From: Bdellovibrionota bacterium
Lineage (GTDB): Bacteria; Bdellovibrionota_C; UBA2361; JBGSMV01
Direction: 5' to 3'
Length of the DNA stretch: 64,000 bases
Assembly (NCBI GenBank): GCA_041739995.1
Contig: JBGSMV010000033.1
Span: 1 to 64,000 of the forward strand
Positions 1-64,000 of the stretch are shown here, piece after piece; positions within the stretch are counted from its first letter, which is position 1, and every line of letters starts with the position of its first letter. Made by a program: the position numbers and the translations under genes. The notes below the pieces were generated by a model, which was given only the letters and a program-made list of their open reading frames with translations, made no database searches and was not told the origin of the DNA.

Positions 1-138
1 GTCTGATGTTCCGACGGTACGATTCCAATTCTTGATTAGAATTTCGTTCATTTCGGTGACATCGCGAAAGGGCCGCTTGTCATAGCGTATGACATTGGAG
101 TGCCCAAAGTGCGTATCGGCGGTGAAGAAGACTGTCAT
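1..138 (-). CDS. Calcineurin-like metallophosphoesterase, 5' part only (runs off the window edge)
   Basis: Not in the ORF track. Manual translation from the ATG at 138 gives MTVFFTADTHFGHSNVIRYDKRPFRDVTEMNEILIKNWNRTVGTSD, with the DxHxGH motif I and the RPF..EM..LI.NWN signature of AQ1575-like phosphoesterases. The ATG overlaps the TGA of the AbiEii gene (ATGA). Confidence 0.85.
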   Translation of the reverse strand, partial: MTVFFTADTHFGHSNVIRYDKRPFRDVTEMNEILIKNWNRTVGTSD

Positions 139-998
139 TCCTTCCCCGCGGGTTTCTTCTTGCGCTTTCGTTGTTGCTCCTCTTCCCCTGCCTGATTCCA
201 TGGATGTCCCGGCAAACGAGATAGGATCTCCTTCGCTATCAGTTCATGCGCTGAATGAAGGTTGAAATTCTCTGCGCCAGCACCAAGCAATGGTGGCAGA
301 TCTTGAAGAAAAACAGAGTCTCTTAACTTTAGATACAGATTCTTTTCAAACTCCGCACGAGAGATCTGCGCTCCATCGCCATCCAGATGGAGCTGAAAAG
401 ATCTTACGATCGATTCAGCGTCTACTAATTTGCTTTGAAGTGAGAGGCACAGGTCAAATAGATCACGCCCCTTGCGCCTCTGATAAAGTGCACGAAGTTT
501 ACTTCCCAAGAGCCAATCGAGAGAAATAGATGTAACCTCGGTCGCGGCAGTATACCACTCCGACTGAACCCCGAATGGAATGCGCACGGTAGACTTGGCA
601 GCGAAATGCTCGCGAGAATTTATCTCGACCTTCAGTTTCATAGGCCGACCATCTGACTCGGCACGATACCGATAGAGAAGTTTCACTAACCCCTCCTTCA
701 ATTCCCGCCGCGGCTCCCCAAGCCAGGGATCGAGAATCGATCGAAGGGCATCGAAAGTTGGGCCAATTGGCTCAGGCTCAATCTGAAGAAAATCCAAATC
801 TTCGGAATAGCGTTCCGCTGTCTTCAGATGCACTTTATGCAGCGCAGTGCCTCCGCGGAAGGCAAGTTTTTGAGCCAATAGAGGGTGGGAGTAAATCTCA
901 ACCAGTGCCCGACAAAGTACTAGATCTTGCTCAACTTGATGGGCGCCGCTCCAAGGCGCATGACTCTTCCACTGCTCAATGAATAATTCTGGAATCAT
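135..998 (-). CDS. abiEii: AbiEii/AbiGii-family nucleotidyltransferase toxin (type IV TA)
   Basis: Motifs QVEQDL, FRGGTALHK, RYSEDLD, KVEIN and KLRALYQRRKGRDLFDL. Confidence 0.9.
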   Translation of the reverse strand: MIPELFIEQWKSHAPWSGAHQVEQDLVLCRALVEIYSHPLLAQKLAFRGGTALHKVHLKTAERYSEDLDFLQIEPEPIGPTFDALRSILDPWLGEPRRELKEGLVKLLYRYRAESDGRPMKLKVEINSREHFAAKSTVRIPFGVQSEWYTAATEVTSISLDWLLGSKLRALYQRRKGRDLFDLCLSLQSKLVDAESIVRSFQLHLDGDGAQISRAEFEKNLYLKLRDSVFLQDLPPLLGAGAENFNLHSAHELIAKEILSRLPGHPWNQAGEEEQQRKRKKKPAGKE

Positions 999-1783
999 AG
1001 GTCAGGCTGAACGATGTCGTTAACTATGATGCGCCACCGCTTGTCAGTCACTACGTTACGGGCAGACCTCTTTCCAGGTACAAGTACAACGGAGCGAGGA
1101 GCTCGTTTCCGAACTTCCCCCTCAAGTGAATTGGCAATCTCCGTTGCTCCTACTTTATCAAGGATAAACCCAAGCCGTTGGACGGTTGCAATCTCGAAGT
1201 TCTTAGAAACCTCCAGTAGCTTTGGAGCAGAGATTTTTTCGGCTAACTCCGAGAGCACCGTTGCCACGTTGTCTATTCCCGCCGCCTTCGTTTGATAGGC
1301 AACGAGATCAAAGGCTGTAACTTCCGGCGTACAAACCGTCAAATAGCCAGTCCTGACTTTATGCTTCGTAGTCGGCAATCGATCTATAGAACCTTTGACG
1401 AGAAACTGAATGCGGACGTTGCCACTTCGTATAGCCCGGCGCCGACTAGTCACTATGACTTGAAACATCTGTGGGCGATGATGCGCAGCTCCCTGAATTT
1501 CTGCTGCTGAGAGAAGTGCGACATAGTAGGAAGACTTCAGGAACTTCATGAGATAGTCGACGAACTCCTCCGCAGGGCGAGAGCCGTTGGCTCGATCCGC
1601 CGGGGGAAGAATCACGTGAAATCCTCTCACGGGCGAGGCAATTTCCTGCTTCCGTCTTAGGCGAAGAAGAGAGTGCATCGCCGCTGTAGGGCTAAGGGAA
1701 AGGGCAGCGGCATACTCCACAGTAGTGAAGGCGATTCGCCCTTGGGCTTGGAGTTTATTGAGGAAAGACTCTGAATTCGACAT
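995..1783 (-). CDS. abiEi: AbiEi-family antitoxin / transcriptional regulator (type IV TA)
   Basis: N-terminal wHTH-like region and motifs YYVALLSAAEIQGAAHHRPQ and TPEVTAFDLV. ATGA overlap with the toxin. ATG at 1783 chosen; the track uses GTG at 1792. Confidence 0.88.
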   Translation of the reverse strand: MSNSESFLNKLQAQGRIAFTTVEYAAALSLSPTAAMHSLLRLRRKQEIASPVRGFHVILPPADRANGSRPAEEFVDYLMKFLKSSYYVALLSAAEIQGAAHHRPQMFQVIVTSRRRAIRSGNVRIQFLVKGSIDRLPTTKHKVRTGYLTVCTPEVTAFDLVAYQTKAAGIDNVATVLSELAEKISAPKLLEVSKNFEIATVQRLGFILDKVGATEIANSLEGEVRKRAPRSVVLVPGKRSARNVVTDKRWRIIVNDIVQPDL

Positions 1784-1791
1784 TTGGTTCA

Positions 1792-1823
1792 CAGAACTTA
1801 GCGTTTTCTGCTAAGTTTTGCAA
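1792..1823 (-). promoter_or_regulatory. Sigma70-like promoter of the abiE operon, overlapped by an inverted repeat (likely AbiEi operator)
   Basis: Minus strand TTGCAA-N17-TAAGTT. Inverted repeat AACTTAGC (1795-1802)-N7-GCTAAGTT (1810-1817), extending to 10/11 matches. Confidence 0.6.
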
Positions 1824-1951
1824 CCTAAATGCAGCAAATTGCGCCTCAAAACGTTCTACTAGGTCCCCGTTTTGAAACTCCCCGGACGGGCAGGTCCGGG
1901 CCGCGAGACGCAATCCGGCTATATAGGCTCTGCGCGCCAAGCCAAGACAAA

Positions 1952-2056
1952 TGCCGAGGGCGGGAATTGAACCGTTCGGCTGCCTTCGACCCGAGCTCAG
2001 GCCGAGGGTAGCTCACGTCGAAGCCCGCACATCCTTTCGAATCCAGGATTTTCAGT
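1952..2056 (-). pseudogene. 3'-half tRNA-Leu-like remnant interrupted by a 52-bp hairpin insertion
   Basis: On the + strand, tgccgagggcgggaattgaacc|cgcacatcctttcgaatccaggattttcagt aligns with the neighbouring tRNA (tgcccagcgccggacttgaacc|ggcacgacctttcgatcccaggattttaagt) once 1974-2025 is removed. Confidence 0.7.
1974..2025. repeat. REP/MITE-like palindromic insertion
   Basis: CTTCGACCCGAGCT ... AGCTCACGTCGAAG, a 12/14 inverted repeat, sits in the T-arm of the tRNA remnant. Confidence 0.55.
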
Positions 2057-2099
2057 TCAACAAGACGTAAAAGAAAATGACTTAACTAACTGATTTTTC

Positions 2100-2182
2100 T
2101 GCCCAGCGCCGGACTTGAACCGGCACGACCTTTCGATCCCAGGATTTTAAGTCCTGTATGTCTACCATTCCATCACTCGGGC
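2100..2182 (-). tRNA. tRNA-Leu(TAA)
   Basis: GCCCGAGTGATGGAATGGTAGACATACAGGA-CTTAAAA-TCCTG, long variable arm, GCCGG-TTCAAGT-CCGGC T arm. No encoded CCA; acceptor stem imperfect. Confidence 0.9.
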
Positions 2183-2341
2183 GAGTGTTGTGCTTCCACC
2201 TGCGAAGCCGATGACATCTAAAATAGTCAACGAACCCACAAGCCTAAGGGTGCGAGGAAACTTATCACCGCCCGAGAACAGCGTCGAGCCTTTCCACGCA
2301 TCAAGAGAGGGCAAACCAAGTCAATTTTTAGGCGAACGAAG

Positions 2342-3073
2342 CTATCGGAGGTGCGCAAGTAGCATCAAGAGCGCCATGCCCCCCATGCCTAAATCCTCGA
2401 CCAGCGTGACCTTGGTCATTGGAAGCTTGAGCGCCGTGCCAAGGCAGGCGCACTGAATTTTTCGACCAGCGCGCAGTGTGCGCCATACGCCCAGGGCCCC
2501 AAATCCCATCAGAGCAGCGGTAAAAGTATTGGTGGCGACCGGAAAGGCCCCGACGAAGTAGGACACACCAAGGCCAAGCTCAATAAAGGGGTAAACATAG
2601 GCGTAGGTTCTCGAGCGCATGGCGAGCAGGTCATAGGTCGCATAGCCCTCAGCAAATCCAGAGAGATCAATCATCTTGAACAGAGAGAACATAACAAAAA
2701 ATGCGCCCATGAAATTTGCCATGAGCACCGAGGCCGAATAATCGCCCGAAATAGTCGCGCGCAGAAATACACCAGCTAAAAGGTACGCGACGATAACGTA
2801 GAGCGGTCGAAGGCTTTCAGGCGGCTGCGCACCCGTCGCAGCCGAAGCATCAGAATCATTTGCGGCGACTGGTTCAAATGAGTAATCGCCAAGGGCTGCA
2901 AGCTCAGTGTTTAAGGAACTAAGCACTATCGCCGATTCTGCACTCACTCTGGCACGCGGGGGATTCAAGGTGACTGAGACCGACTCAATCTCGGGGTGCC
3001 TCCGCAGTGCCGCCTCGATTTTCCCAACACACGAACTGCAATGCATGCCCTTAACTAGATAGTGCTGAATCAT
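2342..3073 (-). CDS. Heavy-metal-associated (HMA) domain fused to a MauE/DoxX-like membrane domain
   Basis: N-terminal GMHCSSC, about 5 TM helices, YPFIEL and the IQCACLG CxC motif. Confidence 0.85.
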   Translation of the reverse strand: MIQHYLVKGMHCSSCVGKIEAALRRHPEIESVSVTLNPPRARVSAESAIVLSSLNTELAALGDYSFEPVAANDSDASAATGAQPPESLRPLYVIVAYLLAGVFLRATISGDYSASVLMANFMGAFFVMFSLFKMIDLSGFAEGYATYDLLAMRSRTYAYVYPFIELGLGVSYFVGAFPVATNTFTAALMGFGALGVWRTLRAGRKIQCACLGTALKLPMTKVTLVEDLGMGGMALLMLLAHLR

Positions 3074-3102
3074 ATCCGAACCTTCTTGGTGCTGACTTTG
3101 CG

Positions 3103-3366
3103 CTACTCGAAGGAAGAATCGTCCCGTATCGCTGAAAGCACCGCTTTTACCAGGCCTTCAGGCGGCGGCGGTGTATCTTCATCGGTAATGAGCCTCACCA
3201 CATCTATAGAGTTTCGATAGCTTTCTAAAAATGTGTCGCATTCTTTACATGCACAAATATGGCGTTCGAATATGCCGCGCTGCTTCGGATCGAGACTCTC
3301 CTCAAGATAGTCTATGATGAACTGAACAAACTGCTCACAGGACATGTTCAAATCACTACAACTCAT
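3103..3366 (-). CDS. Zinc-binding anti-sigma factor (zf-HC2)
   Basis: C...HICACKEC (HxxxCxxC); ATGA overlap with the ECF sigma gene. Confidence 0.85.
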   Translation of the reverse strand: MSCSDLNMSCEQFVQFIIDYLEESLDPKQRGIFERHICACKECDTFLESYRNSIDVVRLITDEDTPPPPEGLVKAVLSAIRDDSSFE

Positions 3367-3980
3367 GCACCCCTCCTCTGATAGTCCCGTCCGAGCGAGC
3401 GCATAAGCGCCTGACGCGCTCGGTGCAGACGCTGACGCGCGGAGTCATGCGAAATGCCTAAGGTTTCGGCAATCTCAGCGGATCCAAATCCTTCAACATC
3501 CCGAAGCACAAGTACTGCTCGGTAGTCGGCAGGCAAAGCTTCAAGCGCACGCCCCACATCCTGCCGCAACATTACTTCTCGCTCTGGGCTTGGCGCGGGC
3601 ACCGCAAGCGGAGGTTCGGCGTGACCTCCGTCTCCAAGGAATTTTGGCGAGAGACTCTCAATCGATTCCTCGGGTCGCGAGGCCTTGCTGCGAAGTCGCA
3701 TAAGAGCTGCGTTCACGACGATGCGGTGAAGCCAGGTGCTCACCGAAGAGCGTCCATCGAATTTCGCAATGCCTTTGAATGCTGAAATGTAGGCCTCTTG
3801 GACTACCTCCTCGGCATCCGCTCGATTCGACAAGATGCGCTCTGCGAGCATTAGCATACGGCCGATAGTTTGAATCACGAAGGCTTCCTGGGCACGAGCT
3901 TCACCACGCTGAAGAGCAGCGACAAAATCTCGATCATGGAGCGGCTCCCCATTCGTACTCAAGATGTCTTCACTAGTCAT
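3363..3980 (-). CDS. ECF RNA polymerase sigma factor
   Basis: Region 2 DAEEVVQEAY...STWLHRIVVN; region 4 EIAETLGIS...RLHRAR. Confidence 0.92.
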   Translation of the reverse strand: MTSEDILSTNGEPLHDRDFVAALQRGEARAQEAFVIQTIGRMLMLAERILSNRADAEEVVQEAYISAFKGIAKFDGRSSVSTWLHRIVVNAALMRLRSKASRPEESIESLSPKFLGDGGHAEPPLAVPAPSPEREVMLRQDVGRALEALPADYRAVLVLRDVEGFGSAEIAETLGISHDSARQRLHRARQALMRSLGRDYQRRGA

Positions 3981-4061
3981 ACCCTCGCCACAAACAGGTT
4001 ACGTATCTGAAGTGACCATATTTCAAGCCCCCAACAATCCACAACCCCAGTGACCTGCCTT

Positions 4062-4089
4062 AGGTGCGGAGTGGCCCCCCAGTGTGACC
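4062..4089 (-). promoter_or_regulatory. Putative ECF promoter for the sigma operon
   Basis: GGTCACA-N14-CGCACCT; the same motif with the same spacing occurs on the opposite strand at 4123-4150. Confidence 0.6.
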
Positions 4090-4122
4090 CACAGAAAATA
4101 TCAGAGAATTGAGGTCTTCGGC

Positions 4123-4150
4123 TGTCACAGTCAGCGGCCAGAACGCATCT
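4123..4150 (+). promoter_or_regulatory. Putative ECF promoter for the AhpD-like gene
   Basis: TGTCACA-N14-CGCATCT. Confidence 0.6.
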
Positions 4151-4246
4151 GAGCATGCATGCGGGTGGGAAGATGATTGCTTTTTAGAGTGTTCGCTCCC
4201 GCAGTGTGAGTAAACAGACCACGAAAGGAAAGAAAGAGGATTTAAT

Positions 4247-4801
4247 ATGAATAGACTAAATTTAGTAACCCCTGAACAAGCCACCGGAAAGACCAGCGAA
4301 CTGTTTTCGATGGTGAAATCTAAGCTCGGAACGGTGCCCAACATGATGCGCGCATTAGGCAACTCGCCTGCGGCGCTGGAGAGCTATTTGACGTTCTCTG
4401 GTATACTTTCACACGGGACACTCGACGCTAAGGTGCGAGAGCAAATTGCTCTCATAACCGCAGAGGAGAACTCCTGCGAATATTGCTTGGCAGCCCACTC
4501 GCTGCTTGGAAAAAAAGCGGGACTGACTGACGCCCAAGTGTCTTCGGCTCGACGGGGGGAAGGACAAGGGAAAACAGGCGCCGCATTGGCTCTAGCTAGG
4601 GAGATCATCAAAACGCGTGGCGCAGTGTCTAACTCTGGCTTGGAAGCGGCCAGGAGTGCTGGACTGGGTGACGCCGAGATTGCTGAAGTTGTCGCCAATG
4701 TCTCGCTGAACATTTTCACGAACTACTTCAATCAAACGGCTCTACCTGAAGTCGATTTTCCAGCAGCTGCGCCACTAGGCAAGCAGGCCTGCTGCAGTTA
4801 G
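4247..4801 (+). CDS. AhpD / carboxymuconolactone decarboxylase-family peroxidase
   Basis: REQIAL...NSCEYCLAAH motif, NIFTNYFN, C-terminal ACCS; RBS AGAGG upstream. Confidence 0.88.
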   Translation: MNRLNLVTPEQATGKTSELFSMVKSKLGTVPNMMRALGNSPAALESYLTFSGILSHGTLDAKVREQIALITAEENSCEYCLAAHSLLGKKAGLTDAQVSSARRGEGQGKTGAALALAREIIKTRGAVSNSGLEAARSAGLGDAEIAEVVANVSLNIFTNYFNQTALPEVDFPAAAPLGKQACCS

Positions 4802-5007
4802 CAAAAACCACCCCTCTTCACTTACGCTCGCCGAATCCCTGAAGTGTCAGATTTTGCGCGAGCGAGTGAGGGGGGTTCAAAGCACCCCATCACTTGCTCC
4901 AAGCCCAACCCCGACACGCAATACCGTTCTAAAATAATCACTGGCCCTATGCCTCTAACTCAAAGCGTACGACACCGACGCTAGCGGCTGGCCTGTCCCA
5001 AAATATC

Positions 5008-5035
5008 TGTAACAATCTAGCACTCTATGCGACTA
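5008..5035 (+). promoter_or_regulatory. Putative ECF (SigF-like) promoter of the RiPP precursor
   Basis: TGTAACA-N15-CGACTA; a matching motif lies upstream of doxX at 8344. Confidence 0.55.
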
Positions 5036-5159
5036 CAGTGTTGAGTATGAGATTAACCATGGTCGTCTAATGGCCTCCATGGTATCGATTCATGCGGCTC
5101 GCCTAGCTCATGTTGCGCTATGCAGCCCCAAACTAAAGATGATTGGAGAGAAACTCGAT

Positions 5160-5450
5160 ATGAAGCGTTCAATTGCTACCCTATCAGCCGTTGCCGTTGC
5201 CGGCATGCTCATTGGTCTTACGTCCTCGAATGCTTACGCAGACAACCATGCAGACGGTGCCCACGATGGCGACCACAAGACTGCAGATAATGGCTGCAGT
5301 GGAAAAGATGGCTGCAACGGCAAAGACAGCTGTAAGGGCAAAGAAGCCAGCGAAGACAAAGACAGCTGCAAAGCCAAAGACAGCTGCAAAGCCAAAGAGG
5401 GCTGCAAAGCTAAGGATAGCTGCAAGGGTCACGAGGATCACGGGCACTAA
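5160..5450 (+). CDS. Secreted Cys/His-rich repeat peptide; probable MNIO RiPP precursor (96 aa)
   Basis: GGAGAG RBS then ATG at 5160. 27-aa Sec signal ending in AYA. Mature part has 7 Cys in [DEN][SG]C[KSN][GA][KH] units and 6 His. Directly upstream of DUF692. Confidence 0.85.
   Translation: MKRSIATLSAVAVAGMLIGLTSSNAYADNHADGAHDGDHKTADNGCSGKDGCNGKDSCKGKEASEDKDSCKAKDSCKAKEGCKAKDSCKGHEDHGH
5358..5429 (+). repeat. 18-bp coding tandem repeat (AAAGACAGCTGCAAAGCC-like, 4 copies)
   Basis: Encodes KDSCKA KDSCKA KEGCKA KDSCKG. Confidence 0.85.
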
Positions 5451-5569
5451 GTGGTCCGCCGATCTTTAAGTCTTAGAGCGATCACCTTCTGGTGAGATTC
5501 TCTTGGCTTAGAATCACGCTCAGTTTTGGGGTATTTTCGCACTTCAGCGAGCTCACTCAAAATTGATCC

Positions 5570-5602
5570 AAAGGGGAGCTCCTCTCGAGCTCCCCTTTTT
5601 TT
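5570..5602 (+). terminator. Rho-independent terminator between the precursor and DUF692
   Basis: AAAGGGGAGCTC-ctctc-GAGCTCCCCTTT perfect 12-bp stem ending in a T7 run. Confidence 0.8.
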
Positions 5603-5678
5603 GTGCAACAGCTTGAGGCTGCCCTTTAAGGATCGGGCACTTGACTCGCACACACACCCCTCGCATTGTGTAAGGCCT

Positions 5679-6560
5679 ATGCCAGCGTCTCGATTTAACT
5701 CCTTTACAGACTTCGGCGTCGGAATTGGTCTGCGGGTTCCGCACTACACTCATATTCTTGAGAAAAAGCCCACCGTAGACTGGTTCGAGATTATTTCTGA
5801 GAATTTCCTAGTCGATGGCGGGCGCCCTAGAGAGGTTCTCGATCAGATATTAGAGCAGTACCAGGTTGTCATGCATGGGGTCTCCATGTATTTCGGCTCC
5901 CCAGAGAAGCCCAACCGCGACCACCTAAAGCGACTGAAGGCTCTAGTTAAGTTGACCAACACCCCTTGGGTTTCTGATCACCTGTGCTGGGGAAGTGTGG
6001 ATGGCACCTACTCGCACGATCTGCTACCTATCCCGTACACCATCGCAGCAGCTAAAGCCGCCGCAGCAAAGATCCGCTACGTCAGAGACTGTTTAGAGGT
6101 GCCGATAGCGGTTGAGAATCTTAGTAGCTACGCTGAGTTTACTTCTTCCACCATGACCGAGTGGGAATTCCTTAACGAAGTAGTAGAGCGCGCGGACTGT
6201 GGTATTCTCCTAGATGTGAACAACATATACGTGTCCTCTAAGAATCATGGCTTTGACCCTTACTTGTACCTAAACGCAATTCCCCCAGAGCGAGTTTCTC
6301 AGATACACATCGCCGGACATTCTCGTCATGAGCGCTTTATTATCGACACTCACGACCGAGCACCGATTGACCCCGTATGGGCGCTCTACGCTCATGCCAT
6401 AGCGCGCATCGGCAGGACCGCTACTTTGCTCGAGTGGGATGCAAAGATTCCGACGTTTGAAGAAGTTCACTCAGAAGCGAACAAGGCTTCGCGCTGGCTT
6501 GACTCCTCAGCTGCTCCACCACCACGAACTCTCCCTCTTCCATTAGGAGCCCCCACGTGA
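5679..6560 (+). CDS. DUF692-family multinuclear non-heme iron oxidative enzyme (MNIO; BufB/HvfB/MbnB-like)
   Basis: GIGLR, WFEIISENF, HGVSM, VSDHLCW, ENLSSY, LLDVNNIYV, QIHIAGH, IDTHD and LLEWD. Start moved to ATG 5679 because the track extension spans the terminator. Confidence 0.93.
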   Translation: MPASRFNSFTDFGVGIGLRVPHYTHILEKKPTVDWFEIISENFLVDGGRPREVLDQILEQYQVVMHGVSMYFGSPEKPNRDHLKRLKALVKLTNTPWVSDHLCWGSVDGTYSHDLLPIPYTIAAAKAAAAKIRYVRDCLEVPIAVENLSSYAEFTSSTMTEWEFLNEVVERADCGILLDVNNIYVSSKNHGFDPYLYLNAIPPERVSQIHIAGHSRHERFIIDTHDRAPIDPVWALYAHAIARIGRTATLLEWDAKIPTFEEVHSEANKASRWLDSSAAPPPRTLPLPLGAPT

Positions 6561-7432
6561 AGAGCGGTCTTGGAAAAGTAACTTCTACCAAGGAGCTAAA
6601 GGCGCTCCAGCGCGCATTCTTTCAGATAATTACCCGCCCCCTAGGGCGCGAATCGAGCATGAAGAGTGACTCACGCGCTGCTGCCATGGTTCTCCCCTCC
6701 CCGACTCTGAGTCCCCATGAGCGCCTTGAGCTTTATGCCAGGCAATACTGGTGGAGAGTGCTCGACTCTTTGAAAGAAGATTTTCCTGGGGTCCTAGAAT
6801 TTTTAGGAGAAAAACGCTTCTCGGCGCTGCTAGTCCGCTATCTCTCCAAACACCCTTCGACTTCCTTTACGCTCAGAAATCTGGGACGAAAAATGCCTCA
6901 GTTTCTGTTACGCGACAAAACGTTGCCTTTGGGTGTTCGACGCAAAGCTGCCGCTATCGCCAGCGTGGAATGGGCAGAGATTGAAGTCTTTGACGGACCG
7001 TCTTTCGAAGAACTCTCGACTCAAGCGGTGCAGCAACGCCGAGACAAACTACGGCTTACAATCCAGCCCTACGTGCAATTGCTTTCCCTGCCATACACTG
7101 TGGATACCTTCCTCGGGACTTCGAGGACCGTTCCGATGCCAGCAGAGACAAGCAACGTGAGAGGGCGCAAGGAAGTCTCTAAACGAAGTTCAAAACTCAA
7201 GAAAGCGCTCCGCACTCAGAAATGCCACGTCGCGATTTATAGAATTGGAGCTAACATCCGTCTTGCTCGCTTGGACGGAGTTGAGCTGGATCTCTTCCGG
7301 GAACTTCAGAAGGGTGGGAGCCTCGCGCAGATTTTTGGACGGCTTTTAAAGAAACGTAAAAGCCTACCACCGGAAAAAGTTCAGGCTGCGTTTCAGCGCC
7401 TGAGCAGCTTTGGCATGATTGGCATCGAGTGA
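6557..7432 (+). CDS. DUF2063-family MNIO partner protein (BufC/HvfC-like)
   Basis: ERLELYARQYWWRVLDSLKEDFP...F..L...YL..HPSTSFTLRNLG and A.VEWA; GTGA overlap with DUF692. Confidence 0.85.
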   Translation: MKSGLGKVTSTKELKALQRAFFQIITRPLGRESSMKSDSRAAAMVLPSPTLSPHERLELYARQYWWRVLDSLKEDFPGVLEFLGEKRFSALLVRYLSKHPSTSFTLRNLGRKMPQFLLRDKTLPLGVRRKAAAIASVEWAEIEVFDGPSFEELSTQAVQQRRDKLRLTIQPYVQLLSLPYTVDTFLGTSRTVPMPAETSNVRGRKEVSKRSSKLKKALRTQKCHVAIYRIGANIRLARLDGVELDLFRELQKGGSLAQIFGRLLKKRKSLPPEKVQAAFQRLSSFGMIGIE

Positions 7433-7460
7433 GCCTCCGCAGAAGAGGATTGGCTCACCC

Positions 7461-8240
7461 TTAATTCGCGTAGCGATTTGCCTTGCGCCGATGCTGCGGC
7501 TTGATAAAGCTAAAGTCACCTCTCCAGATACGAGGGAATTGAAAGGAGTCTTCTCCTAGCATCTTAAGAAAAGCAGCCACCCGCCCCTCCGGCTGCGGCT
7601 CTTGAGCCCGCGGTTCTGTCGCTCTCAAGTTCTTTTGACTCGAACGCTTCCTCAAATGAGCAACGCCCTCTCCTTCCTTCGCGCGCTCCAGCGCTATGGC
7701 TTCATGAAACTGCCGCAAGCGCCCCTCATTCTCGAGGGAAGATCGCCATTCAAGCAGAGCAAGTTCACGACCTAGGATGTTTTTGCCAAACAAATGCTCA
7801 TGGGAATCCTTGGGAGTGTGTACCGCGATCAGGCGCAGGACGGCTTCTTCTCTGGTTGCCACCGCATCTCTGACCGCCTCAGACACCTCTTTAACGACTT
7901 CGAGATATGGTTTTTGATCGTAGGCAATCCCTCGCCGAACAGCCTCGGCAAGATAACGCGCACCGTCCGTTCCTCGAAGCTCAGTAAAAGCAGCCCAGTC
8001 CGCACGCCAGGCTTCGAGTCCACTATCGGTGACTACTTTAGCCTGAAGAAATTTCTCTCGATTAGCGTACCATTCCAATTGCCGTAAAATCTGAGGATTG
8101 CTCAATTCGTTGAGCGACGGAGCTTCCGGTATCGGGGGAAGAGCTGCCGCACCAGTGGGAACAACCAGCCTTTCCAGTGATTCTCCGACATGCTCCTGAG
8201 GAGGCGGAACGGTCGATTTTCTGTTAGTCGAAGGGTCCAT
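7461..8240 (-). CDS. Hypothetical protein
   Basis: 259-aa ORF filling the gap between DUF2063 and doxX; Pro-rich N-terminus; no recognisable motif. Confidence 0.6.
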   Translation of the reverse strand: MDPSTNRKSTVPPPQEHVGESLERLVVPTGAAALPPIPEAPSLNELSNPQILRQLEWYANREKFLQAKVVTDSGLEAWRADWAAFTELRGTDGARYLAEAVRRGIAYDQKPYLEVVKEVSEAVRDAVATREEAVLRLIAVHTPKDSHEHLFGKNILGRELALLEWRSSLENEGRLRQFHEAIALERAKEGEGVAHLRKRSSQKNLRATEPRAQEPQPEGRVAAFLKMLGEDSFQFPRIWRGDFSFIKPQHRRKANRYAN

Positions 8241-8343
8241 GTGTGGCTACTCTACCGACAGTTCGAACCCTAAACAAACACCCCGGGCGACTCAGCACCT
8301 CCTGACGGCGCCAAAAAAAGCCTGGCCGGGCTTGAATATTGCT

Positions 8344-8372
8344 TGTAACACACCCATAGGGCAGGACGACAA
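8344..8372 (+). promoter_or_regulatory. Putative ECF (SigF-like) promoter of doxX
   Basis: TGTAACA-N16-CGACAA, matching the motif at 5008. Confidence 0.55.
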
Positions 8373-8517
8373 ATGAATAACTCCCGGGATGCGCCCAAAC
8401 CGCCCTCGACCCGAAGAGCGGGCGAGCCCTCCGGCTCTTACCCGCACGGCCTAGCTGTCGGATTGACCACGAGAATGCGAAGATAATTTTTCAGTGAGAA
8501 CTGACGGAGAAACTAAG

Positions 8518-8994
8518 ATGCTAAGAATGATCTGTGACCGCCTTAATGCTGCGCACCAACGAGCCAGCCCCCTTCTGCGCGACCTATTTCTCCTGCTCAT
8601 TCGAGTGCACTGGGGCTATGCGTTCTTTCTCACTGGACTTGGGAAGTTCAAAAATTTCGAGCGCACCAAGGGATTCTTCGAATCACTTAATATTCCGTTC
8701 CCCGAACTCAATGTTTATATGGCCGCCTCCACCGAACTGGTAGGCGGACTACTATTACTGCTGGGCTTGGGCTCCCGCGTGGTACCGCTGCCGCTCATTT
8801 TCACCATGATAGTGGCCTACCTCACGGCGCACACCACAGAGCTTGGCTCACTGCTCTCATATCCAGACATTGACCCCTTTCTCACCGCGCCGCCATTTCT
8901 CTTTCTCCTGACCGCGGTGGTGGTATTCATTTTTGGTCCGGGCAGAATATCGCTTGATGCTTTGGTCTATAAGCACTTATGCAAAAAGCCCTAA
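8518..8994 (+). CDS. DoxX-family membrane protein (BufD-like)
   Basis: LLIR..WG..F..TG.GK, ELVGGLLLLLGL..R and GPGRISLD; GGAG RBS before ATG 8518. Confidence 0.88.
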   Translation: MLRMICDRLNAAHQRASPLLRDLFLLLIRVHWGYAFFLTGLGKFKNFERTKGFFESLNIPFPELNVYMAASTELVGGLLLLLGLGSRVVPLPLIFTMIVAYLTAHTTELGSLLSYPDIDPFLTAPPFLFLLTAVVVFIFGPGRISLDALVYKHLCKKP

Positions 8995-9134
8995 TTAAAT
9001 GGGCGATGAGAAAACAGGGTTAGAAACGCTCACCATGAAAACTTGCTAGGTGGCGAGTAGCAGTGATGCTACGCTGCCCGCACCATCGAATTCTGTCAGG
9101 TGGCAACAAACAAGACCCTCACAGAGAGATACGA

Positions 9135-10067
9135 GTGCTTAAAACCGTTCTCATTACTGGTGCAAGCACCGGACTGGGCCTGGCCATCGCTCGCCGCCTT
9201 TTGCGCGATCCTTCTTACCAACTAATACTCACCGCACGGGAGAGCAGCCTTAAGCGCTTCGCGGAGGCCGGACTGACCGAATCAAATTCCTGCATCATTC
9301 GTGTACTCGACGTTATGGATGCCGATCAAAGAAAGAGTGTTGTGGACGAAATCGAGTCCCGCTGGGGGGCGCTCGACGTGTTGATTAACAATGCCGGGTT
9401 CGCGTTCCGCTCAGTGCTTGAGCATGTTGAGCAAGCAGATCTCTGGCAGCAGATGAATACAAATTTCTGGGGCCCAATCGAGATCGCGCGACTTGCCCTT
9501 CCTCGCATGCGCGCCAGGAGAGAGGGAAAGATCATAAATGTGTCGTCGGTGGGTGGCATGATGGCCATGCCTACCATGGCGGTGTACAGTGCGTCGAAGT
9601 TCGCGCTCGAAGGCGCTTCTGAATCTTTGTATTATGAATTAAAGCCCTGGGGCGTAAACGTGACGCTGATTGAGCCTGGGTTCATTAATTCAGGCTCCTT
9701 TGAAAATGTACGGTACACCACCCTTAGTGGAGATGCTCTACGCGATCCATCTGAGCCATATTATGGGCACTATCGATTCATGGCCGCTTTCATTCGGCGA
9801 GTCATGCGACGCTCCCCCACCACTCCGCAGGCAGTCGCAGAAAAAATCGCTCGAGTGGTGTCTCAGAAAAATCCTCCACTACGAGTCGCTGCCACCCCTG
9901 ACGCAGTCCTTTTCGACCTTATGCGCCGCTATCTTCCACGCGGATTCTATCATTGGCTATTATACAAGAACTTACCGCATGCCGATTGTTGGGGCGACGA
10001 ACTCAAGCTTCGTAAGCGCTGCGGAATGGAGATTGCTTCGCTTGATCAAGAACCTGGTCCGAAGTAG
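9135..10067 (+). CDS. Short-chain dehydrogenase/reductase
   Basis: TGASTGLG, NNAG and YSASK; GTG start at 9135 preferred. Confidence 0.88.
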   Translation: MLKTVLITGASTGLGLAIARRLLRDPSYQLILTARESSLKRFAEAGLTESNSCIIRVLDVMDADQRKSVVDEIESRWGALDVLINNAGFAFRSVLEHVEQADLWQQMNTNFWGPIEIARLALPRMRARREGKIINVSSVGGMMAMPTMAVYSASKFALEGASESLYYELKPWGVNVTLIEPGFINSGSFENVRYTTLSGDALRDPSEPYYGHYRFMAAFIRRVMRRSPTTPQAVAEKIARVVSQKNPPLRVAATPDAVLFDLMRRYLPRGFYHWLLYKNLPHADCWGDELKLRKRCGMEIASLDQEPGPK

Positions 10068-10098
10068 CTCGAGATCTCTTTGTGTCTAGAGTTTAGGT

Positions 10099-11889
10099 TC
10101 AAACTGTCGTGAGTGGACAGAACAAGTCAGAGGACATTGCACAGGCTGAATTGATTAACGCCAAATGCGAGTAGGCCTGAGGGAAATTACCGAGAGCCAT
10201 TCCTTCCTTTGGGTCCCATTGCTCGGCCATCAATCCGGCCGGACCGGCGCGCTGGCAAAGGCGCTCAAAAAGACTCTGCGCCTCCGTGCGGCGACCCATC
10301 ATGACCAGCGCCTCAATTAGCCAACCAGTACAAATGTGGAAGGTGCCCTCAGCTCCTTCGAGCGCATCATCATAATGATAGCGATAGACTGCCTCATCAC
10401 GTAGTAGCCTATCCATTACAAACTTCACCGTTCCGACACACCGCGGATCGTCCACCGCATGAAATCCCGTCAATACCACCCACAGCAACGCTGCGTCAGC
10501 GTCAGCGCCGTCATACGCGGCGGTATAAGCACCATGCTGCTGGTTAAATCCCTGCGTTTCTATGTCGATTCGAATCTCATTCATCAGTCGGCGCCACTCT
10601 GGTTTCTCGAGGCCGAGGTACTCCGCGACCGCTAGGCTCTCCGACACCGTGAACCAGCACATCAGTTTCGAGTGCACGAAGTGGCGCTGCTCAGTACGAA
10701 CTTCCCAAATACCATGATCTGGATCTCGCCATCTATGTTCCACAAGACCGACCATGCGCTCCGCCAGTTCGCAGTGCTCAGGACTAAGTGCCGCACCCGA
10801 TCGCGCCAAAGCTCCCAATAGCTGCGCAATTGGGCCAAGACTGTCGAGCTGCAATTGCTGCGCTGCGAGATTTCCCACACGTACCGGCTGGCTTGCCTTA
10901 TATCCCGAAGCTTCAGCTATCTCTGCTTCACCAAAAATGTAGCGCCCTGACAACGTGTAGACCGGTCTCAGGAAATCTTCTTCGCCGCACTCTTCAAATA
11001 AGGCCAAGAGCCAATCAAGCAGGCGCATGCCCGGACCACTACTTCCCAAACGCAGTAACGCATTCGCGGAAAACGCCGCATCGCGCGGCCAGCAAAAACG
11101 ATAATCCCAGTTCCGCACCCCGCCGATGCATTCTGGCAAACTGGTCGTAGCGGCCGCGGCGATAGCGCCAGTGGGTCCATAACAAAGCGCTCTCAAAGTA
11201 ATGGCACTTCTAGATACCAGCTCAGAAGCAATCGGCGGAACCGAAAGCGTGTGGCACCATGCTCTCCAAAAACTCTCTGTGCGACGAAGGCGAACAATCG
11301 CGCTAGGCCCCTTGGCTTCCAGCATGCAAGTTCCGACTGAGAGCTCCAGCACTACCCCTTTGCCGGGGATGAAAACGGCTTCAGCCTCATCATGAGCCCC
11401 CACTCGCTCGATGTTCCAACTCACTCCAGGCGAGCGTAGTGTCACTAGATACTGTCCACAATGAACTCGAAGGCCTCCATCGAGCGACACAATTCGCGTA
11501 GAAATTCGTCCGAAATCTAGCTTGGGGGCAAAGCGAACTCGCACTGCCTCATTACCTTCAAGCATGCGAAGCAAATCGCTACGTCCTGATCGCTGGAATG
11601 GTCTGCCGCCTCCACAGTCAAGGAAATCAGTAATGACTACCGATCCGAAACTGGTCCGGGACACACAGGTGCCGGCAAGATATGCCTGGGTCACCGGAAG
11701 GTTTGACTTGGTATTCTCAGGCGTAATGGAAAAACTCCCTAGAGATTCTCCGCCTAAAAGCGAGCCGAACAGCGGAACTCCATCCATGCGCGGGATACAC
11801 ATCCACACCACAGAGCCGCGATCATCAAGAAGCGCTACGGTTCGAAGATCTGAAAGGAACAGGTGATGGTCGATTAAAGTCTCAGACAC
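10099..11889 (-). CDS. Glycoside hydrolase family 15 (trehalase-like)
   Basis: AAATTSLPE..GG.RNWDYR.CWPRD, GIWEVR and LGNFPQAYSH. Confidence 0.9.
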   Translation of the reverse strand: MSETLIDHHLFLSDLRTVALLDDRGSVVWMCIPRMDGVPLFGSLLGGESLGSFSITPENTKSNLPVTQAYLAGTCVSRTSFGSVVITDFLDCGGGRPFQRSGRSDLLRMLEGNEAVRVRFAPKLDFGRISTRIVSLDGGLRVHCGQYLVTLRSPGVSWNIERVGAHDEAEAVFIPGKGVVLELSVGTCMLEAKGPSAIVRLRRTESFWRAWCHTLSVPPIASELVSRSAITLRALCYGPTGAIAAAATTSLPECIGGVRNWDYRFCWPRDAAFSANALLRLGSSGPGMRLLDWLLALFEECGEEDFLRPVYTLSGRYIFGEAEIAEASGYKASQPVRVGNLAAQQLQLDSLGPIAQLLGALARSGAALSPEHCELAERMVGLVEHRWRDPDHGIWEVRTEQRHFVHSKLMCWFTVSESLAVAEYLGLEKPEWRRLMNEIRIDIETQGFNQQHGAYTAAYDGADADAALLWVVLTGFHAVDDPRCVGTVKFVMDRLLRDEAVYRYHYDDALEGAEGTFHICTGWLIEALVMMGRRTEAQSLFERLCQRAGPAGLMAEQWDPKEGMALGNFPQAYSHLALINSACAMSSDLFCPLTTV

Positions 11890-11934
11890 GTTTAAGTCGC
11901 TCCACTGATTGCTACCGGGAATAACTGGCGGCGT

Positions 11935-12141
11935 TTAATAATGAGGTGGTTTTTCCGAAGTAGGTTTGGCGTTTGCCTCCTGCATTTGTTCGACCTGCTG
12001 AGAGAGCTTACGAAGATGCGGGGTAATCAAGTCGAGCACCCGCTGTTGCTCCGCCACTACGGCGCTAAGTTCAGACTGGAGTTTGTCCTGAAAAGAACTT
12101 GCCGATTCTAGCTGCTCAATTCTCTGTTCGAGCTCGCTCAT
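11935..12141 (-). CDS. slyX: SlyX-family protein
   Basis: LEQRIEQLE...FQ coiled coil and C-terminal EKPPHY. Confidence 0.88.
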   Translation of the reverse strand: MSELEQRIEQLESASSFQDKLQSELSAVVAEQQRVLDLITPHLRKLSQQVEQMQEANAKPTSEKPPHY

Positions 12142-12265
12142 GCACTTTTCCGTAGGTTTACCCTCTTTTACCACCATAACACCAAAGCTTATGTTTCAAT
12201 TCTTAGGAGCAACCGTCAGTGAGCGACGGCCTTCTCCCCAAGACACCCTATTCTTGCCCTCGAAG

Positions 12266-14110
12266 TTACACCTTAGCGCTTGGACGTAGTTGAATATGAG
12301 CTTCGCGTAGCTGCTTCTCTGATGCGCCAGAAGGTGCACCCATCAATAAATCCTCCCCGTTTTGCGCCAGCGGGAATGCGATTACTTCTCGAATCGCCTC
12401 TTCGCCACACAGCAGCATCACGATTCTCTCGACGCCATGCGCAATACCACCGTGAGGAGGCGCCCCAAAAGTAAATGCTCTAATCATACCGCCGAATTTC
12501 TCTTCGACCATTTCCTTAGAATAGCCCGTCAACTCAAAAGCCTTAAACATGAGTTCTGGCTGGTAGTTTCGAAGTCCCCCAGAGGCGAGCTCATACCCGT
12601 GCAGTACGAAGTCATACTGATGGGCAAGAATCTCAAGCGGTGGCGTATTCAACAAAGACTCCATTCCGCCCTGAGGCAGGCTGAATGGATTGTGGTTAAA
12701 CGCCACACCGCCAGTATCTTCATCCCTGACATAGAACGGAAAGTCCGTGACCCAGCAGAATCGCCACTCTTCCTTAGCAAGCTGCGTAAGATCTGCGCCA
12801 AGCTTATTCCTTAATTTTCCAAGTGCCGGGAGGATCCTAGAACTCTGCCCCGCCGCAAAAAACACTACCATTGGGCCCCGATGCGCCGCATCTGCCGAGG
12901 AGACTCTCTTCGCTATCAGATCACGCAATGCCTGGAGCTGATCGGGTGAAACAAACTTTGAGATAGACCCCTTTACCGCATCACCTTCGATGGCTATGTA
13001 GCCGAGGCCCAGGGCAGGCTCTTCTCTATCAAGCTTCGAAAAATACTCGATGGTGTCATCAAAGTATTTTCGCGAAGGGAGACTTTCCACAGGCACCGCG
13101 ATAGCGCGAATAGTTCCGCCAGAGCTTAAAGCTTCACGAAACACTCGGAACTCTGAAGCGCCAAACACTTCTGACACATCCATAATTCTAAGCGCATTTC
13201 TTAAATCCGGTTTATCAGTCCCAAATTGGTTCATGGCCTCAGCGAAACTAAAGCGCGGGAATGGCGGCTCTCCGATTTTCCAATCAGAGCAACGCTTAAA
13301 CACCTCATACATCATGCGCTCGTTAATCCTGAGCACGTCCTCTTGCTCAACGAAGGAGAGCTCCATATCTATTTGATAAAACTCTCCAGGTGATCGATCT
13401 GCGCGAGCATCTTCATCCCTAAAACACGGGGCAATTTGGAAATACCTATCAAATCCAGCGATCATCAGAAGCTGTTTAAACTGCTGCGGTGCCTGTGGTA
13501 GCGCGTAGAACTTTCCAGGATGCAACCTGGAAGGCACGATAAAATCTCTAGCCCCCTCCGGAGAACTACTGGTGAGAATCGGAGTATGGAATTCTGCAAA
13601 TCCAAGCTCATCCATAACCTCGCGAATGGTTTTTACCACGCGGTTACGCATCGCGATGTGGGCATGGAGTTTTTCGCGTCGCAATTCAAGGAAGCGATAC
13701 TTGAGGCGCTGCGGCTCTGGCGCGTTGTCATCCTCGGCCACTTGAAACGGCAAGAGCTCGCTGTGAGATAAGATGCTCAACTTTGTGGCATGCACTTCGA
13801 TCTGTCCGGTTTGCAACTTTGGGTTTTCTAGTCCTGCCCCACGTAGATGAACTACGCCTTGAACCATAATTACGGATTCAGGACGTACATTTTCCATCTC
13901 GACTCCGAGCGCTCCGTGAAAGACCACCTGAGTCACACCGTAATGATCGCGCAGGTCGACAAACACTACTCCGCCGTGATCACGCTTGCGCATCACCCAG
14001 CCAGACAGAGTCACCGAGTTGTCAGCGTTGGAATTGCGCAGCTCTCCACAGGTGTGGGTTCTATATGCACTCTGCAAAAAATCTTTCTTTGGTGAGTCTA
14101 CCTGTGTCAT
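12266..14110 (-). CDS. aspS: Aspartyl-tRNA synthetase, probably non-discriminating (Asp/Asn)
   Basis: YRTHTCGEL, RDHGG (His typical of ND enzymes), QAPQQFKQ, FRDED and GAPPHGG; start trimmed to ATG 14110. Confidence 0.95.
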   Translation of the reverse strand: MTQVDSPKKDFLQSAYRTHTCGELRNSNADNSVTLSGWVMRKRDHGGVVFVDLRDHYGVTQVVFHGALGVEMENVRPESVIMVQGVVHLRGAGLENPKLQTGQIEVHATKLSILSHSELLPFQVAEDDNAPEPQRLKYRFLELRREKLHAHIAMRNRVVKTIREVMDELGFAEFHTPILTSSSPEGARDFIVPSRLHPGKFYALPQAPQQFKQLLMIAGFDRYFQIAPCFRDEDARADRSPGEFYQIDMELSFVEQEDVLRINERMMYEVFKRCSDWKIGEPPFPRFSFAEAMNQFGTDKPDLRNALRIMDVSEVFGASEFRVFREALSSGGTIRAIAVPVESLPSRKYFDDTIEYFSKLDREEPALGLGYIAIEGDAVKGSISKFVSPDQLQALRDLIAKRVSSADAAHRGPMVVFFAAGQSSRILPALGKLRNKLGADLTQLAKEEWRFCWVTDFPFYVRDEDTGGVAFNHNPFSLPQGGMESLLNTPPLEILAHQYDFVLHGYELASGGLRNYQPELMFKAFELTGYSKEMVEEKFGGMIRAFTFGAPPHGGIAHGVERIVMLLCGEEAIREVIAFPLAQNGEDLLMGAPSGASEKQLREAHIQLRPSAKV

Positions 14111-14362
14111 CACTACTTCATCCTTCAGCTGAACATGGTCGTATAGGCTCGCACGCCGCCCTGCGAGCAGAAACCGACTTCCTACTTGACCGCAAGTCTC
14201 TGAGATAACTACTATTAAGTGCGTTGTTTTTCCAGCATCGCCATAGCTTACGCTCAAAGATAGTCTCTCTGGGCCAAGACCGCTTATGCCCTCTCGTTTT
14301 GGATACACCCGGCGGAGTCCCGCCCCCCGGGCTGAGTTTTGGGAATCAGGAAGCAGTAGACC

Positions 14363-15727
14363 ATGAATTTTCTCATTATTGGCGCAGGCGACGTCGGAAA
14401 GAGCCTTAGCGCCCAGCTCGCCGCTCACGGCCATAATGTCGTACTCGTCGATACCGACTCAGACGTTCTGAATTCGGAGATCTCAAGTCTTGACCTTAAG
14501 GTGGTTATTGGAAATGGCTGCTCTCCGGAAGTTCTTTTCAATGCCGGAATTCTGGAGGCCAATTACATTATTGCGGTAACCGATAGTGACGAAGTCAACA
14601 TCGCAGCCTGCTTTGTCTCGCGTCTGGTCAATCCGCACCCTAAGAGAATCGCTCGTATTCGAGATCTCAACCTTGCCTCGAAACTCATTTCACCCGAGCT
14701 ACTTGGAGAATACTTTGACTTAGTAGTGAATCCAGAGGAAGCAGGGGCCGAGTACCTGTTAAAACTATTCAAATTACCTGGAGCGCGAGAGTTCGTTGAT
14801 TTGGGGTACGGCAAAGTGAGGGTTCTTGGCCTTTCGGTTCTCGAAACCTCTCCAGTGCTGGGTCAGTCGCTCTCGCAGATTCACCAAGAACACCAGGAGA
14901 CACCGATCACCATAGTCGCCCTGATCCGAGCTGGAAGAATGCTGTGCCCTGCACCCGAGGACAAGCTACGTGTCGGAGATGTGTTTTATGCAACCACCAC
15001 TCCCGAGGCGACTAAGGATGCCTTCAAACTTTCGGGAAGAGAACTGCGTCACAGTCAGTCCGCCATGCTGTGGGGCGGAAGTTTTCTCTCGCGGTCCCTC
15101 GCCTTTCGTCTCGATCAAGAGGGGGTACGCGTCAAGCTGATTCTCACCGATGAGGATCGACAGATGGAGATGGCAGACCTACTAAAGAATGCTTTGGTGC
15201 TCAACGGAGAAGGCACCGACCAGAGCCTACTGATTGAGGAACACGTTGAAGATGTCGACGCATTCATCGCAGCCACCGACGATGAAGAGAACAACGTGCT
15301 CGCAGCTCTGCTCGCCAAGAAGCTTGGCGCCAGAAATGCAGTGGCGTTGGTCAACAAAACCTCTTACCTCCCGCTAGTCAGTGCGGTTGGGGTTGATGTA
15401 GTAGTCAGCGCGCGTCTCGCTGCATCTTCCGCAATCTTTAAACACATCCACGCCAAATCTCTCCTGACAGAGGTGGCGCCACACTGCGACGGCGGCGGAT
15501 TTATCGAGATCGACATTTCTTCTGAGATGCCCCTTTCCGGTAAAATTCTCAAAGATCTGGCCCTGCCCGTGGGAGTACGCGTCGGCGCGATACTACGCGA
15601 GGGCAAGGTACTCGCTCCTTCCCCAGTCGAAGCACTCCTTGAAGGAGATAGGGTTATTCTGTTTGCGTTAAAATCCGCCACCGCAAAGCTCGGGCGCCTA
15701 CTGAACCTACCTATTGAAGCACTCTGA
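14363..15727 (+). CDS. trkA: Trk potassium uptake NAD-binding subunit
   Basis: GAGDVG, two RCK N/C repeats, TDSDEVN and TDDEENN. Confidence 0.92.
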   Translation: MNFLIIGAGDVGKSLSAQLAAHGHNVVLVDTDSDVLNSEISSLDLKVVIGNGCSPEVLFNAGILEANYIIAVTDSDEVNIAACFVSRLVNPHPKRIARIRDLNLASKLISPELLGEYFDLVVNPEEAGAEYLLKLFKLPGAREFVDLGYGKVRVLGLSVLETSPVLGQSLSQIHQEHQETPITIVALIRAGRMLCPAPEDKLRVGDVFYATTTPEATKDAFKLSGRELRHSQSAMLWGGSFLSRSLAFRLDQEGVRVKLILTDEDRQMEMADLLKNALVLNGEGTDQSLLIEEHVEDVDAFIAATDDEENNVLAALLAKKLGARNAVALVNKTSYLPLVSAVGVDVVVSARLAASSAIFKHIHAKSLLTEVAPHCDGGGFIEIDISSEMPLSGKILKDLALPVGVRVGAILREGKVLAPSPVEALLEGDRVILFALKSATAKLGRLLNLPIEAL

Positions 15728-17172
15728 TGAATTTTTCTGCGTTGCTCAAACTTATCGGGACCCTTTTCCTCGTGTACGGAATAGTTTTTCTGCTGCCTGC
15801 GGCATTCTCGTTTTTTGATGGGGACCGTTTTAGTGGAGTATTCCTGGCCTGCAGTCTTGGCTGTCTCCTTCTCGGCGGGGTACTGGTGTGGGCACTCAGA
15901 AAGCGAAAGGCCGATCTCGATCTGAGAACAGGCTTTGCCTTGGTTGCTATGGCTTGGATTGTCTCAGGACTTATTGGTGCCGTCCCCTTCTACGCAAGCG
16001 GCACTGTTTCGACAGTTCTCGATGCAATATTTGAATCGATCTCTGGGTTTACAGGCACTGGCGCCTCCATCCTTCCGAGCGTCGAGGGCGTTGACCGAGG
16101 GGTACTCTTGTGGCGATCTCTTACCCAATGGCTTGGGGGGATGGGAATCATTGTCTTTTTCGTCGCAGTCCTCCCTGCCCTCGGATTCTCCGGCGTTCAG
16201 CTCTTCAAGGCGGAAGTAGCAGGGCCACAGAAAGATCGCCTCACCCCGCGAGTAAAAGAGACCGCACAGAAGCTCTGGCTATTGTATGTAGCCTTCACCG
16301 CACTTCTCGCATTTCTTCTATTCCACGCCGGCATGCCTTGGTTTGATGCCATAAACCATGCTTTCACCACACTCGCAACTGGCGGCTACTCGACGCGCAA
16401 CGCGGGCATTGCAAGTTTCAATAGCGCTTCTATCGACTGGATACTTTCAATATTTATGTTGATTGGGGCAATCAGCTTTGGGCTGCATTATCGCTTCTTC
16501 ATTCTTCGAGACAGTTCTGCTCTGCGCGATACGGAGCTCCGTTGGTACGGAGCCATCCTCTCCATAAGTGTCGCAACGCTGTTCTTCGTGATTTGGAAAA
16601 CTCAGTATGCCGCGGCCGGTGACGCGCTGCGACATTCAGTTTTTACCGTTGCCTCGATCGCGACCTCTACCGGTTTTTCCAATCAGGATTTCCTCCCCTG
16701 GCCCCCCGCCGCTCACCTGATCGTCGTACTTCTGATGGTAATGGGTGGCATGTCGGGCTCTACCGCTGGAGGCCTTAAGTGCATTCGGCTTGTTGCGGCT
16801 TTTAAACAGATGAGCCGTCAGCTAAGGCAGGTAGTGCATCCCAAGGCGGTAATTCCTGTAAAAGCTAACGGCCATGTAATTCCAGAGCCAATCATTGATG
16901 CAATTTGGGGCCTGATTTTCACCTACTTTCTGATTTTCTCGATTGGCTCAGTAGTCCTCACCCTTGATGGTCTGGACCTAGTAACGGCGACCACTGCAAC
17001 TTTCAGCGCCCTCTCAAGCATCGGCCCCGGACTTGGAACAGTGGGGCCAAGTACCTCCTATGCGCACATCCCTGATTTGTCCAAGGCGATGCTTTGTGTT
17101 TGCATGCTGCTTGGTCGCTTAGAATTCTTCACGATTCTAGTGCTTTTCACACCGACTTTTTGGCGACGATAG
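15727..17172 (+). CDS. trkH: Trk potassium uptake membrane subunit
   Basis: FESISGFTGTG, QWLGGMG, TGG, GSTAGG and GRLE. Confidence 0.93.
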   Translation: MNFSALLKLIGTLFLVYGIVFLLPAAFSFFDGDRFSGVFLACSLGCLLLGGVLVWALRKRKADLDLRTGFALVAMAWIVSGLIGAVPFYASGTVSTVLDAIFESISGFTGTGASILPSVEGVDRGVLLWRSLTQWLGGMGIIVFFVAVLPALGFSGVQLFKAEVAGPQKDRLTPRVKETAQKLWLLYVAFTALLAFLLFHAGMPWFDAINHAFTTLATGGYSTRNAGIASFNSASIDWILSIFMLIGAISFGLHYRFFILRDSSALRDTELRWYGAILSISVATLFFVIWKTQYAAAGDALRHSVFTVASIATSTGFSNQDFLPWPPAAHLIVVLLMVMGGMSGSTAGGLKCIRLVAAFKQMSRQLRQVVHPKAVIPVKANGHVIPEPIIDAIWGLIFTYFLIFSIGSVVLTLDGLDLVTATTATFSALSSIGPGLGTVGPSTSYAHIPDLSKAMLCVCMLLGRLEFFTILVLFTPTFWRR

Positions 17173-17330
17173 AATTGAGCTTGCGGCTTGTACCCCCTGC
17201 TAGTGTGCTGAGTCAGAAGTTCATTCAAGTATTTTTCGCGCTGTTCTCGCCGAACTCCTTGTGTAATTCATTAAATATATTCACAAAGAGAGCAGCGAGC
17301 TCGGCGAGAATTATTCATCGAACTCGTAAC

Positions 17331-18446
17331 TCAGGACACTAGTGCCATGGCTTGCTGAGCGATCGTCCTGGCCGCACACTTGCTTCTATCCATGGCAGGG
17401 CGCTCAACCATTGCGCGATATTCTGTCGGGTCCGACAGTTTGAGAATAGCCGCATGCAATCGCGAGGGAAACGCGTCGCCTTCGCTCACCACAATCGCCT
17501 TCCCTCTCTCGGCAAGAAGATTCGCATTTACTTCCTGGTGATTCCCTTGGGAAAAAGGGAAAGGCACCAGAATGGCAGGGCGATTCACCACACCGATTTC
17601 CATGACGCTTCCCGCCCCAGAACGAGAAACGACTAGGTGCGCCCAACGAAAAGCCTCTTTCATATCTGCGATAAAGGGAATGACTTGCGCCTTACAGCCA
17701 GCCTCACGGTACCCAGCTCTCACAAACTCGACATTCGATGGGCGCGCTTGATGCAATATCTCACAGTCCTGCACGCTTAGTTGAGGGGCGATATCGATCA
17801 TGGCGCGATCCATGGAGTCGGCCCCCTGGGAGCCACCAAGAACTAGGACGTGAAGCGGGAGTCCAAACTGAGGCGCTTTGTCCGCAAGCTCGACAAGATC
17901 CGGTCGTAGCGGATGCCCAGTGAAAACCTTCTTTTTAGGAAGCGGAAGTACCGTGTCCTCAAAAGCCACCGAGACTCGAGTAGCGACAAAGCTAAGCAGG
18001 TAATTAGCCAACCCAGGTCGGCGCTCGGCCTCGTGAATCCAGGTGGGTACCCCTCTCAAACGCGCCAAAAGCACCGGCAATACCGTGGCATAGCCACCCA
18101 CTCCAATCACCACATCTGGTTGAATCTGATTAAGCAGTCTGCGCGTACAAAACAGTGCGCTGGGCAGTTTCCACAAAAACTGCAAAATGCCTCGAATCCC
18201 CCTATTCTTTAGCCCCACCACATCAATGGCGTCCAGCGGGACCCCACGTGCGCCTACTATCTCTCGTTCTAGCTCTCTGCCCGAACCTATGAAGCGGATT
18301 GTCGTGCTGGCGTTGAGCTCTTTGATGGCTTGAATAATGAAGGCCGCGGGAAACAGATGACCACCACTTCCACTAGCCGTCACTAGAATCGTGAGCTCCC
18401 TCTGCGAGGTGTTGCTATCTGATGCTCTGGTCCCTTCTCTCATCAC
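17331..18446 (-). CDS. murG: Lipid I N-acetylglucosaminyl transferase
   Basis: GSGGHLFP, GVGGY, GGSQGA, SRSGAGS and HQEVNA. Confidence 0.93.
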   Translation of the reverse strand: MMREGTRASDSNTSQRELTILVTASGSGGHLFPAAFIIQAIKELNASTTIRFIGSGRELEREIVGARGVPLDAIDVVGLKNRGIRGILQFLWKLPSALFCTRRLLNQIQPDVVIGVGGYATVLPVLLARLRGVPTWIHEAERRPGLANYLLSFVATRVSVAFEDTVLPLPKKKVFTGHPLRPDLVELADKAPQFGLPLHVLVLGGSQGADSMDRAMIDIAPQLSVQDCEILHQARPSNVEFVRAGYREAGCKAQVIPFIADMKEAFRWAHLVVSRSGAGSVMEIGVVNRPAILVPFPFSQGNHQEVNANLLAERGKAIVVSEGDAFPSRLHAAILKLSDPTEYRAMVERPAMDRSKCAARTIAQQAMALVS

Positions 18447-18452
18447 AATGCC

Positions 18453-19631
18453 CTAACGCACATTGCGATGAAAATGCCGACTTAGCGCCAGGAGCGCACC
18501 GATGGTGGCGAGTGAAGCAATCAAGCTCGAACCACCGTAGGCAACCAGAGGAAGAACCATGCCCTTAGTGGGCAGCAGTCCGCTCGCAATGCCCACATTC
18601 AAAAGCGCTGGCAAAACAAGAAGCAGCGTTAAACCAGTGGCGAGCGAAAATGAAAACACATCGTCCGCCATGCGTGACGCAATCGTTAACCCCCGCCACA
18701 GCAGCAGTGCAAATAATACCAAAACAAACAAGCAGCCTACAAAACCCAGCTCTTCGGCAATCACTGCAAATATAAAATCGGTGTGAGCAGCAGGGAGAAA
18801 GAACAGCTTCTGTTGACTCGCTCCGATACCCACGCCTGCAACCTCGCCGGAGCCTATGGCAATCAGCGACTGAATCAACTGGTAGCCACTCCCTTTGGGG
18901 TCCTGCCAGGGGGAGAGGAAGCTCACGATACGCGCCATACGATAAGGAGATGTCATCACGAGCATGACTCCTGCTGAAAGCACCAACGCTCCTATGCCAC
19001 ACAGATACCCAATCCGAGCACCTGCACAGGCAATCATCACCAATGCAATAGTCGTCAACACTACCGTGCTTCCAAAGTCTGGCTTAACCAAGAACAATGC
19101 GGCAACGGGAATAAGCATGCCCAGTGGCACCGCTATTCCACCCATAAACTGATTCAAGCGATGTTCTTGCCGCGAAAGATAACCGGCAAGAAACAACACA
19201 AAGGAAAGCTTGGCTAATTCTCCAGGTTGGAAACGCACACCCGCAAACGATACCCAGCGGGTTGCCCCTCCGGCCTGATCGCCTAAGCCGGGTATCATCG
19301 GCAGCAATAACAACAAGAGCGTTGCTGGATAAGCCCAACCCGAAAGGGACTTGAAAACTTTGACCGGAATTCGTACCAAAATCACTGCCAAGAGAGTTCC
19401 CAGCAATGCTGCGCCTGCTTGACGCTTCGCAAAATATAGAGAGTCGCCAAAACGCTCCTGACCTAAGACGCCCGTAGTCGAATAGACCATCACCAGCCCG
19501 AAGCTCAGAAGCACTATCGCCGCAGCTACAAGCAGATAGTCAGCCACCATTGGGGGCTTGAGGTCAGGCGAATACTCCCGAGGCACGCGTATCTGTGATG
19601 CGCCAAATCCGCGCTGAACAAGGACACTCAT
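18453..19631 (-). CDS. ftsW: SEDS peptidoglycan polymerase FtsW
   Basis: GATRW, QPGELAK, KPDFG, GYQLIQS, HTDFIF and PTKG...YGGSS; start estimated. Confidence 0.93.
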   Translation of the reverse strand: MSVLVQRGFGASQIRVPREYSPDLKPPMVADYLLVAAAIVLLSFGLVMVYSTTGVLGQERFGDSLYFAKRQAGAALLGTLLAVILVRIPVKVFKSLSGWAYPATLLLLLLPMIPGLGDQAGGATRWVSFAGVRFQPGELAKLSFVLFLAGYLSRQEHRLNQFMGGIAVPLGMLIPVAALFLVKPDFGSTVVLTTIALVMIACAGARIGYLCGIGALVLSAGVMLVMTSPYRMARIVSFLSPWQDPKGSGYQLIQSLIAIGSGEVAGVGIGASQQKLFFLPAAHTDFIFAVIAEELGFVGCLFVLVLFALLLWRGLTIASRMADDVFSFSLATGLTLLLVLPALLNVGIASGLLPTKGMVLPLVAYGGSSLIASLATIGALLALSRHFHRNVR

Positions 19632-19766
19632 ACCGACCCTCTGACCTCTTAGATGCTGCTTACAGGTTAAGCCTTCAACCGCGACAGCCCTTAATCGCAC
19701 TGCATGCTAACTAGTGTGAGGGTAAGTTGTCATCCCATCTTTTCCAGGAGATGCCTCACTGGAGGC

Positions 19767-22700
19767 CTAGCTTGATGGCCCAGGTTCGTTCGATGCGGGG
19801 GTTACTGTCGAAGCACCAGCCACCTTTGGAGCAGATGCACGCCACAGCCCACCGACACTCAAGCATCCAAAAGCCCAACGCAGCCAGCGCAACATGGCGA
19901 ACACAAGCCACATAGACCAAGCCAGCATGACTGCGCGCCACACCCACATAGGAACGCTGATAATCATCGGCTGCGGAAGCGTGTCCGAACTATAATCGAT
20001 GTACCAGGTCAGCTCAGAGGCATAAGTATTCTGGCCTCGTACGAACATGTCTGGCGAAAGTATCAATCCAGTTTCAACCGCTCGGTACAACAACATCAGC
20101 ACAACCATGGTCAAAATACCGAGCGCGACTTGTACAACATTAAACCTAAAGGTACTTGAAATTTCAGCCTTCTCACGCCATGAGAGCAACCAAAACCACA
20201 GCACGGGCACTAACATCAAAGGAATCGGCAAGGTCGCGAGTCCTAGCCCAAGCAGTATCCAGGACTGAGTGCTCATGGGGGCAATTCCCATGCGTCCCAA
20301 AACAATCGCCGCCAAAATCACCACCAGCAGCTTCGCCCAGAAAAGCACGGCAGGACCAAATCCGGTTCCGAAGGTAAGGAGCAGCCAGCGATCTTGCGGT
20401 GCAGAGACAACCGTCGAGACATTGGCAGCCGTACCGTCAATGCTCACGGCCGGCACTTTCAGAGAGATCCCCTGCTCTTCTGCAACGACGTAGTCTACTT
20501 GAATGATTGAGGCGCCAGGACTAACCGGAATCTGAAGCTGAGTACCTGAAAATCGCGTCGTCTCATCACGCTGGTCGACCAAAACTCGCTGCAACGTCAC
20601 TCCATCCGGGAGATTTACACTCTGAGTAGTTCCCTGACTGGCCCTCATGTTGAGAGTTAAACTACCCTTAAGAGACCGCACTCCAGGCGTAATGTGATGA
20701 CGAACTCTCTCAACAGTGCGACTCTGCCCCGAAGCTCCGAGTGGCCTTTCAACATCAATCGACAGCCGATCTCCAGGATATGGGCGAAACAACCAACCAC
20801 TCGTTCCCGAAAGAACCGAACGCTCTGGAGCGAGGCCTTGGACCTTACAGCTCCAAAGCGTAGAACATCGCACTTCCCAATCCTCAGAAATACGCGCTTG
20901 CGAATTCGCAACCAGTTTTAACTGCTCGGCCGGCTTTAACGTTGAATTCCACTCGAGCTCGGCAACTCCTCTCGGAAATTGAACTTCAATCTCTAGGTCC
21001 TTAACATTGAACCCAGGAGATACTACTGACTCTCCTTCAAGCAGCTTCAAAGAAAGAATCTCCGGGCGCTCTTTACTTCCCAATCTTTGAATCCGTGTAG
21101 TCAGCTCCCACGGCAGGCCGATGGCTAATGACCGGCTGACCTGAAACCACGAAGACACTTCGATGTCCGACTCGGTCTCGCCTTTCTCAGCGTTCTGGGT
21201 TGGAATCTTGCGAGTGAGCTGCAACGATTCTCGCACTGATCCTGTCGGACTTACTCCATCCACCAGGAAATCAGGTGCTGAAACGGTCACGTGCTGCGGA
21301 TTCAGTGGAAACTGTATAGTAGCCACCTCACGAGAACTAAGTTTTCCAGTAAACTGAATTCCGTGTTCCCCTGACGGCACCCTTGCCCAGAGACTTCCAT
21401 CTGACTCGCGCCGCAGAGCGCGTAGTGGCTCACCATTTAGAGTGACAGACTCAATCGCCAAGGAGCGAAGCGGTCCCGGTAACGCTGCCGCTCCAACGCC
21501 AACGCTCGATACCCTCAGCTCCCCTCGGACCCGATCCCCATTTACCGCAATTTGCATTGAGTTGATTGAAGTGCAGTCCCTTTGACACAAATCTTTGGTC
21601 AAACGCTGCTCTAGTTGCTTCAACAGCACATCACTTGGGAAGGGCTCTGCATTAACAGATTGAGGTGAGGTAACCACCGCCGAAAGCAGCGTGCCAAATA
21701 AGCACGCTACCCCTAGAGCAGTATTCCGAAGAGCAAGAGACTTCCACCACTGCGCGGTCGATCTCTGCAAGAAGACCCACAACAGAAAAACCAGGACAAA
21801 CACTCTCACAAACGAAACCACCAAGAATCCGTTGGGGCCAAGCGCAAAAATTGAGGCTTGATATCCCGGTTCTACTCGCCCACTCCAAGTCAGAGAAACG
21901 GAGCGCCAATTCCACTCTGGCATGCCTGGCCCAGTTTGCACTACGGAGTTCGGATCAAAAGTCTGCAAAGCCTTGAATGCATTTTTTGCAAGCCCGCGAG
22001 CCATCGGCGCCGATTCTGCAGAGTTGTCCATGCTCATACTTTCCATAGCGTACATGGATCCGCTCACGACGGCGCCAAGCCTCTGACGCCCATATTCATC
22101 ACCGCTGACTCCGGTGAAGCTGGCAGAGGCCCCCACCACCATCATCAATGCCACTCCGGCCACCCCGTACAACAATCCGGAGAAAAAGCTGCCGGTAAAA
22201 AATAGCTGAGCTCCCCAAACAAGAAGGGTGAACATTATCCAACCAGAAAAGGTTCCTTCGACGAGATAGAAAAATGGCTCCAAAAAGCCGTACAGATTGC
22301 CGCCTGGGGGAAGCACCGAAGGATAGATGGCCCGAATCAGATGATAGAAGGAAAACGATACCACTAAGACCGCAAACAACATCAAGGTTGCCGCATAATG
22401 GAATCGTACAAAATGTTTGAAGTTTGATTCGGGAAGAAAACGCACCAGAGCAAAAGCTCCAAGCAGATGAAAATATATTAGCTGCGGGGAACCTGCTTGA
22501 CCATGCAATAACCCCAGTCCGACAAATACTGTCGCGCCCGCAAGCCCACCAACTAACTTCGCAGTCGCAATCGATACGAGCAGCACCAGAAATACATCCA
22601 GCAAGCTCCAAGAGCCTACCCAACTCGCACTCACCGAGTCAGCGCCAGTGGCATGCAATACTTCCCAACCCGGCGGAAGATTGACCGTAAGCGAAACACT

Positions 22701-24119
22701 CTCCATGGGATGGTTCCAAGAGACCACAGGAAGTTTGCCCAATGTGGCACTGAGTTTTGATTCGGCCAGAAGAGAAAGATTCTGTTGTCGAACCTCAAGT
22801 CCGACACCCTCCCCCGACGGAGCTTTTGTAATTAACTGGTCTATCCCGCCAATGCTCGCTCTACCGACCTCAAGTTCAGGGATTGCGTCGAGCCGCCAAT
22901 CTCTATTGACCAGCCCAGAGATATTGTCTCGCACTAAGAGCTTGTCACCATCAAGCGGAAGCCACAGCGTTCGAACAAGCGAGAGCGTGTTTGTTCCAGC
23001 GTCAACCTCTCCGCGACGCACCTCTTCAAATGCCATCGCTTGGCCCTTAGAAAGCGCCGTAGTCGTCAAGCCCTTCCATTCACCAGGAAGCTCAGTGCGA
23101 CTAGAATCAATCAAAATACCACCGGATATTCGGACCGAGCGCACCTCTTCGTTAGGCTTCCAAACCCAAACTTCTTCACCGGAGAATCCAGGAATCTGCC
23201 ATTCAGGAACAGAAAGGTTCGCTGGTGGCGACGGCAGAAGGTTCTCAAAGCGCAGCGAATATCTGCCAGGTCGCACCTGCACTACTACTCCTCTAAGCGA
23301 GTCGACACGAACGGCCAGGTCTGACTGCACGCCCACCAGAGTGCTCTGGGGCGGCAGAACATCCCCCAATACGAGCTCACGCACCTTTCCAGAAATCCGC
23401 AACTGGACAGCGGTCTCGATGCGAAACGGTACACCATCTTCTAGCTTTCTAAACACGGAAGCATGCGCAGCGTCTTGCTCGGCAACTGAAGAGTCAGACC
23501 GGTCGACCAGCCACACCTCCCCTTTCTCCCCGATTTGCGGGTTATCAATCTTACGCCCCTGAACATCTAGTGAGACCAATGCGATGTCGGACGGCACCCT
23601 CAAACTTTTGGGCATCTCCTTCCATTTAAATATACCGTTGAGTGCGAACGGGCCTTTCTCCAGGCGAATGTGCGGCGTCCCATCAAGCGCTACCACCGCC
23701 ATCGTCTCTCCGTCTTTGCCCGTCACTTCTAAAGGCGCAACCAGGTCGCTTCCAGGGAGCGGAAGCGCGCCTGCTTGAAAAAGCACACCTTGCAAGCTAA
23801 AGGATCCACCGTCACCGTTGACAGAAAGAGAAATTTCTCGAGGCCAGACACATCGGCTCGCTCCTCGCACCGCACCGCAGTTAAGTTCTAAGTGATCAGC
23901 CATTACCCAGGGAATCCAAGGACGAAGTGATTCGGGAACGGCGGCAACCGTCTCTTCCGACAACACCGGATTTGCACGCTGAGCTTCTGCCGTTTCCGGT
24001 GCTCCCTGCGCCGTCCTCGCCGAGAAACAGAGCAGGAGAAGGAGCGAGGAAATCAGCGGGGCTCTCCAGGACGAGCAAAATCCACACTGGCGAAAAAAGC
24101 TGTGCATTTGGTTGAGCAT
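19767..24119 (-). CDS. Large (1450 aa) hypothetical membrane protein with a two-fold internal repeat
   Basis: GGAG RBS before ATG 24119; signal-like N-terminus; two beta-rich domains, each followed by a TM bundle. Confidence 0.8.
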   Translation of the reverse strand: MLNQMHSFFRQCGFCSSWRAPLISSLLLLLCFSARTAQGAPETAEAQRANPVLSEETVAAVPESLRPWIPWVMADHLELNCGAVRGASRCVWPREISLSVNGDGGSFSLQGVLFQAGALPLPGSDLVAPLEVTGKDGETMAVVALDGTPHIRLEKGPFALNGIFKWKEMPKSLRVPSDIALVSLDVQGRKIDNPQIGEKGEVWLVDRSDSSVAEQDAAHASVFRKLEDGVPFRIETAVQLRISGKVRELVLGDVLPPQSTLVGVQSDLAVRVDSLRGVVVQVRPGRYSLRFENLLPSPPANLSVPEWQIPGFSGEEVWVWKPNEEVRSVRISGGILIDSSRTELPGEWKGLTTTALSKGQAMAFEEVRRGEVDAGTNTLSLVRTLWLPLDGDKLLVRDNISGLVNRDWRLDAIPELEVGRASIGGIDQLITKAPSGEGVGLEVRQQNLSLLAESKLSATLGKLPVVSWNHPMESVSLTVNLPPGWEVLHATGADSVSASWVGSWSLLDVFLVLLVSIATAKLVGGLAGATVFVGLGLLHGQAGSPQLIYFHLLGAFALVRFLPESNFKHFVRFHYAATLMLFAVLVVSFSFYHLIRAIYPSVLPPGGNLYGFLEPFFYLVEGTFSGWIMFTLLVWGAQLFFTGSFFSGLLYGVAGVALMMVVGASASFTGVSGDEYGRQRLGAVVSGSMYAMESMSMDNSAESAPMARGLAKNAFKALQTFDPNSVVQTGPGMPEWNWRSVSLTWSGRVEPGYQASIFALGPNGFLVVSFVRVFVLVFLLWVFLQRSTAQWWKSLALRNTALGVACLFGTLLSAVVTSPQSVNAEPFPSDVLLKQLEQRLTKDLCQRDCTSINSMQIAVNGDRVRGELRVSSVGVGAAALPGPLRSLAIESVTLNGEPLRALRRESDGSLWARVPSGEHGIQFTGKLSSREVATIQFPLNPQHVTVSAPDFLVDGVSPTGSVRESLQLTRKIPTQNAEKGETESDIEVSSWFQVSRSLAIGLPWELTTRIQRLGSKERPEILSLKLLEGESVVSPGFNVKDLEIEVQFPRGVAELEWNSTLKPAEQLKLVANSQARISEDWEVRCSTLWSCKVQGLAPERSVLSGTSGWLFRPYPGDRLSIDVERPLGASGQSRTVERVRHHITPGVRSLKGSLTLNMRASQGTTQSVNLPDGVTLQRVLVDQRDETTRFSGTQLQIPVSPGASIIQVDYVVAEEQGISLKVPAVSIDGTAANVSTVVSAPQDRWLLLTFGTGFGPAVLFWAKLLVVILAAIVLGRMGIAPMSTQSWILLGLGLATLPIPLMLVPVLWFWLLSWREKAEISSTFRFNVVQVALGILTMVVLMLLYRAVETGLILSPDMFVRGQNTYASELTWYIDYSSDTLPQPMIISVPMWVWRAVMLAWSMWLVFAMLRWLRWAFGCLSVGGLWRASAPKVAGASTVTPASNEPGPSS

Positions 24120-24199
24120 TTGGTTGTCTCCTTCTATCCTCCAGAAGCGCGGTCGGCTGCGACTCTGAAGGCACAAGCCTATATAAGAGACTCACTTTC

Positions 24200-25531
24200 T
24201 TGAAGAGCCATATTGTGGACGCACTTGAGCTCCTCAAATCACTGGTAGCCATTCCTTCGGTAAACCCGTTTCGCTTGGTTAACCACGATGAGCTGCCTTC
24301 TCCGCAGCCCGGAGCCCTCCCTGCTGCTATAGGCTGGGGAACCGAGACTCAAATGAACCTCTTTATTGAAGAAGTGCTCAAAGCCTCTGGCTTCGAAGTC
24401 TCCCGCCAGATGCTTAATTCTGAGCTGCTTCTTTCCAGAGGGGCCGAACAGGTAACCCTGCCTGCCCGCTGGAATGTACTTGGAGAGAAAACAGGCTCTA
24501 CGAATACTCCCAAAAAGTCGGTGTTACTGATGGGCCACACGGACACCGTCGACGTCAAGCATGGCTGGGAAAGCGATCCTTTCTGCATCACGCCGTACAC
24601 CGTTGACTCAAGAGAGCGCTGGTATGGGCTTGGTGCCAACGACATGAAAGGAGGATTGGCAGCTATTCTTGCAGCCGGTGCCGCTTTCACACCCACCGAC
24701 ATTTCTTTGAAGGTTGCGTTCGTAGTCGACGAAGAATTCTATTCTCTCGGAGCACACGCGCTGTGCCAGTCGGACTTCTTAGACGATGTCGCACTTGCCA
24801 TTTTGCCAGAGATTGGAGACGGGGCGAATACATTTGATGAACAGTGGGTGGGGCTCGGGCGTCTTGGTCGCAGGGAATTTGAGTTTGAGGTGATAGGGAA
24901 CGCTTGCCACGGCGCTGACGCATTTATTAGAAGCGATATGGTGAATGCGGTACATGAAGCCGCAAAGCTAGAAGTCGCCCTCATTCAGCATTGCCTATCA
25001 TCAAAGCGCAGTTTCTCTGGACTAGGGACAGAGCACTTCGCCCGGCCCGTCATGAACTCATTATTTCTAAGCCAACACACTGGCGGCGCGGCGACGTTAA
25101 GCATTCCGGACAAGGCGGGATGCCTGCTAGACCGCACTTTCTTACCTGATGAATCTGCTGAGCAAGAGCTTCGCGCCTTGAATGGCTTGATTTCAAAACT
25201 TCAAGCCGAAGCAGTAATAGACCCGCGTGCTCGAATTTCTGTTCGCGAAAGAGCGCGCCCTACCCCGGCCTGCCAACCTTACTTTTTCGATCCGAAAAAT
25301 CCCCTAATTCAGCTCGCCATTGACGCCGCCAGAAAACACGCCAAGTTTGTTTCTCTTGGCATAGGCCGTTCAGTAGCGGATGAAAATATCATTGCGGCTC
25401 GCGGCATTCCAACGGTTACGCTTGGGCCCGTGGGTGAAGGCAGTCATACCGCAAAAGAATGGGTAGACCCGGAGAGCGTCTCGCGGCTCACTTCTATATT
25501 TGTTTCCATCCTTGAGAAAATTCGGCCGTAG
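24200..25531 (+). CDS. M20-family metallopeptidase (ArgE/DapE-like)
   Basis: GHTDTV, GANDMKGG, VDEE and C-terminal SHTAKE. Confidence 0.87.
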   Translation: MKSHIVDALELLKSLVAIPSVNPFRLVNHDELPSPQPGALPAAIGWGTETQMNLFIEEVLKASGFEVSRQMLNSELLLSRGAEQVTLPARWNVLGEKTGSTNTPKKSVLLMGHTDTVDVKHGWESDPFCITPYTVDSRERWYGLGANDMKGGLAAILAAGAAFTPTDISLKVAFVVDEEFYSLGAHALCQSDFLDDVALAILPEIGDGANTFDEQWVGLGRLGRREFEFEVIGNACHGADAFIRSDMVNAVHEAAKLEVALIQHCLSSKRSFSGLGTEHFARPVMNSLFLSQHTGGAATLSIPDKAGCLLDRTFLPDESAEQELRALNGLISKLQAEAVIDPRARISVRERARPTPACQPYFFDPKNPLIQLAIDAARKHAKFVSLGIGRSVADENIIAARGIPTVTLGPVGEGSHTAKEWVDPESVSRLTSIFVSILEKIRP

Positions 25532-25585
25532 TTTCACCGACTACCAACTCAAACAAAGTACGCTTGGATTCTCAAGCCAAAGCGA

Positions 25586-26239
25586 TCAGCGCTTGCTCGC
25601 TAAGACGATAGTCCACGGCAACGGAGTCTCGACGGCAATGACGGGGCCGAACTCTCGTTTGATCAATTTTACTATCCCTGAGCGGGACCAATGATTGAGA
25701 TGCCCGGGAGTATTCCCGAGATCGCTCCAGTACTTGCCTCGACACATGTTCAAAAATCTCCATATGGGTTCACGAGGAACTCCGAGAATTAGATGCTTAC
25801 GTGATACCCGATGAATCTCAGCCAACGCCTTTCGCGGATCTTCGAGATGTTCCAACACTTCAAGCAGAAATATGAGGTCAACGCTGTTACTCTCGCGTTG
25901 CAGCGCATACACGTCTTCCTGTCGAACTCTTATGCCCGGATTTATGTCTGCTGCTATTTCAACCTGATGCTGAAGGAACTCGGAAGCTTCCAGAGAGGCT
26001 CCCTCTGGAAGGAGCGGGACAAGTCGCTGGGTCGAATGCCCCTCCCCACAACCGATCTCTAACGTGGTCAACGAAGCGGAGCGAGGCACACGGCTCAGCA
26101 ATTTGCCGACACTGTTGAAATACCCCGCGACCAGAAATCGACTAATCGGATTCCTCTCCTCGTATTTACCGCGGAAGTCTTCTCGCCCATCCGCCATGGC
26201 TGTTGCGCGTGTATCACGATCGGGCGCTATTATTTCCAT
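25586..26239 (-). CDS. Class I SAM-dependent methyltransferase
   Basis: LEIGCGEG, EVLEHL and PGHLNHW. Confidence 0.85.
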   Translation of the reverse strand: MEIIAPDRDTRATAMADGREDFRGKYEERNPISRFLVAGYFNSVGKLLSRVPRSASLTTLEIGCGEGHSTQRLVPLLPEGASLEASEFLQHQVEIAADINPGIRVRQEDVYALQRESNSVDLIFLLEVLEHLEDPRKALAEIHRVSRKHLILGVPREPIWRFLNMCRGKYWSDLGNTPGHLNHWSRSGIVKLIKREFGPVIAVETPLPWTIVLASKR

Positions 26240-26315
26240 GAAGCCTCTCTATAACACTTTTCGGCCCCGCGCCAAGACATCGCTCCGAACGAGCTGCGCA
26301 AACGCCAGACTTACC

Positions 26316-27572
26316 TCACCGAGCTGCACTCTCCGCAACGGCAGTCCCTGCAATCCACCCAGTAGTCCACGCACTCTGAAAATTGAAGCCTCCGGTCACA
26401 CCATCAATATTCAGAAGCTCTCCTGAGATATAAAGGTTCGCGGAAAGCTTGCTTTGCATGCTTCTAAAATCGACTTCTCGCAAATCCACGCCGCCGCTGG
26501 TCACAAACTCCTCTTTGAATTGCCCTTTACCGTCGATGGCTATCGCATGGCGAGTCAGCATATTCACCAGGCTCTCAAGAACGAGATTACTCATTCGGCT
26601 CCACACTTGCTCTGAGTCCTGCGCCAGAGTGCGCCGAACAAGCAACTCCCAAAGGCGACTGGGGATGCTGTAAAGCGGAGATTTGCTGATCGACTTGAAA
26701 GGCTGCTTGCTTCTTAGCTCGCGTAGATAGCTTCGACACTGATCTTGTTTCGCACCCGCCGTCCAATCGATCAGCAAATCACCACGATATCCAGCATCAA
26801 ACAGTTCAAGCGCCGCCAAGCTTGAAAGTTTTAACACAGCAGGACCACTTAAACCCCAATGCGTGATCAATAGCGGCTTCTGCACGACCACATGCTTCAC
26901 TCCGTTGATCTCAAGCGAAAGATTGACGCGCGGGACAGAAACTCCTGACAGTGCGCAGAGTTGTTTGTCAGACACATTGAAAGTAAACAGCGAAGGTGCC
27001 AGAGGGGTGATGGAGTGTCCTAATTCCCCTGCAAATTGATATCCGGACTTATGTCCACCGGTCGCAAGAAGAACCGCCGCGGCCCCGAATTCTCCCTCCA
27101 GTGCCCCCGTTGTCTTTAGGAGGTACGAACCCTCTTCGTCCTTCTGTACACTTTCAACCCGGCATTGAGTATGTAAGACGATCCCCAAAGCCTGGCGTTC
27201 GCGCTCCAGGCAAGAAATCACCGTTTCCGAAGAATCGGTCACAGGAAACATCCGTCCATCGGCTTCAGTTTTAAGTTCCACCCCTCGTTCGGCGAACCAA
27301 GCCACAGTGTCTTGCGGCTGAAACTTGTGAAAGGCCGATAGGAGTTCCTTTGAACCGCGCGGATAATTTTCTTTCAAAAGTTTGGGCTCGAAGCATTGAT
27401 GCGTGACGTTGCAGCGCCCGCCACCGGAAATTCGAACCTTTTCTAAGGTTCGCCGTCCTGATTCGAAGATTGCAATCTTTAGAGCCGGGTTAAGGGCAGC
27501 AGCGCGTAGAGCGGCAAAATAGCCAGCAGCGCCTCCTCCAATCACTGCGAGATCGAGCTCGGTTACAGTCAT
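26316..27572 (-). CDS. HI0933/YhiN (BaiN-like) flavoprotein
   Basis: GGGAAG, ISGGGRCNVT, THWGLSGP and GVTGGFNFQ.AW..G. Confidence 0.9.
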   Translation of the reverse strand: MTVTELDLAVIGGGAAGYFAALRAAALNPALKIAIFESGRRTLEKVRISGGGRCNVTHQCFEPKLLKENYPRGSKELLSAFHKFQPQDTVAWFAERGVELKTEADGRMFPVTDSSETVISCLERERQALGIVLHTQCRVESVQKDEEGSYLLKTTGALEGEFGAAAVLLATGGHKSGYQFAGELGHSITPLAPSLFTFNVSDKQLCALSGVSVPRVNLSLEINGVKHVVVQKPLLITHWGLSGPAVLKLSSLAALELFDAGYRGDLLIDWTAGAKQDQCRSYLRELRSKQPFKSISKSPLYSIPSRLWELLVRRTLAQDSEQVWSRMSNLVLESLVNMLTRHAIAIDGKGQFKEEFVTSGGVDLREVDFRSMQSKLSANLYISGELLNIDGVTGGFNFQSAWTTGWIAGTAVAESAAR

Positions 27573-27670
27573 TCCCGTATACTATCTTGTTCGGTTATAT
27601 AGTCACGCAGTGGAGACTTTAAGAACATCTCCAACTCCATTTACTGCTAAGTTACATCAAGAGACGGAGG

Positions 27671-29062
27671 CTACTTTAGGTAAGGTAGCATCTGGGCAGC
27701 GAAGGTAAGCGCTAAGAAAAAGCCACACATATCGGTAACGGTAGTGAGAATGAGCCCTGAAACCAGAGCCGGATCGAATCCAAGTCGCTTAACCAGCAAG
27801 GGCAACATGCCACCCGCCGTGGCAGAAATTACGATGTTAATTCCTTGCGCCGTTCCGACGACAAGCCCAAGATAAGGATTGCCGTCCCAGGCCCACGCCA
27901 CCAGCCCCACGACGACCGCAAGCGAGAGTCCATTAATTATCCCAGTGGCGACTTCTTTCAGCACCACACGCAAGATTTCAGTGTGGCGAACGAGCCCCAG
28001 AGTTAACTCCCGAATACTGACTGCCACCGCTTGCTGGCCTGCGCATCCGCTCATATCGGACAGAATCGGAAGAAACACGGCAAGTGCGACGACTTCTCGC
28101 AATGTGTCTTGATTCAACGCAATCACACTCGCCGAGACCAGATTCAGCATGACATTGAGAGAGAGCCAGGAGAGTCTTCTTCGCACTCGAATACCCAGTG
28201 GATGCGTTCGATACTCCTCTCCACCAATAATTCCTTTGGAGGCCAGAAAGGCCGCATCACTTTCGTCAACGAGCGCTTCATCAACCGCGCGACGACGCAC
28301 CACTCCAATCAACATGCCCCGCTTGTCGACTACTGGAAGTCCCACATAGGCATGCTCTTCAAATATCTGAGCAACTTCTTGGAGTGAGAGTTCAGCAGGA
28401 AGCACTCGCACTTCTCGTATCATGACTTCGGCGATTTTTTGTGAGGCTGGGGCTAGCAACAGATCGCGGGCTCGGAGCACGCCAACTGGGTGCCCGATTG
28501 CGTCGACCACATACAGGTACTGAATATCGTACTCCGCAATCTCAGATCTTCGGTCTCTTAAACCCGTAAACACATCATGAACGGTGATGTCGTCTCTGAA
28601 GGTCACAAATTCCGTGACCATCAGTCCACCAGCCGATTGCGGGTCGTGCTCAACAAGGGACCTCGCCTCAGCAGCTTCGCCGGGGTCCATTTGAGCGTAA
28701 ATCGCTTCGGCACTTTCTGTTTCTAGATGCCCCAGAACGTCAGCTTGATGGTCACTATCAAGTTCTTCAACAATTGAGGCGGCATCACCCGGTTCAAGAC
28801 GCTCAATTAGTTCAGCAGCTTCGTGCTCGGGCAGGGTCTCAACCAGCTCAGCCGCTTCCTCAGGAGAGAGCATGGTAAGCAAGCGGTCTTGATTATCGTC
28901 GTCGAGTCGAGAGATTGCGCGCGCACGTTCGCTCCAGCGCAGTCCATCCAGAAAAGACTCGACGGCACTTGGCCTACCGGCTTCAATCAGACGCTCGAGT
29001 TTTTCCCAAGGCCTGGCGTCCTCTGCCTCTAGGTCGCGGACCATCTCGTCTGAGTCATTCAT
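27671..29062 (-). CDS. mgtE: Magnesium transporter MgtE
   Basis: Acidic N-domain, SAGGLM, CBS pair, RRLSWL, DPALVSG and TTVTD. Confidence 0.92.
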   Translation of the reverse strand: MNDSDEMVRDLEAEDARPWEKLERLIEAGRPSAVESFLDGLRWSERARAISRLDDDNQDRLLTMLSPEEAAELVETLPEHEAAELIERLEPGDAASIVEELDSDHQADVLGHLETESAEAIYAQMDPGEAAEARSLVEHDPQSAGGLMVTEFVTFRDDITVHDVFTGLRDRRSEIAEYDIQYLYVVDAIGHPVGVLRARDLLLAPASQKIAEVMIREVRVLPAELSLQEVAQIFEEHAYVGLPVVDKRGMLIGVVRRRAVDEALVDESDAAFLASKGIIGGEEYRTHPLGIRVRRRLSWLSLNVMLNLVSASVIALNQDTLREVVALAVFLPILSDMSGCAGQQAVAVSIRELTLGLVRHTEILRVVLKEVATGIINGLSLAVVVGLVAWAWDGNPYLGLVVGTAQGINIVISATAGGMLPLLVKRLGFDPALVSGLILTTVTDMCGFFLALTFAAQMLPYLK

Positions 29063-29112
29063 GTCGCACCGAGATGCTCTCTTGGAAATTCATAAACCGG
29101 ACAGCAGGCTTA

Positions 29113-30741
29113 CTAGAGTACTTGCTCAAATCCTTGAGATTCGGACTCACCGATGAAGCAACGAAAGGCCCTGCCCCGCTCCTCAAAATCAGAAAACTCA
29201 TCAAAGCTGGCACATCCTGGACTAAAAAGTACGATATCCCGCTGTTCCGCGTTCATACGAACTCGCACAACTGCGGCTCCGAGATTAGGTTCATCGGAGG
29301 TCTGAATTCGGCGACTAAGACCTTCCGCAAGGAGCGCCGCGTGCACTCGTGGCCCATCCTGCCCAAAAAATACGATTGCCTTAATATTCACTCCTGGTTC
29401 ATGCAGCACTTTCATCAACGGAGCCCAGGAACCCCGCTTGGCTAACCCACCCACCATTAACACCAATCGACGTCCCGGAAACTGCGTAGAGACTGCGCGA
29501 ATCGCTTCGCAAGTTGCGGCGACTGTAGTCGCTTTGGAATCATTAAGAATTACTTGAGAAGACGTATCGCTGGGAACCAGCTCAAGGCGGTGAGCGAGCG
29601 GCTCGAAGCCTCGAATTGCCAATTCAACCGCTGGGGCTTGAGTCCATAAATCAATTCCATTGGCACAAAGCGAGAGAATGGCTGCTGCAAGATTATAGCG
29701 ATTATGTAATCCGATTAGTTTAGTGCCGGAGAGGTCAACCAGCACTTCTCGATTCCAAATCCCTTCAGTGCAAACTTTACCACGCTCTAAGCGGTCATCG
29801 CTCCAGCGCACTCGCACCGTATCTCGTCTTCGCTCTGGTGCATATTCAATCTCAGCCAATCCAAAGACTCTCGCCCGATGGTCACTAGCTTTAATCTGCT
29901 TGAGATTTGCGCCACCACGAACGCCCACCCATCCGATACGCGCTCGAGTTCGCTCAGCACAGGATTTGGAAAATGGATCATCAGCATTGAGAATCGAGAT
30001 GTCGCTCGCGCTCTGCCGCGCAAACATTTTGACCTTGGCGTCACCATAAGCCTCAAAAGTCTTGTGGCGCTCTAGGTGGTTTTCCGAGAGGTTCAATAAG
30101 ACAGCAACTTCTGGCTTCATAGCCTGACAAGCTTCCAGTTGGTAACTCGACGCCTCTACAACCAATGCATCGACATCAGCCCTTTCCGCAAAAGGATTGG
30201 CCTGCTGCAGCTTCTCACAGAAGGCAGCGGCCAACGGTAGGCCGATATTTCCACACAACATGCTGCGACTGCCACAGCTTTGCAGCAGATGATGCACCAG
30301 ACTTACGGTAGTACTCTTGCCATTGCTCCCGGTAATAACCACCGAAGGTTTGGCGAACAGCGCCATTCCCATTTCCAGCTCACTGAACACGCCGATATTC
30401 TGGGTGCGGGAATGAATAATAAGAGCTGATTCTAGAGACACCCCCGGACTCACAATTACGCAAGAATATGGGCCAATCGCCGGCGGAATATCAGCTTCGC
30501 CTACCCCCCAGAAAACCTGGATACCGCTCAGGAATTCCTCGATTGCCGACTTTCCCAAGCCAGCCTTACGACGAAACTCTTCTTCGCTTAAGGATTCAGT
30601 CGCCACTACCTTAATGCCCATTTTCTTGAACAGCTCGACTGTTGCCCTGCCACTGACGCCCAGGCCCATGACCAGTACCGCTCGACCGGCTGCGTGAGCA
30701 CACTTAAGTTCTAAGACAATATCCTTCGAGGAAGCCTGCAT
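29113..30741 (-). CDS. murD: UDP-N-acetylmuramoyl-L-alanine--D-glutamate ligase
   Basis: GLGVSG, SPGV, TGSNGKST, EASSYQL, HRLE, NDSKAT and SPGCASFD. Confidence 0.93.
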   Translation of the reverse strand: MQASSKDIVLELKCAHAAGRAVLVMGLGVSGRATVELFKKMGIKVVATESLSEEEFRRKAGLGKSAIEEFLSGIQVFWGVGEADIPPAIGPYSCVIVSPGVSLESALIIHSRTQNIGVFSELEMGMALFAKPSVVITGSNGKSTTVSLVHHLLQSCGSRSMLCGNIGLPLAAAFCEKLQQANPFAERADVDALVVEASSYQLEACQAMKPEVAVLLNLSENHLERHKTFEAYGDAKVKMFARQSASDISILNADDPFSKSCAERTRARIGWVGVRGGANLKQIKASDHRARVFGLAEIEYAPERRRDTVRVRWSDDRLERGKVCTEGIWNREVLVDLSGTKLIGLHNRYNLAAAILSLCANGIDLWTQAPAVELAIRGFEPLAHRLELVPSDTSSQVILNDSKATTVAATCEAIRAVSTQFPGRRLVLMVGGLAKRGSWAPLMKVLHEPGVNIKAIVFFGQDGPRVHAALLAEGLSRRIQTSDEPNLGAAVVRVRMNAEQRDIVLFSPGCASFDEFSDFEERGRAFRCFIGESESQGFEQVL

Positions 30742-30752
30742 AGAAAATTACC

Positions 30753-31829
30753 TTATCTAAGCTTTAGCGTCGTGAGCGAGAGTAATGCGAGTACAATTGA
30801 GATAATCCAGAATCGAACAATAATTTTTGGCTCAGCCCAACCTTTGAGTTCAAAGTGGTGATGAATCGGAGCCATGCGAAAAACTCGCTTCCCGGTCAGC
30901 TTGAAAGAATACCTCTGCACCAACACCGAGAGCGTCTCCACCACGAAAACGCCCCCCGCCAATACCAAAACTACTTCATGCTTCGTAAGGACAGCGACTA
31001 GCCCCAGCAGGCCGCCAAGTGCCAGCGCCCCAATATCGCCCATGAACACTTGCGCTGGAAAAGTGTTATACCACAAAAAGCCGAGTCCTCCTGCAACAAC
31101 CGCCGCCATAGGAATCGCGAGCTCTCCTGTGCCTGGAATATGCGGAATGCCCAAATAGCCAGAGACCACCACATGACCGGCAAGGTAGGCGAATAGACCG
31201 TACGTGGCTGCCACCGTCATAACGGGTCCAATGGCGAGACCATCTAAACCATCAGTCAGATTCACTGCATTGCTGGTTCCCACAATCACCACCGCGATGA
31301 AGGGCAGAAACAACCAGCCCAGTGAGATTTCCCACTCTTTAAAGAAGGGGAAGTGTAAGGCGGTCGAGAAGCCACTAAACCAAAGCACCAGTCCGACCAA
31401 AAGCGCGATTCCAAACTGTGCAATCATCTTCTCACGTTCTGAGAGACCTTTAGAATTCTGCTGACAGACTTTGCGCCAATCATCAAAAAATCCAATTAGC
31501 CCGAACAGCAGAAGCACTCCCACTGTCAACCACACATAAAGATTAGAAAGATCTGCGAGCAATAGAGTCGCGAGAATGACCGCCAGCACTATCACCACGC
31601 CGCCCATGGTCGGCGTACCTTTCTTGCCCTCGTGACCTTTCGGTCCGTCGTCACGAATAGGTTGTCCTTGAACTCCAAGCGCCTTCAGTTTGCGAATAAA
31701 GACTGGCTCGAGTGCTAAGACGAAAGTGAACGCGAACAAGAAAGCCAACATGGCTCTGAACGTCTGATAACGAAACACGTTCAGTCCAGCGAGTTCGTTT
31801 CGAAATTCTACAAGGAGGTGATACAGCAT
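30753..31829 (-). CDS. mraY: Phospho-MurNAc-pentapeptide transferase
   Basis: KKGTPTMGG, NAVNLTDGLDG, FMGD and APIHHHFE. Confidence 0.96.
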   Translation of the reverse strand: MLYHLLVEFRNELAGLNVFRYQTFRAMLAFLFAFTFVLALEPVFIRKLKALGVQGQPIRDDGPKGHEGKKGTPTMGGVVIVLAVILATLLLADLSNLYVWLTVGVLLLFGLIGFFDDWRKVCQQNSKGLSEREKMIAQFGIALLVGLVLWFSGFSTALHFPFFKEWEISLGWLFLPFIAVVIVGTSNAVNLTDGLDGLAIGPVMTVAATYGLFAYLAGHVVVSGYLGIPHIPGTGELAIPMAAVVAGGLGFLWYNTFPAQVFMGDIGALALGGLLGLVAVLTKHEVVLVLAGGVFVVETLSVLVQRYSFKLTGKRVFRMAPIHHHFELKGWAEPKIIVRFWIISIVLALLSLTTLKLR

Positions 31830-31921
31830 AACGATTCAAGCGAGCGCGACCTCTAAGATCAGGTCAGGTACGCACAACCAAAAATTAAGAAGCAGTACTG
31901 CGTCAAAAACTAACTTTCTAT

Positions 31922-33397
31922 TCAATCCTTTCCCGACACAGCTTTGCCCAACCGAGTATTAATCATTCGAACGGCCTGGTCGAGCTGTATACCTCTAGAA
32001 CCTTTAACCATAAGAATAGAATGGGGTTGAGTTAATACCCAGTCGGCGGCAGCTTCAGGCGTCAGTGTATGAAGAGAAGGAGTGGCGGCCTGGTTGGCCG
32101 TGGTACCTTCGAGCCTCTCTAAATAGTGCTTTGACAGCGGCCCAACCGCGGCAACCGCGACTGGGCTGGCTGCTTTCACTTGAGCGCTCATCTCCTTGTG
32201 CAACTCTTCCGCCCGATGACCCATTTCCAACATGTCACCAATGACAAGAGCTACCTTTTGACCGGCAGCCGACAAATCCCTGGCCACACCTAAAAACGCC
32301 CCCATCGAGGCTGGATTGGCGTTGTAGGAGTCATCGATGATCCATCGTCCTTCCGCAATCTGACGGCAGTTCATCCTCATGGCTGGCGCAACAAAGCTCG
32401 CCAAGCGCTTTGAGATCTGATCGACCGTTATCTGCGGGGCGAGCAGTCGAGCGATTAAAGCCGCACATGCCGCGTTATAAGCATTCTGGGTACCCAGTAT
32501 CTCCATTTTTACCTCTGCTCGCTCTTCGACCTGCGCCGAGCCTGGGGGCCCGTGGCGAAGAACCAAAGTGAAGCCGATGCCCTCCAAGCCGAAGCTTCGA
32601 ATCCCCACTACTTGAGCCTGACACTGCGGGTCATCCCCAAAATAGCTGACTGGCAATCGGTGTTTGGGGTCCAGAACCTCGCGACCACGCCCAAGACAAG
32701 CATCAGAATGATTGAGTACGACAGTCCCTCCGGGCCTAAGGCCCTGCGTTATTTCAAACTTAGCCGCCGCGATCTCATCTAATGAATGGAAATTCTCAAG
32801 ATGTGCAGGCGCGATACAGGTAATGCCGACATGATTCGGCTCTGCTATTCTTGTTATTCGGGCGATCTCGCCAGCATGGCTCATGCCCATTTCCACCACC
32901 GCCCACTGATGCTCTCGCGTCATGCCGCATAAGGTGTAAGGCAGTCCAACATGGTTATTGAAAGACTTCTTAGAATATGCTCCAGGCCCCACGCCAAGCA
33001 GTAGATGTGCCGCGATTTCTTTCACAGTGGTCTTCCCCACTGAGCCGGTGATTGCAAACAAGGGCAGGTTAAGTTCGTTTCTCCACCAGCGCGCCAAGTC
33101 AGAAAAAGCATCTAGGCTATTGGGCACCACCACAATGCGATCACGATGAGGCGAAGCCGAAAAGAGCGATCCGTCCTCTACCACCACCAACGCAGCACCG
33201 GAAACGAGCACTTGGTCCACATACTGATGACCGTGCGTAGTGGCGCCGTCTAGTGCAAAGAAAAGCTCGCCACCTCTAATTTCACGCGAATCAAACTGCA
33301 CTCCTACAAATGAGATTCTCGTATCGTCTGATTCAGAAGAGAGAGCCGCTCCCTTCACTATTTCGCACAGGCGCTTTTTTGACAGGCTTATCGACAT
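31922..33397 (-). CDS. murF: UDP-MurNAc-tripeptide--D-Ala-D-Ala ligase
   Basis: TGSVGKTT, NNHVGLP, DDSYNANP and KGSRG. Confidence 0.94.
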   Translation of the reverse strand: MSISLSKKRLCEIVKGAALSSESDDTRISFVGVQFDSREIRGGELFFALDGATTHGHQYVDQVLVSGAALVVVEDGSLFSASPHRDRIVVVPNSLDAFSDLARWWRNELNLPLFAITGSVGKTTVKEIAAHLLLGVGPGAYSKKSFNNHVGLPYTLCGMTREHQWAVVEMGMSHAGEIARITRIAEPNHVGITCIAPAHLENFHSLDEIAAAKFEITQGLRPGGTVVLNHSDACLGRGREVLDPKHRLPVSYFGDDPQCQAQVVGIRSFGLEGIGFTLVLRHGPPGSAQVEERAEVKMEILGTQNAYNAACAALIARLLAPQITVDQISKRLASFVAPAMRMNCRQIAEGRWIIDDSYNANPASMGAFLGVARDLSAAGQKVALVIGDMLEMGHRAEELHKEMSAQVKAASPVAVAAVGPLSKHYLERLEGTTANQAATPSLHTLTPEAAADWVLTQPHSILMVKGSRGIQLDQAVRMINTRLGKAVSGKD

Positions 33398-33411
33398 TTC
33401 TATTCCCTTAC

Positions 33412-34950
33412 CTATTTTCCTGCCTCTTCCCCATAGAAGCGCCGAACTTCCTCATGATCCGAGAAGTGAGTCTTCGTCTGTCCGATAATCTGATAGTCCT
33501 CATGCCCCTTACCAGCAATCAGCACTGAATCGGAACGACCCGCAGCCTGGAGCACCGTTTGGATTGCTTGTGTCCTATCGACCTGCACTATGCCGTCAGA
33601 CTTAATTCTCTCCCCCGCAGAGCAATTAAGCACTTCGTTCACGATTTTTTGTGGATCTTCAGTGCGTGGATTGTCAGAGGTGAGCACTACCTTATCCGCA
33701 AAAGACGTCGCGACTTCGGCCATGATAGGACGCTTTCCAGGATCCCTGTCCCCGCCACATCCGAACAACACCCACAAATTTCCCTTTGTGGTAAGCCGAA
33801 CGGCCGTCAATGCTTTCTCAAGTGCATCTGGGGTGTGCGCATAATCGACGTATACCGCTGGGTCTTGGGAACGCAGACACTCAAGACGCCCCGTCACCGT
33901 GGGAATTCCTGACAGGTGATCACATATCTCGGCAAGTGAGTATCCAAGCGCATGCACACACGCCACTGCCGAAGCAGTGTTCTGAGCGTTATGATGCCCA
34001 ATCATATCGGTAGTGGCGTGAATCAGCGCTCCAAAACCAGAAAACACTAACTGGCTTCCCGCACCAACGGTTTGCATATCAGAAATTCTCAAATTCGCAT
34101 CCTGTGCAAATCCGGTCGTGCAAATTTTGAGTTTCCCCTCTCGGGTGAGCTCCTTCGCAAGCTGCCTTCCGTATGGATCGTCAATACAAATCACTCCAGT
34201 CGGCTGGGGCTTAGTGCTTTGCGCCGCAAGCTCGAATAGCTTTCTCTTAGCTCGATAGTACTCTTCCATCGTCTTGTGATAGTCGAGGTGATCTCTTGTG
34301 AGATTGGTAAAGGCTACGACGTCGAACTGAACATCATCAGCGCGGCATTGCGCGAGTGCATGCGAAGACACCTCAAGCACCGCTGACTGACACCCGGATG
34401 CGAGCCCTTGCCGCAGCACTCCTTGAAGTTGAACTGCATCAGGCGTGGTGCGCATACCAATTCGGGCATGATAGCTCGGCATTCCCAGCCCCAGAGTACC
34501 CAGACGCACACAAGAAAATCCGAGGCGATTCAGTAGATGAAATACTAACCAGTTGATGGTGGTCTTGCCGTTGGTACCGGTAACCCCAACCACTTTGAGT
34601 GCAGACGAAGGGTACCCGAACCGTAGGGCTGCAAGAGCGCTCAAAGCCTTGCGAGTATCGGAGACTTCGATGACGGCTATTCCTTCAGGCACCTCACTCA
34701 AGGAAGGGAAGCAATCATGCTGTACCACTAACAACGCGGCCCCCCTCTCGACCGCGTCTCCGATATAGTTGTGTCCGTCCGCAACAACTCCTCGAATGGC
34801 GACGAAACAACTACCGGGCACACAGGCACTACTGGACACGCACAGCTCAGAAACTGAAGCACCACTCACTCCACCATGGCGAAGATTTCCGTCAATCAAC
34901 TTGGCAATTTCGGCGATCGATTCGTTCCACGGGTAAGGTGCTTCATTCAT
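33412..34950 (-). CDS. murE: UDP-MurNAc-dipeptide--meso-DAP ligase
   Basis: TGTNGKTT, DHLDYH, DYAHTPD, DNPR (DAP type) and GKGHE. Confidence 0.95.
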   Translation of the reverse strand: MNEAPYPWNESIAEIAKLIDGNLRHGGVSGASVSELCVSSSACVPGSCFVAIRGVVADGHNYIGDAVERGAALLVVQHDCFPSLSEVPEGIAVIEVSDTRKALSALAALRFGYPSSALKVVGVTGTNGKTTINWLVFHLLNRLGFSCVRLGTLGLGMPSYHARIGMRTTPDAVQLQGVLRQGLASGCQSAVLEVSSHALAQCRADDVQFDVVAFTNLTRDHLDYHKTMEEYYRAKRKLFELAAQSTKPQPTGVICIDDPYGRQLAKELTREGKLKICTTGFAQDANLRISDMQTVGAGSQLVFSGFGALIHATTDMIGHHNAQNTASAVACVHALGYSLAEICDHLSGIPTVTGRLECLRSQDPAVYVDYAHTPDALEKALTAVRLTTKGNLWVLFGCGGDRDPGKRPIMAEVATSFADKVVLTSDNPRTEDPQKIVNEVLNCSAGERIKSDGIVQVDRTQAIQTVLQAAGRSDSVLIAGKGHEDYQIIGQTKTHFSDHEEVRRFYGEEAGK

Positions 34951-35088
34951 AGCCGCCCCGTTTTACGCCAGGGCACTATATGAAGTCGAGCCATTGGAAT
35001 CGCAGCCTGCTTTCGAATAGGTCTTCTATTCTTGTTTGGTTAGATCGGGAAATGCCCTTACCTTGGGGGAATAACCGAAGGGCACTAC

Positions 35089-36063
35089 ATGAATCACTCT
35101 TATGAACCTGAAAGGCTTGAACCATCGGCCTCCCCTTTACAGGGCTTACAGCCTCCTCAGTCGCCGACGGCCATAAATACCCCCGCTGAACTGGTGAAGT
35201 CCCTGGACGCCCTAATTCGGACCATAAAGAATACCCATAGAGACCCCGCCTGGGGACATCCTGACGGACTTAAGCGCGCAGCATCAAATATCGAGGAACT
35301 GGTTAAGAATCATGGGCCAAAGGTCATTGAACTGGGCCAAACGTCTGAAAAGCTGTGCTCGACTCTCACGCGACTAGCCCAAAGTCCAGACAGCGCACCG
35401 AAGCTGGTCCTCGCTCTCACTCGCGAAGTGGCCTGCAGTGATGCCATGCTGGTGGCGCTCTATGTTCTGAAAGCAGCCCTCCCTCAACTGCCGAACAGCT
35501 CTCAGCCCCCACTCGATCCCAAGGCTCTAATACGTGACCTTGAACAAACCCTATCCTCCATCATCGCCCCGAATAAGACATTGATTCCTGATCTTCTTGA
35601 AGATTTCGATCACGAAGAGCTAGCGCAAAAACTACGAGTCATTTTGCATGATCTCGAAGATGTCTCAGAGCCGGTCAGAGAAACACCTGAGAACACCATT
35701 CGGCTTGCATCCGCAGTCGAAGAAGTAGAAACATTCTTCGCCGTGATTGCCAAGAAGGGTCATCCGCTTACCGCCGTGGTTTCTACCTGGCTCAAGCAAA
35801 GAGAACAGCTTAAACAAACCTTAGAAGCCGCGATGAGAGAATTTCATAAGATAGAGCTGGAAGGTTCGAGCTTTATCAATCAAGCTTTGGCGAAACGGGC
35901 CAGCGGCCCACCGCACGAAAAGTCGGCATCAAACCATGCGGAAGCTAATGGCACGGCCCCTCAACCAGAACCTTCGAAGGCACCTTCGGGGAAACCTCAA
36001 CCTCCCGATCTTCCAAAAACCTCCTTCCTGGACGAGATTGAAGGCCTCGATGAGATGAAGTAG
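35089..36063 (+). CDS. Hypothetical helical protein
   Basis: 324-aa ORF antisense to the dcw cluster; Pro-rich ends; no recognisable motif. Confidence 0.6.
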   Translation: MNHSYEPERLEPSASPLQGLQPPQSPTAINTPAELVKSLDALIRTIKNTHRDPAWGHPDGLKRAASNIEELVKNHGPKVIELGQTSEKLCSTLTRLAQSPDSAPKLVLALTREVACSDAMLVALYVLKAALPQLPNSSQPPLDPKALIRDLEQTLSSIIAPNKTLIPDLLEDFDHEELAQKLRVILHDLEDVSEPVRETPENTIRLASAVEEVETFFAVIAKKGHPLTAVVSTWLKQREQLKQTLEAAMREFHKIELEGSSFINQALAKRASGPPHEKSASNHAEANGTAPQPEPSKAPSGKPQPPDLPKTSFLDEIEGLDEMK

Positions 36064-36125
36064 GCGCCGGGGACCGCCGCAGCAGCACCCCCATTCGATC
36101 GGGAAACACGGCAAGAGATGCAAAC

Positions 36126-36260
36126 ATGGGAAAATCAGAGCATTTTCGGCAGCAAGAAGACCGACAGAAACAAAAAGCTGCCGACAAAGCTGACCGTCTC
36201 AAATCCGCGGGACTGAAAGTTAATCCTCAGGCTCCGCGCAAGGGAAACAAGGGCCCCTAG
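36126..36260 (+). CDS. Possible 44-aa basic small protein
   Basis: Manual translation MGKSEHFRQQEDRQKQKAADKADRLKSAGLKVNPQAPRKGNKGP*; weak RBS. Confidence 0.35.
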   Translation: MGKSEHFRQQEDRQKQKAADKADRLKSAGLKVNPQAPRKGNKGP

Positions 36261-36320
36261 TTGAGTGAGACCACTTCAGTATCGATTCACTCCGATGGTC
36301 CTCGCAACTCAGGTCTAGCC

Positions 36321-38153
36321 TCAACTGCGAAGAGTCGGTCGCTTGACGCTTGAAGATTCTTCGCTCACTTCCTGTATGCCAGTGGCACAAGCCGCCGCTT
36401 CACGCGGATGAAGCTGCGCTTCAGTGGCCAGAGTCTGCAAGGTCCTCTGCATCACGCGCTGAAATACGGGAGCCGCTAGAGTGCCGCCATAAATCGAAGT
36501 CGTATTGGGTCGGTCTACCACGATGATAAGCGACAGCGTACGTGAGACCCCTACCGACGTGCCGTCAGTGAATCCGACGAAAGAAGAAATATAGGCTCCG
36601 TCTTCATAGCCCCGACCACCCTCTCGCACCCGCTCTGCAGTTCCGGTTTTTCCACCAACACGCAGCCCTGGGATAGCGGCTCGCCTGCCAGTGCCATGTT
36701 CATCCTCAACCACTGCATACATCATTTCGCGTGCCTGTTCTGCCGCAGTGGACGAAACTACGCGCTCAGCCCTTGGTCGTTCACGGTCGGCAAAAAGATA
36801 AGGCTGTGGTAGAACTCCACCATTTGCGATCGCTGAAACTGCCCGCACTACTTGCAAAGGCGTAACGGCAAAACCATGCCCAAACGAGTGTGTTGCTTCA
36901 TCAACATGCGCCCAGGTCTTAGAGGGTCTTAAGATTCCAGCGGTCGATCCAGGAAGTCCCAGATTTGAAGATTGTCCAAATCCAAAATGTGAAAGCGTAT
37001 CTCTCAAACGTTCTTTACCGAACATGAAGCCCACGCGAGACATTCCAATGTTGGAAGAGCGCACCACCACGTCAAATAACGAGAGTCTGGCATGGGGATG
37101 AACGTCCTTAATGGTTGTCCGCCCCACAGTCATGAACCCTTTGCCACAATCGAGCATTTCTGCAGAGCCGATTAGCTTCGCATCAATGGCCGCGGCTGCA
37201 ATCAGCGGTTTAACGGTAGAACCAGGCTCATAGATGGTTTCGACCACGAGGTTCTTCAACTGATCTTTGTGAGCAATCTTGGCAACATTAAAATTTGCCG
37301 CCGGCGCCTGCCCCATTGCAAGAATCTCCCCGGTCTCCGCGTCCATCAGAACGCCCATAGTGGTCTTGGCGCGACTCTCTCGCCGACCACGTTCAAGCTC
37401 TTGATCTAGAATTTGCTGAAGGGAAGCGTCAACGGTCAGGGAAAGCGAACTACCACGCGGCAGGTCGCTGCCCTGATTCCCATCGGCCGAAACCTGGATA
37501 AGATTACCAAGCGCATCCTTACGTATCGTCGACTGAACATGCTCGCCATGTAAAACACGTTCATACTGTTGCTCGAGACCCGACAGCCCCACACCATCTA
37601 CCCCCACCTTTCCAATCAAGGCACTGGCCGCATGGTTAAACGGATAATATCTACGTGATTCGATGACGGACCCTACCCCATCAAGCTGAAGCTCAAGCAC
37701 CTGTTGCACCGTTGCTCGGGGAAGCTGTCGCTCCACCCACACAAATGGGCTCTTACTGTTGAGGCGCTCAATCACCAGTGACTTGTTAATCTTAAGGGTC
37801 TTGGCAAGCGCAGCAGCAGTAGCGACTTTGTCTTTCACTTGTCCTGGGCGCACATACACAGAACTGGCAGGCACTGAAACCGCCATCAATCGTCCGCGTC
37901 GGTCATAAATAGGACCGCGCTCAGAAGCTAACTTCACCTCGGCAAGATGCTGTTTCACTGCCCACTCTTGCCAGGTATCTTTATTGGTAATTTGAAGGCT
38001 CACCAACCGAGAGACTACAACGCCAGTCCAAGCAAGCGCGACGAACCCTAAGCACCACACCCGCATGCGTCGCCCGCGAGGAGACACGCAGTCTGGCTCC
38101 GGCGACAACCCGCGCGTTACAGTAGCTCGATATTTCCGGCGCTTGGCTTGCAT
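36321..38153 (-). CDS. ftsI: Division transpeptidase PBP3
   Basis: RGPIYDR, RYYP, GLSGLE, EPGSTVK (SxxK), SSN and KTG. Confidence 0.92.
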   Translation of the reverse strand: MQAKRRKYRATVTRGLSPEPDCVSPRGRRMRVWCLGFVALAWTGVVVSRLVSLQITNKDTWQEWAVKQHLAEVKLASERGPIYDRRGRLMAVSVPASSVYVRPGQVKDKVATAAALAKTLKINKSLVIERLNSKSPFVWVERQLPRATVQQVLELQLDGVGSVIESRRYYPFNHAASALIGKVGVDGVGLSGLEQQYERVLHGEHVQSTIRKDALGNLIQVSADGNQGSDLPRGSSLSLTVDASLQQILDQELERGRRESRAKTTMGVLMDAETGEILAMGQAPAANFNVAKIAHKDQLKNLVVETIYEPGSTVKPLIAAAAIDAKLIGSAEMLDCGKGFMTVGRTTIKDVHPHARLSLFDVVVRSSNIGMSRVGFMFGKERLRDTLSHFGFGQSSNLGLPGSTAGILRPSKTWAHVDEATHSFGHGFAVTPLQVVRAVSAIANGGVLPQPYLFADRERPRAERVVSSTAAEQAREMMYAVVEDEHGTGRRAAIPGLRVGGKTGTAERVREGGRGYEDGAYISSFVGFTDGTSVGVSRTLSLIIVVDRPNTTSIYGGTLAAPVFQRVMQRTLQTLATEAQLHPREAAACATGIQEVSEESSSVKRPTLRS

Positions 38154-38157
38154 AGTC

Positions 38158-38475
38158 CTAATAGCTCACTTCAATAGCATTTTGCGCGGAGACATTTCTT
38201 AACCCAAGCTCAGCGCGCGCGCGAGCCTGTAATGCATCGGGACGCAACAAAACTGAGCGTTCCAGTTCAAGTTCTCGGCGTTCCATATCCAACGCAAGCA
38301 GCATTTGACGTTGCTCAGCCAACTTGTATCCAAGGTCCACGCTCTCGAGCTTGACCCACACCTTTAGTGTCAGCGCCAATATCAGCAACAACCCCGCACC
38401 AAATTGCAAACGCACCGACACCACTCGCTCAGCGGGACGAGTATAGACAGACTGATAATCAAGACAGATAGCCAT
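38158..38475 (-). CDS. ftsL: Cell division protein FtsL
   Basis: Single TM, leucine zipper ending ARAELGL, located between rsmH and ftsI. Confidence 0.8.
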   Translation of the reverse strand: MAICLDYQSVYTRPAERVVSVRLQFGAGLLLILALTLKVWVKLESVDLGYKLAEQRQMLLALDMERRELELERSVLLRPDALQARARAELGLRNVSAQNAIEVSY

Positions 38476-38497
38476 GTGACTCCACACCCCTTACTAC

Positions 38498-39514
38498 TTA
38501 ATCAAACTCAAATACGCGCAGACGCGCACTACGCGCTCGAGAATTGCGCGCCACTTCTTCTTCCGACGGAACTACGGGTTTGCGGGTAATGATGGTACCC
38601 ACCGGGCGCCCTTGCTGAACCAGGTCGCTGCGACTATTTGCTTGGGTCTCCGCGTCCGCCGTAGGCTTACGCGGCTCTCGCACCCGACTTTCCCGCCACA
38701 TGGCAGGCAACGCTTCCCCAGATTCCCAACGACGCATACGCTGCGCGACTAACTTGTCTTCTCCGCTATGAAAGGTGATGGCAGCGAACCTACCTTTTGA
38801 CTTCATCAAATTGGGCACGCAATCAAGGAGCTGCGAGATCTGCTGGAGCTCTTGATTGACCTCCATGCGAATGGCCTGGAATGGCACCGTCGCAGGGTGA
38901 AAGCCCGGCTTGATCATTCGTTTGGGCGTAGCAGACAGCATCAAATCCGCCAGGGCCTTCGATGAAACAATTGGTCGATTTCTGACGATGGCGCGCGCAA
39001 GCGCCTTGGCGTTCTCACCGACTCCGCCCTGCTTAAAGGCGATGAACAAATCTCGCTCAGGGTAGTTGTTGACGACCTCGTCGGCGCTCCTGCTTGATGA
39101 CTCATCCATTCGCATGTCGAGCGCTGACTCATCGTTGAAGGAAAACCCTCTGTCTTCATCGATCTGATCACTAGACAGCCCCAGATCCGCGAGCACTCCG
39201 TCAAAGGTTCGCTCTCCGCACACACTGGACAAATCCGCAAAGGATGCGTGAACAAGCTCGAGTCTCGGCTTGCCCTCGATCCATTTTTGCAGAGAAGTTG
39301 AGGCACGTTCTAGTGCGCGCGCATCCCGGTCGATCGCCATCACCTCATTTTGAGAGTTTCCAGTAAGCATCAAGGTAGTATGCCCGCCACCGCCTAGGGT
39401 GCAGTCCAAGAATTGTCCGCCAGCTTTCAAGCGCAACAAGTCAGAAACTTCAGATGGCATGACAGAAACGTGAACTGTGGTCGTACCTCCTCCCTGAATC
39501 TCTGCGGTAATCAT
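38498..39514 (-). CDS. rsmH: 16S rRNA m4C1402 methyltransferase
   Basis: DCTLGGGGH, DLGLSS, LDMRMD, FHSGED and N.RARSARLR. Confidence 0.95.
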   Translation of the reverse strand: MITAEIQGGGTTTVHVSVMPSEVSDLLRLKAGGQFLDCTLGGGGHTTLMLTGNSQNEVMAIDRDARALERASTSLQKWIEGKPRLELVHASFADLSSVCGERTFDGVLADLGLSSDQIDEDRGFSFNDESALDMRMDESSSRSADEVVNNYPERDLFIAFKQGGVGENAKALARAIVRNRPIVSSKALADLMLSATPKRMIKPGFHPATVPFQAIRMEVNQELQQISQLLDCVPNLMKSKGRFAAITFHSGEDKLVAQRMRRWESGEALPAMWRESRVREPRKPTADAETQANSRSDLVQQGRPVGTIITRKPVVPSEEEVARNSRARSARLRVFEFD

Positions 39515-40059
39515 AGGTCCACCTCTGAGAAGATGGTCGGATCACTCATGAGTGCTTCTTCGGCCTGAGAGAAGACTACGGCCCAAACTCTAGAATCCCA
39601 CAGACGAAAGCCGTGAATGGAAGAAGTAAACGTGCAGTCGCGCTCGAGGCCAGCGTACTGCCTTAGGTGAGAGGGCACGAGGATTCTGCCTGCCGCATCG
39701 ATAGAGCATTCACCCGCTCGGCTAAGGTAAAAGTTTTCTAATTTTTGCAACTTTGGATCAAAGCGACTCTTAGCGCGCAGTCTTTTCTCAAAGGCATGCC
39801 ATGCCGAAAGGCCGAAACCCTCTAAGCATCGCGAGCCATCGGAGACGTAGTTGGTAAGGACGATTGATTCATCGCCAACGTCCCCAAGTGTCTTGCGGAA
39901 TTCTACTGGCAGACTTACTCGGCCTTTCTCATCGAGTGCGTGTGAAAAGTTGCCGCGGAAGACTGCGCTCTCAGTGGGCTGCGCTTCATGAGCGTGACCA
40001 TCTCCACTGGCCGCAACCAGCTTTGATTTTTCCTTTGAAGTCACACGTGTCGGCGACAT
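39511..40059 (-). CDS. mraZ: dcw cluster transcriptional regulator MraZ
   Basis: LDEKGRVSLP and IDAAGRILVP (two DxxGR motifs). Confidence 0.93.
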   Translation of the reverse strand: MSPTRVTSKEKSKLVAASGDGHAHEAQPTESAVFRGNFSHALDEKGRVSLPVEFRKTLGDVGDESIVLTNYVSDGSRCLEGFGLSAWHAFEKRLRAKSRFDPKLQKLENFYLSRAGECSIDAAGRILVPSHLRQYAGLERDCTFTSSIHGFRLWDSRVWAVVFSQAEEALMSDPTIFSEVDL

Positions 40060-40125
40060 GCGGTCCCTAAGCAGATTGAAGTTACTTTTGGCGAATAGAG
40101 TCGAGTGACCTACAGAACCGGCTCA

Positions 40126-40190
40126 TCCACCTAATCCCATTTTCTCCCACCCAATCCCACCAATGTACGTGTCGACACCCACTCCGTCAA
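40126..40190 (-). promoter_or_regulatory. dcw promoter with four MraZ boxes
   Basis: Minus strand TTGACG-N17-TACATT, then GTGGG/GTGGG/ATGGG/GTGGA at an exact 10-bp period (40126-40160). Confidence 0.85.
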
Positions 40191-40479
40191 TCGAGAAGAT
40201 TTGGTAACTATCGAATTAGACTATAGAAAAAGACTCGAAACGTCGGGTGACAGGTATAGAGATGGCAGAAGTTGAGACGTGTGGACGTTTCAGACGTCCC
40301 ACCTCAGCTTCGTGTCGAATTTTCGTCCGTCCTACCTCGCCATAGCTGGGCTTACCGGAATTTCACGATGTGGAAGTAGTCGACTACGGCATGACGTACA
40401 ATTTCGTATACAAATAAAGCAGCTACGTGCGATACGAGCTACGCGACGTTCTCTTGTAAATTCACCAACGGAGATGCCA

Positions 40480-41586
40480 ATGCTTAGAAAGTTATTTGAT
40501 TTCTGTGGCGCTCTCTTGACCGCCCTAGCGCTGTTTTCTCAAAGCGTAGCGGTTAATGCAGAAGTTGAGCCTCGCGCGGTAGGCGTAATAATTCCCTTAA
40601 GTGGTCCCATGGCTGATTGGGGACATTCAATCCAACTCGGAATTGAGTTTGCTGCAAAACAATCTACCTCAAAAGTTCAGTATATCTTCGAAGACGAAGC
40701 TGCTTGTGACGCCAAGAAAGCGCTCAGTGCTGCACAAAAATTAATAGAGCTCGACAAGGTGTCGCTCCTTCTGACGGGCTGCCTTAATGGAACTCTATCC
40801 GTACTACCGGTTGCAAAGAAGGCAGATGTATTAGTGGTATCGCTTGGCCTGGTCAACGACGCACTTGCCGCTCAGAATCGCGATAGCTTAATAACTCCTT
40901 CGGCCAGTATTACGGCTGAGGCTGACGGAATTTCACAACTCTTAAAGGTGGACGGGAAGAAGAAGCTTGCCGTAGTTCGTGTTGAAGATAATTTCACAGA
41001 AGAGGTGATGCGCGGTCTTAAGGAGTATTCCTTGAGAGATGGGTGGGAACTCGTCGCGGATGAAAGATTAACATTTGATACGACTGATTTTAGACCATCA
41101 TTACTAAAGATCTCTCGGCAGCAAGGTGCGGATTCCGTGTTGATTTACTCTAGCTCAGAACAAGTTGTCACCGCTGTGCGACAATTAAAGGAGTTGAATA
41201 TTACCTCAGTAGCGCCCTATGCCGGCTACGTGATCGAAGCCGATCCTCCACCAGCAAACAATATGGAGCTACTAAACGGGGTTCGTTACGCGGCTGCGGT
41301 AACTCCATTTGACGATGAGTTAAGTAGGTATCTCGCTTCCCAAAAGTCTAAAGAAACCTTCCAAACTAGAGTTGCAGCGGACGTTGTTCCGGACATCGCC
41401 ACAGCCATAGAAGCGTGCCCAAACCCATCGAATCGAACCAACTGCTTCCGAAATTCCTTAACCGCGAGAACCAAAGAATCGTTAGCTTTCTCTGGGAGCT
41501 TCTTTTACAACGAAGATGGAATGGCACAAAGGGTAGTGCGCGGGAAGGTGGTACGAGATGGAGCGTTTCATTGGGCAGGTGAGTGA
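40480..41586 (+). CDS. LivJ/LivK-like periplasmic substrate-binding protein (orphan)
   Basis: Signal peptide, VGVIIPLSG, ED..CD...A..AA.KLI and TDFR..L.K; no permease genes nearby. Confidence 0.82.
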   Translation: MLRKLFDFCGALLTALALFSQSVAVNAEVEPRAVGVIIPLSGPMADWGHSIQLGIEFAAKQSTSKVQYIFEDEAACDAKKALSAAQKLIELDKVSLLLTGCLNGTLSVLPVAKKADVLVVSLGLVNDALAAQNRDSLITPSASITAEADGISQLLKVDGKKKLAVVRVEDNFTEEVMRGLKEYSLRDGWELVADERLTFDTTDFRPSLLKISRQQGADSVLIYSSSEQVVTAVRQLKELNITSVAPYAGYVIEADPPPANNMELLNGVRYAAAVTPFDDELSRYLASQKSKETFQTRVAADVVPDIATAIEACPNPSNRTNCFRNSLTARTKESLAFSGSFFYNEDGMAQRVVRGKVVRDGAFHWAGE

Positions 41587-41655
41587 GCCGTCCTCTTGAC
41601 GCTCCGTACTGCTCTCATGTCGACTCACCGCAATCGACAGCCCGATCCATTTCCC

Positions 41656-41699
41656 AAAAAAAAGCCCCGAAGTAACTGAATGAAGCTACTTGGGGGCTT
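41656..41699 (-). terminator. Rho-independent terminator of the ECF-vWA operon
   Basis: 13/15 stem (AAGCCCCGAAGTAAC / GCTACTTGGGGGCTT) ending in a T8 run on the minus strand, between convergent genes. Confidence 0.65.
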
Positions 41700-41744
41700 A
41701 TTTGAGACACTCCGTCGGAGGACACCTCCCGCTTCGGTGCTGGG

Positions 41745-44108
41745 TCACCCGTCCTGGCCGCCCTTTACTGCCTCTACATTACGCACCAACTCCACGAACT
41801 CTCGTCGATGCCCGGCCTTGTCCTCTCCCACCGCAGCGCTACTGATTGAAGCAATCTCTTTGAACGAGAGCTCTGGCGCGTACTGACTCTGTCTTAGCTT
41901 GTGGGCGAAAGCAGACACGGCAGCTACAAATCTAAAATCAGAAGTTGCCGCATCAAAACTCTGCTTTACCTTCTCTCGTAAGAGCGGAAAGGTCAGTAAT
42001 TTCGACTTATCACCTTCAGGCTCCTTGAAGCGGATTTTTAAGAACGCAAGCTCTTCGCCAAAGCTTGCCTCGACCGCCTTCGCTGTCGGCTTGACTTGAG
42101 TATAGCGGTGCTCGGTTTCAAGGTTATTCGCCGCATCCGTACCGACAAGAACAATCTCATAGAGCGCAGTAACCGTATGCCCTACCCCGATTTCGCCGGC
42201 GTCAATGCGATCGTTGGCGAAATCCTCGTTCTTAAGCTTTCGATTCTCATACCCAAGCAAGCGATACTGAGCGACGTGCTTTGGATTAAATTCAATCTGA
42301 AGCTTCACGTCTTTTGCCACGACTTGAATCGTTCCGTGTAAGCTCTCCTCAAACACCTTACGAGCTTCCTTGAACGTATCAATGTAGAAGTAATTTCCAT
42401 TCCCTTTATTGGCCAGCTGCTCCATCATGGCCTCATTATAGTTTCCCGACCCAAATCCCAAGGTGGTCAAAGTAATACCGCCCTTGCGTTTCTCCTCAAT
42501 CAGCCGAATCAGCTCATCTTGGTTCGTCATGCCAACATTAAAGTCGCCATCAGTGGCAAGAATAACTCGGTTGGAACCGCCCTTAATGAAAGCGTCTTTC
42601 GCGGTTTGGTATGCCTGCATGATACCTGCTGAGCCGTGAGTACTCCCTCCCGAAGACAGTTGAGCAATCGCTGAGAGAATCTTGGAGCGCTCTCCCACTT
42701 CGGTCGGAGGCAAGAGCAGCCCCGAAGACCCGGCGTAGGTCACAATGCTGACCTTGTCGCCTGGACGCATCTTATTGGTCAAAAGCTCTAACGACTTTTG
42801 CACCAGCGGCAGCTTATCTGGGCTGTTCATCGAGCCAGACACATCCACCAAAAAGACCAGGTTCCAAGGTACTTGTTCATCCGCACTGGACGCGTCTTGA
42901 GCCTTGATGCCAATTTTCAACAGGAACTTTCCGTCCTTGTCTGGCGAAGGTGCTGCTTCAAAGTTGGCACTAAAAGGGTCAGAGCCTTGATGCGGATAGC
43001 TATAGTCAAAGTAATTGATAAACTCTTCAACTCGAACGGCATCGGAAGGTGGAAGCTGCCCTTGCTGCAAGAAGCGTCTCACATTGGTATAGCTTCCCGT
43101 ATCAACATCAATGCTAAAGGTCGACACTGGCTGATCGCTGGTCAGCGTAGGCACATTCTCTGATACACTCCCGTACCGCTCTGTATTTGCCTTTTGCTGC
43201 CAAGAGAAATCTGGCGGGTACGGCATGCTGTGGCGCCCGATGGTGGAGGAATCGACCAGTCCCGCTGGAGCCTTCATCACCAAGTCGTCCACGGCACCCA
43301 TCTCCGTCGCAGCCTGATTCAATTCTTTCTTGGGCGCCAAGACGCGGGAGCTCTCCGGTGCCGCAGCTCCAGCTGCTGTCGCCCCGCGCTCGTCTCGGTC
43401 TCGCGGCGCTGAGGGCACCAGAGCTTGCACAGCATTCGACGACTCACTCAACTTAGCTATTTGTTTCTTGAATATCTCGGTTGTTCTTTGTTCAGATTCC
43501 ACTGGAACGTTTGGTGCGATGTCGCCACCAAACGCTGTGACCAAATCTTGGTATAGGGGGATTCCGCTCTCAGAGGTTTTTTTCGTGAGTTCACCAGAAC
43601 TATTGTTGCTGCCCTGTTCTGCCTCGTTTATTGAATTCAGGGGCTCAAGTAGCTCAGGACCATCTTTCTCCTTTGAACCGATGGCCCTTTCTTTCTTCTC
43701 AAGCAGGGCCGGCTCAGCCGCCTGCTGCAGAGGCATGAGGCGATTGGCCTGATAGGCCCTAAACTCAGGGCTATAGAACACGGTAAGACCGAGTGAAATC
43801 ACTGCGAGACTGGCAAGTCCTGCAACCAATGGACGTGAGGGGTTTCTAATTTCCATGAACAGTTTCCTTAAAAAACCTGGCCGATATTTAACTTCGGCCA
43901 TGACTTTAGAAACGAACCGTTCATCTAGTACAAAGTGCTCACGAGCAGCTTCTTTTTCCATCAGAACGATCCGACGATAGCTCTGAAGGTCAGCTTGAAG
44001 CTCCTCACTCGAAGAGAGAGCCGCTTCAAACCGCGCCTTCTCTTCTTCAGACAAAGTTCCCTCAATATAGTTCAAAAAATCTTTCTCAAATCTTTTTAGC
44101 GAGCTCAT
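41745..44108 (-). CDS. Anti-sigma-like N-terminus + TM + YfbK-type vWA (vWF_A/DUF3520) protein
   Basis: YIEGTLSEEEKARFE helix, TM segment, STFSIDVDTGSY, MIDAS DVSGS, ATDGDFNVG and YRLLGYENR; ATGA overlap with the sigma gene. Confidence 0.88.
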   Translation of the reverse strand: MSSLKRFEKDFLNYIEGTLSEEEKARFEAALSSSEELQADLQSYRRIVLMEKEAAREHFVLDERFVSKVMAEVKYRPGFLRKLFMEIRNPSRPLVAGLASLAVISLGLTVFYSPEFRAYQANRLMPLQQAAEPALLEKKERAIGSKEKDGPELLEPLNSINEAEQGSNNSSGELTKKTSESGIPLYQDLVTAFGGDIAPNVPVESEQRTTEIFKKQIAKLSESSNAVQALVPSAPRDRDERGATAAGAAAPESSRVLAPKKELNQAATEMGAVDDLVMKAPAGLVDSSTIGRHSMPYPPDFSWQQKANTERYGSVSENVPTLTSDQPVSTFSIDVDTGSYTNVRRFLQQGQLPPSDAVRVEEFINYFDYSYPHQGSDPFSANFEAAPSPDKDGKFLLKIGIKAQDASSADEQVPWNLVFLVDVSGSMNSPDKLPLVQKSLELLTNKMRPGDKVSIVTYAGSSGLLLPPTEVGERSKILSAIAQLSSGGSTHGSAGIMQAYQTAKDAFIKGGSNRVILATDGDFNVGMTNQDELIRLIEEKRKGGITLTTLGFGSGNYNEAMMEQLANKGNGNYFYIDTFKEARKVFEESLHGTIQVVAKDVKLQIEFNPKHVAQYRLLGYENRKLKNEDFANDRIDAGEIGVGHTVTALYEIVLVGTDAANNLETEHRYTQVKPTAKAVEASFGEELAFLKIRFKEPEGDKSKLLTFPLLREKVKQSFDAATSDFRFVAAVSAFAHKLRQSQYAPELSFKEIASISSAAVGEDKAGHRREFVELVRNVEAVKGGQDG

Positions 44109-44665
44109 AGTTCTCCTCCTCGCTTCACGCACTCTTTTAACATTAACCGTGCTCGATTAAGCCTTGAACGAACCGTGCCAACAGGTATCGCCAGTGAGAG
44201 CGCTACTTCTTCGTAGCTCTGCTCTTCAAAACCACACAAAGACACCACTTCGCGCAAATCGCTCTTAAGCTTCCTGAAACATCCACGAAACAGTGCCACC
44301 AATTCTTTCGCAATGACTGGGTCGTGGTCGGACTGCCCTACTTCCTTTATGTGCTCGTCCTCTAGAGGAACATTGGCTTGCTCCATAACCGCGCGACGTG
44401 AAGAAAAGTAGGAGCGCGTTGTATTTAGCGCGATGCGGGTAAGCCAGGTGCGAAACGATGAGTCTCCACGGAACTTTGAAAGCGCTCGGTACGCTCTCAC
44501 GAAAGTATCCTGCGCCAGCTCTTCTGCAACCTCACGATTGTTTAACTGCCGCCCAATTACGGCGAAGACATAATTCTTATGCCGCGAGACAAGCTCACGA
44601 AATGCGTCGTCAGAGCCTTGCTGCGCTTGGCTCACCAAACTTTCGTCCGAGGAGTCTTGCTCCAT
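44105..44665 (-). CDS. ECF RNA polymerase sigma factor
   Basis: AEELAQDTF, SSFRTWLTRI and YEEVA...GTVRSRLNRAR. Confidence 0.92.
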   Translation of the reverse strand: MEQDSSDESLVSQAQQGSDDAFRELVSRHKNYVFAVIGRQLNNREVAEELAQDTFVRAYRALSKFRGDSSFRTWLTRIALNTTRSYFSSRRAVMEQANVPLEDEHIKEVGQSDHDPVIAKELVALFRGCFRKLKSDLREVVSLCGFEEQSYEEVALSLAIPVGTVRSRLNRARLMLKECVKRGGEL

Positions 44666-44700
44666 AATCTCCTAAGATCTCCGTAGCGCTCTATAGGCTA

Positions 44701-44727
44701 TAGACCAGAACTCCAGTGAATAGTTCC
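44701..44727 (-). promoter_or_regulatory. Autoregulatory ECF promoter
   Basis: GGAACT-N16-GTCTA, 35 bp upstream of the sigma start. Confidence 0.75.
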
Positions 44728-45157
44728 CGAAAATAACACTTAGAATTTCAGAGGGTTACCGCACCTTTGAAAACTAAATCTTAGTAGTCTTAGCGGTGCA
44801 AACAAACTCTAGAAATTGTCCTAGTTTTGGTTAAACCACGAAGACCAGAGTGGGCGCAGACGGAGAATCAACATTCCCGAAAGTCTATAACGACTCTCCC
44901 CAGAGAATCCTCCATGTACAAGTGCGCCTTCGCACCACAGCTCCATTTCAAACGCTCCGCTCCCTCTTCCGTCTCCGCGATCAAAAACCCTAACCAAAAA
45001 ACACGCTCATCCACTAAGGTATCGCAATTTCATCGAGTGAGTTCTTCGACCCTTTACACCTTCTAGTTAATTTTTATTCTCGCGGAGTCCCCAGAGCAGG
45101 CGGAGTCGAAAAATATTGGCTTTTCGAAGGCTCGTTAGCACACGAGATGATACCAAA

Positions 45158-47107
45158 CTATTCGACCGTAACGCTTTTGGCGAGATTCCGCGGAAGGTCC
45201 ACATCGGTGCCGTTTAGCACTGCCACGTGGTAGGCCAGCAACTGCAGCGGAATGTTTAAGAGGATCGGGCTTAGGTACTCATGCAGAAATGGAACCTCTA
45301 TCACGCTGTCGCGGTACTGCTCTAGCCCTAACTGCGCCAATGAGGTTTGGGATCCGGCTCCAAGCGCATCCGTGACCACGATTATTCTCCCGCCACGCGC
45401 TTCGACTTCTTTTAAGTTTGAAATCGCTTTTTCTATGAGCTTGCGCGAGCGCTGCAACACCACCACCACCGGCATTTGCTCATCAATAAGGGCTATGGGC
45501 CCATGCTTCATTTCACCAGCTGGGTAACCTTCGGCATGGATATAAGAAATCTCTTTGAGTTTCAGGGCACCTTCCAGAGCAATCGGGTAGCAGGTTCCGC
45601 GTCCGAGATACAAAAAGTCTCTCGCGGAGTGAAACTCTTTGGCAACGCCTTCGACTTTATCTTCGCATCCAAGCGCCTCGCCCATGGCACCAGGAAGTTT
45701 TTGGAGTGCTGCAACCAGATCCTCACACTGCGTAGCGGTGATCTGCTTACGCATCTGACCAATATGCATCGCCAACAAAAGTGCCGAAACAAGCTGAGTA
45801 GTGAACGCCTTGGTAGAAGCAACGCTGATCTCAGGACCTGCATACGTAAAGAGCACTCCTTTTGAGCGTCTGACCAAAGACGACCCGAGCACGTTGCAAA
45901 TCGCCAATGTCGACACACCACCTGCAACGCTCTTGTCACGCAGCACCAAATCGATAGCGGCTAAGGTATCAGCCGTTTCACCGGACTGAGAGATAGCTAT
46001 CACCAAAGTACGATCATTGAGTATCGGCGAGCGGTAGCGAAATTCTGATGAGTAGTCTACTTCACACGGAATTCTGGCAATCTGCTCAATATAGAACTTA
46101 GCAACTAAGCAGGCGTGCCATGCCGTGCCGCAGCCAAGCAGCACCACACGATCAATTTTGGAAATTTGTTCTGGAGAAATACCAAGATCTGGCAACACCG
46201 CACTGGGGGGCTCCAGATGCAAGCGCCCTCGCAGAGTATCTGTGAGAACTCGCGGCTGCTCATGCACTTCTTTCAGCATGAAGTGCTTGAATCCACCTTT
46301 TTGAGCCGTGACAGGATCCCACGTCACGGTCTCCACTGGCCGCGAGACCTCTACTCCATCGTTCTCAATCCTTATCTTACCGATTTGAATCTCTGCGATG
46401 TCACCGTCTTCGAGCACCATTATCTTACGAGTGCTCTCCAGTATGGCCGGAATATCACTGGCGAGCAGAACTTCACCCTCGCCTAAACCAATGATGATAG
46501 GCGTCGCATTCTTTGCGACCAATAACCTATCGGGATGCTCTGCGTCGATGGCAACAAAGGCATAAGAGCCGCGGATGTCTCGACAGGTGGCTTTGAGCGC
46601 TTCAAAGGGGCTGAGTTTTTCTATGACAAGATAGCGATTGAGAAGATGCGCGGCTATCTCAGTATCAGTTTCGGACTGGAACTGCGATCCCTCCTTCTCG
46701 AGGGCGTGTCTCAGTTCGAGATAGTTCTCGACAATGCCGTTATGAATAAGGCTGACTCGTCCGGCGGTATGAGGGTGCGCGTTAATTTCTGATGGGCGTC
46801 CGTGAGTTGCCCAGCGCGTGTGGCCGATGCCAGCTTGAATGAGCGCAGCAGAGCCAGAAAACTTACCCTCGGTACTGGTGACTTTAAAGTGATAATCGTC
46901 ACGATTTTGGAGCGCGCTCTGGAGCGCCGAGAGTTTTCCGAGAGCACGGGCTACAAACAATTCCCCTTTGGCGCCAGAGGATCCACCACCGCTACGAACC
47001 ACCGCGATACCGGCGGAGTCATAGCCACGGTATTCAAGCTTCCCCAGCCCTGAGAGAATTACTGGAAGGGCCTCGCGCGGACCGACGTATCCAACTATTC
47101 CGCACAT
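45158..47107 (-). CDS. glmS: Glutamine--fructose-6-phosphate transaminase
   Basis: MCGIVG, GHTRWATHG, SQSGET and PRNLAKSVTVE. Confidence 0.97.
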   Translation of the reverse strand: MCGIVGYVGPREALPVILSGLGKLEYRGYDSAGIAVVRSGGGSSGAKGELFVARALGKLSALQSALQNRDDYHFKVTSTEGKFSGSAALIQAGIGHTRWATHGRPSEINAHPHTAGRVSLIHNGIVENYLELRHALEKEGSQFQSETDTEIAAHLLNRYLVIEKLSPFEALKATCRDIRGSYAFVAIDAEHPDRLLVAKNATPIIIGLGEGEVLLASDIPAILESTRKIMVLEDGDIAEIQIGKIRIENDGVEVSRPVETVTWDPVTAQKGGFKHFMLKEVHEQPRVLTDTLRGRLHLEPPSAVLPDLGISPEQISKIDRVVLLGCGTAWHACLVAKFYIEQIARIPCEVDYSSEFRYRSPILNDRTLVIAISQSGETADTLAAIDLVLRDKSVAGGVSTLAICNVLGSSLVRRSKGVLFTYAGPEISVASTKAFTTQLVSALLLAMHIGQMRKQITATQCEDLVAALQKLPGAMGEALGCEDKVEGVAKEFHSARDFLYLGRGTCYPIALEGALKLKEISYIHAEGYPAGEMKHGPIALIDEQMPVVVVLQRSRKLIEKAISNLKEVEARGGRIIVVTDALGAGSQTSLAQLGLEQYRDSVIEVPFLHEYLSPILLNIPLQLLAYHVAVLNGTDVDLPRNLAKSVTVE

Positions 47108-47173
47108 GCTCTAATCCTGAGGTGAGGCTGGTTCGGGAGTCGATCCCCAAGCCAGTTAGGTGAAAATGAAAAA

Positions 47174-47247
47174 CGCGCTCTGAGGGATTCGAACCCCCGA
47201 CCCTTTGGTTCGAAGCCAAATGCTCTATCCAACTGAGCTAAGAGCGC
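47174..47247 (-). tRNA. tRNA-Arg(TCG)
   Basis: GCGCTCT/AGAGCGC acceptor stem, TTTGG-CTTCGAA-CCAAA anticodon arm and GGTTCGAATCC; no encoded CCA. Confidence 0.95.
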
Positions 47248-47394
47248 AAACAAACAAAAGTACCTAGCGAGAGAATACCCCGCCTATTAGGGCACGGTAT
47301 CCGGCTCAGCAGGGAGTGTAAAACGGCTCGACGCGAAGGTCCAGCGTACGACTGAAGTCCAAAGCAATATCACTTTAAACTCCGGAAGCCCCTT

Positions 47395-47919
47395 CTATCC
47401 GCGTGGTACCCGCTGGTGGCGCTCAAAACTAAAGCCAGGATGCGGCTCTGCCTCGATACACTTAAAGTCTTTCTCAAAATCTGGAAAATAGGCATCTCCC
47501 TGGTGTCGGCCCTTGACTCTCGTCACGTAGAGCTCTTGGACCTGCGCCATCGTCTCTTGGTAGACCTGAGAGCCTCCAATAATCCAAAGAGTATCAGAAG
47601 GCAGCTCAAGCGCTCCGTCGCGGCAAACCTCAATAGCCTCATATATAGAAGCGAATACTTGAACCGATGGATGGTTCACCAAATCATCTGACGCCGAAAG
47701 CGTCCGAGAGACCACAAGATTAAGGCGCTCTGGTAAGGGTCTATACTTAGGCGGCAAGGACTCGTAGGTCTTTCGGCCCATTAAGACTGCGTGCCCCTTG
47801 GTCAGTTGCGAAAAGCGTTTGAGATCTTCGGGGAGTCTCCACGGAATACCGTTTTCAATGCCGATTACTCGCCCCTCATCCATGGCGACAATCGCTTTTA
47901 TGTGAAGATTTCGTTTCAA
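47395..47919 (-). CDS. folA: Dihydrofolate reductase
   Basis: IVA...VIG...IPW.LPEDL, MGRKTYES, RPLPER, IIGG and GDAYFP. Confidence 0.93.
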   Translation of the reverse strand: MKRNLHIKAIVAMDEGRVIGIENGIPWRLPEDLKRFSQLTKGHAVLMGRKTYESLPPKYRPLPERLNLVVSRTLSASDDLVNHPSVQVFASIYEAIEVCRDGALELPSDTLWIIGGSQVYQETMAQVQELYVTRVKGRHQGDAYFPDFEKDFKCIEAEPHPGFSFERHQRVPRG

Positions 47920-47943
47920 GAGCTACGCTCCAGGGCGAGACAA

Positions 47944-48753
47944 TTAAACCGCAATATCAAACTTAATCCCGGGGTGTGGCTCATAGTCGTCGAGCGTAAA
48001 ATCTTCAAAGCGGAATTCAAAGATATCTCTCACTTCCGGATTAATTTGCATACGAGGCAACGGTCGCGGTTCTCGGTCAAGTTGCAGCCGTGCTCCTTCT
48101 ACGTGGTTCGAATAAATGTGCACATCACCAAAAGTATGGATGAACTCATGCGCTTTGAGTCCTGTTACTTGTGCCAGCATCAGAAGAAAAAGCGCGTAAC
48201 TTGCAATATTAAATGGCACGCCCAGCATTAGGTCAGCCGAACGCTGATAGAGTTGCAAGCTCAGCTTGTCTCCATGTACGTAGCATTGGAAAAAGGTGTG
48301 GCACGCTGGCGGTGCAGTAACCGGAATCTCTCCTGGATTAAAGGCAATAACCACGTGTCGACGACTAGTCGGGTTCTTTCGCAATCCATCAACAAGTCGA
48401 GAAATCTGATCGACTGGTTTACCGTCAGGACCCTGCCAGCGCCGCCACTGCTTACCGTAGATGGGACCAAGCTCGCCGGACGAGTCCGCCCACTCATCCC
48501 AGATGGAGACCTTGTTCTCATTCAAATACTGAATGTTGGTTTCGCCTTTGAGAAACCAAAGAAGTTCGTGAATTATTGATCGCAGATGAGTTTTCTTTGT
48601 CGTAACGAGCGGAAAACCGTCCGACAGGGCGAATCGAAGCTGGCGACCGAAGACTGAATATGTGCCGACACCGGTGCGGTCTGTACGGAACGTCCCTTCT
48701 TCCGGCTTGCCGTTTTCCAATACGTCACGAACAAGATCTAGATATTGTTTCAC
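47944..48753 (-). CDS. thyA: Thymidylate synthase
   Basis: DRTGVGT, ELLWF, GPIYG.QWR, catalytic CH and QRSAD...GVPFN. Confidence 0.95.
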
Positions 48754-48916
48754 CGCATTACCTCGAGATTCGTTTAATGCTGCCGCTCGCCTTTCGATGC
48801 CTTCAGAACCGGAACTTAGCGCGCGCCGCGCGCGAACAGCGAGATTTATACTGCGAACTGAATCCAGGTTAAAGCCCGTCCTCAGCGACTAGCAAACCAA
48901 ACTTTTCTGGTGATCC

Positions 48917-48950
48917 CTCCGTGGCCACCGTGGCCCCCGTGTTAAAAATC
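48917..48950. repeat. Three 9-bp-period CCGTG units followed by TTAAAAATC
   Basis: ctccgtggc caccgtggc ccccgtgtt aaaaatc, downstream of the SpeG-like gene. Confidence 0.4.
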
Positions 48951-49072
48951 CTCTTCGCCTACCCGCACAAGGCAGTATCGTTGAGCCGACATTTCCGGAT
49001 AAAAGGACCGAGGATAGTAACGCAGAGGTCGCGGAGAAGGATCCTGCAGGCCCCGTCGCCAGGGCCGCACAA

Positions 49073-49726
49073 CTAGCTATTCGCCGCCCAGGTGGTCTCC
49101 CGCTCTTCAGCATCGGCGTCAGCATCCGAAGACGCCGCCCCACTAGGGACCAAGGACGGCAACATGTCCCGGTCAAAGCCCACATCGCCGCGCAGACGGT
49201 CGCGCTCTCGGCGCCACTGGGAGTCAAACATACACATTCTGTAAACATCGACGTACTGCCCATTTACGAAGTACTCGCGCTTGAGGCGACACTCGCGTTG
49301 GAACCCGGCGTACTCGTAGATTCTTCGCCCAGCCTCGTTATTGGGGAGCAGTAGCAGGTAGATCTTCTTCAAATTTAAGATATCGAAGGCGTATTTAATG
49401 CCAAGAATGAATCCTGCGCGCCCGTAGCCTCTGCCTTGAAAGCTATCGTCCACGATAATGTCGATTTCGCACTTTCGATTGATCTCGTCGATCTCGATAA
49501 GGCTTAGTACCCCCACAGAGGCGTGAGAACGAGTTTCTTCGAGAATGAAGCGACGCTCGGTTTGGTTATGAACGTGCTTCTCGTACAAGTCCTCGAGTTC
49601 CCGCAGGGTCTCAAAGGGCTCTTCAAAGAAGTAGCTCATCGTTTTCGAATTGTTGTGAAGCTTATGCAGGAATGGCAGGTCGTGCTTCTCAAGCGCACGC
49701 AGCTGCAGTTCGGAACCGCGAATCAT
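49073..49726 (-). CDS. speG: Spermidine N1-acetyltransferase (GNAT)
   Basis: LRALE..DL.F.H.L.NN...M.Y.FEEP.E...EL..LY.KH.H...ERRF and FQGRGY...YAF..LNL.K.YL, with an extra C-terminal tail. Confidence 0.8.
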   Translation of the reverse strand: MIRGSELQLRALEKHDLPFLHKLHNNSKTMSYFFEEPFETLRELEDLYEKHVHNQTERRFILEETRSHASVGVLSLIEIDEINRKCEIDIIVDDSFQGRGYGRAGFILGIKYAFDILNLKKIYLLLLPNNEAGRRIYEYAGFQRECRLKREYFVNGQYVDVYRMCMFDSQWRRERDRLRGDVGFDRDMLPSLVPSGAASSDADADAEERETTWAANS

Positions 49727-49928
49727 GGGAGTCTCCTTGAATGAGGAGGAGTCTAACCTATTCGGGGCCTCATCGCTAAGATATCGATATTACTAAGTAT
49801 TAATAGTCAAATGGCGAATTTAAGACAAAAAAACTGGCTTGGCACCTGCCAGGGGCAAAATGCTCTAGCCCTGCCGCTGCTTCTCTCCCGCCAGCTAATC
49901 AGCGGCGGCAGGCAGCCAAGCCTGAGCG

Positions 49929-52730
49929 TTACTGGCAGCTGCTGGACGAGCTTGGAATCTCCGCCAACAACTGAAGGTTCGAGCTATGCAGCGCAGTCAT
50001 GCTGCGCTTTAACTTAGCCCCTGCCTTTCTCTGCCCAGATACGTTTCTGAGCGACTTTGTGAGCTCACTCAACAGAGCCACCATCTGCTCTGAGTCAGCT
50101 TCGAAGGCGCTAGACGCCACCGAGCTCACATCTACCGACTGGCACAAGACCGAGTTGGTACAAGTAGTGATGGACGACGGGATACTCCAGGTGCTCCCCC
50201 ACATGCGCGCATAGGTGGCACTGGCCTCTTGAAATACCTTTCGAGCGGCCGAACGAGTACGACGCGACGGATCGTAGCGACCAATCGCTGCGCGTGCGCG
50301 CTTGATGAGTGCAAGTTGTTGGCTCGCTTGCCCATCCAAAGCGAACTGCTGAGCCTGAACTTCTACAGTATTGCAGCCAAGGCAGGACGTTCCGTCCCCG
50401 GCGCATACACCACACTGGTCAAGAACCGCTGTTCCTCCCACTACACCAAGGCAATCGACCATCGGAGTGGTGGTCGGAGATATCACTGGGGTAGCGCTCG
50501 CGGTCACCGCGGGCGTGCCACTTGGCGTCGCGGAAGGCGTTGGTGACGTCGTTGGAGAAAAAGTAGCCGTTGGCGTCATTCCGGACGAAGTCGACGTCGG
50601 TGTGGCGGTCAAGGTCGGCGCAGCGGTCGAGGTAGATGTAGCCGTTGAGGTTGCAGTCGGACCAGGCACTGTCGGGGTGTTAGTGGGAGTCTCGGTTGGC
50701 GGAACTGGTGTCTCCGTTGGGGTTGAAGTCATCGTCGAGGTAGGCGATGACGTCGCGGTAGCGGTCTGAGTCGCGGTTGGCGTCTCAGTCTGGGTACTCG
50801 TCGGCGTCGCAGTCGCTATTTCTGTGCCTGTCGGTGTTGCCGAATTCGTCGGAGTTGGCCCCACGGCCGTTGCGGTGGCAGTTGGCGTAAAAGTGCTAGT
50901 AGGCGGGACATCAGTAGGCGTCGCGGTAGCCGTCATGGTTGCCGTTTCAGTCGGCGTGGATGTAACCGTTGGCGTCGAGGTCAACGTCGCAGTATTCGTC
51001 GCCGTCGGAGTGGGAGTAACGGTTGGTGTTGGCGTTGGAGCAAAGGTTGCGGATTCATACGACCCGATATCGCAAGGAGATCCCCCTTGGGGACGAAGAA
51101 ACCCACGTTGATCCAAATTAAGCACTGGAAAGTCTGCGCACACCGTCTCGTCGCCTGCGCTCAGCGCGGAGCTACCAGATCCAAGAGGGAGCGCGTAAGT
51201 GAGAATGTTTGGAATACTAAAGGTGAGCTCAGGAGCGCCAACTTCAGGGTCTTCGGTACCCGCGGGCGAATTCGCACAACCAGACGAGAGGGGAAACGCG
51301 ATGTTGTTGGTTCCTTCAGCTGAAGCAGTTCCGCCGCCACAGTTGGCGCCAACCGGTGCGATATTGTTAGAGAGCAGAGTGTTCTGCAGACGAATCTCAT
51401 CATTGATGAGGTTCAGATTGTCGCCGTCTCCGTTATTATAAATACCACCGCCCTCTGCGGCCATGTTCGCCGAAAGAGAGGAATTAATAATGGTGAGAAC
51501 CGCGTCATCGCGGTCAGTATAAATTGCACCACCTTGATCTGTGGCCATATTTCCACTGAACATGCAGTTGGCGATGACGCTGTCATCGTCATTAGCGGCA
51601 GTACTAAACGCTCCACCGTCTGAAGCGCTCATATTTCCAATAAAGGAAGACCCAAGCAGCAATACACGTCCGAGGTTATGAATCGCACCACCGCGCGCAT
51701 CCACACCGTTGGCCTTGTTCGGATCCGTAAGCGTATTGAACGGAGCCGGAAGCGGCAGCGGCGTGGTCCCAAAATGGGAGAAGTTCGTTGATAGAAAGCC
51801 GCCGGAGCTATTGTAAATTGCACCACCGTGCCACTCGTCGCCGGTCACTTCGTTACCCGCGAACGCAGAGGCGGTTATGTTCATCACTGAGCGATTATGA
51901 ATCGCACCTCCGCCGAGATTGGTGCTATCTCCGCTGGCGGCTGTGTTTTTGTTAAAAGCCGTACCGGTGATGTTTGCGATAGAAGTGGTGAACCAAATCG
52001 CTCCGCCGGAACCGCCGTCGGTCTGACCCGCAGGATCCGTACCGGCTTTATTTTCCGTAAAAATCGACCCATTAATCGTCAAAGTCGCTTCAAGACTCGA
52101 TCCGCTATCCTTATAAATCGCACCACCGTCGCCGCCCGCTTCGTTATTCTCAAAGCTACAGCCATCAATATCAACCGTTCCACTGGAACTTATCGCTCCG
52201 CCATCGCCGCCAGCTTTATTGTCCTTAAACACTGAGCCATCACACTCGAGCAAAGAACTCACGCCCTGAAGAATCGCTCCTCCCGCGCCGACGCCACTGT
52301 TACCGTTTTGCAAGGTGACGAGACTCAATCGCAGCGCCCCATCGGAGGAATTTACTCGGAATATTCGCGTTACATCTCCGCCTGAGATGGTGATAGGTCC
52401 CTGGATCAACACGTCCTTGCTGACAAAGATTTCACCGGCGGACGGCGCGTCAGAGATGGTTATCATCGAGACACCATCGAAGAGAATGGTGTCTGGGCCA
52501 GCGGGGTCGCCAGCATCGCAATCGTCCCGCGGGGGAGTCATTGATGTTGAATTCGCGTTGTCGATGGCCTCTCGTAGGCTGCAAACACCATTCCCCGGCT
52601 GCTCGAGAGTAGCAAAACTTCCATCCGTATTAGAGTCAACGGTGATGTCGGCGGCTTGAGCTCCAGGCACAAAGGCAAATGCCAGAATTACCACACAGGT
52701 CAAAACGAATGCCTTGATATGCCTATTCAT
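49929..52730 (-). CDS. Secreted CSLREA / GGAI-repeat beta-helix surface protein with a Pro/Thr linker and Cys-rich C-terminal domain
   Basis: Signal peptide ending AQA, CSLREAI, many FxxN..GGAI repeats, DQRG..R...CDIGSYE (choice-of-anchor Q-like), about 190-aa PT linker, DCLG..GG...DQCGVC. Confidence 0.87.
50461..51040 (-). repeat. Coding low-complexity Pro/Thr (TPT/TAT) repeat region
   Basis: Degenerate codon-phase repeats inside the CSLREA gene. Confidence 0.8.
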
Positions 52731-53121
52731 CAGCTTGCTCTCCTCACTCTAACCAATCACAGGGGCCGGGACGCCGGCGACCGTATCACATCGAGAATCA
52801 TGAGTCACAGCTCCGGAGACACACGTAAATTCCATTCACACAAAGCGACCCAAGTCGTCGCACGGACCGCGCTCTCAGGCGGGAATGTAAATGGTTTCAA
52901 GAAGATAGCTGCCGGTCGCTCCATGCCGACTAAAGACCGGAAGATTTTTCTAGAGCGCCCCTACTTCTAGAACTAGGGCTCCGATGACGGCGGAAAGACC
53001 AGTCAACCATCTAAACTAAGGTCAAAATTATTTCTTGGGTGCCGAACGCCACATTCATGGACTATTGTCTCCCTCGCACTCCTTGGCTTTAGGCCAATGG
53101 GACTCGGGGCATCAAGGACAT

Positions 53122-54621
53122 ATGCGGTTTCGAACCAAGCTTCTCCTCATACTCCTTCCGCTGGTGGCGTTTGGCCAGTTGCTCGTGGCCGATCTCATTG
53201 ACGATCAGGCCACGGCACTCATCTTTAAGTCCTCTCAGGCCAAAGCGATCTCAATTGCTGCAGCCGCAGCAGCGGTAATTGATGGTGATGCTCATGCCAA
53301 ACTCTTGGTGCGAGAAGACCAAGTGCTTCCAGAATATTCCTCGATTCGGGCTCAGCTCAAAGCCATTCGCGACGCCAATCGCCGCAACGATACGTGGGTG
53401 ACGTTTCTTTACACCGTTTCGCCAGCGAAAGAACGCCCGACAGCCCTCCAGTACGCCGTGGACCCAGAAGAAGATCTGCAGTCCTATTCTCATCTCGGAG
53501 ACCTGGTACACGGCAGCAACTTTGCAAATTTCGACATTAGCAAAGCCGGCTCATTCGAGAACTTTGTAACTGACGACTTCGGTAGTTGGTTGACCGCTTT
53601 TCATCCGATTAAGAACAGCTCCGGCAAAGCAGTTGGTGCAGTAGTGGTTGAGATCGATCGCGCAAGAATTCTCGCCCTGAGCAAAGCCTTTGTGGATACA
53701 AGCTATATCGCTCTCGGTTCTGGCATCATTATTGCCCTACTGTCGAGCCTGTTGATTGCACGCTACGTGAGCAGACCACTCGAAAAGCTCGAAGCGGGAA
53801 TCACTGAGATTGGAAAAGGGAATTTCGACGCAAAGATTCCCATTTACACCAAAGACGAGTTCGGTTCTGCCGCTGACGCCCTGAGAGAAATGGCGGTCGG
53901 ACTTCGAGAGCGCGCTCGGGTAAAATCTGCATTCGCACGCTACGTTTCACATCAGGTGGCGGATGCAGTACTGAACAGTACAGGCGAAGTGGCATTGACC
54001 GGCGAACGCCGTCGCATCACGGTTCTTTTTTGCGATATCCGAGGCTTCACCACGATTTCAGAGAAATTTTCTCCTGAGAAAGTGGTCTCTATCCTCAACG
54101 ACTATTTTGAAGAGATGGTTGATATTATTTTCAAGCACAACGGCACGCTGGACAAGTTCATGGGCGACGGCCTGATGGCTATTTTCGGAGCGCCCAACGA
54201 GGATGTCTACCAGGAAGAAAATGCGTTTAAAGCCGCGCTCGAAATGAGAGAGAGGCTGCATGCGCTTTCAGCTAAAATTCAATCTGCCTACGGTGCGGAA
54301 ATCAAAATCGGCATTGGCATTAACTCAGGCGTCGCTATCGTAGGAAACATGGGCTCTTCGAAGCGCATGGAATATACGGCAATTGGCGACACCGTAAATC
54401 TGGCCTCACGCCTCGAGTCTCGCACCAAAGACGAAGGGGTCGATCTACTTTTGAGTGAACATACCTACAGCGCACTACGCGCCAATTTTAGCGATCAACT
54501 TCGCCGCGTCGGTCCCTTCTCAGTCAAAGGTCGAAAGGAGACCATCACAGCCTACACCCCTTGCGACTCGCCGATGGCCGTCTCGTCGGCGAGTTCTGCG
54601 CTAGACCCCGGCCCTCACTAG
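53122..54621 (+). CDS. Membrane adenylate cyclase (periplasmic sensor-HAMP-class III cyclase)
   Basis: Two TMs, HAMP DEFG, FCDIRGFT, LDKFMGDG (Lys for ATP) and YTAIGDTVNLASRLE; AAGG RBS before ATG 53122. Confidence 0.9.
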   Translation: MRFRTKLLLILLPLVAFGQLLVADLIDDQATALIFKSSQAKAISIAAAAAAVIDGDAHAKLLVREDQVLPEYSSIRAQLKAIRDANRRNDTWVTFLYTVSPAKERPTALQYAVDPEEDLQSYSHLGDLVHGSNFANFDISKAGSFENFVTDDFGSWLTAFHPIKNSSGKAVGAVVVEIDRARILALSKAFVDTSYIALGSGIIIALLSSLLIARYVSRPLEKLEAGITEIGKGNFDAKIPIYTKDEFGSAADALREMAVGLRERARVKSAFARYVSHQVADAVLNSTGEVALTGERRRITVLFCDIRGFTTISEKFSPEKVVSILNDYFEEMVDIIFKHNGTLDKFMGDGLMAIFGAPNEDVYQEENAFKAALEMRERLHALSAKIQSAYGAEIKIGIGINSGVAIVGNMGSSKRMEYTAIGDTVNLASRLESRTKDEGVDLLLSEHTYSALRANFSDQLRRVGPFSVKGRKETITAYTPCDSPMAVSSASSALDPGPH

Positions 54622-54669
54622 CACACATCAAGCAGACACAGCGCCTCGCATCAACCGCGCGCTCGACTC

Positions 54670-56700
54670 TCAAATGAAAGGTGCCGAGACACGCTTGGCT
54701 ATGTCACTACGAAAGGATTGAGAATCTTCCCTCGCTGGTTCACATAGGCCCGCGGCACACAGTATAATGCCCGACGACTCTGAACCTAGTTCCCCGATTT
54801 CCGCCTCAGAGCGCAAATAGACATCACGATCAAGTTCTCTCTGCGCCCACTCGGAGAAATCCCCCTGCCCTGGGCCGTTCGGCGCACCTGGAAACTTGAT
54901 CTCGACAGCACCACGAACGTGTCGCATTCCCGCTAACCAAAACGAGGCGCATGCCACAGAATATTGACTCGCCACTTCTGCGATGGTCTTCAAAAGCCGG
55001 TTGGCACGCTCGCCGAACTCCAAATTCTGAGTAAGGACAGAAAGCTCCTGAAGATTTTCAACACTCACCGCATTCGCAGACGGCGTGGCCCCATCCACCA
55101 GCTCAAACTTCTTCATAAACAGATCTGGTGCCTCGCTGTACTGATAGGCTTCTCTTACGGAGTCCCATAAGCACTTATCCTGCAAATGCTGTAATTCCAC
55201 GGCAAGCGAGAGCCACTTATGATCGAGACTCGCTCGGTAAAGCTCGCGCAGCCCTTGGATTAGGTAAGCATAGTCATCAAGACAGGCGCGGTGACGAGCC
55301 TGGCCCTCGCAATAGCTGCGCAGCAGGGCGTCGCCTGAAAATAACCTTTGGAGTAGTACGTCAGCAGCCACGGTCGCCGTGCTCAATAGAGAATCTTCCC
55401 GCAAGAGCTGAAAGCCCCTCGCAAATGCGCGAATAGCCAACCCGTTCCAACCCGCAAGCACCTTACGGTCACAGTGCGGACGAACTCGCTGGTCGCGTTG
55501 CTCCAACAGCTTGCCCACAAGAACTATATATTCTGGCTCAGAGGTCTTCATCCATGCCGAGGCATCTGTCACCGTGAGAATGTTGTTGCCATGCTCAAAA
55601 TTGCCCGCGCTGCTGATTCGATAATGCGTGGCGAAGCGCTCATATTCTTCTGCATTAAAAAGGCTCTTAAGCTCCTCCTCTTTCCACACGTAGAACTCGC
55701 CTTCTTTGCCCACATCTCCGGCATCCTCAGCCGCATAAAAACAACCTTCGGCATCCTGAAGATCCCGCGCAATGTAACCGAGGGTTTTGCGTGCTACCTG
55801 CCCGAAAAAATCATTACCCGAGACTTGGAACGCATCCAGGTAAGTATAGGCAAGCAGCGCATTGTCATAGAGCATCTTTTCAAAGTGCGGGACCAACCAC
55901 TCGGCATCGGTTGAGTATCGATGGAATCCGCCTCCTATTTGATCGAAGATTCCACCGCACGCCATTTTCTCCAGGGTAAAGAGCGCCATATGTCGCGCCT
56001 GCCGGCCGAGCGCGGAATCTTTGAGTGCTCGAGAAAGCGAGAGCAGCAGCGAAACTTGAGTAGATGGCGGGAACTTTGGCGCGTCACCAAATCCGCCTGC
56101 TTGCGGGTCGAAGCGCTCGGCAAAGGCTCCCAATAGAGGAGCCAGCCCCTTTGGTAATACTGCGTCAAGAATTGAGTCCCCAGATTTCGCTGTTTGAGTG
56201 TTCCTCTCCCCACCCTCTCGAGACTTGAGCACTTCCACAATATGCTGGGCAGAAGAAACAACCTTCCCTGGCTCATTGCGCCAGGCATCTGAGAGACCAA
56301 CTAGTATTTTTAGAAACTGCGCGCGAGGAAAGTACGTCCCCGCCCAAAACGGCTTTCGATTGGGGGTAAGGAACACTGACATCGGCCAGCCGCCGTGCCC
56401 GGTCAGTCCAACCAGAGCATCCATGTATATTTGGTCCACATCCGGGCGCTCCTCACGGTCGACTTTGATACATATGAACCGCTCGTTAAGCACGCTGGCG
56501 ACCTCAGGGGACTCGAAGGAATCCTTTTCCATTACGTGGCACCAGTAACAAGTAGAGTATCCTATTGAGAGGAAGACTGGCTTCTGCTGGCTTGCAGCCT
56601 GTTCAAACGCCGCATCGCCCCAAGGCTGCCACCACACCGGATTATCCTGGTGTTGTTTAAGGTAGGGGCTGGTCTCTGAACTGAGTCTGTTTTCGCTCAT
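54670..56700 (-). CDS. YyaL/SPATA20 thioredoxin-domain protein (DUF255)
   Basis: NRL..ETSPYL.QH..NPV.W, CYWCHVM, GGWP and [11 protein letters not shown]. Confidence 0.92.
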
Positions 56701-56911
56701 GGCAAGGACTCTACCACGGCAGGGCTTAAGGGCGAATGACCAGTGGTGGCCAACGCCAGAGCTGATATTGAAGAAGATCTCGCCGCCATCCGATAGAACA
56801 TGCTAAGTTTTTGGAGCTGCGCTTTTCACATGCGCCTGCCGACTCTTAGGCGACCTATGTCTCTTAGGAAGTCTTGATTATTAGAAACTCTACTCATTAG
56901 GAACTTGGCCC

Positions 56912-59629
56912 ATGACTGATAACGCTTCAAAGACTGCCACCTCCCACGCCTTTGGCTTTGCGCTCAAGTCCCTTGGCGGGGCCACAGCCAGCGTCGGCTC
57001 TTACTTTTCTTTGCCAGAGCTTGAGGCCAAAGGCCTCGGCGCAATCTCCAGATTACCCGTTTCTATCCGCATCGTTCTTGAGGCCGTCGTCAGAAACTGT
57101 GACGGCAAACGCATCGAAGAAAAAGACGTTCGCGCTCTTGCGGCATGGCAGCCGCGTGCTCCACGCACTGAGGAAGTCCCCTTCATCGTGGCGAGAGTAC
57201 TGCTTCAAGACTTCACCGGAGTGCCGCTTGGCGTAGACCTGGCCGCAATGCGTTCTGCTATGAAGCGTATGGGTAAAGATCCTACCAAGGTGGAACCACT
57301 GGTTCCAGTGGACCTAGTCGTTGACCACTCAGTACAAGTTGACGTGTTTGGTATCGCTGACGCCTTCGAGAAGAACCTAGAAATTGAGTTTCAGAGGAAT
57401 CAAGAGCGCTACCAGTTTCTCAAGTGGTGCATGGATTCGTTTGAGACCTTTGGCGTTATTCCGCCAGGATTCGGCATCTGCCATCAGGTCAATCTTGAAT
57501 ACCTCACCAAGTTAGTGTTCGAACGGAAAGGAATTCTTTTTCCAGATACCCTGGTTGGACCCGACTCGCACACCACCATGGTGAACGGACTTGGGGTGGT
57601 TGGCTGGGGCGTGGGGGGCATTGAAGCCGAGGCCTCAATGCTTGGGCAACCGATGTATTTTCTGACTCCAGACGTAGTCGGGGTAAACCTCTCTGGTAAA
57701 CTTTCGGCCGGTGCAACCACTACCGATTTAGTGCTTGCGGTCACCGAGCTGCTTCGAAAGACCAAAGTGGTGGGGAAGTTCGTCGAGTTTTTCGGAGAAG
57801 GTGCTCGCACTCTGTCAGCACCGGACCGCGCCACCATCGGCAACATGGCTCCAGAATACGGCGCCACTATGGGATTTTTCCCGTGTGATGAACGCACACT
57901 TGAATATATGCGTGCGACTGGGCGCTCAGAGGCTCAGATCTCCTTGATTCGAGACTACTATACTGCCCAGGGCCTTTTTGGCATTCCGCTAGCCGGACAG
58001 TGTGACTATTCCGCAGTGGTGGAGCTCGATATTTCAAGCATCGTGCCTTCCATCGCGGGCCCCAAGCGCCCACAGGACCGCATCGCACTTACTGACGCGA
58101 AGCAAAAATTCAGCGCTCTCTTCTCTGAGCCTGTTCAGTCTGGAGGCTACGGGAAGGCGGCCGCTGAATTCTCGAAGCGCAGCCCGACTGCACAGTACGG
58201 AGATCTCGGACATGGTGACGTGCTCATTGCCGCTATCACTTCTTGCACCAACACGTCTAACCCGAGCGTGATGTTGGCTGCTGGATTGGTGGCAAAAAAA
58301 GCTGTGGAGAAGGGTCTCAAGCCAAAGAAATTTGTAAAAACGTCTCTGGCTCCTGGCTCCCGAGTAGTTACTGACTATCTTACCAAGACGGGCCTCCAGA
58401 CCTATCTCGATCAGATCGGATTTCAAACCGTGGGCTACGGGTGCACCACCTGTATCGGCAACTCCGGTCCACTCGACTCGGATATTGAAACGTCATTGGT
58501 AGCCAACGACATCGTGGGAGCTTCGGTGCTGTCAGGGAATCGCAACTTTGAAGCGCGCGTGCACCAGAACATAAAGGCGAACTTTTTAATGAGTCCTCCA
58601 CTAGTGGTGGCGTATGCACTGGCGGGCAGCATGAACGTGGATCTCACTATAGACCCCCTTGGAAAGGACAAACAAGGCAAAGACGTGTTCCTAAAAGACT
58701 TGTGGCCTACCCCTCAAGAAGTGGCCACGTTGTTGCAGCAGGTGAACGAGCCGAGTTTTTACCTCAAGACCTACACTGACATTTCAACCCAGAACCCTCG
58801 CTGGAACGCTATCGCTCAAGCAAAGAGCGTCACTTTTGACTGGGATGATTCCTCTACCTACATCCAAGAGCCGCCATACTTTGAGAATTTTACTCCGACT
58901 CCTAGCGCCGTAGAGGACATCGTGGGTGCTCGGGCACTGGCGATCTTTGGTGATTCTGTAACCACCGACCACATCTCTCCTGCCGGAGCGATTAAGGCGT
59001 CCGCTCCTGCCGGATCTTACCTGCAGAGTCGAAACATTCCGCCAGCTGACTTCAATAGCTACGGCGCAAGACGCGGCAACCATGAAGTGATGGTTCGCGG
59101 AACATTTGCAAACGTACGCATCAAGAATCTCATGGTGAGCCCCAAGGAAGGCGGTTTCACTAAGCACGTTCCAAGCGGCGACGAGCTGAGCATCTACGAT
59201 GCCTCTCTGCGCTATGCCGAGAAAAACACTCCATTGATAGTGTTTACTGGCCAAGAGTACGGCACGGGAAGTTCTCGTGATTGGGCAGCCAAGGGCACTA
59301 CGCTGCTCGGAGTACGAGCAGTAATCGCTCAGAGCTTTGAGAGAATTCATCGCAGCAACCTAGTAGGCATGGGGGCGCTTCCGCTTCAGTTCAAAGACGG
59401 CGGCTCGGCGGCCTCGCATGGGATTTCTGGACAAGAGACTTTCGATCTCAAGAATCTGGCCAAGGGGCTCAAACCGCGCGGAGAACTTTCGCTTACCGTA
59501 GTGAGCGAAGACGGCAAGAGTCGTAGCATCCCGGTACTGGTGCGCATCGATACCGAAACTGAACTTGAGTACTACCGCCACAAAGGAATCCTGCCTTATG
59601 TGTTGCGCCAGATTGCAGCAGCAGCGTGA
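56912..59629 (+). CDS. acnA: Aconitate hydratase A
   Basis: [38 protein letters not shown] and [10 protein letters not shown]. Confidence 0.96.
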
Positions 59630-59717
59630 TCGCCTTTTGAGATTTTAAGATTAGACTTCCGACTCAATGACGCCAGGCAGGCGCGAACGTGTTGTGTTGA
59701 ATCATGACGGAGACTTA

Positions 59718-60698
59718 CTAGTATCCGCCGCTTCTGGCCTTTGAGGGCATTTGGTCACTTCGCGCGTGATGCGCTTCAGAGATGACCAAAGGCGCCGAGA
59801 TTTCCATGCTGGACTCTTGTGTCACCCGTTCGACGGTTAGAGCACCCGAGGAAACCACCTCCGAACTCTTCTGTACCGATCGAACCGGAGAAAGGTAGAC
59901 GGCCTCTGGGCCTACGACTGCAACCATCGCAAACGGAATTTGTTCAGGATTCTGATAAAGCGCTTGCACCACTTGCTCACAGCCAAATGCTGAGCGCGCG
60001 CGCGGTGTAACATCGTCTCCTGTCACAAACCCGAAATCTTCCATAATCCCATAGAGCTCGCGCTCACCAAAAGTATCCAGCTCTTGGGCTGTCAGAAACA
60101 CCACGTCCCGAGGTCGCAATTCGACGGACGCCAGCTCAACCGACACAAGTGATTGAGTGCCGACAAAACCGTCGATTGATGAAGTGTCGCTCGCCTCGGA
60201 GCTCTCCGAACGTCCAGACGACCCCTGCTCTTCGGATTCCTGGGTAGCCATCAGGCTCTCAAAGAATGGAAACACCTCAAGATCTCGACACAGATAGGCG
60301 TTGCCCGCACCCACTCGACCGGCAGCGATAACTCCCTCTTCTATCACTACTCCGATTAACGATGCGGCAAGCCTGCCGCCAGCGGCCAGCTTGTGACCGA
60401 ATTGATAGACGGAGTGATTGGCAGCTTTGAAAGCACCTTCAATAAGTTGAAGTGCTGGTGAGGAGCCTGAACCCGGCTCGCTCGACGTCGCCTCAATGTC
60501 TTGAAGCACAGACTCTGCGAAATGTTGTAAGGCGAGCTTTGAAGCGACGTGACTGCCAATGCTATTGCGGACTGCTCCAGCTCCAGCCATGACTACGCTA
60601 CCCGGCCTGCGATGGGGATTGACCGCCACGTATGACGATTGCTCGAGCGGAACTTGCTCCCCTCGGAAGAAATGACAATCAACTCGGGTAATCCCCAT
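59718..60698 (-). CDS. Degenerate PP2C/PPM-fold protein (probable pseudophosphatase)
   Basis: G.HVAS..A, AF.AAN..V, G.VG...AYL.R and L.P.D.V.L match the PP2C layout, but the catalytic Asp motifs are replaced. Confidence 0.6.
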   Translation of the reverse strand: MGITRVDCHFFRGEQVPLEQSSYVAVNPHRRPGSVVMAGAGAVRNSIGSHVASKLALQHFAESVLQDIEATSSEPGSGSSPALQLIEGAFKAANHSVYQFGHKLAAGGRLAASLIGVVIEEGVIAAGRVGAGNAYLCRDLEVFPFFESLMATQESEEQGSSGRSESSEASDTSSIDGFVGTQSLVSVELASVELRPRDVVFLTAQELDTFGERELYGIMEDFGFVTGDDVTPRARSAFGCEQVVQALYQNPEQIPFAMVAVVGPEAVYLSPVRSVQKSSEVVSSGALTVERVTQESSMEISAPLVISEAHHARSDQMPSKARSGGY

Positions 60699-60972
60699 AG
60701 ACCCCTATCTTTACAATGAGCCAGGCTCCCAAGCACTACGCAGTTATAGGCCAATCCCCGAAACTCCCACCTAACTCTCTGAGACCTCTACCTTTTGATG
60801 CTCCACTCTTCTTTGAAGTTTGAGTCTCCTGGCCTCGCCCTAAAAAATCGGTAGTTCCCTTAGTCGTTCATTAGGCTCGCAGAATTCGATGAATTTACTA
60901 TTGCTTTCAACAGGTTGCTCCATTGACGGGCATGACGGAAGCTCGACTTTAGCTTTGGGGTCAACTTTCTCC

Positions 60973-60999
60973 TTAAGAAAATGTCAGGAACGTCGATAC
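60973..60999 (+). promoter_or_regulatory. Putative sigma28 (FliA) promoter
   Basis: TTAA-N15-GTCGATAC versus the consensus TAAA-N15-GCCGATAA. Confidence 0.5.
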
Positions 61000-61074
61000 A
61001 TTTGGTAGGAGCTGAACCCAGCGAAAAGTACGCTGGCGAAAGGGCAAGGTCGCCGAGCTCCTAGGAGCAGTATC

Positions 61075-61725
61075 ATGGAAGTTGTTGCAGTCCATCCCTT
61101 CGGAACCTCCCCCAATCCAAGTGCATTCTCTCCGCAATCGGCTAAGCATGCCGCGGACAGTCTCATCCTCGCCGCGTCACTACCTGGCGCCTCTAAGGCC
61201 GACGATAAGGACACGGGAATCTCTGACGTCTTTAAAGCTCTCACAGTCACCGCTCAAGAAGTCGTCGAAAAGCTTAACGAGTTGCTGAAGGGCGATCTGC
61301 CTGACGGACTCGAAGGTTTAAACCCTGACGAAGTGACGCCGGAAGCTACCGCAGAGCGGATCGTAACCGGTGCCACTTCCTACTTCGAAGTGTTTGCGCG
61401 TCAAAACCCAACTCTCACTGGCGAAGAACTCCTGAATCGCTTTCTCAGCACCATTCGCGGCGGAATCGATAAGGGCTACACCCAAGCTGTGGGCATCCTT
61501 GAAGGCCTAGGCGCATTCGAGTTTGACGGAGTAAAGAGCGGCGTCCAGAAAACCAAGGGTCTCATTGACCAGAAGCTCGCCGCGTTCGAAGCATTCAAAC
61601 GAGAAGAACTTGGACTGTCCCCCAGTGGCGCTGATGAGGTTGCGGCCTCACTCACCAAGAATTCTGTGGGTGCTCAAGCCGGCGCGGCAATTGCTCGCAG
61701 CGGCGGTCTCAACGTCACCGCATAA
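61075..61725 (+). CDS. DUF5610-like protein
   Basis: TPEATAERIV..A...F..F..Q...F...IRGGIDKGY..A..IL; AGGAG RBS. Confidence 0.7.
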   Translation: MEVVAVHPFGTSPNPSAFSPQSAKHAADSLILAASLPGASKADDKDTGISDVFKALTVTAQEVVEKLNELLKGDLPDGLEGLNPDEVTPEATAERIVTGATSYFEVFARQNPTLTGEELLNRFLSTIRGGIDKGYTQAVGILEGLGAFEFDGVKSGVQKTKGLIDQKLAAFEAFKREELGLSPSGADEVAASLTKNSVGAQAGAAIARSGGLNVTA

Positions 61726-62080
61726 CGCTGACCAGACCCGTTCTATCCAGCAGGTCATTAGTTGTATCCCTTGCGGATCAGAGGCTACGCCCACTCTTTG
61801 AGGCGCAGTAACGCTATACTCACCGTGAGAGACTTAGGCACCTAAGTAAATGACCCCCACTATTCCTAGGGGTGTCGACCTCAAGGGCATCTCTACTATA
61901 ATAGCGCATGTTAGTTCCCAGAGTGTCGGTCGCCATGTGAATCGTTCGTGGCGGCATTTCGGTCGAGCGGCCAGGTTCACCAGTGCCACCGCCCGACAGA
62001 AAATAATGCCCTGGAACTGCAAGTGGCGAGAGCTGAAATTAGAGACTCTCGCGATCATTACCACGAGTGAGGGACGCACC

Positions 62081-62998
62081 ATGTTCGAGGGGAAATTTTT
62101 CACAGACGTAAAACTCTTTTTCTCTTCGCTTTTTAATACCGCGATGGAGGCCTGGCATTTTCAACTCGCCGAGGTCGATAAGAGTTCTATCACCGTCGGT
62201 AAAGTAGCCTTCGCGTTTGCTCTAGTAATTTTCGGCTTCATTCTTTCCAAGTACCTTAGCCGACGTCTTGCCACTCGCCTGCTGCCAGTACTGAGATTCA
62301 ATAAAGGAGCGATCTCAGCTCTTGAATCGATTGCGTTTTATTTTCTTCTGGTCCTATTTGTCGTTATCGCCTTTCGAATCGTGCACATTCCGCTGACCGT
62401 ATTCACCCTGCTCGGTGGCGCAATCGCAATCGGTGTTGGATTCGGAAGTCAGAATATAATGAGCAATTTTATCAGTGGACTCATTATCCTTGCGGAGCAA
62501 CCGATCCGCGTGGGCGACATCATTGATTTTGCGGGAACCCGTGGAACCGTAAAACGGATTGGGGCTCGTAGTACTGTGGTAACTTCGCCAGAAAACTACG
62601 ACGTAATCGTACCCAACAGCATCCTACTTCAGAGCAGTGTGATTAATTGGACACTCTCCAATAATCAGGTGAAGCGACAAATCACCATTGGCGTAGCCTA
62701 CGGCTCAGCCACAGAACGAGTAAAGGAGGTGCTGCTGGAGGTGGCAAAGTCCCTACCTGGGATTCTCCCTAACCCGTCTCCCGATGTCTATTTTACTAAT
62801 TTTGGTGAAAGTTCCCTCGACTTTGAGCTTCGGTTCTGGGTTTCAGTGCGCGGTATTGGAGAGGCACTCAGAATTGAGAGTGATGCACGATTCGCCATAG
62901 ATAAGGCCTTTAGGGAGAACTCGATTTCGATTTCGTTCCCCCAAAGAGATCTGCACGTGGACTCACTGAGGCCGATTGAAGTGAAAATGGTCTCATAG
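62081..62998 (+). CDS. MscS-family mechanosensitive channel
   Basis: GAIAIGVGFGSQNI..NFISG, PIRVGD, VPNS, GVAYG and FGESSL.F; ATG 62081. Confidence 0.9.
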   Translation: MFEGKFFTDVKLFFSSLFNTAMEAWHFQLAEVDKSSITVGKVAFAFALVIFGFILSKYLSRRLATRLLPVLRFNKGAISALESIAFYFLLVLFVVIAFRIVHIPLTVFTLLGGAIAIGVGFGSQNIMSNFISGLIILAEQPIRVGDIIDFAGTRGTVKRIGARSTVVTSPENYDVIVPNSILLQSSVINWTLSNNQVKRQITIGVAYGSATERVKEVLLEVAKSLPGILPNPSPDVYFTNFGESSLDFELRFWVSVRGIGEALRIESDARFAIDKAFRENSISISFPQRDLHVDSLRPIEVKMVS

Positions 62999-63066
62999 AA
63001 CAACGCACTCTCGGTAGAAACACCGCGTACGGCGCATTCAAAGAGCAGTCGATCGACAAGCCGTTC

Positions 63067-64000
63067 TCAGGCAAATACGGAACGCGCTTTGCGAATTGCC
63101 TGGCACAGCGCAGTGACATCACCCGGGCAACTATAGATTCCTAGACTCGCACGAACAGTGGACTGAATGCCAAGATGCATCAATGCAGGCATCGCGCAGT
63201 GATGCCCCGCACGCACTTGAACATTGAGCGAATCTGCGATCGTAGAAAAATCATGCGGGTGCACACCTTCAACATTGAACGGTACTATTGAGACCTGCCC
63301 AGAAGGTCCCCCCGCTCGGGGACCGTACAAAGTCACCCCAGGCTCTGAAGATAGCGCGTCCCAGCACAGCTCAAACAACACATGCTCATGCTCCGCTATG
63401 GCCTTCCAGCCCACACTCTGAACAAAGTCGATAGCAGTTCCAAGTGCGATCGCCTCAGCAATCGCCGGTGTTCCCGCTTCAAACTTCTGAGGCGGCTCTG
63501 CCCAAGTGGAACCGTCCACTGTAACCGTGGCGATCATATCGCCCCCGCCTTGAAAGGGCTCCATGCGCGGATACATTTCTTCTCGGACGTACAGCGCTCC
63601 GATACCGGTCGGGCCATACAACTTGTGGCCAGAGAATGCGAAGAAGTCGCACCCTATATCTTCAACACGAGTCGGCATATGCGCGACGTGTTGAGCTCCG
63701 TCCACCAGAGTTATGGCGCCGATCTCTTTGGCTTGGCGCACGAGCTCCTTGATCGGAAGCACCGAACCAAACGCGTTGGATATCGAAGTAACCGCCACAA
63801 GCTTAGGTTTTAAGTTGAGCAGCTTTGCACGAAAGTCCTCTTCGTCAATCACCGCATACTTGTTCATTTCAACAAATGCGACGCGAACTCCTCGGCGCTT
63901 TGCCAATAATTGCCACGGCACAATGTTCGAGTGGTGCTCGAGCATAGAAAGAAGCACCACATCTCCCGGCTGAAACTCGTTTTCGAGAGCATGTGCGACC
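63067..64000 (-). CDS. sufS: SufS-type cysteine desulfurase (5'-truncated by the window edge)
   Basis: EHHSNIVPW, DGAQ, FSGHK.YGPTG, EAGTP and RAGHHCA. Confidence 0.92.
   Translation of the reverse strand, partial: VAHALENEFQPGDVVLLSMLEHHSNIVPWQLLAKRRGVRVAFVEMNKYAVIDEEDFRAKLLNLKPKLVAVTSISNAFGSVLPIKELVRQAKEIGAITLVDGAQHVAHMPTRVEDIGCDFFAFSGHKLYGPTGIGALYVREEMYPRMEPFQGGGDMIATVTVDGSTWAEPPQKFEAGTPAIAEAIALGTAIDFVQSVGWKAIAEHEHVLFELCWDALSSEPGVTLYGPRAGGPSGQVSIVPFNVEGVHPHDFSTIADSLNVQVRAGHHCAMPALMHLGIQSTVRASLGIYSCPGDVTALCQAIRKARSVFA

Follow-up and report, generated by a model that had tools for sequence, protein, structure and literature searches.

We analysed a window of 64,000 nucleotides (positions 1 to 64,000 of contig JBGSMV010000033.1, assembly GCA_041739995.1, from a Bdellovibrionota bacterium), in which a gene for a small Cys-rich peptide is followed by genes for an MNIO (DUF692), a DUF2063 partner and, after one antisense ORF, a DoxX protein (Table 1). 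All members of this gene set, as listed in the initial annotation, are present according to Pfam and NCBIfam matches, and the precursor sequence is exactly the one first given. With a BufB-type MNIO, an adjacent DUF2063 gene, DoxX and a Cys-rich, Sec-signal-bearing precursor directly upstream, the assignment to the bufferin-type MNIO clusters is upheld; judged by sequence, the genes do form a genuine set, one of an already described type (bufferin/captophorin).

Table 1 Features of the MNIO cluster and its surroundings in the window.
Feature	Position	Strand	Basis or remark
Candidate ECF/SigF-like promoter motif TGTAACA-N15-CGAC	5008..5033	+	precursor ATG about 130 nt downstream
Precursor gene (BufA2-related, CK-style hexamer array), 96 aa	5160..5450	+	no curated family match
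Predicted Sec signal peptide, residues 1-27	5160..5240	+	hydropathy, AYA site
N-terminal acidic His-rich segment, 3 His	5241..5288	+	
Eight six-residue units, 7 with Cys, 1 without (EASEDK)	5289..5432	+	
C-terminal His-rich tail	5433..5447	+	
Terminator-like hairpin, 12 bp stem and U-run, between precursor and MNIO	5570..5602	+	
MNIO (DUF692), BufB-type maturase, 293 aa	5679..6560	+	PF05114, 354 bits
DUF2063 partner (PME-type 1, BufC-like), 291 aa	6557..7432	+	PF09836, 61 bits (cut-off 27.2)
Bystander ORF within the cluster, 259 aa	7461..8240	-	without Pfam/NCBIfam family
Second candidate ECF/SigF-like promoter motif TGTAACA-N16-CGAC	8344..8370	+	about 150 nt before DoxX
DoxX (BufD/HvfX-like) membrane protein, 158 aa	8518..8994	+	PF07681, 78 bits

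The precursor ATG is preceded by GGAGAG, and the signal comprises a basic N-terminus, a hydrophobic stretch and A-Y-A before residue 28, as judged by eye and hydropathy (the Kyte-Doolittle mean over 11 residues is about 2 when the window begins anywhere from residue 5 to residue 11). Cys residues are located at positions 46, 52, 58, 70, 76, 82 and 88 (spacings 6,6,12,6,6,6) and His residues at 30, 35 and 39 as well as 91, 94 and 96, so the strict six-residue register with seven Cys, one Cys-less unit and His at both ends was seen as annotated; when the Cys were placed at random along the 69-aa mature part 1,000,000 times, all seven fell into one mod-6 register only 4 times. The formula poly-(xxCKxK), on the other hand, is loose, being exact in four of the eight units with Lys after only five of the seven Cys. 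Repeat number is not fixed: within the array, an 18-bp stretch is perfectly duplicated in tandem (5361-5396) but single copy in other samples, the 18-bp unit is missing from the contigs of three of four metagenome runs, a six-Cys allele exists, and P0002 lacks one unit. The mature chain has no aromatic or aliphatic residue, and AlphaFold2 found no fold for the precursor (pLDDT 45.6 from a 56-row alignment; weak evidence by itself), which together with the altered Cys spacing suggests that the precursor probably lacks the CysI-CysVI disulfide frame; a beta-helix, as modelled for long EGKCG proteins, is likewise unsupported. No other array-type ORF was found in the genome.

Searching the precursor against the curated HMMs of Pfam and NCBIfam, the check proposed at the outset, gave no real match to any model. 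It scored 11.8 bits against NF050166 (BufA2, cut-off 60), a model that gave 88.5-100.1 bits for four plasmid BufA2 peptides used as positive controls and was passed by none of 23 homologs (best 40.3 bits, a hybrid), and it neither matched DUF2282/PF10048 at E<=1 nor contains EGKCG repeats, in agreement with the claim that it differs from both types. Collagen-like and EntB/C matches were low-complexity noise, as were, judging by their start and Cys counts, seven long proteins from the profile search. A BufA2 family search in 124 genomes of the phylum returned one weak match and none above cut-off; the sensitivity of this search is low, since the Caulobacter control gave no match.

The precursor type is nonetheless widespread, already listed and not a new family. 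The precursor has 22 homologs, and the hexamer [DE][GS]CK[GA]K was found at 104 GTDB loci, mostly in Verrucomicrobiota; an MNIO is present at 73 of the 80 loci with long flanks, directly downstream in 62, and 13 of 106 ORFs are hybrids of an array with a BufA2-like core. The nearest precursor clusters in the ESM Atlas are unnamed and most commonly from Verrucomicrobiota (0.90, 0.86, 0.86), a recognition below threshold that serves as a lead only. The suggestion of a new precursor family does not hold, because the same hexamer peptides appear as 'CK-style' rows in Dataset S2 of Gadgil et al. 2026 (PMC13097082) and BufA2, named as the closest kin, does share the six-residue Cys spacing and is bridged to the array by the hybrids. 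'Highly variant' is a fair description, as every HMM failed to recognise the precursor and the literature searched offered neither a description nor a test of hexamer-only arrays. Searching the accessible part of the Antoine et al. spreadsheets, which contain accessions, for the motifs gave no match; in their table, Lacunisphaera limnophila is listed with MNIO and partner but without a Buf1, Buf2 or EGKCG precursor. Neither the His clusters nor the Cys-less spacer can be kept as family traits, with at least three His in only 2 of 97 named-locus precursors; His-rich tails are common among precursors of the host's order and rare in named-locus homologs.

The MNIO exceeds the BufB cut-off (NF050167, 345 bits; cut-off 310) and stays below that of HvfB (251 vs 360). 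It keeps the invariant residues H66, H101, E146, D179, H210, D223, H225, E252 and D254, which we take to be iron-ligand positions from work on MbnB and TglH. In the tree it lies in a 100/99 clade with MNIOs of array, hybrid and BufA2-like precursors, at 47-51% identity to plasmid BufA2-linked MNIOs (five BufA2 loci were labelled by hand, four of them confirmed by HMM), whereas EGKCG-linked MNIOs, which have R at position 20 and F/Y at 255, group in another clade and BufA1-linked ones in their own branch. The selectivity site, equivalent to FonB Phe250 and BufB2 Asp251, is Ala255 and not Asp, as mapped via 3BWW and EGKCG-linked MNIOs. Asp at this site is no strict trait (31/67 hexamer-linked, 10/10 hybrid-linked and 4/6 BufA2-linked MNIOs), although Gadgil et al. 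proposed that it reads Lys in Cys-Lys MNIOs; FonB F250A and F250D still formed 5-thiooxazole (PMC13097082), indicating that site 250 of FonB governs selectivity, not chemistry.

The DUF2063 gene overlaps the MNIO stop, and its product matches the HvfC model weakly (34 vs 142 bits). A complex model of precursor, MNIO and partner reached 0.77, the best of three controls, all of which kept the MNIO, 0.00, with the partner fold being uncertain; solved pairs reached this mark in 116 of 157 cases, mismatched ones in 2 of 215. Partner pLDDT was at least 42 and agreement between runs at least 38%. In the model, signal residues 4-23 contact the C-terminal part of the DUF2063 protein and residues 48-59 (Cys52 region) lie at the MNIO active site (residues 222-224 and 254-255). 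The score of the model may stem from its resemblance to MNIO complexes with solved structures. The modelled contacts suggest that the signal peptide probably doubles as the leader to which the partner binds.

The motif before the precursor is one of only two GTAACA-N15/16-CGAM matches in the window, a pattern picked after the site was seen, and resembles the Caulobacter sigF motif GTAACC-N16-CGAA (PMC3511200); in relative G034 the first 10 motif bases are identical and also lie before the precursor. From these sequences we infer promoters of precursor and DoxX. We rejected the idea that the whole family shares a SigF-like promoter (3/58 named loci vs 23/1863 control windows). The intergenic hairpin (z -4.4) was equalled in stability by 1 of 200 shuffles, and similar hairpins occur in most related loci. 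The antisense ORF, without a Pfam, NCBIfam or ESM Atlas match, was rejected as a cluster member because its homologs, in 2 of 60 relatives, lie on contigs apart from the MNIO cluster. DoxX scored 78 bits against NF050144 (HvfX, cut-off 80) and is the sole DoxX tblastn match in the genome. Genes for an AhpD-family protein and an HMA-MauE protein are located upstream of the cluster; they are not kept beside the clusters of the six closest relatives. The locus is present in four sequencing runs, which belong to a single study and are metagenomes from hot springs or biofilms; no RNA dataset containing it was listed.

Taken together, the precursor is best explained as an offshoot of bufferin 2 that has expanded its repeats and is probably unfolded, and by analogy we consider it likely that this captophorin (bufferin-2-type) cluster yields a periplasmic multi-thiooxazole Cu(I) sink; the multivalent periplasmic chelator initially proposed is upheld as the likely product. 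The precursor would have lost the folded BufA2 frame in favour of a tandem array of the six-residue Cys-Lys unit of BufA2. Transcription of the precursor from 5008 and of DoxX, an accessory, from 8344 may depend on an ECF sigma factor that acts when metals or the envelope are a source of stress, and the hairpin at 5570 would halt most transcripts, so that the peptide would far exceed the enzyme. In the cytoplasm, the signal peptide would stay bound to the partner, as in the modelled docking, and the iron enzyme would work through the Cys in turn, oxidising each by four electrons (-4 Da) to a 5-thiooxazole, as suggested by BufB1/B2, FonB, HvfB, NgoB and MmrB. After Sec export, signal peptidase would free a hydrophilic, probably unfolded chain of 69 residues (7156 Da monoisotopic when unmodified) with up to seven thiooxazoles, which could sequester several Cu(I) in the periplasm, probably coordinating them loosely or between molecules, in the way suggested for fontiphorin, which is of the repeat type. 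Weaker metal sites may come from the His tails, and slipped-strand gain or loss of 18-bp units would alter the number of sites. Of this scheme, the genes, their families, their linkage and the repeat variation are observed, and modification, export, metal and regulation are inferred.

For this reading we count the published core order precursor-MNIO-DUF2063(+DoxX) (PMC12452194), the MNIO linkage of hexamer loci, the BufB score and invariant residues of the MNIO, its clade, the complex model and the SigF-like motifs ahead of precursor and DoxX, as well as the characterised MNIO-PME1 products, which all contain 5-thiooxazole and generally bind Cu (PMC13097082). Buf2 itself carries -4 Da on each of four central Cys, and buf2 protects against Cu (bioRxiv 2024.03.18.585515). 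Against it we count that the Buf2 ring structure was derived from mass and UV and not solved, that the literature yielded no experiment on any hexamer-only precursor, that a related modified peptide of Microbulbifer protected E. coli only slightly against Cu and was undetected natively (PMC12538549), that searches of the 91%-complete genome gave neither NrsF nor a clear SigF, that Ala occupies the selectivity site, and that FonBC left Cys unprocessed when the next residue was charged (PMC13097082).

The same chemistry might serve another job, mainly buffering a different soft metal (Ag, Hg or Au) or, together with DoxX, providing a sink for redox or oxidative stress in the periplasm, with the His tails binding Ni or Zn. 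The mercury and gold contexts of known bufferin-type clusters (PMC12452194), a locus among mer genes (L144), the chromate response of the sigF regulon (PMC3511200), the upstream AhpD-family and HMA-MauE genes and the origin of all four locus-bearing runs point in this direction, yet characterised members bind or respond to Cu, bufA2 is induced by Cu and not by Fe, Zn or Mn (bioRxiv 2024.03.18.585515), bulbicupramide prefers Cu(I) (PMC12538549), the upstream genes are unconserved and most family members lack His tails, which leaves this alternative unlikely. That MNIOs of this clade turn the regular Cys-Lys array into a product without isolated thiooxazoles (for example one with macrocycles, with cross-links between Cys and Lys or between two Cys, or with modified Cys alternating with disulfide-bonded ones) appears distinctly improbable: the clade is distinct and well supported, the selectivity site has Ala in place of Asp, the array is Lys-rich, and some Buf1/Buf2 Cys remain disulfides (bioRxiv 2024.03.18.585515), but the enzyme scores above the BufB cut-off, its clade also serves BufA2-like and hybrid precursors, the FonB variants retained the chemistry and the cluster has no extra tailoring enzyme.

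An unmodified, metallothionein-like Cys/His chelator, with the MNIO pair idle or acting on another substrate, is very improbable. Unmodified HvfA does bind 2-3 Cu weakly (PMC11252979), and the stand-alone loci L045, L078 and L111 lack an MNIO within about 4-5 kb; however, their genomes carry linked copies elsewhere (L046, L053, L095), most hexamer loci are MNIO-linked, the enzyme site is intact, the genome has no other array-type ORF and the complex model docks the precursor. More speculative, and rather unlikely, is the view that hexamer-only arrays form a functionally distinct branch, in which a Verrucomicrobiota-centred MNIO clade, using the signal peptide as leader, processes a Cys-Lys polymer that is unfolded and variable in length, and the outcome differs from bufferin 2, being either of different ring or cross-link chemistry or a poly-thiooxazole/His metal sponge that prefers another metal and has its capacity tuned by slipped-strand repeat change.

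Considering that RefSeq contains over 20,000 captophorins (PMC13097082), the cluster adds little by itself; the useful part is the precursor subfamily, common in Verrucomicrobiota, overlooked by curated HMMs and joined to BufA2 by natural hybrids, so that folded six-Cys bufferin and repeat-type chelators appear as ends of one continuum. Its simple, regular array is a substrate suited to asking how Cys-Lys MNIOs cope with charge on the residue that follows Cys, and to questions of processivity along repeats and of the signal peptide as leader. The complex model, the SigF-like motifs, the hairpin, the six-Cys allele and the antisense ORF as bystander are added by this analysis.

Compared with bufferin 2 of Caulobacter vibrioides (BufA2/BufB2/BufC2; Buf_6/12Cys; NF050166/NF050167), the cluster shares gene order, Sec signal, a BufB-class MNIO above cut-off, the DUF2063 partner, Cys-Lys dyads and six-residue Cys spacing, with hybrid and BufA2-like precursors in the clade of its MNIO. 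It differs in its His tails, the presence of DoxX, Ala255 instead of Asp and seven (or six) Cys, whereas BufA2 has six, spaced 6,6,7,6,13 as read from four verified peptides; the folded domain of Buf_6/12Cys, with 6 or 12 Cys and a terminal disulfide, does not describe the precursor. With the CK-style captophorins of Gadgil et al. 2026 (PMC13097082) it shares DGCK[GA]K / [DE]SCK[GA]K hexamers, signal peptide, MNIO-PME1 linkage and multiple Cys-Lys motifs; those rows, for example from Lacunisphaera limnophila, Oleiharenicola lentus, Horticoccus luteus and Opitutus sp. GAS368, carry the repeats KDGCK, SCKAK and SCKGK and, in the accessible part of that source, are dataset rows only, with no subfamily description or test, whereas the window copy has His-rich ends and belongs to another phylum. 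Bufferin 1 (BufA1, DUF2282/PF10048) shares the cluster type with DoxX and the SigF-like promoter motif, yet BufA1 is a folded four-Cys peptide with two thiooxazoles. For comparison with the 'CxxxxC' precursors (Antoine et al. 2025, Pseudomonadati only), the spacing found here is C-x5-C. The exported fontiphorin (FonABC), oxazolin (HvfABC), gonophorin and bulbicupramide likewise have many short Cys repeats in variable number, although theirs are five-residue EGKCG repeats with Lys before Cys, and their multivalent Cu binding would be the best functional analogy for the array.

ORF sequence and family matches bore out the initial annotation of the cluster as a precursor followed by MNIO, DUF2063, antisense and DoxX genes (see table). 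The seven Cys of the precursor are spaced 6, 6, 12, 6, 6 and 6 residues apart, with one Cys-less unit and three His at each end, and all fall into a single register modulo six, as did only 4 of 1,000,000 random placements. From the initial description as poly-(xxCKxK), the hexamer register and the seven Cys stood, while the strict motif is found in only four of the eight units, with Lys following five of the seven Cys. The host genome (3.8 Mb, 91% complete) yielded no second array-type ORF. Its one other MNIO is distant and lies near a contig end (L002, G000:C39:153343-154014); it matches the ChrH model best (283, cut-off 600), with no precursor seen beside it, and is followed 3' by an ORF of 76 aa and one of 198 aa, the latter with a signal peptide and no assigned family.

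Features of the cluster and its flank, in window positions
Feature	Position	Strand	Remarks
AbiEi/AbiEii type IV toxin-antitoxin pair	135-1792	(-)	
SigF-like motif	5008		
Precursor ORF, 96 aa	5160-5450		Sequence as in the initial annotation
Hairpin	5570-5602		
MNIO	5679-6560		PF05114, 354 bits; MNIO_BufB, 345 (cut-off 310); HvfB model, 251 (cut-off 360)
DUF2063 gene	6557-7432		Downstream of MNIO
Antisense ORF, 259 aa	7461-8240	(-)	No family assigned
SigF-like motif	8344		
DoxX	8518-8994		Beyond antisense ORF

The precursor matched no curated model, including the DUF2282, BufA2 and HvfA models against which a search had been proposed (BufA2, 11.8 against 60 bits), and the BufA2 cut-off was passed by none of 23 proteins comprising this precursor and 22 homologs. 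Rather than the new family that had been considered possible, it represents a wide one: a search of GTDB genomes with a degenerate pattern (three Cys, hexamer register) returned 104 loci (Verrucomicrobiota 74, Pseudomonadota 6, Bdellovibrionota 5, Bacteroidota 4, Myxococcota 4, Ignavibacteriota 3, Vulcanimicrobiota 3, Margulisiibacteriota 3, unassigned 2; L057 and L102 are the same contig), and peptides of identical type from Lacunisphaera limnophila, Oleiharenicola lentus, Horticoccus luteus and Opitutus sp. GAS368 are already entered as CK-style (Cys-Lys) precursors in Dataset S2 of Gadgil et al. (PMC13097082). The available part of Antoine et al. 2025 (PMC12452194) leaves hundreds of precursors with 1-18 Cys unclassified and reports no precursor scored by its HMMs in L. 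limnophila; our search of mainly open literature turned up no paper that describes or tests hexamer-only arrays, a type that the tables or Fig. S3 of Antoine et al. may cover.

The consensus [DE][GS]CK[GA]K is partly circular, because the search pattern was derived from the query. The precursors hold 3 to 22 Cys (97 ORFs with a start found), and 24 of the 93 non-hybrid ORFs have at least six, all in one mod-6 register as in the window. A profile built from 56 arrays matched 159 representatives at E<=1e-10, and of the 162 proteins collected with it 74 are short BufA2-like peptides, 55 arrays, 18 hybrids, 7 long proteins and 8 of other kinds. Several variants were seen alongside. Akkermansiaceae-type loci (L046, L057, L060, L084, L092, L098, L101) run precursor-DoxX-(~1 kb unannotated)-MNIO-DUF2063, L057 with a precursor copy on each side of the enzyme genes. 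By eye, a Tat-like RRxF start is present on array precursors L040, L050, L086, L105, L117 and L123, and a lipobox-like LSGCA on L059 and L075. Loci L010-L026, from 17 of 60 relatives in the same order, form a separate MNIO clade (support 99-100) with His at position 20 and mostly Lys or Asn at 255; their His-rich precursors carry mostly six-residue KCSG[ED]K-type units, two 9-mers of which had no match in Gadgil's dataset.

Four plasmid precursors score 88.5-100.1 bits on the BufA2 model with Cys spacing 6, 6, 7, 6, 13, and the six-residue register is therefore BufA2's own. An array is joined to a BufA2-like core in 13 of 106 pattern ORFs, and eleven BufA2-like matches reach 32-66 bits on that model, one exceeding the cut-off. 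As judged from sequence, the hexamer precursors are continuous with BufA2. In MNIO trees (a quick one of 113, a careful one of 40; labels by regex with hand correction, six BufA2 and three DUF2282 references; BufB2, FonB and HvfB not in the set; duplicates L003, L102 and L137 and matches <200 aa excluded), the window MNIO falls into a 100/99 clade with array-, hybrid- and BufA2-like-linked enzymes. Together with BufA2- and DUF2282-linked MNIOs, this clade makes up a 95/93 group whose inner order is not resolved, with EGKCG-linked MNIOs outside.

An alignment of 113 MNIOs shows no variation at H66, H101, E146, D179, N182, H210, D223, H225, E252 and D254, all of which the window MNIO retains; we take the His, Glu and Asp positions to be iron ligands. 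D254 occupies the position of FonB Asp249, the proposed base. A three-chain model of precursor, MNIO and DUF2063 partner reached 0.77, while none of three controls, all with the MNIO itself kept, exceeded 0.00, with agreement between runs of at least 38% and a partner pLDDT of at least 42. Solved pairs reached the mark applied in 116 of 157 cases and mismatched pairs in 2 of 215, counts that hold only roughly for the alignments used here, and the pass may stem from likeness to solved MNIO complexes. In the model the partner's C-terminal part contacts signal residues 4-23, and precursor residues 48-59 lie at MNIO 222-224 and 254-255. The former fits the suggestion, in the available part of Antoine et al., that the recognition sequence includes the signal peptide (PMC12452194); for HvfA, by contrast, the signal is not needed, according to the available part of PMC11252979.

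The hairpin between precursor and MNIO (12-bp stem with U-run; z -4.4, 1 of 200 shuffles as stable) would fit a surplus of peptide over enzyme. Across loci of every precursor type, 87 of 110 have an interval here that folds at z<=-2, against mononucleotide shuffles alone. The post hoc pattern GTAACA-N15/16-CGAM has only two matches in the window, 5' of the precursor and 5' of DoxX (0.29 expected; two reached in 7 of 100 shuffles), and a looser pattern has 79 across the genome. The count is weak by itself; the evidence lies in the placement, which may point to promoters. The motif is similar to the sigF site from which bufferin genes are driven in Caulobacter, as described in the available part of PMC3511200. 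Its first ten bases recur 5' of the precursor in G034, the closest relative (MNIO 78% identical), behind a sigma-NrsF pair; the motif is absent in the other five close relatives, only 3 of 58 named loci have it, and neither NrsF nor a clear SigF was found in the 91% complete host genome. With a second promoter, DoxX could stay co-regulated despite the antisense ORF in between. Homologs of that ORF (L149, L150; 33-34% identical) occur in 2 of 60 relatives, in unrelated contexts and on contigs other than those of their MNIO clusters. Upstream, window 2342-4801 holds HMA-MauE, zf-HC2 anti-sigma and ECF sigma genes on the minus strand and a divergent AhpD-family gene, none kept beside relatives' clusters; a second HMA-MauE copy lies on contig C48. 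From its resemblance, a TGTCACA...CATC motif near 4124 may be the promoter here.

Of four runs (a single study; depth 4-5), three have contigs missing one 18-bp unit, and the fourth reaches into the second copy by 7 bases, of which two differ from the one-copy form. P0002, a precursor homolog without one repeat unit, is the shorter allele; it probably derives from one of those contigs and is therefore not independent. Because the self-matching stretch at the duplication (24 bp) is shorter than the Logan word (31-mer), we infer that six-Cys and seven-Cys alleles are real and not an assembly collapse. One run's contig also has a 24-bp deletion 5' of the precursor (4884-4907).

We consider it probable that the cluster makes a periplasmic Cu(I) sink: the precursor would be induced by stress and made in excess, its signal peptide would hold it during modification, its Cys would be oxidised one after another to 5-thiooxazoles, and the modified peptide would leave through Sec as an unfolded chain sequestering Cu(I) multivalently. 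AlphaFold2 gave the precursor no fold (pLDDT 45.6), weak evidence alone. Another metal, or a redox role, for the same peptide is unlikely in our estimate. As to the chemistry, the selectivity site, FonB Phe250, is Asp in Cys-Lys enzymes (PMC13097082), and the window MNIO has Ala255 there (mapped via 3BWW and EGKCG-linked MNIOs), deviating from the published Cys-Lys logo; 67 array-linked MNIOs include 31 with Asp, 17 with Ala, 9 with Glu and 8 with Gly. FonB F250A and F250D still formed thiooxazole, and 5-thiooxazole is, per Gadgil et al., the product of all characterised MNIO-PME1 systems (PMC13097082); we regard a different chemistry as improbable.

The precursor could also act unmodified, as a metallothionein-like peptide, which we hold to be very improbable. 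Among 80 long-flank loci an MNIO lies <=300 bp downstream of the precursor in 62, within 4 kb with DoxX next in 8 and elsewhere in the locus in 3; seven have none, four of which end within ~700 bp of the precursor, and the genomes of the remaining three carry a linked copy elsewhere.

By every feature open to sequence analysis, the cluster belongs to the captophorin/bufferin kind. Compared with BufA2, the window peptide is without the BufA2 frame, its 69 mature residues including neither aromatic nor aliphatic ones; the precursor is outside BufA2 as modelled and belongs to the published Cys-Lys group as a repeat-expanded offshoot.
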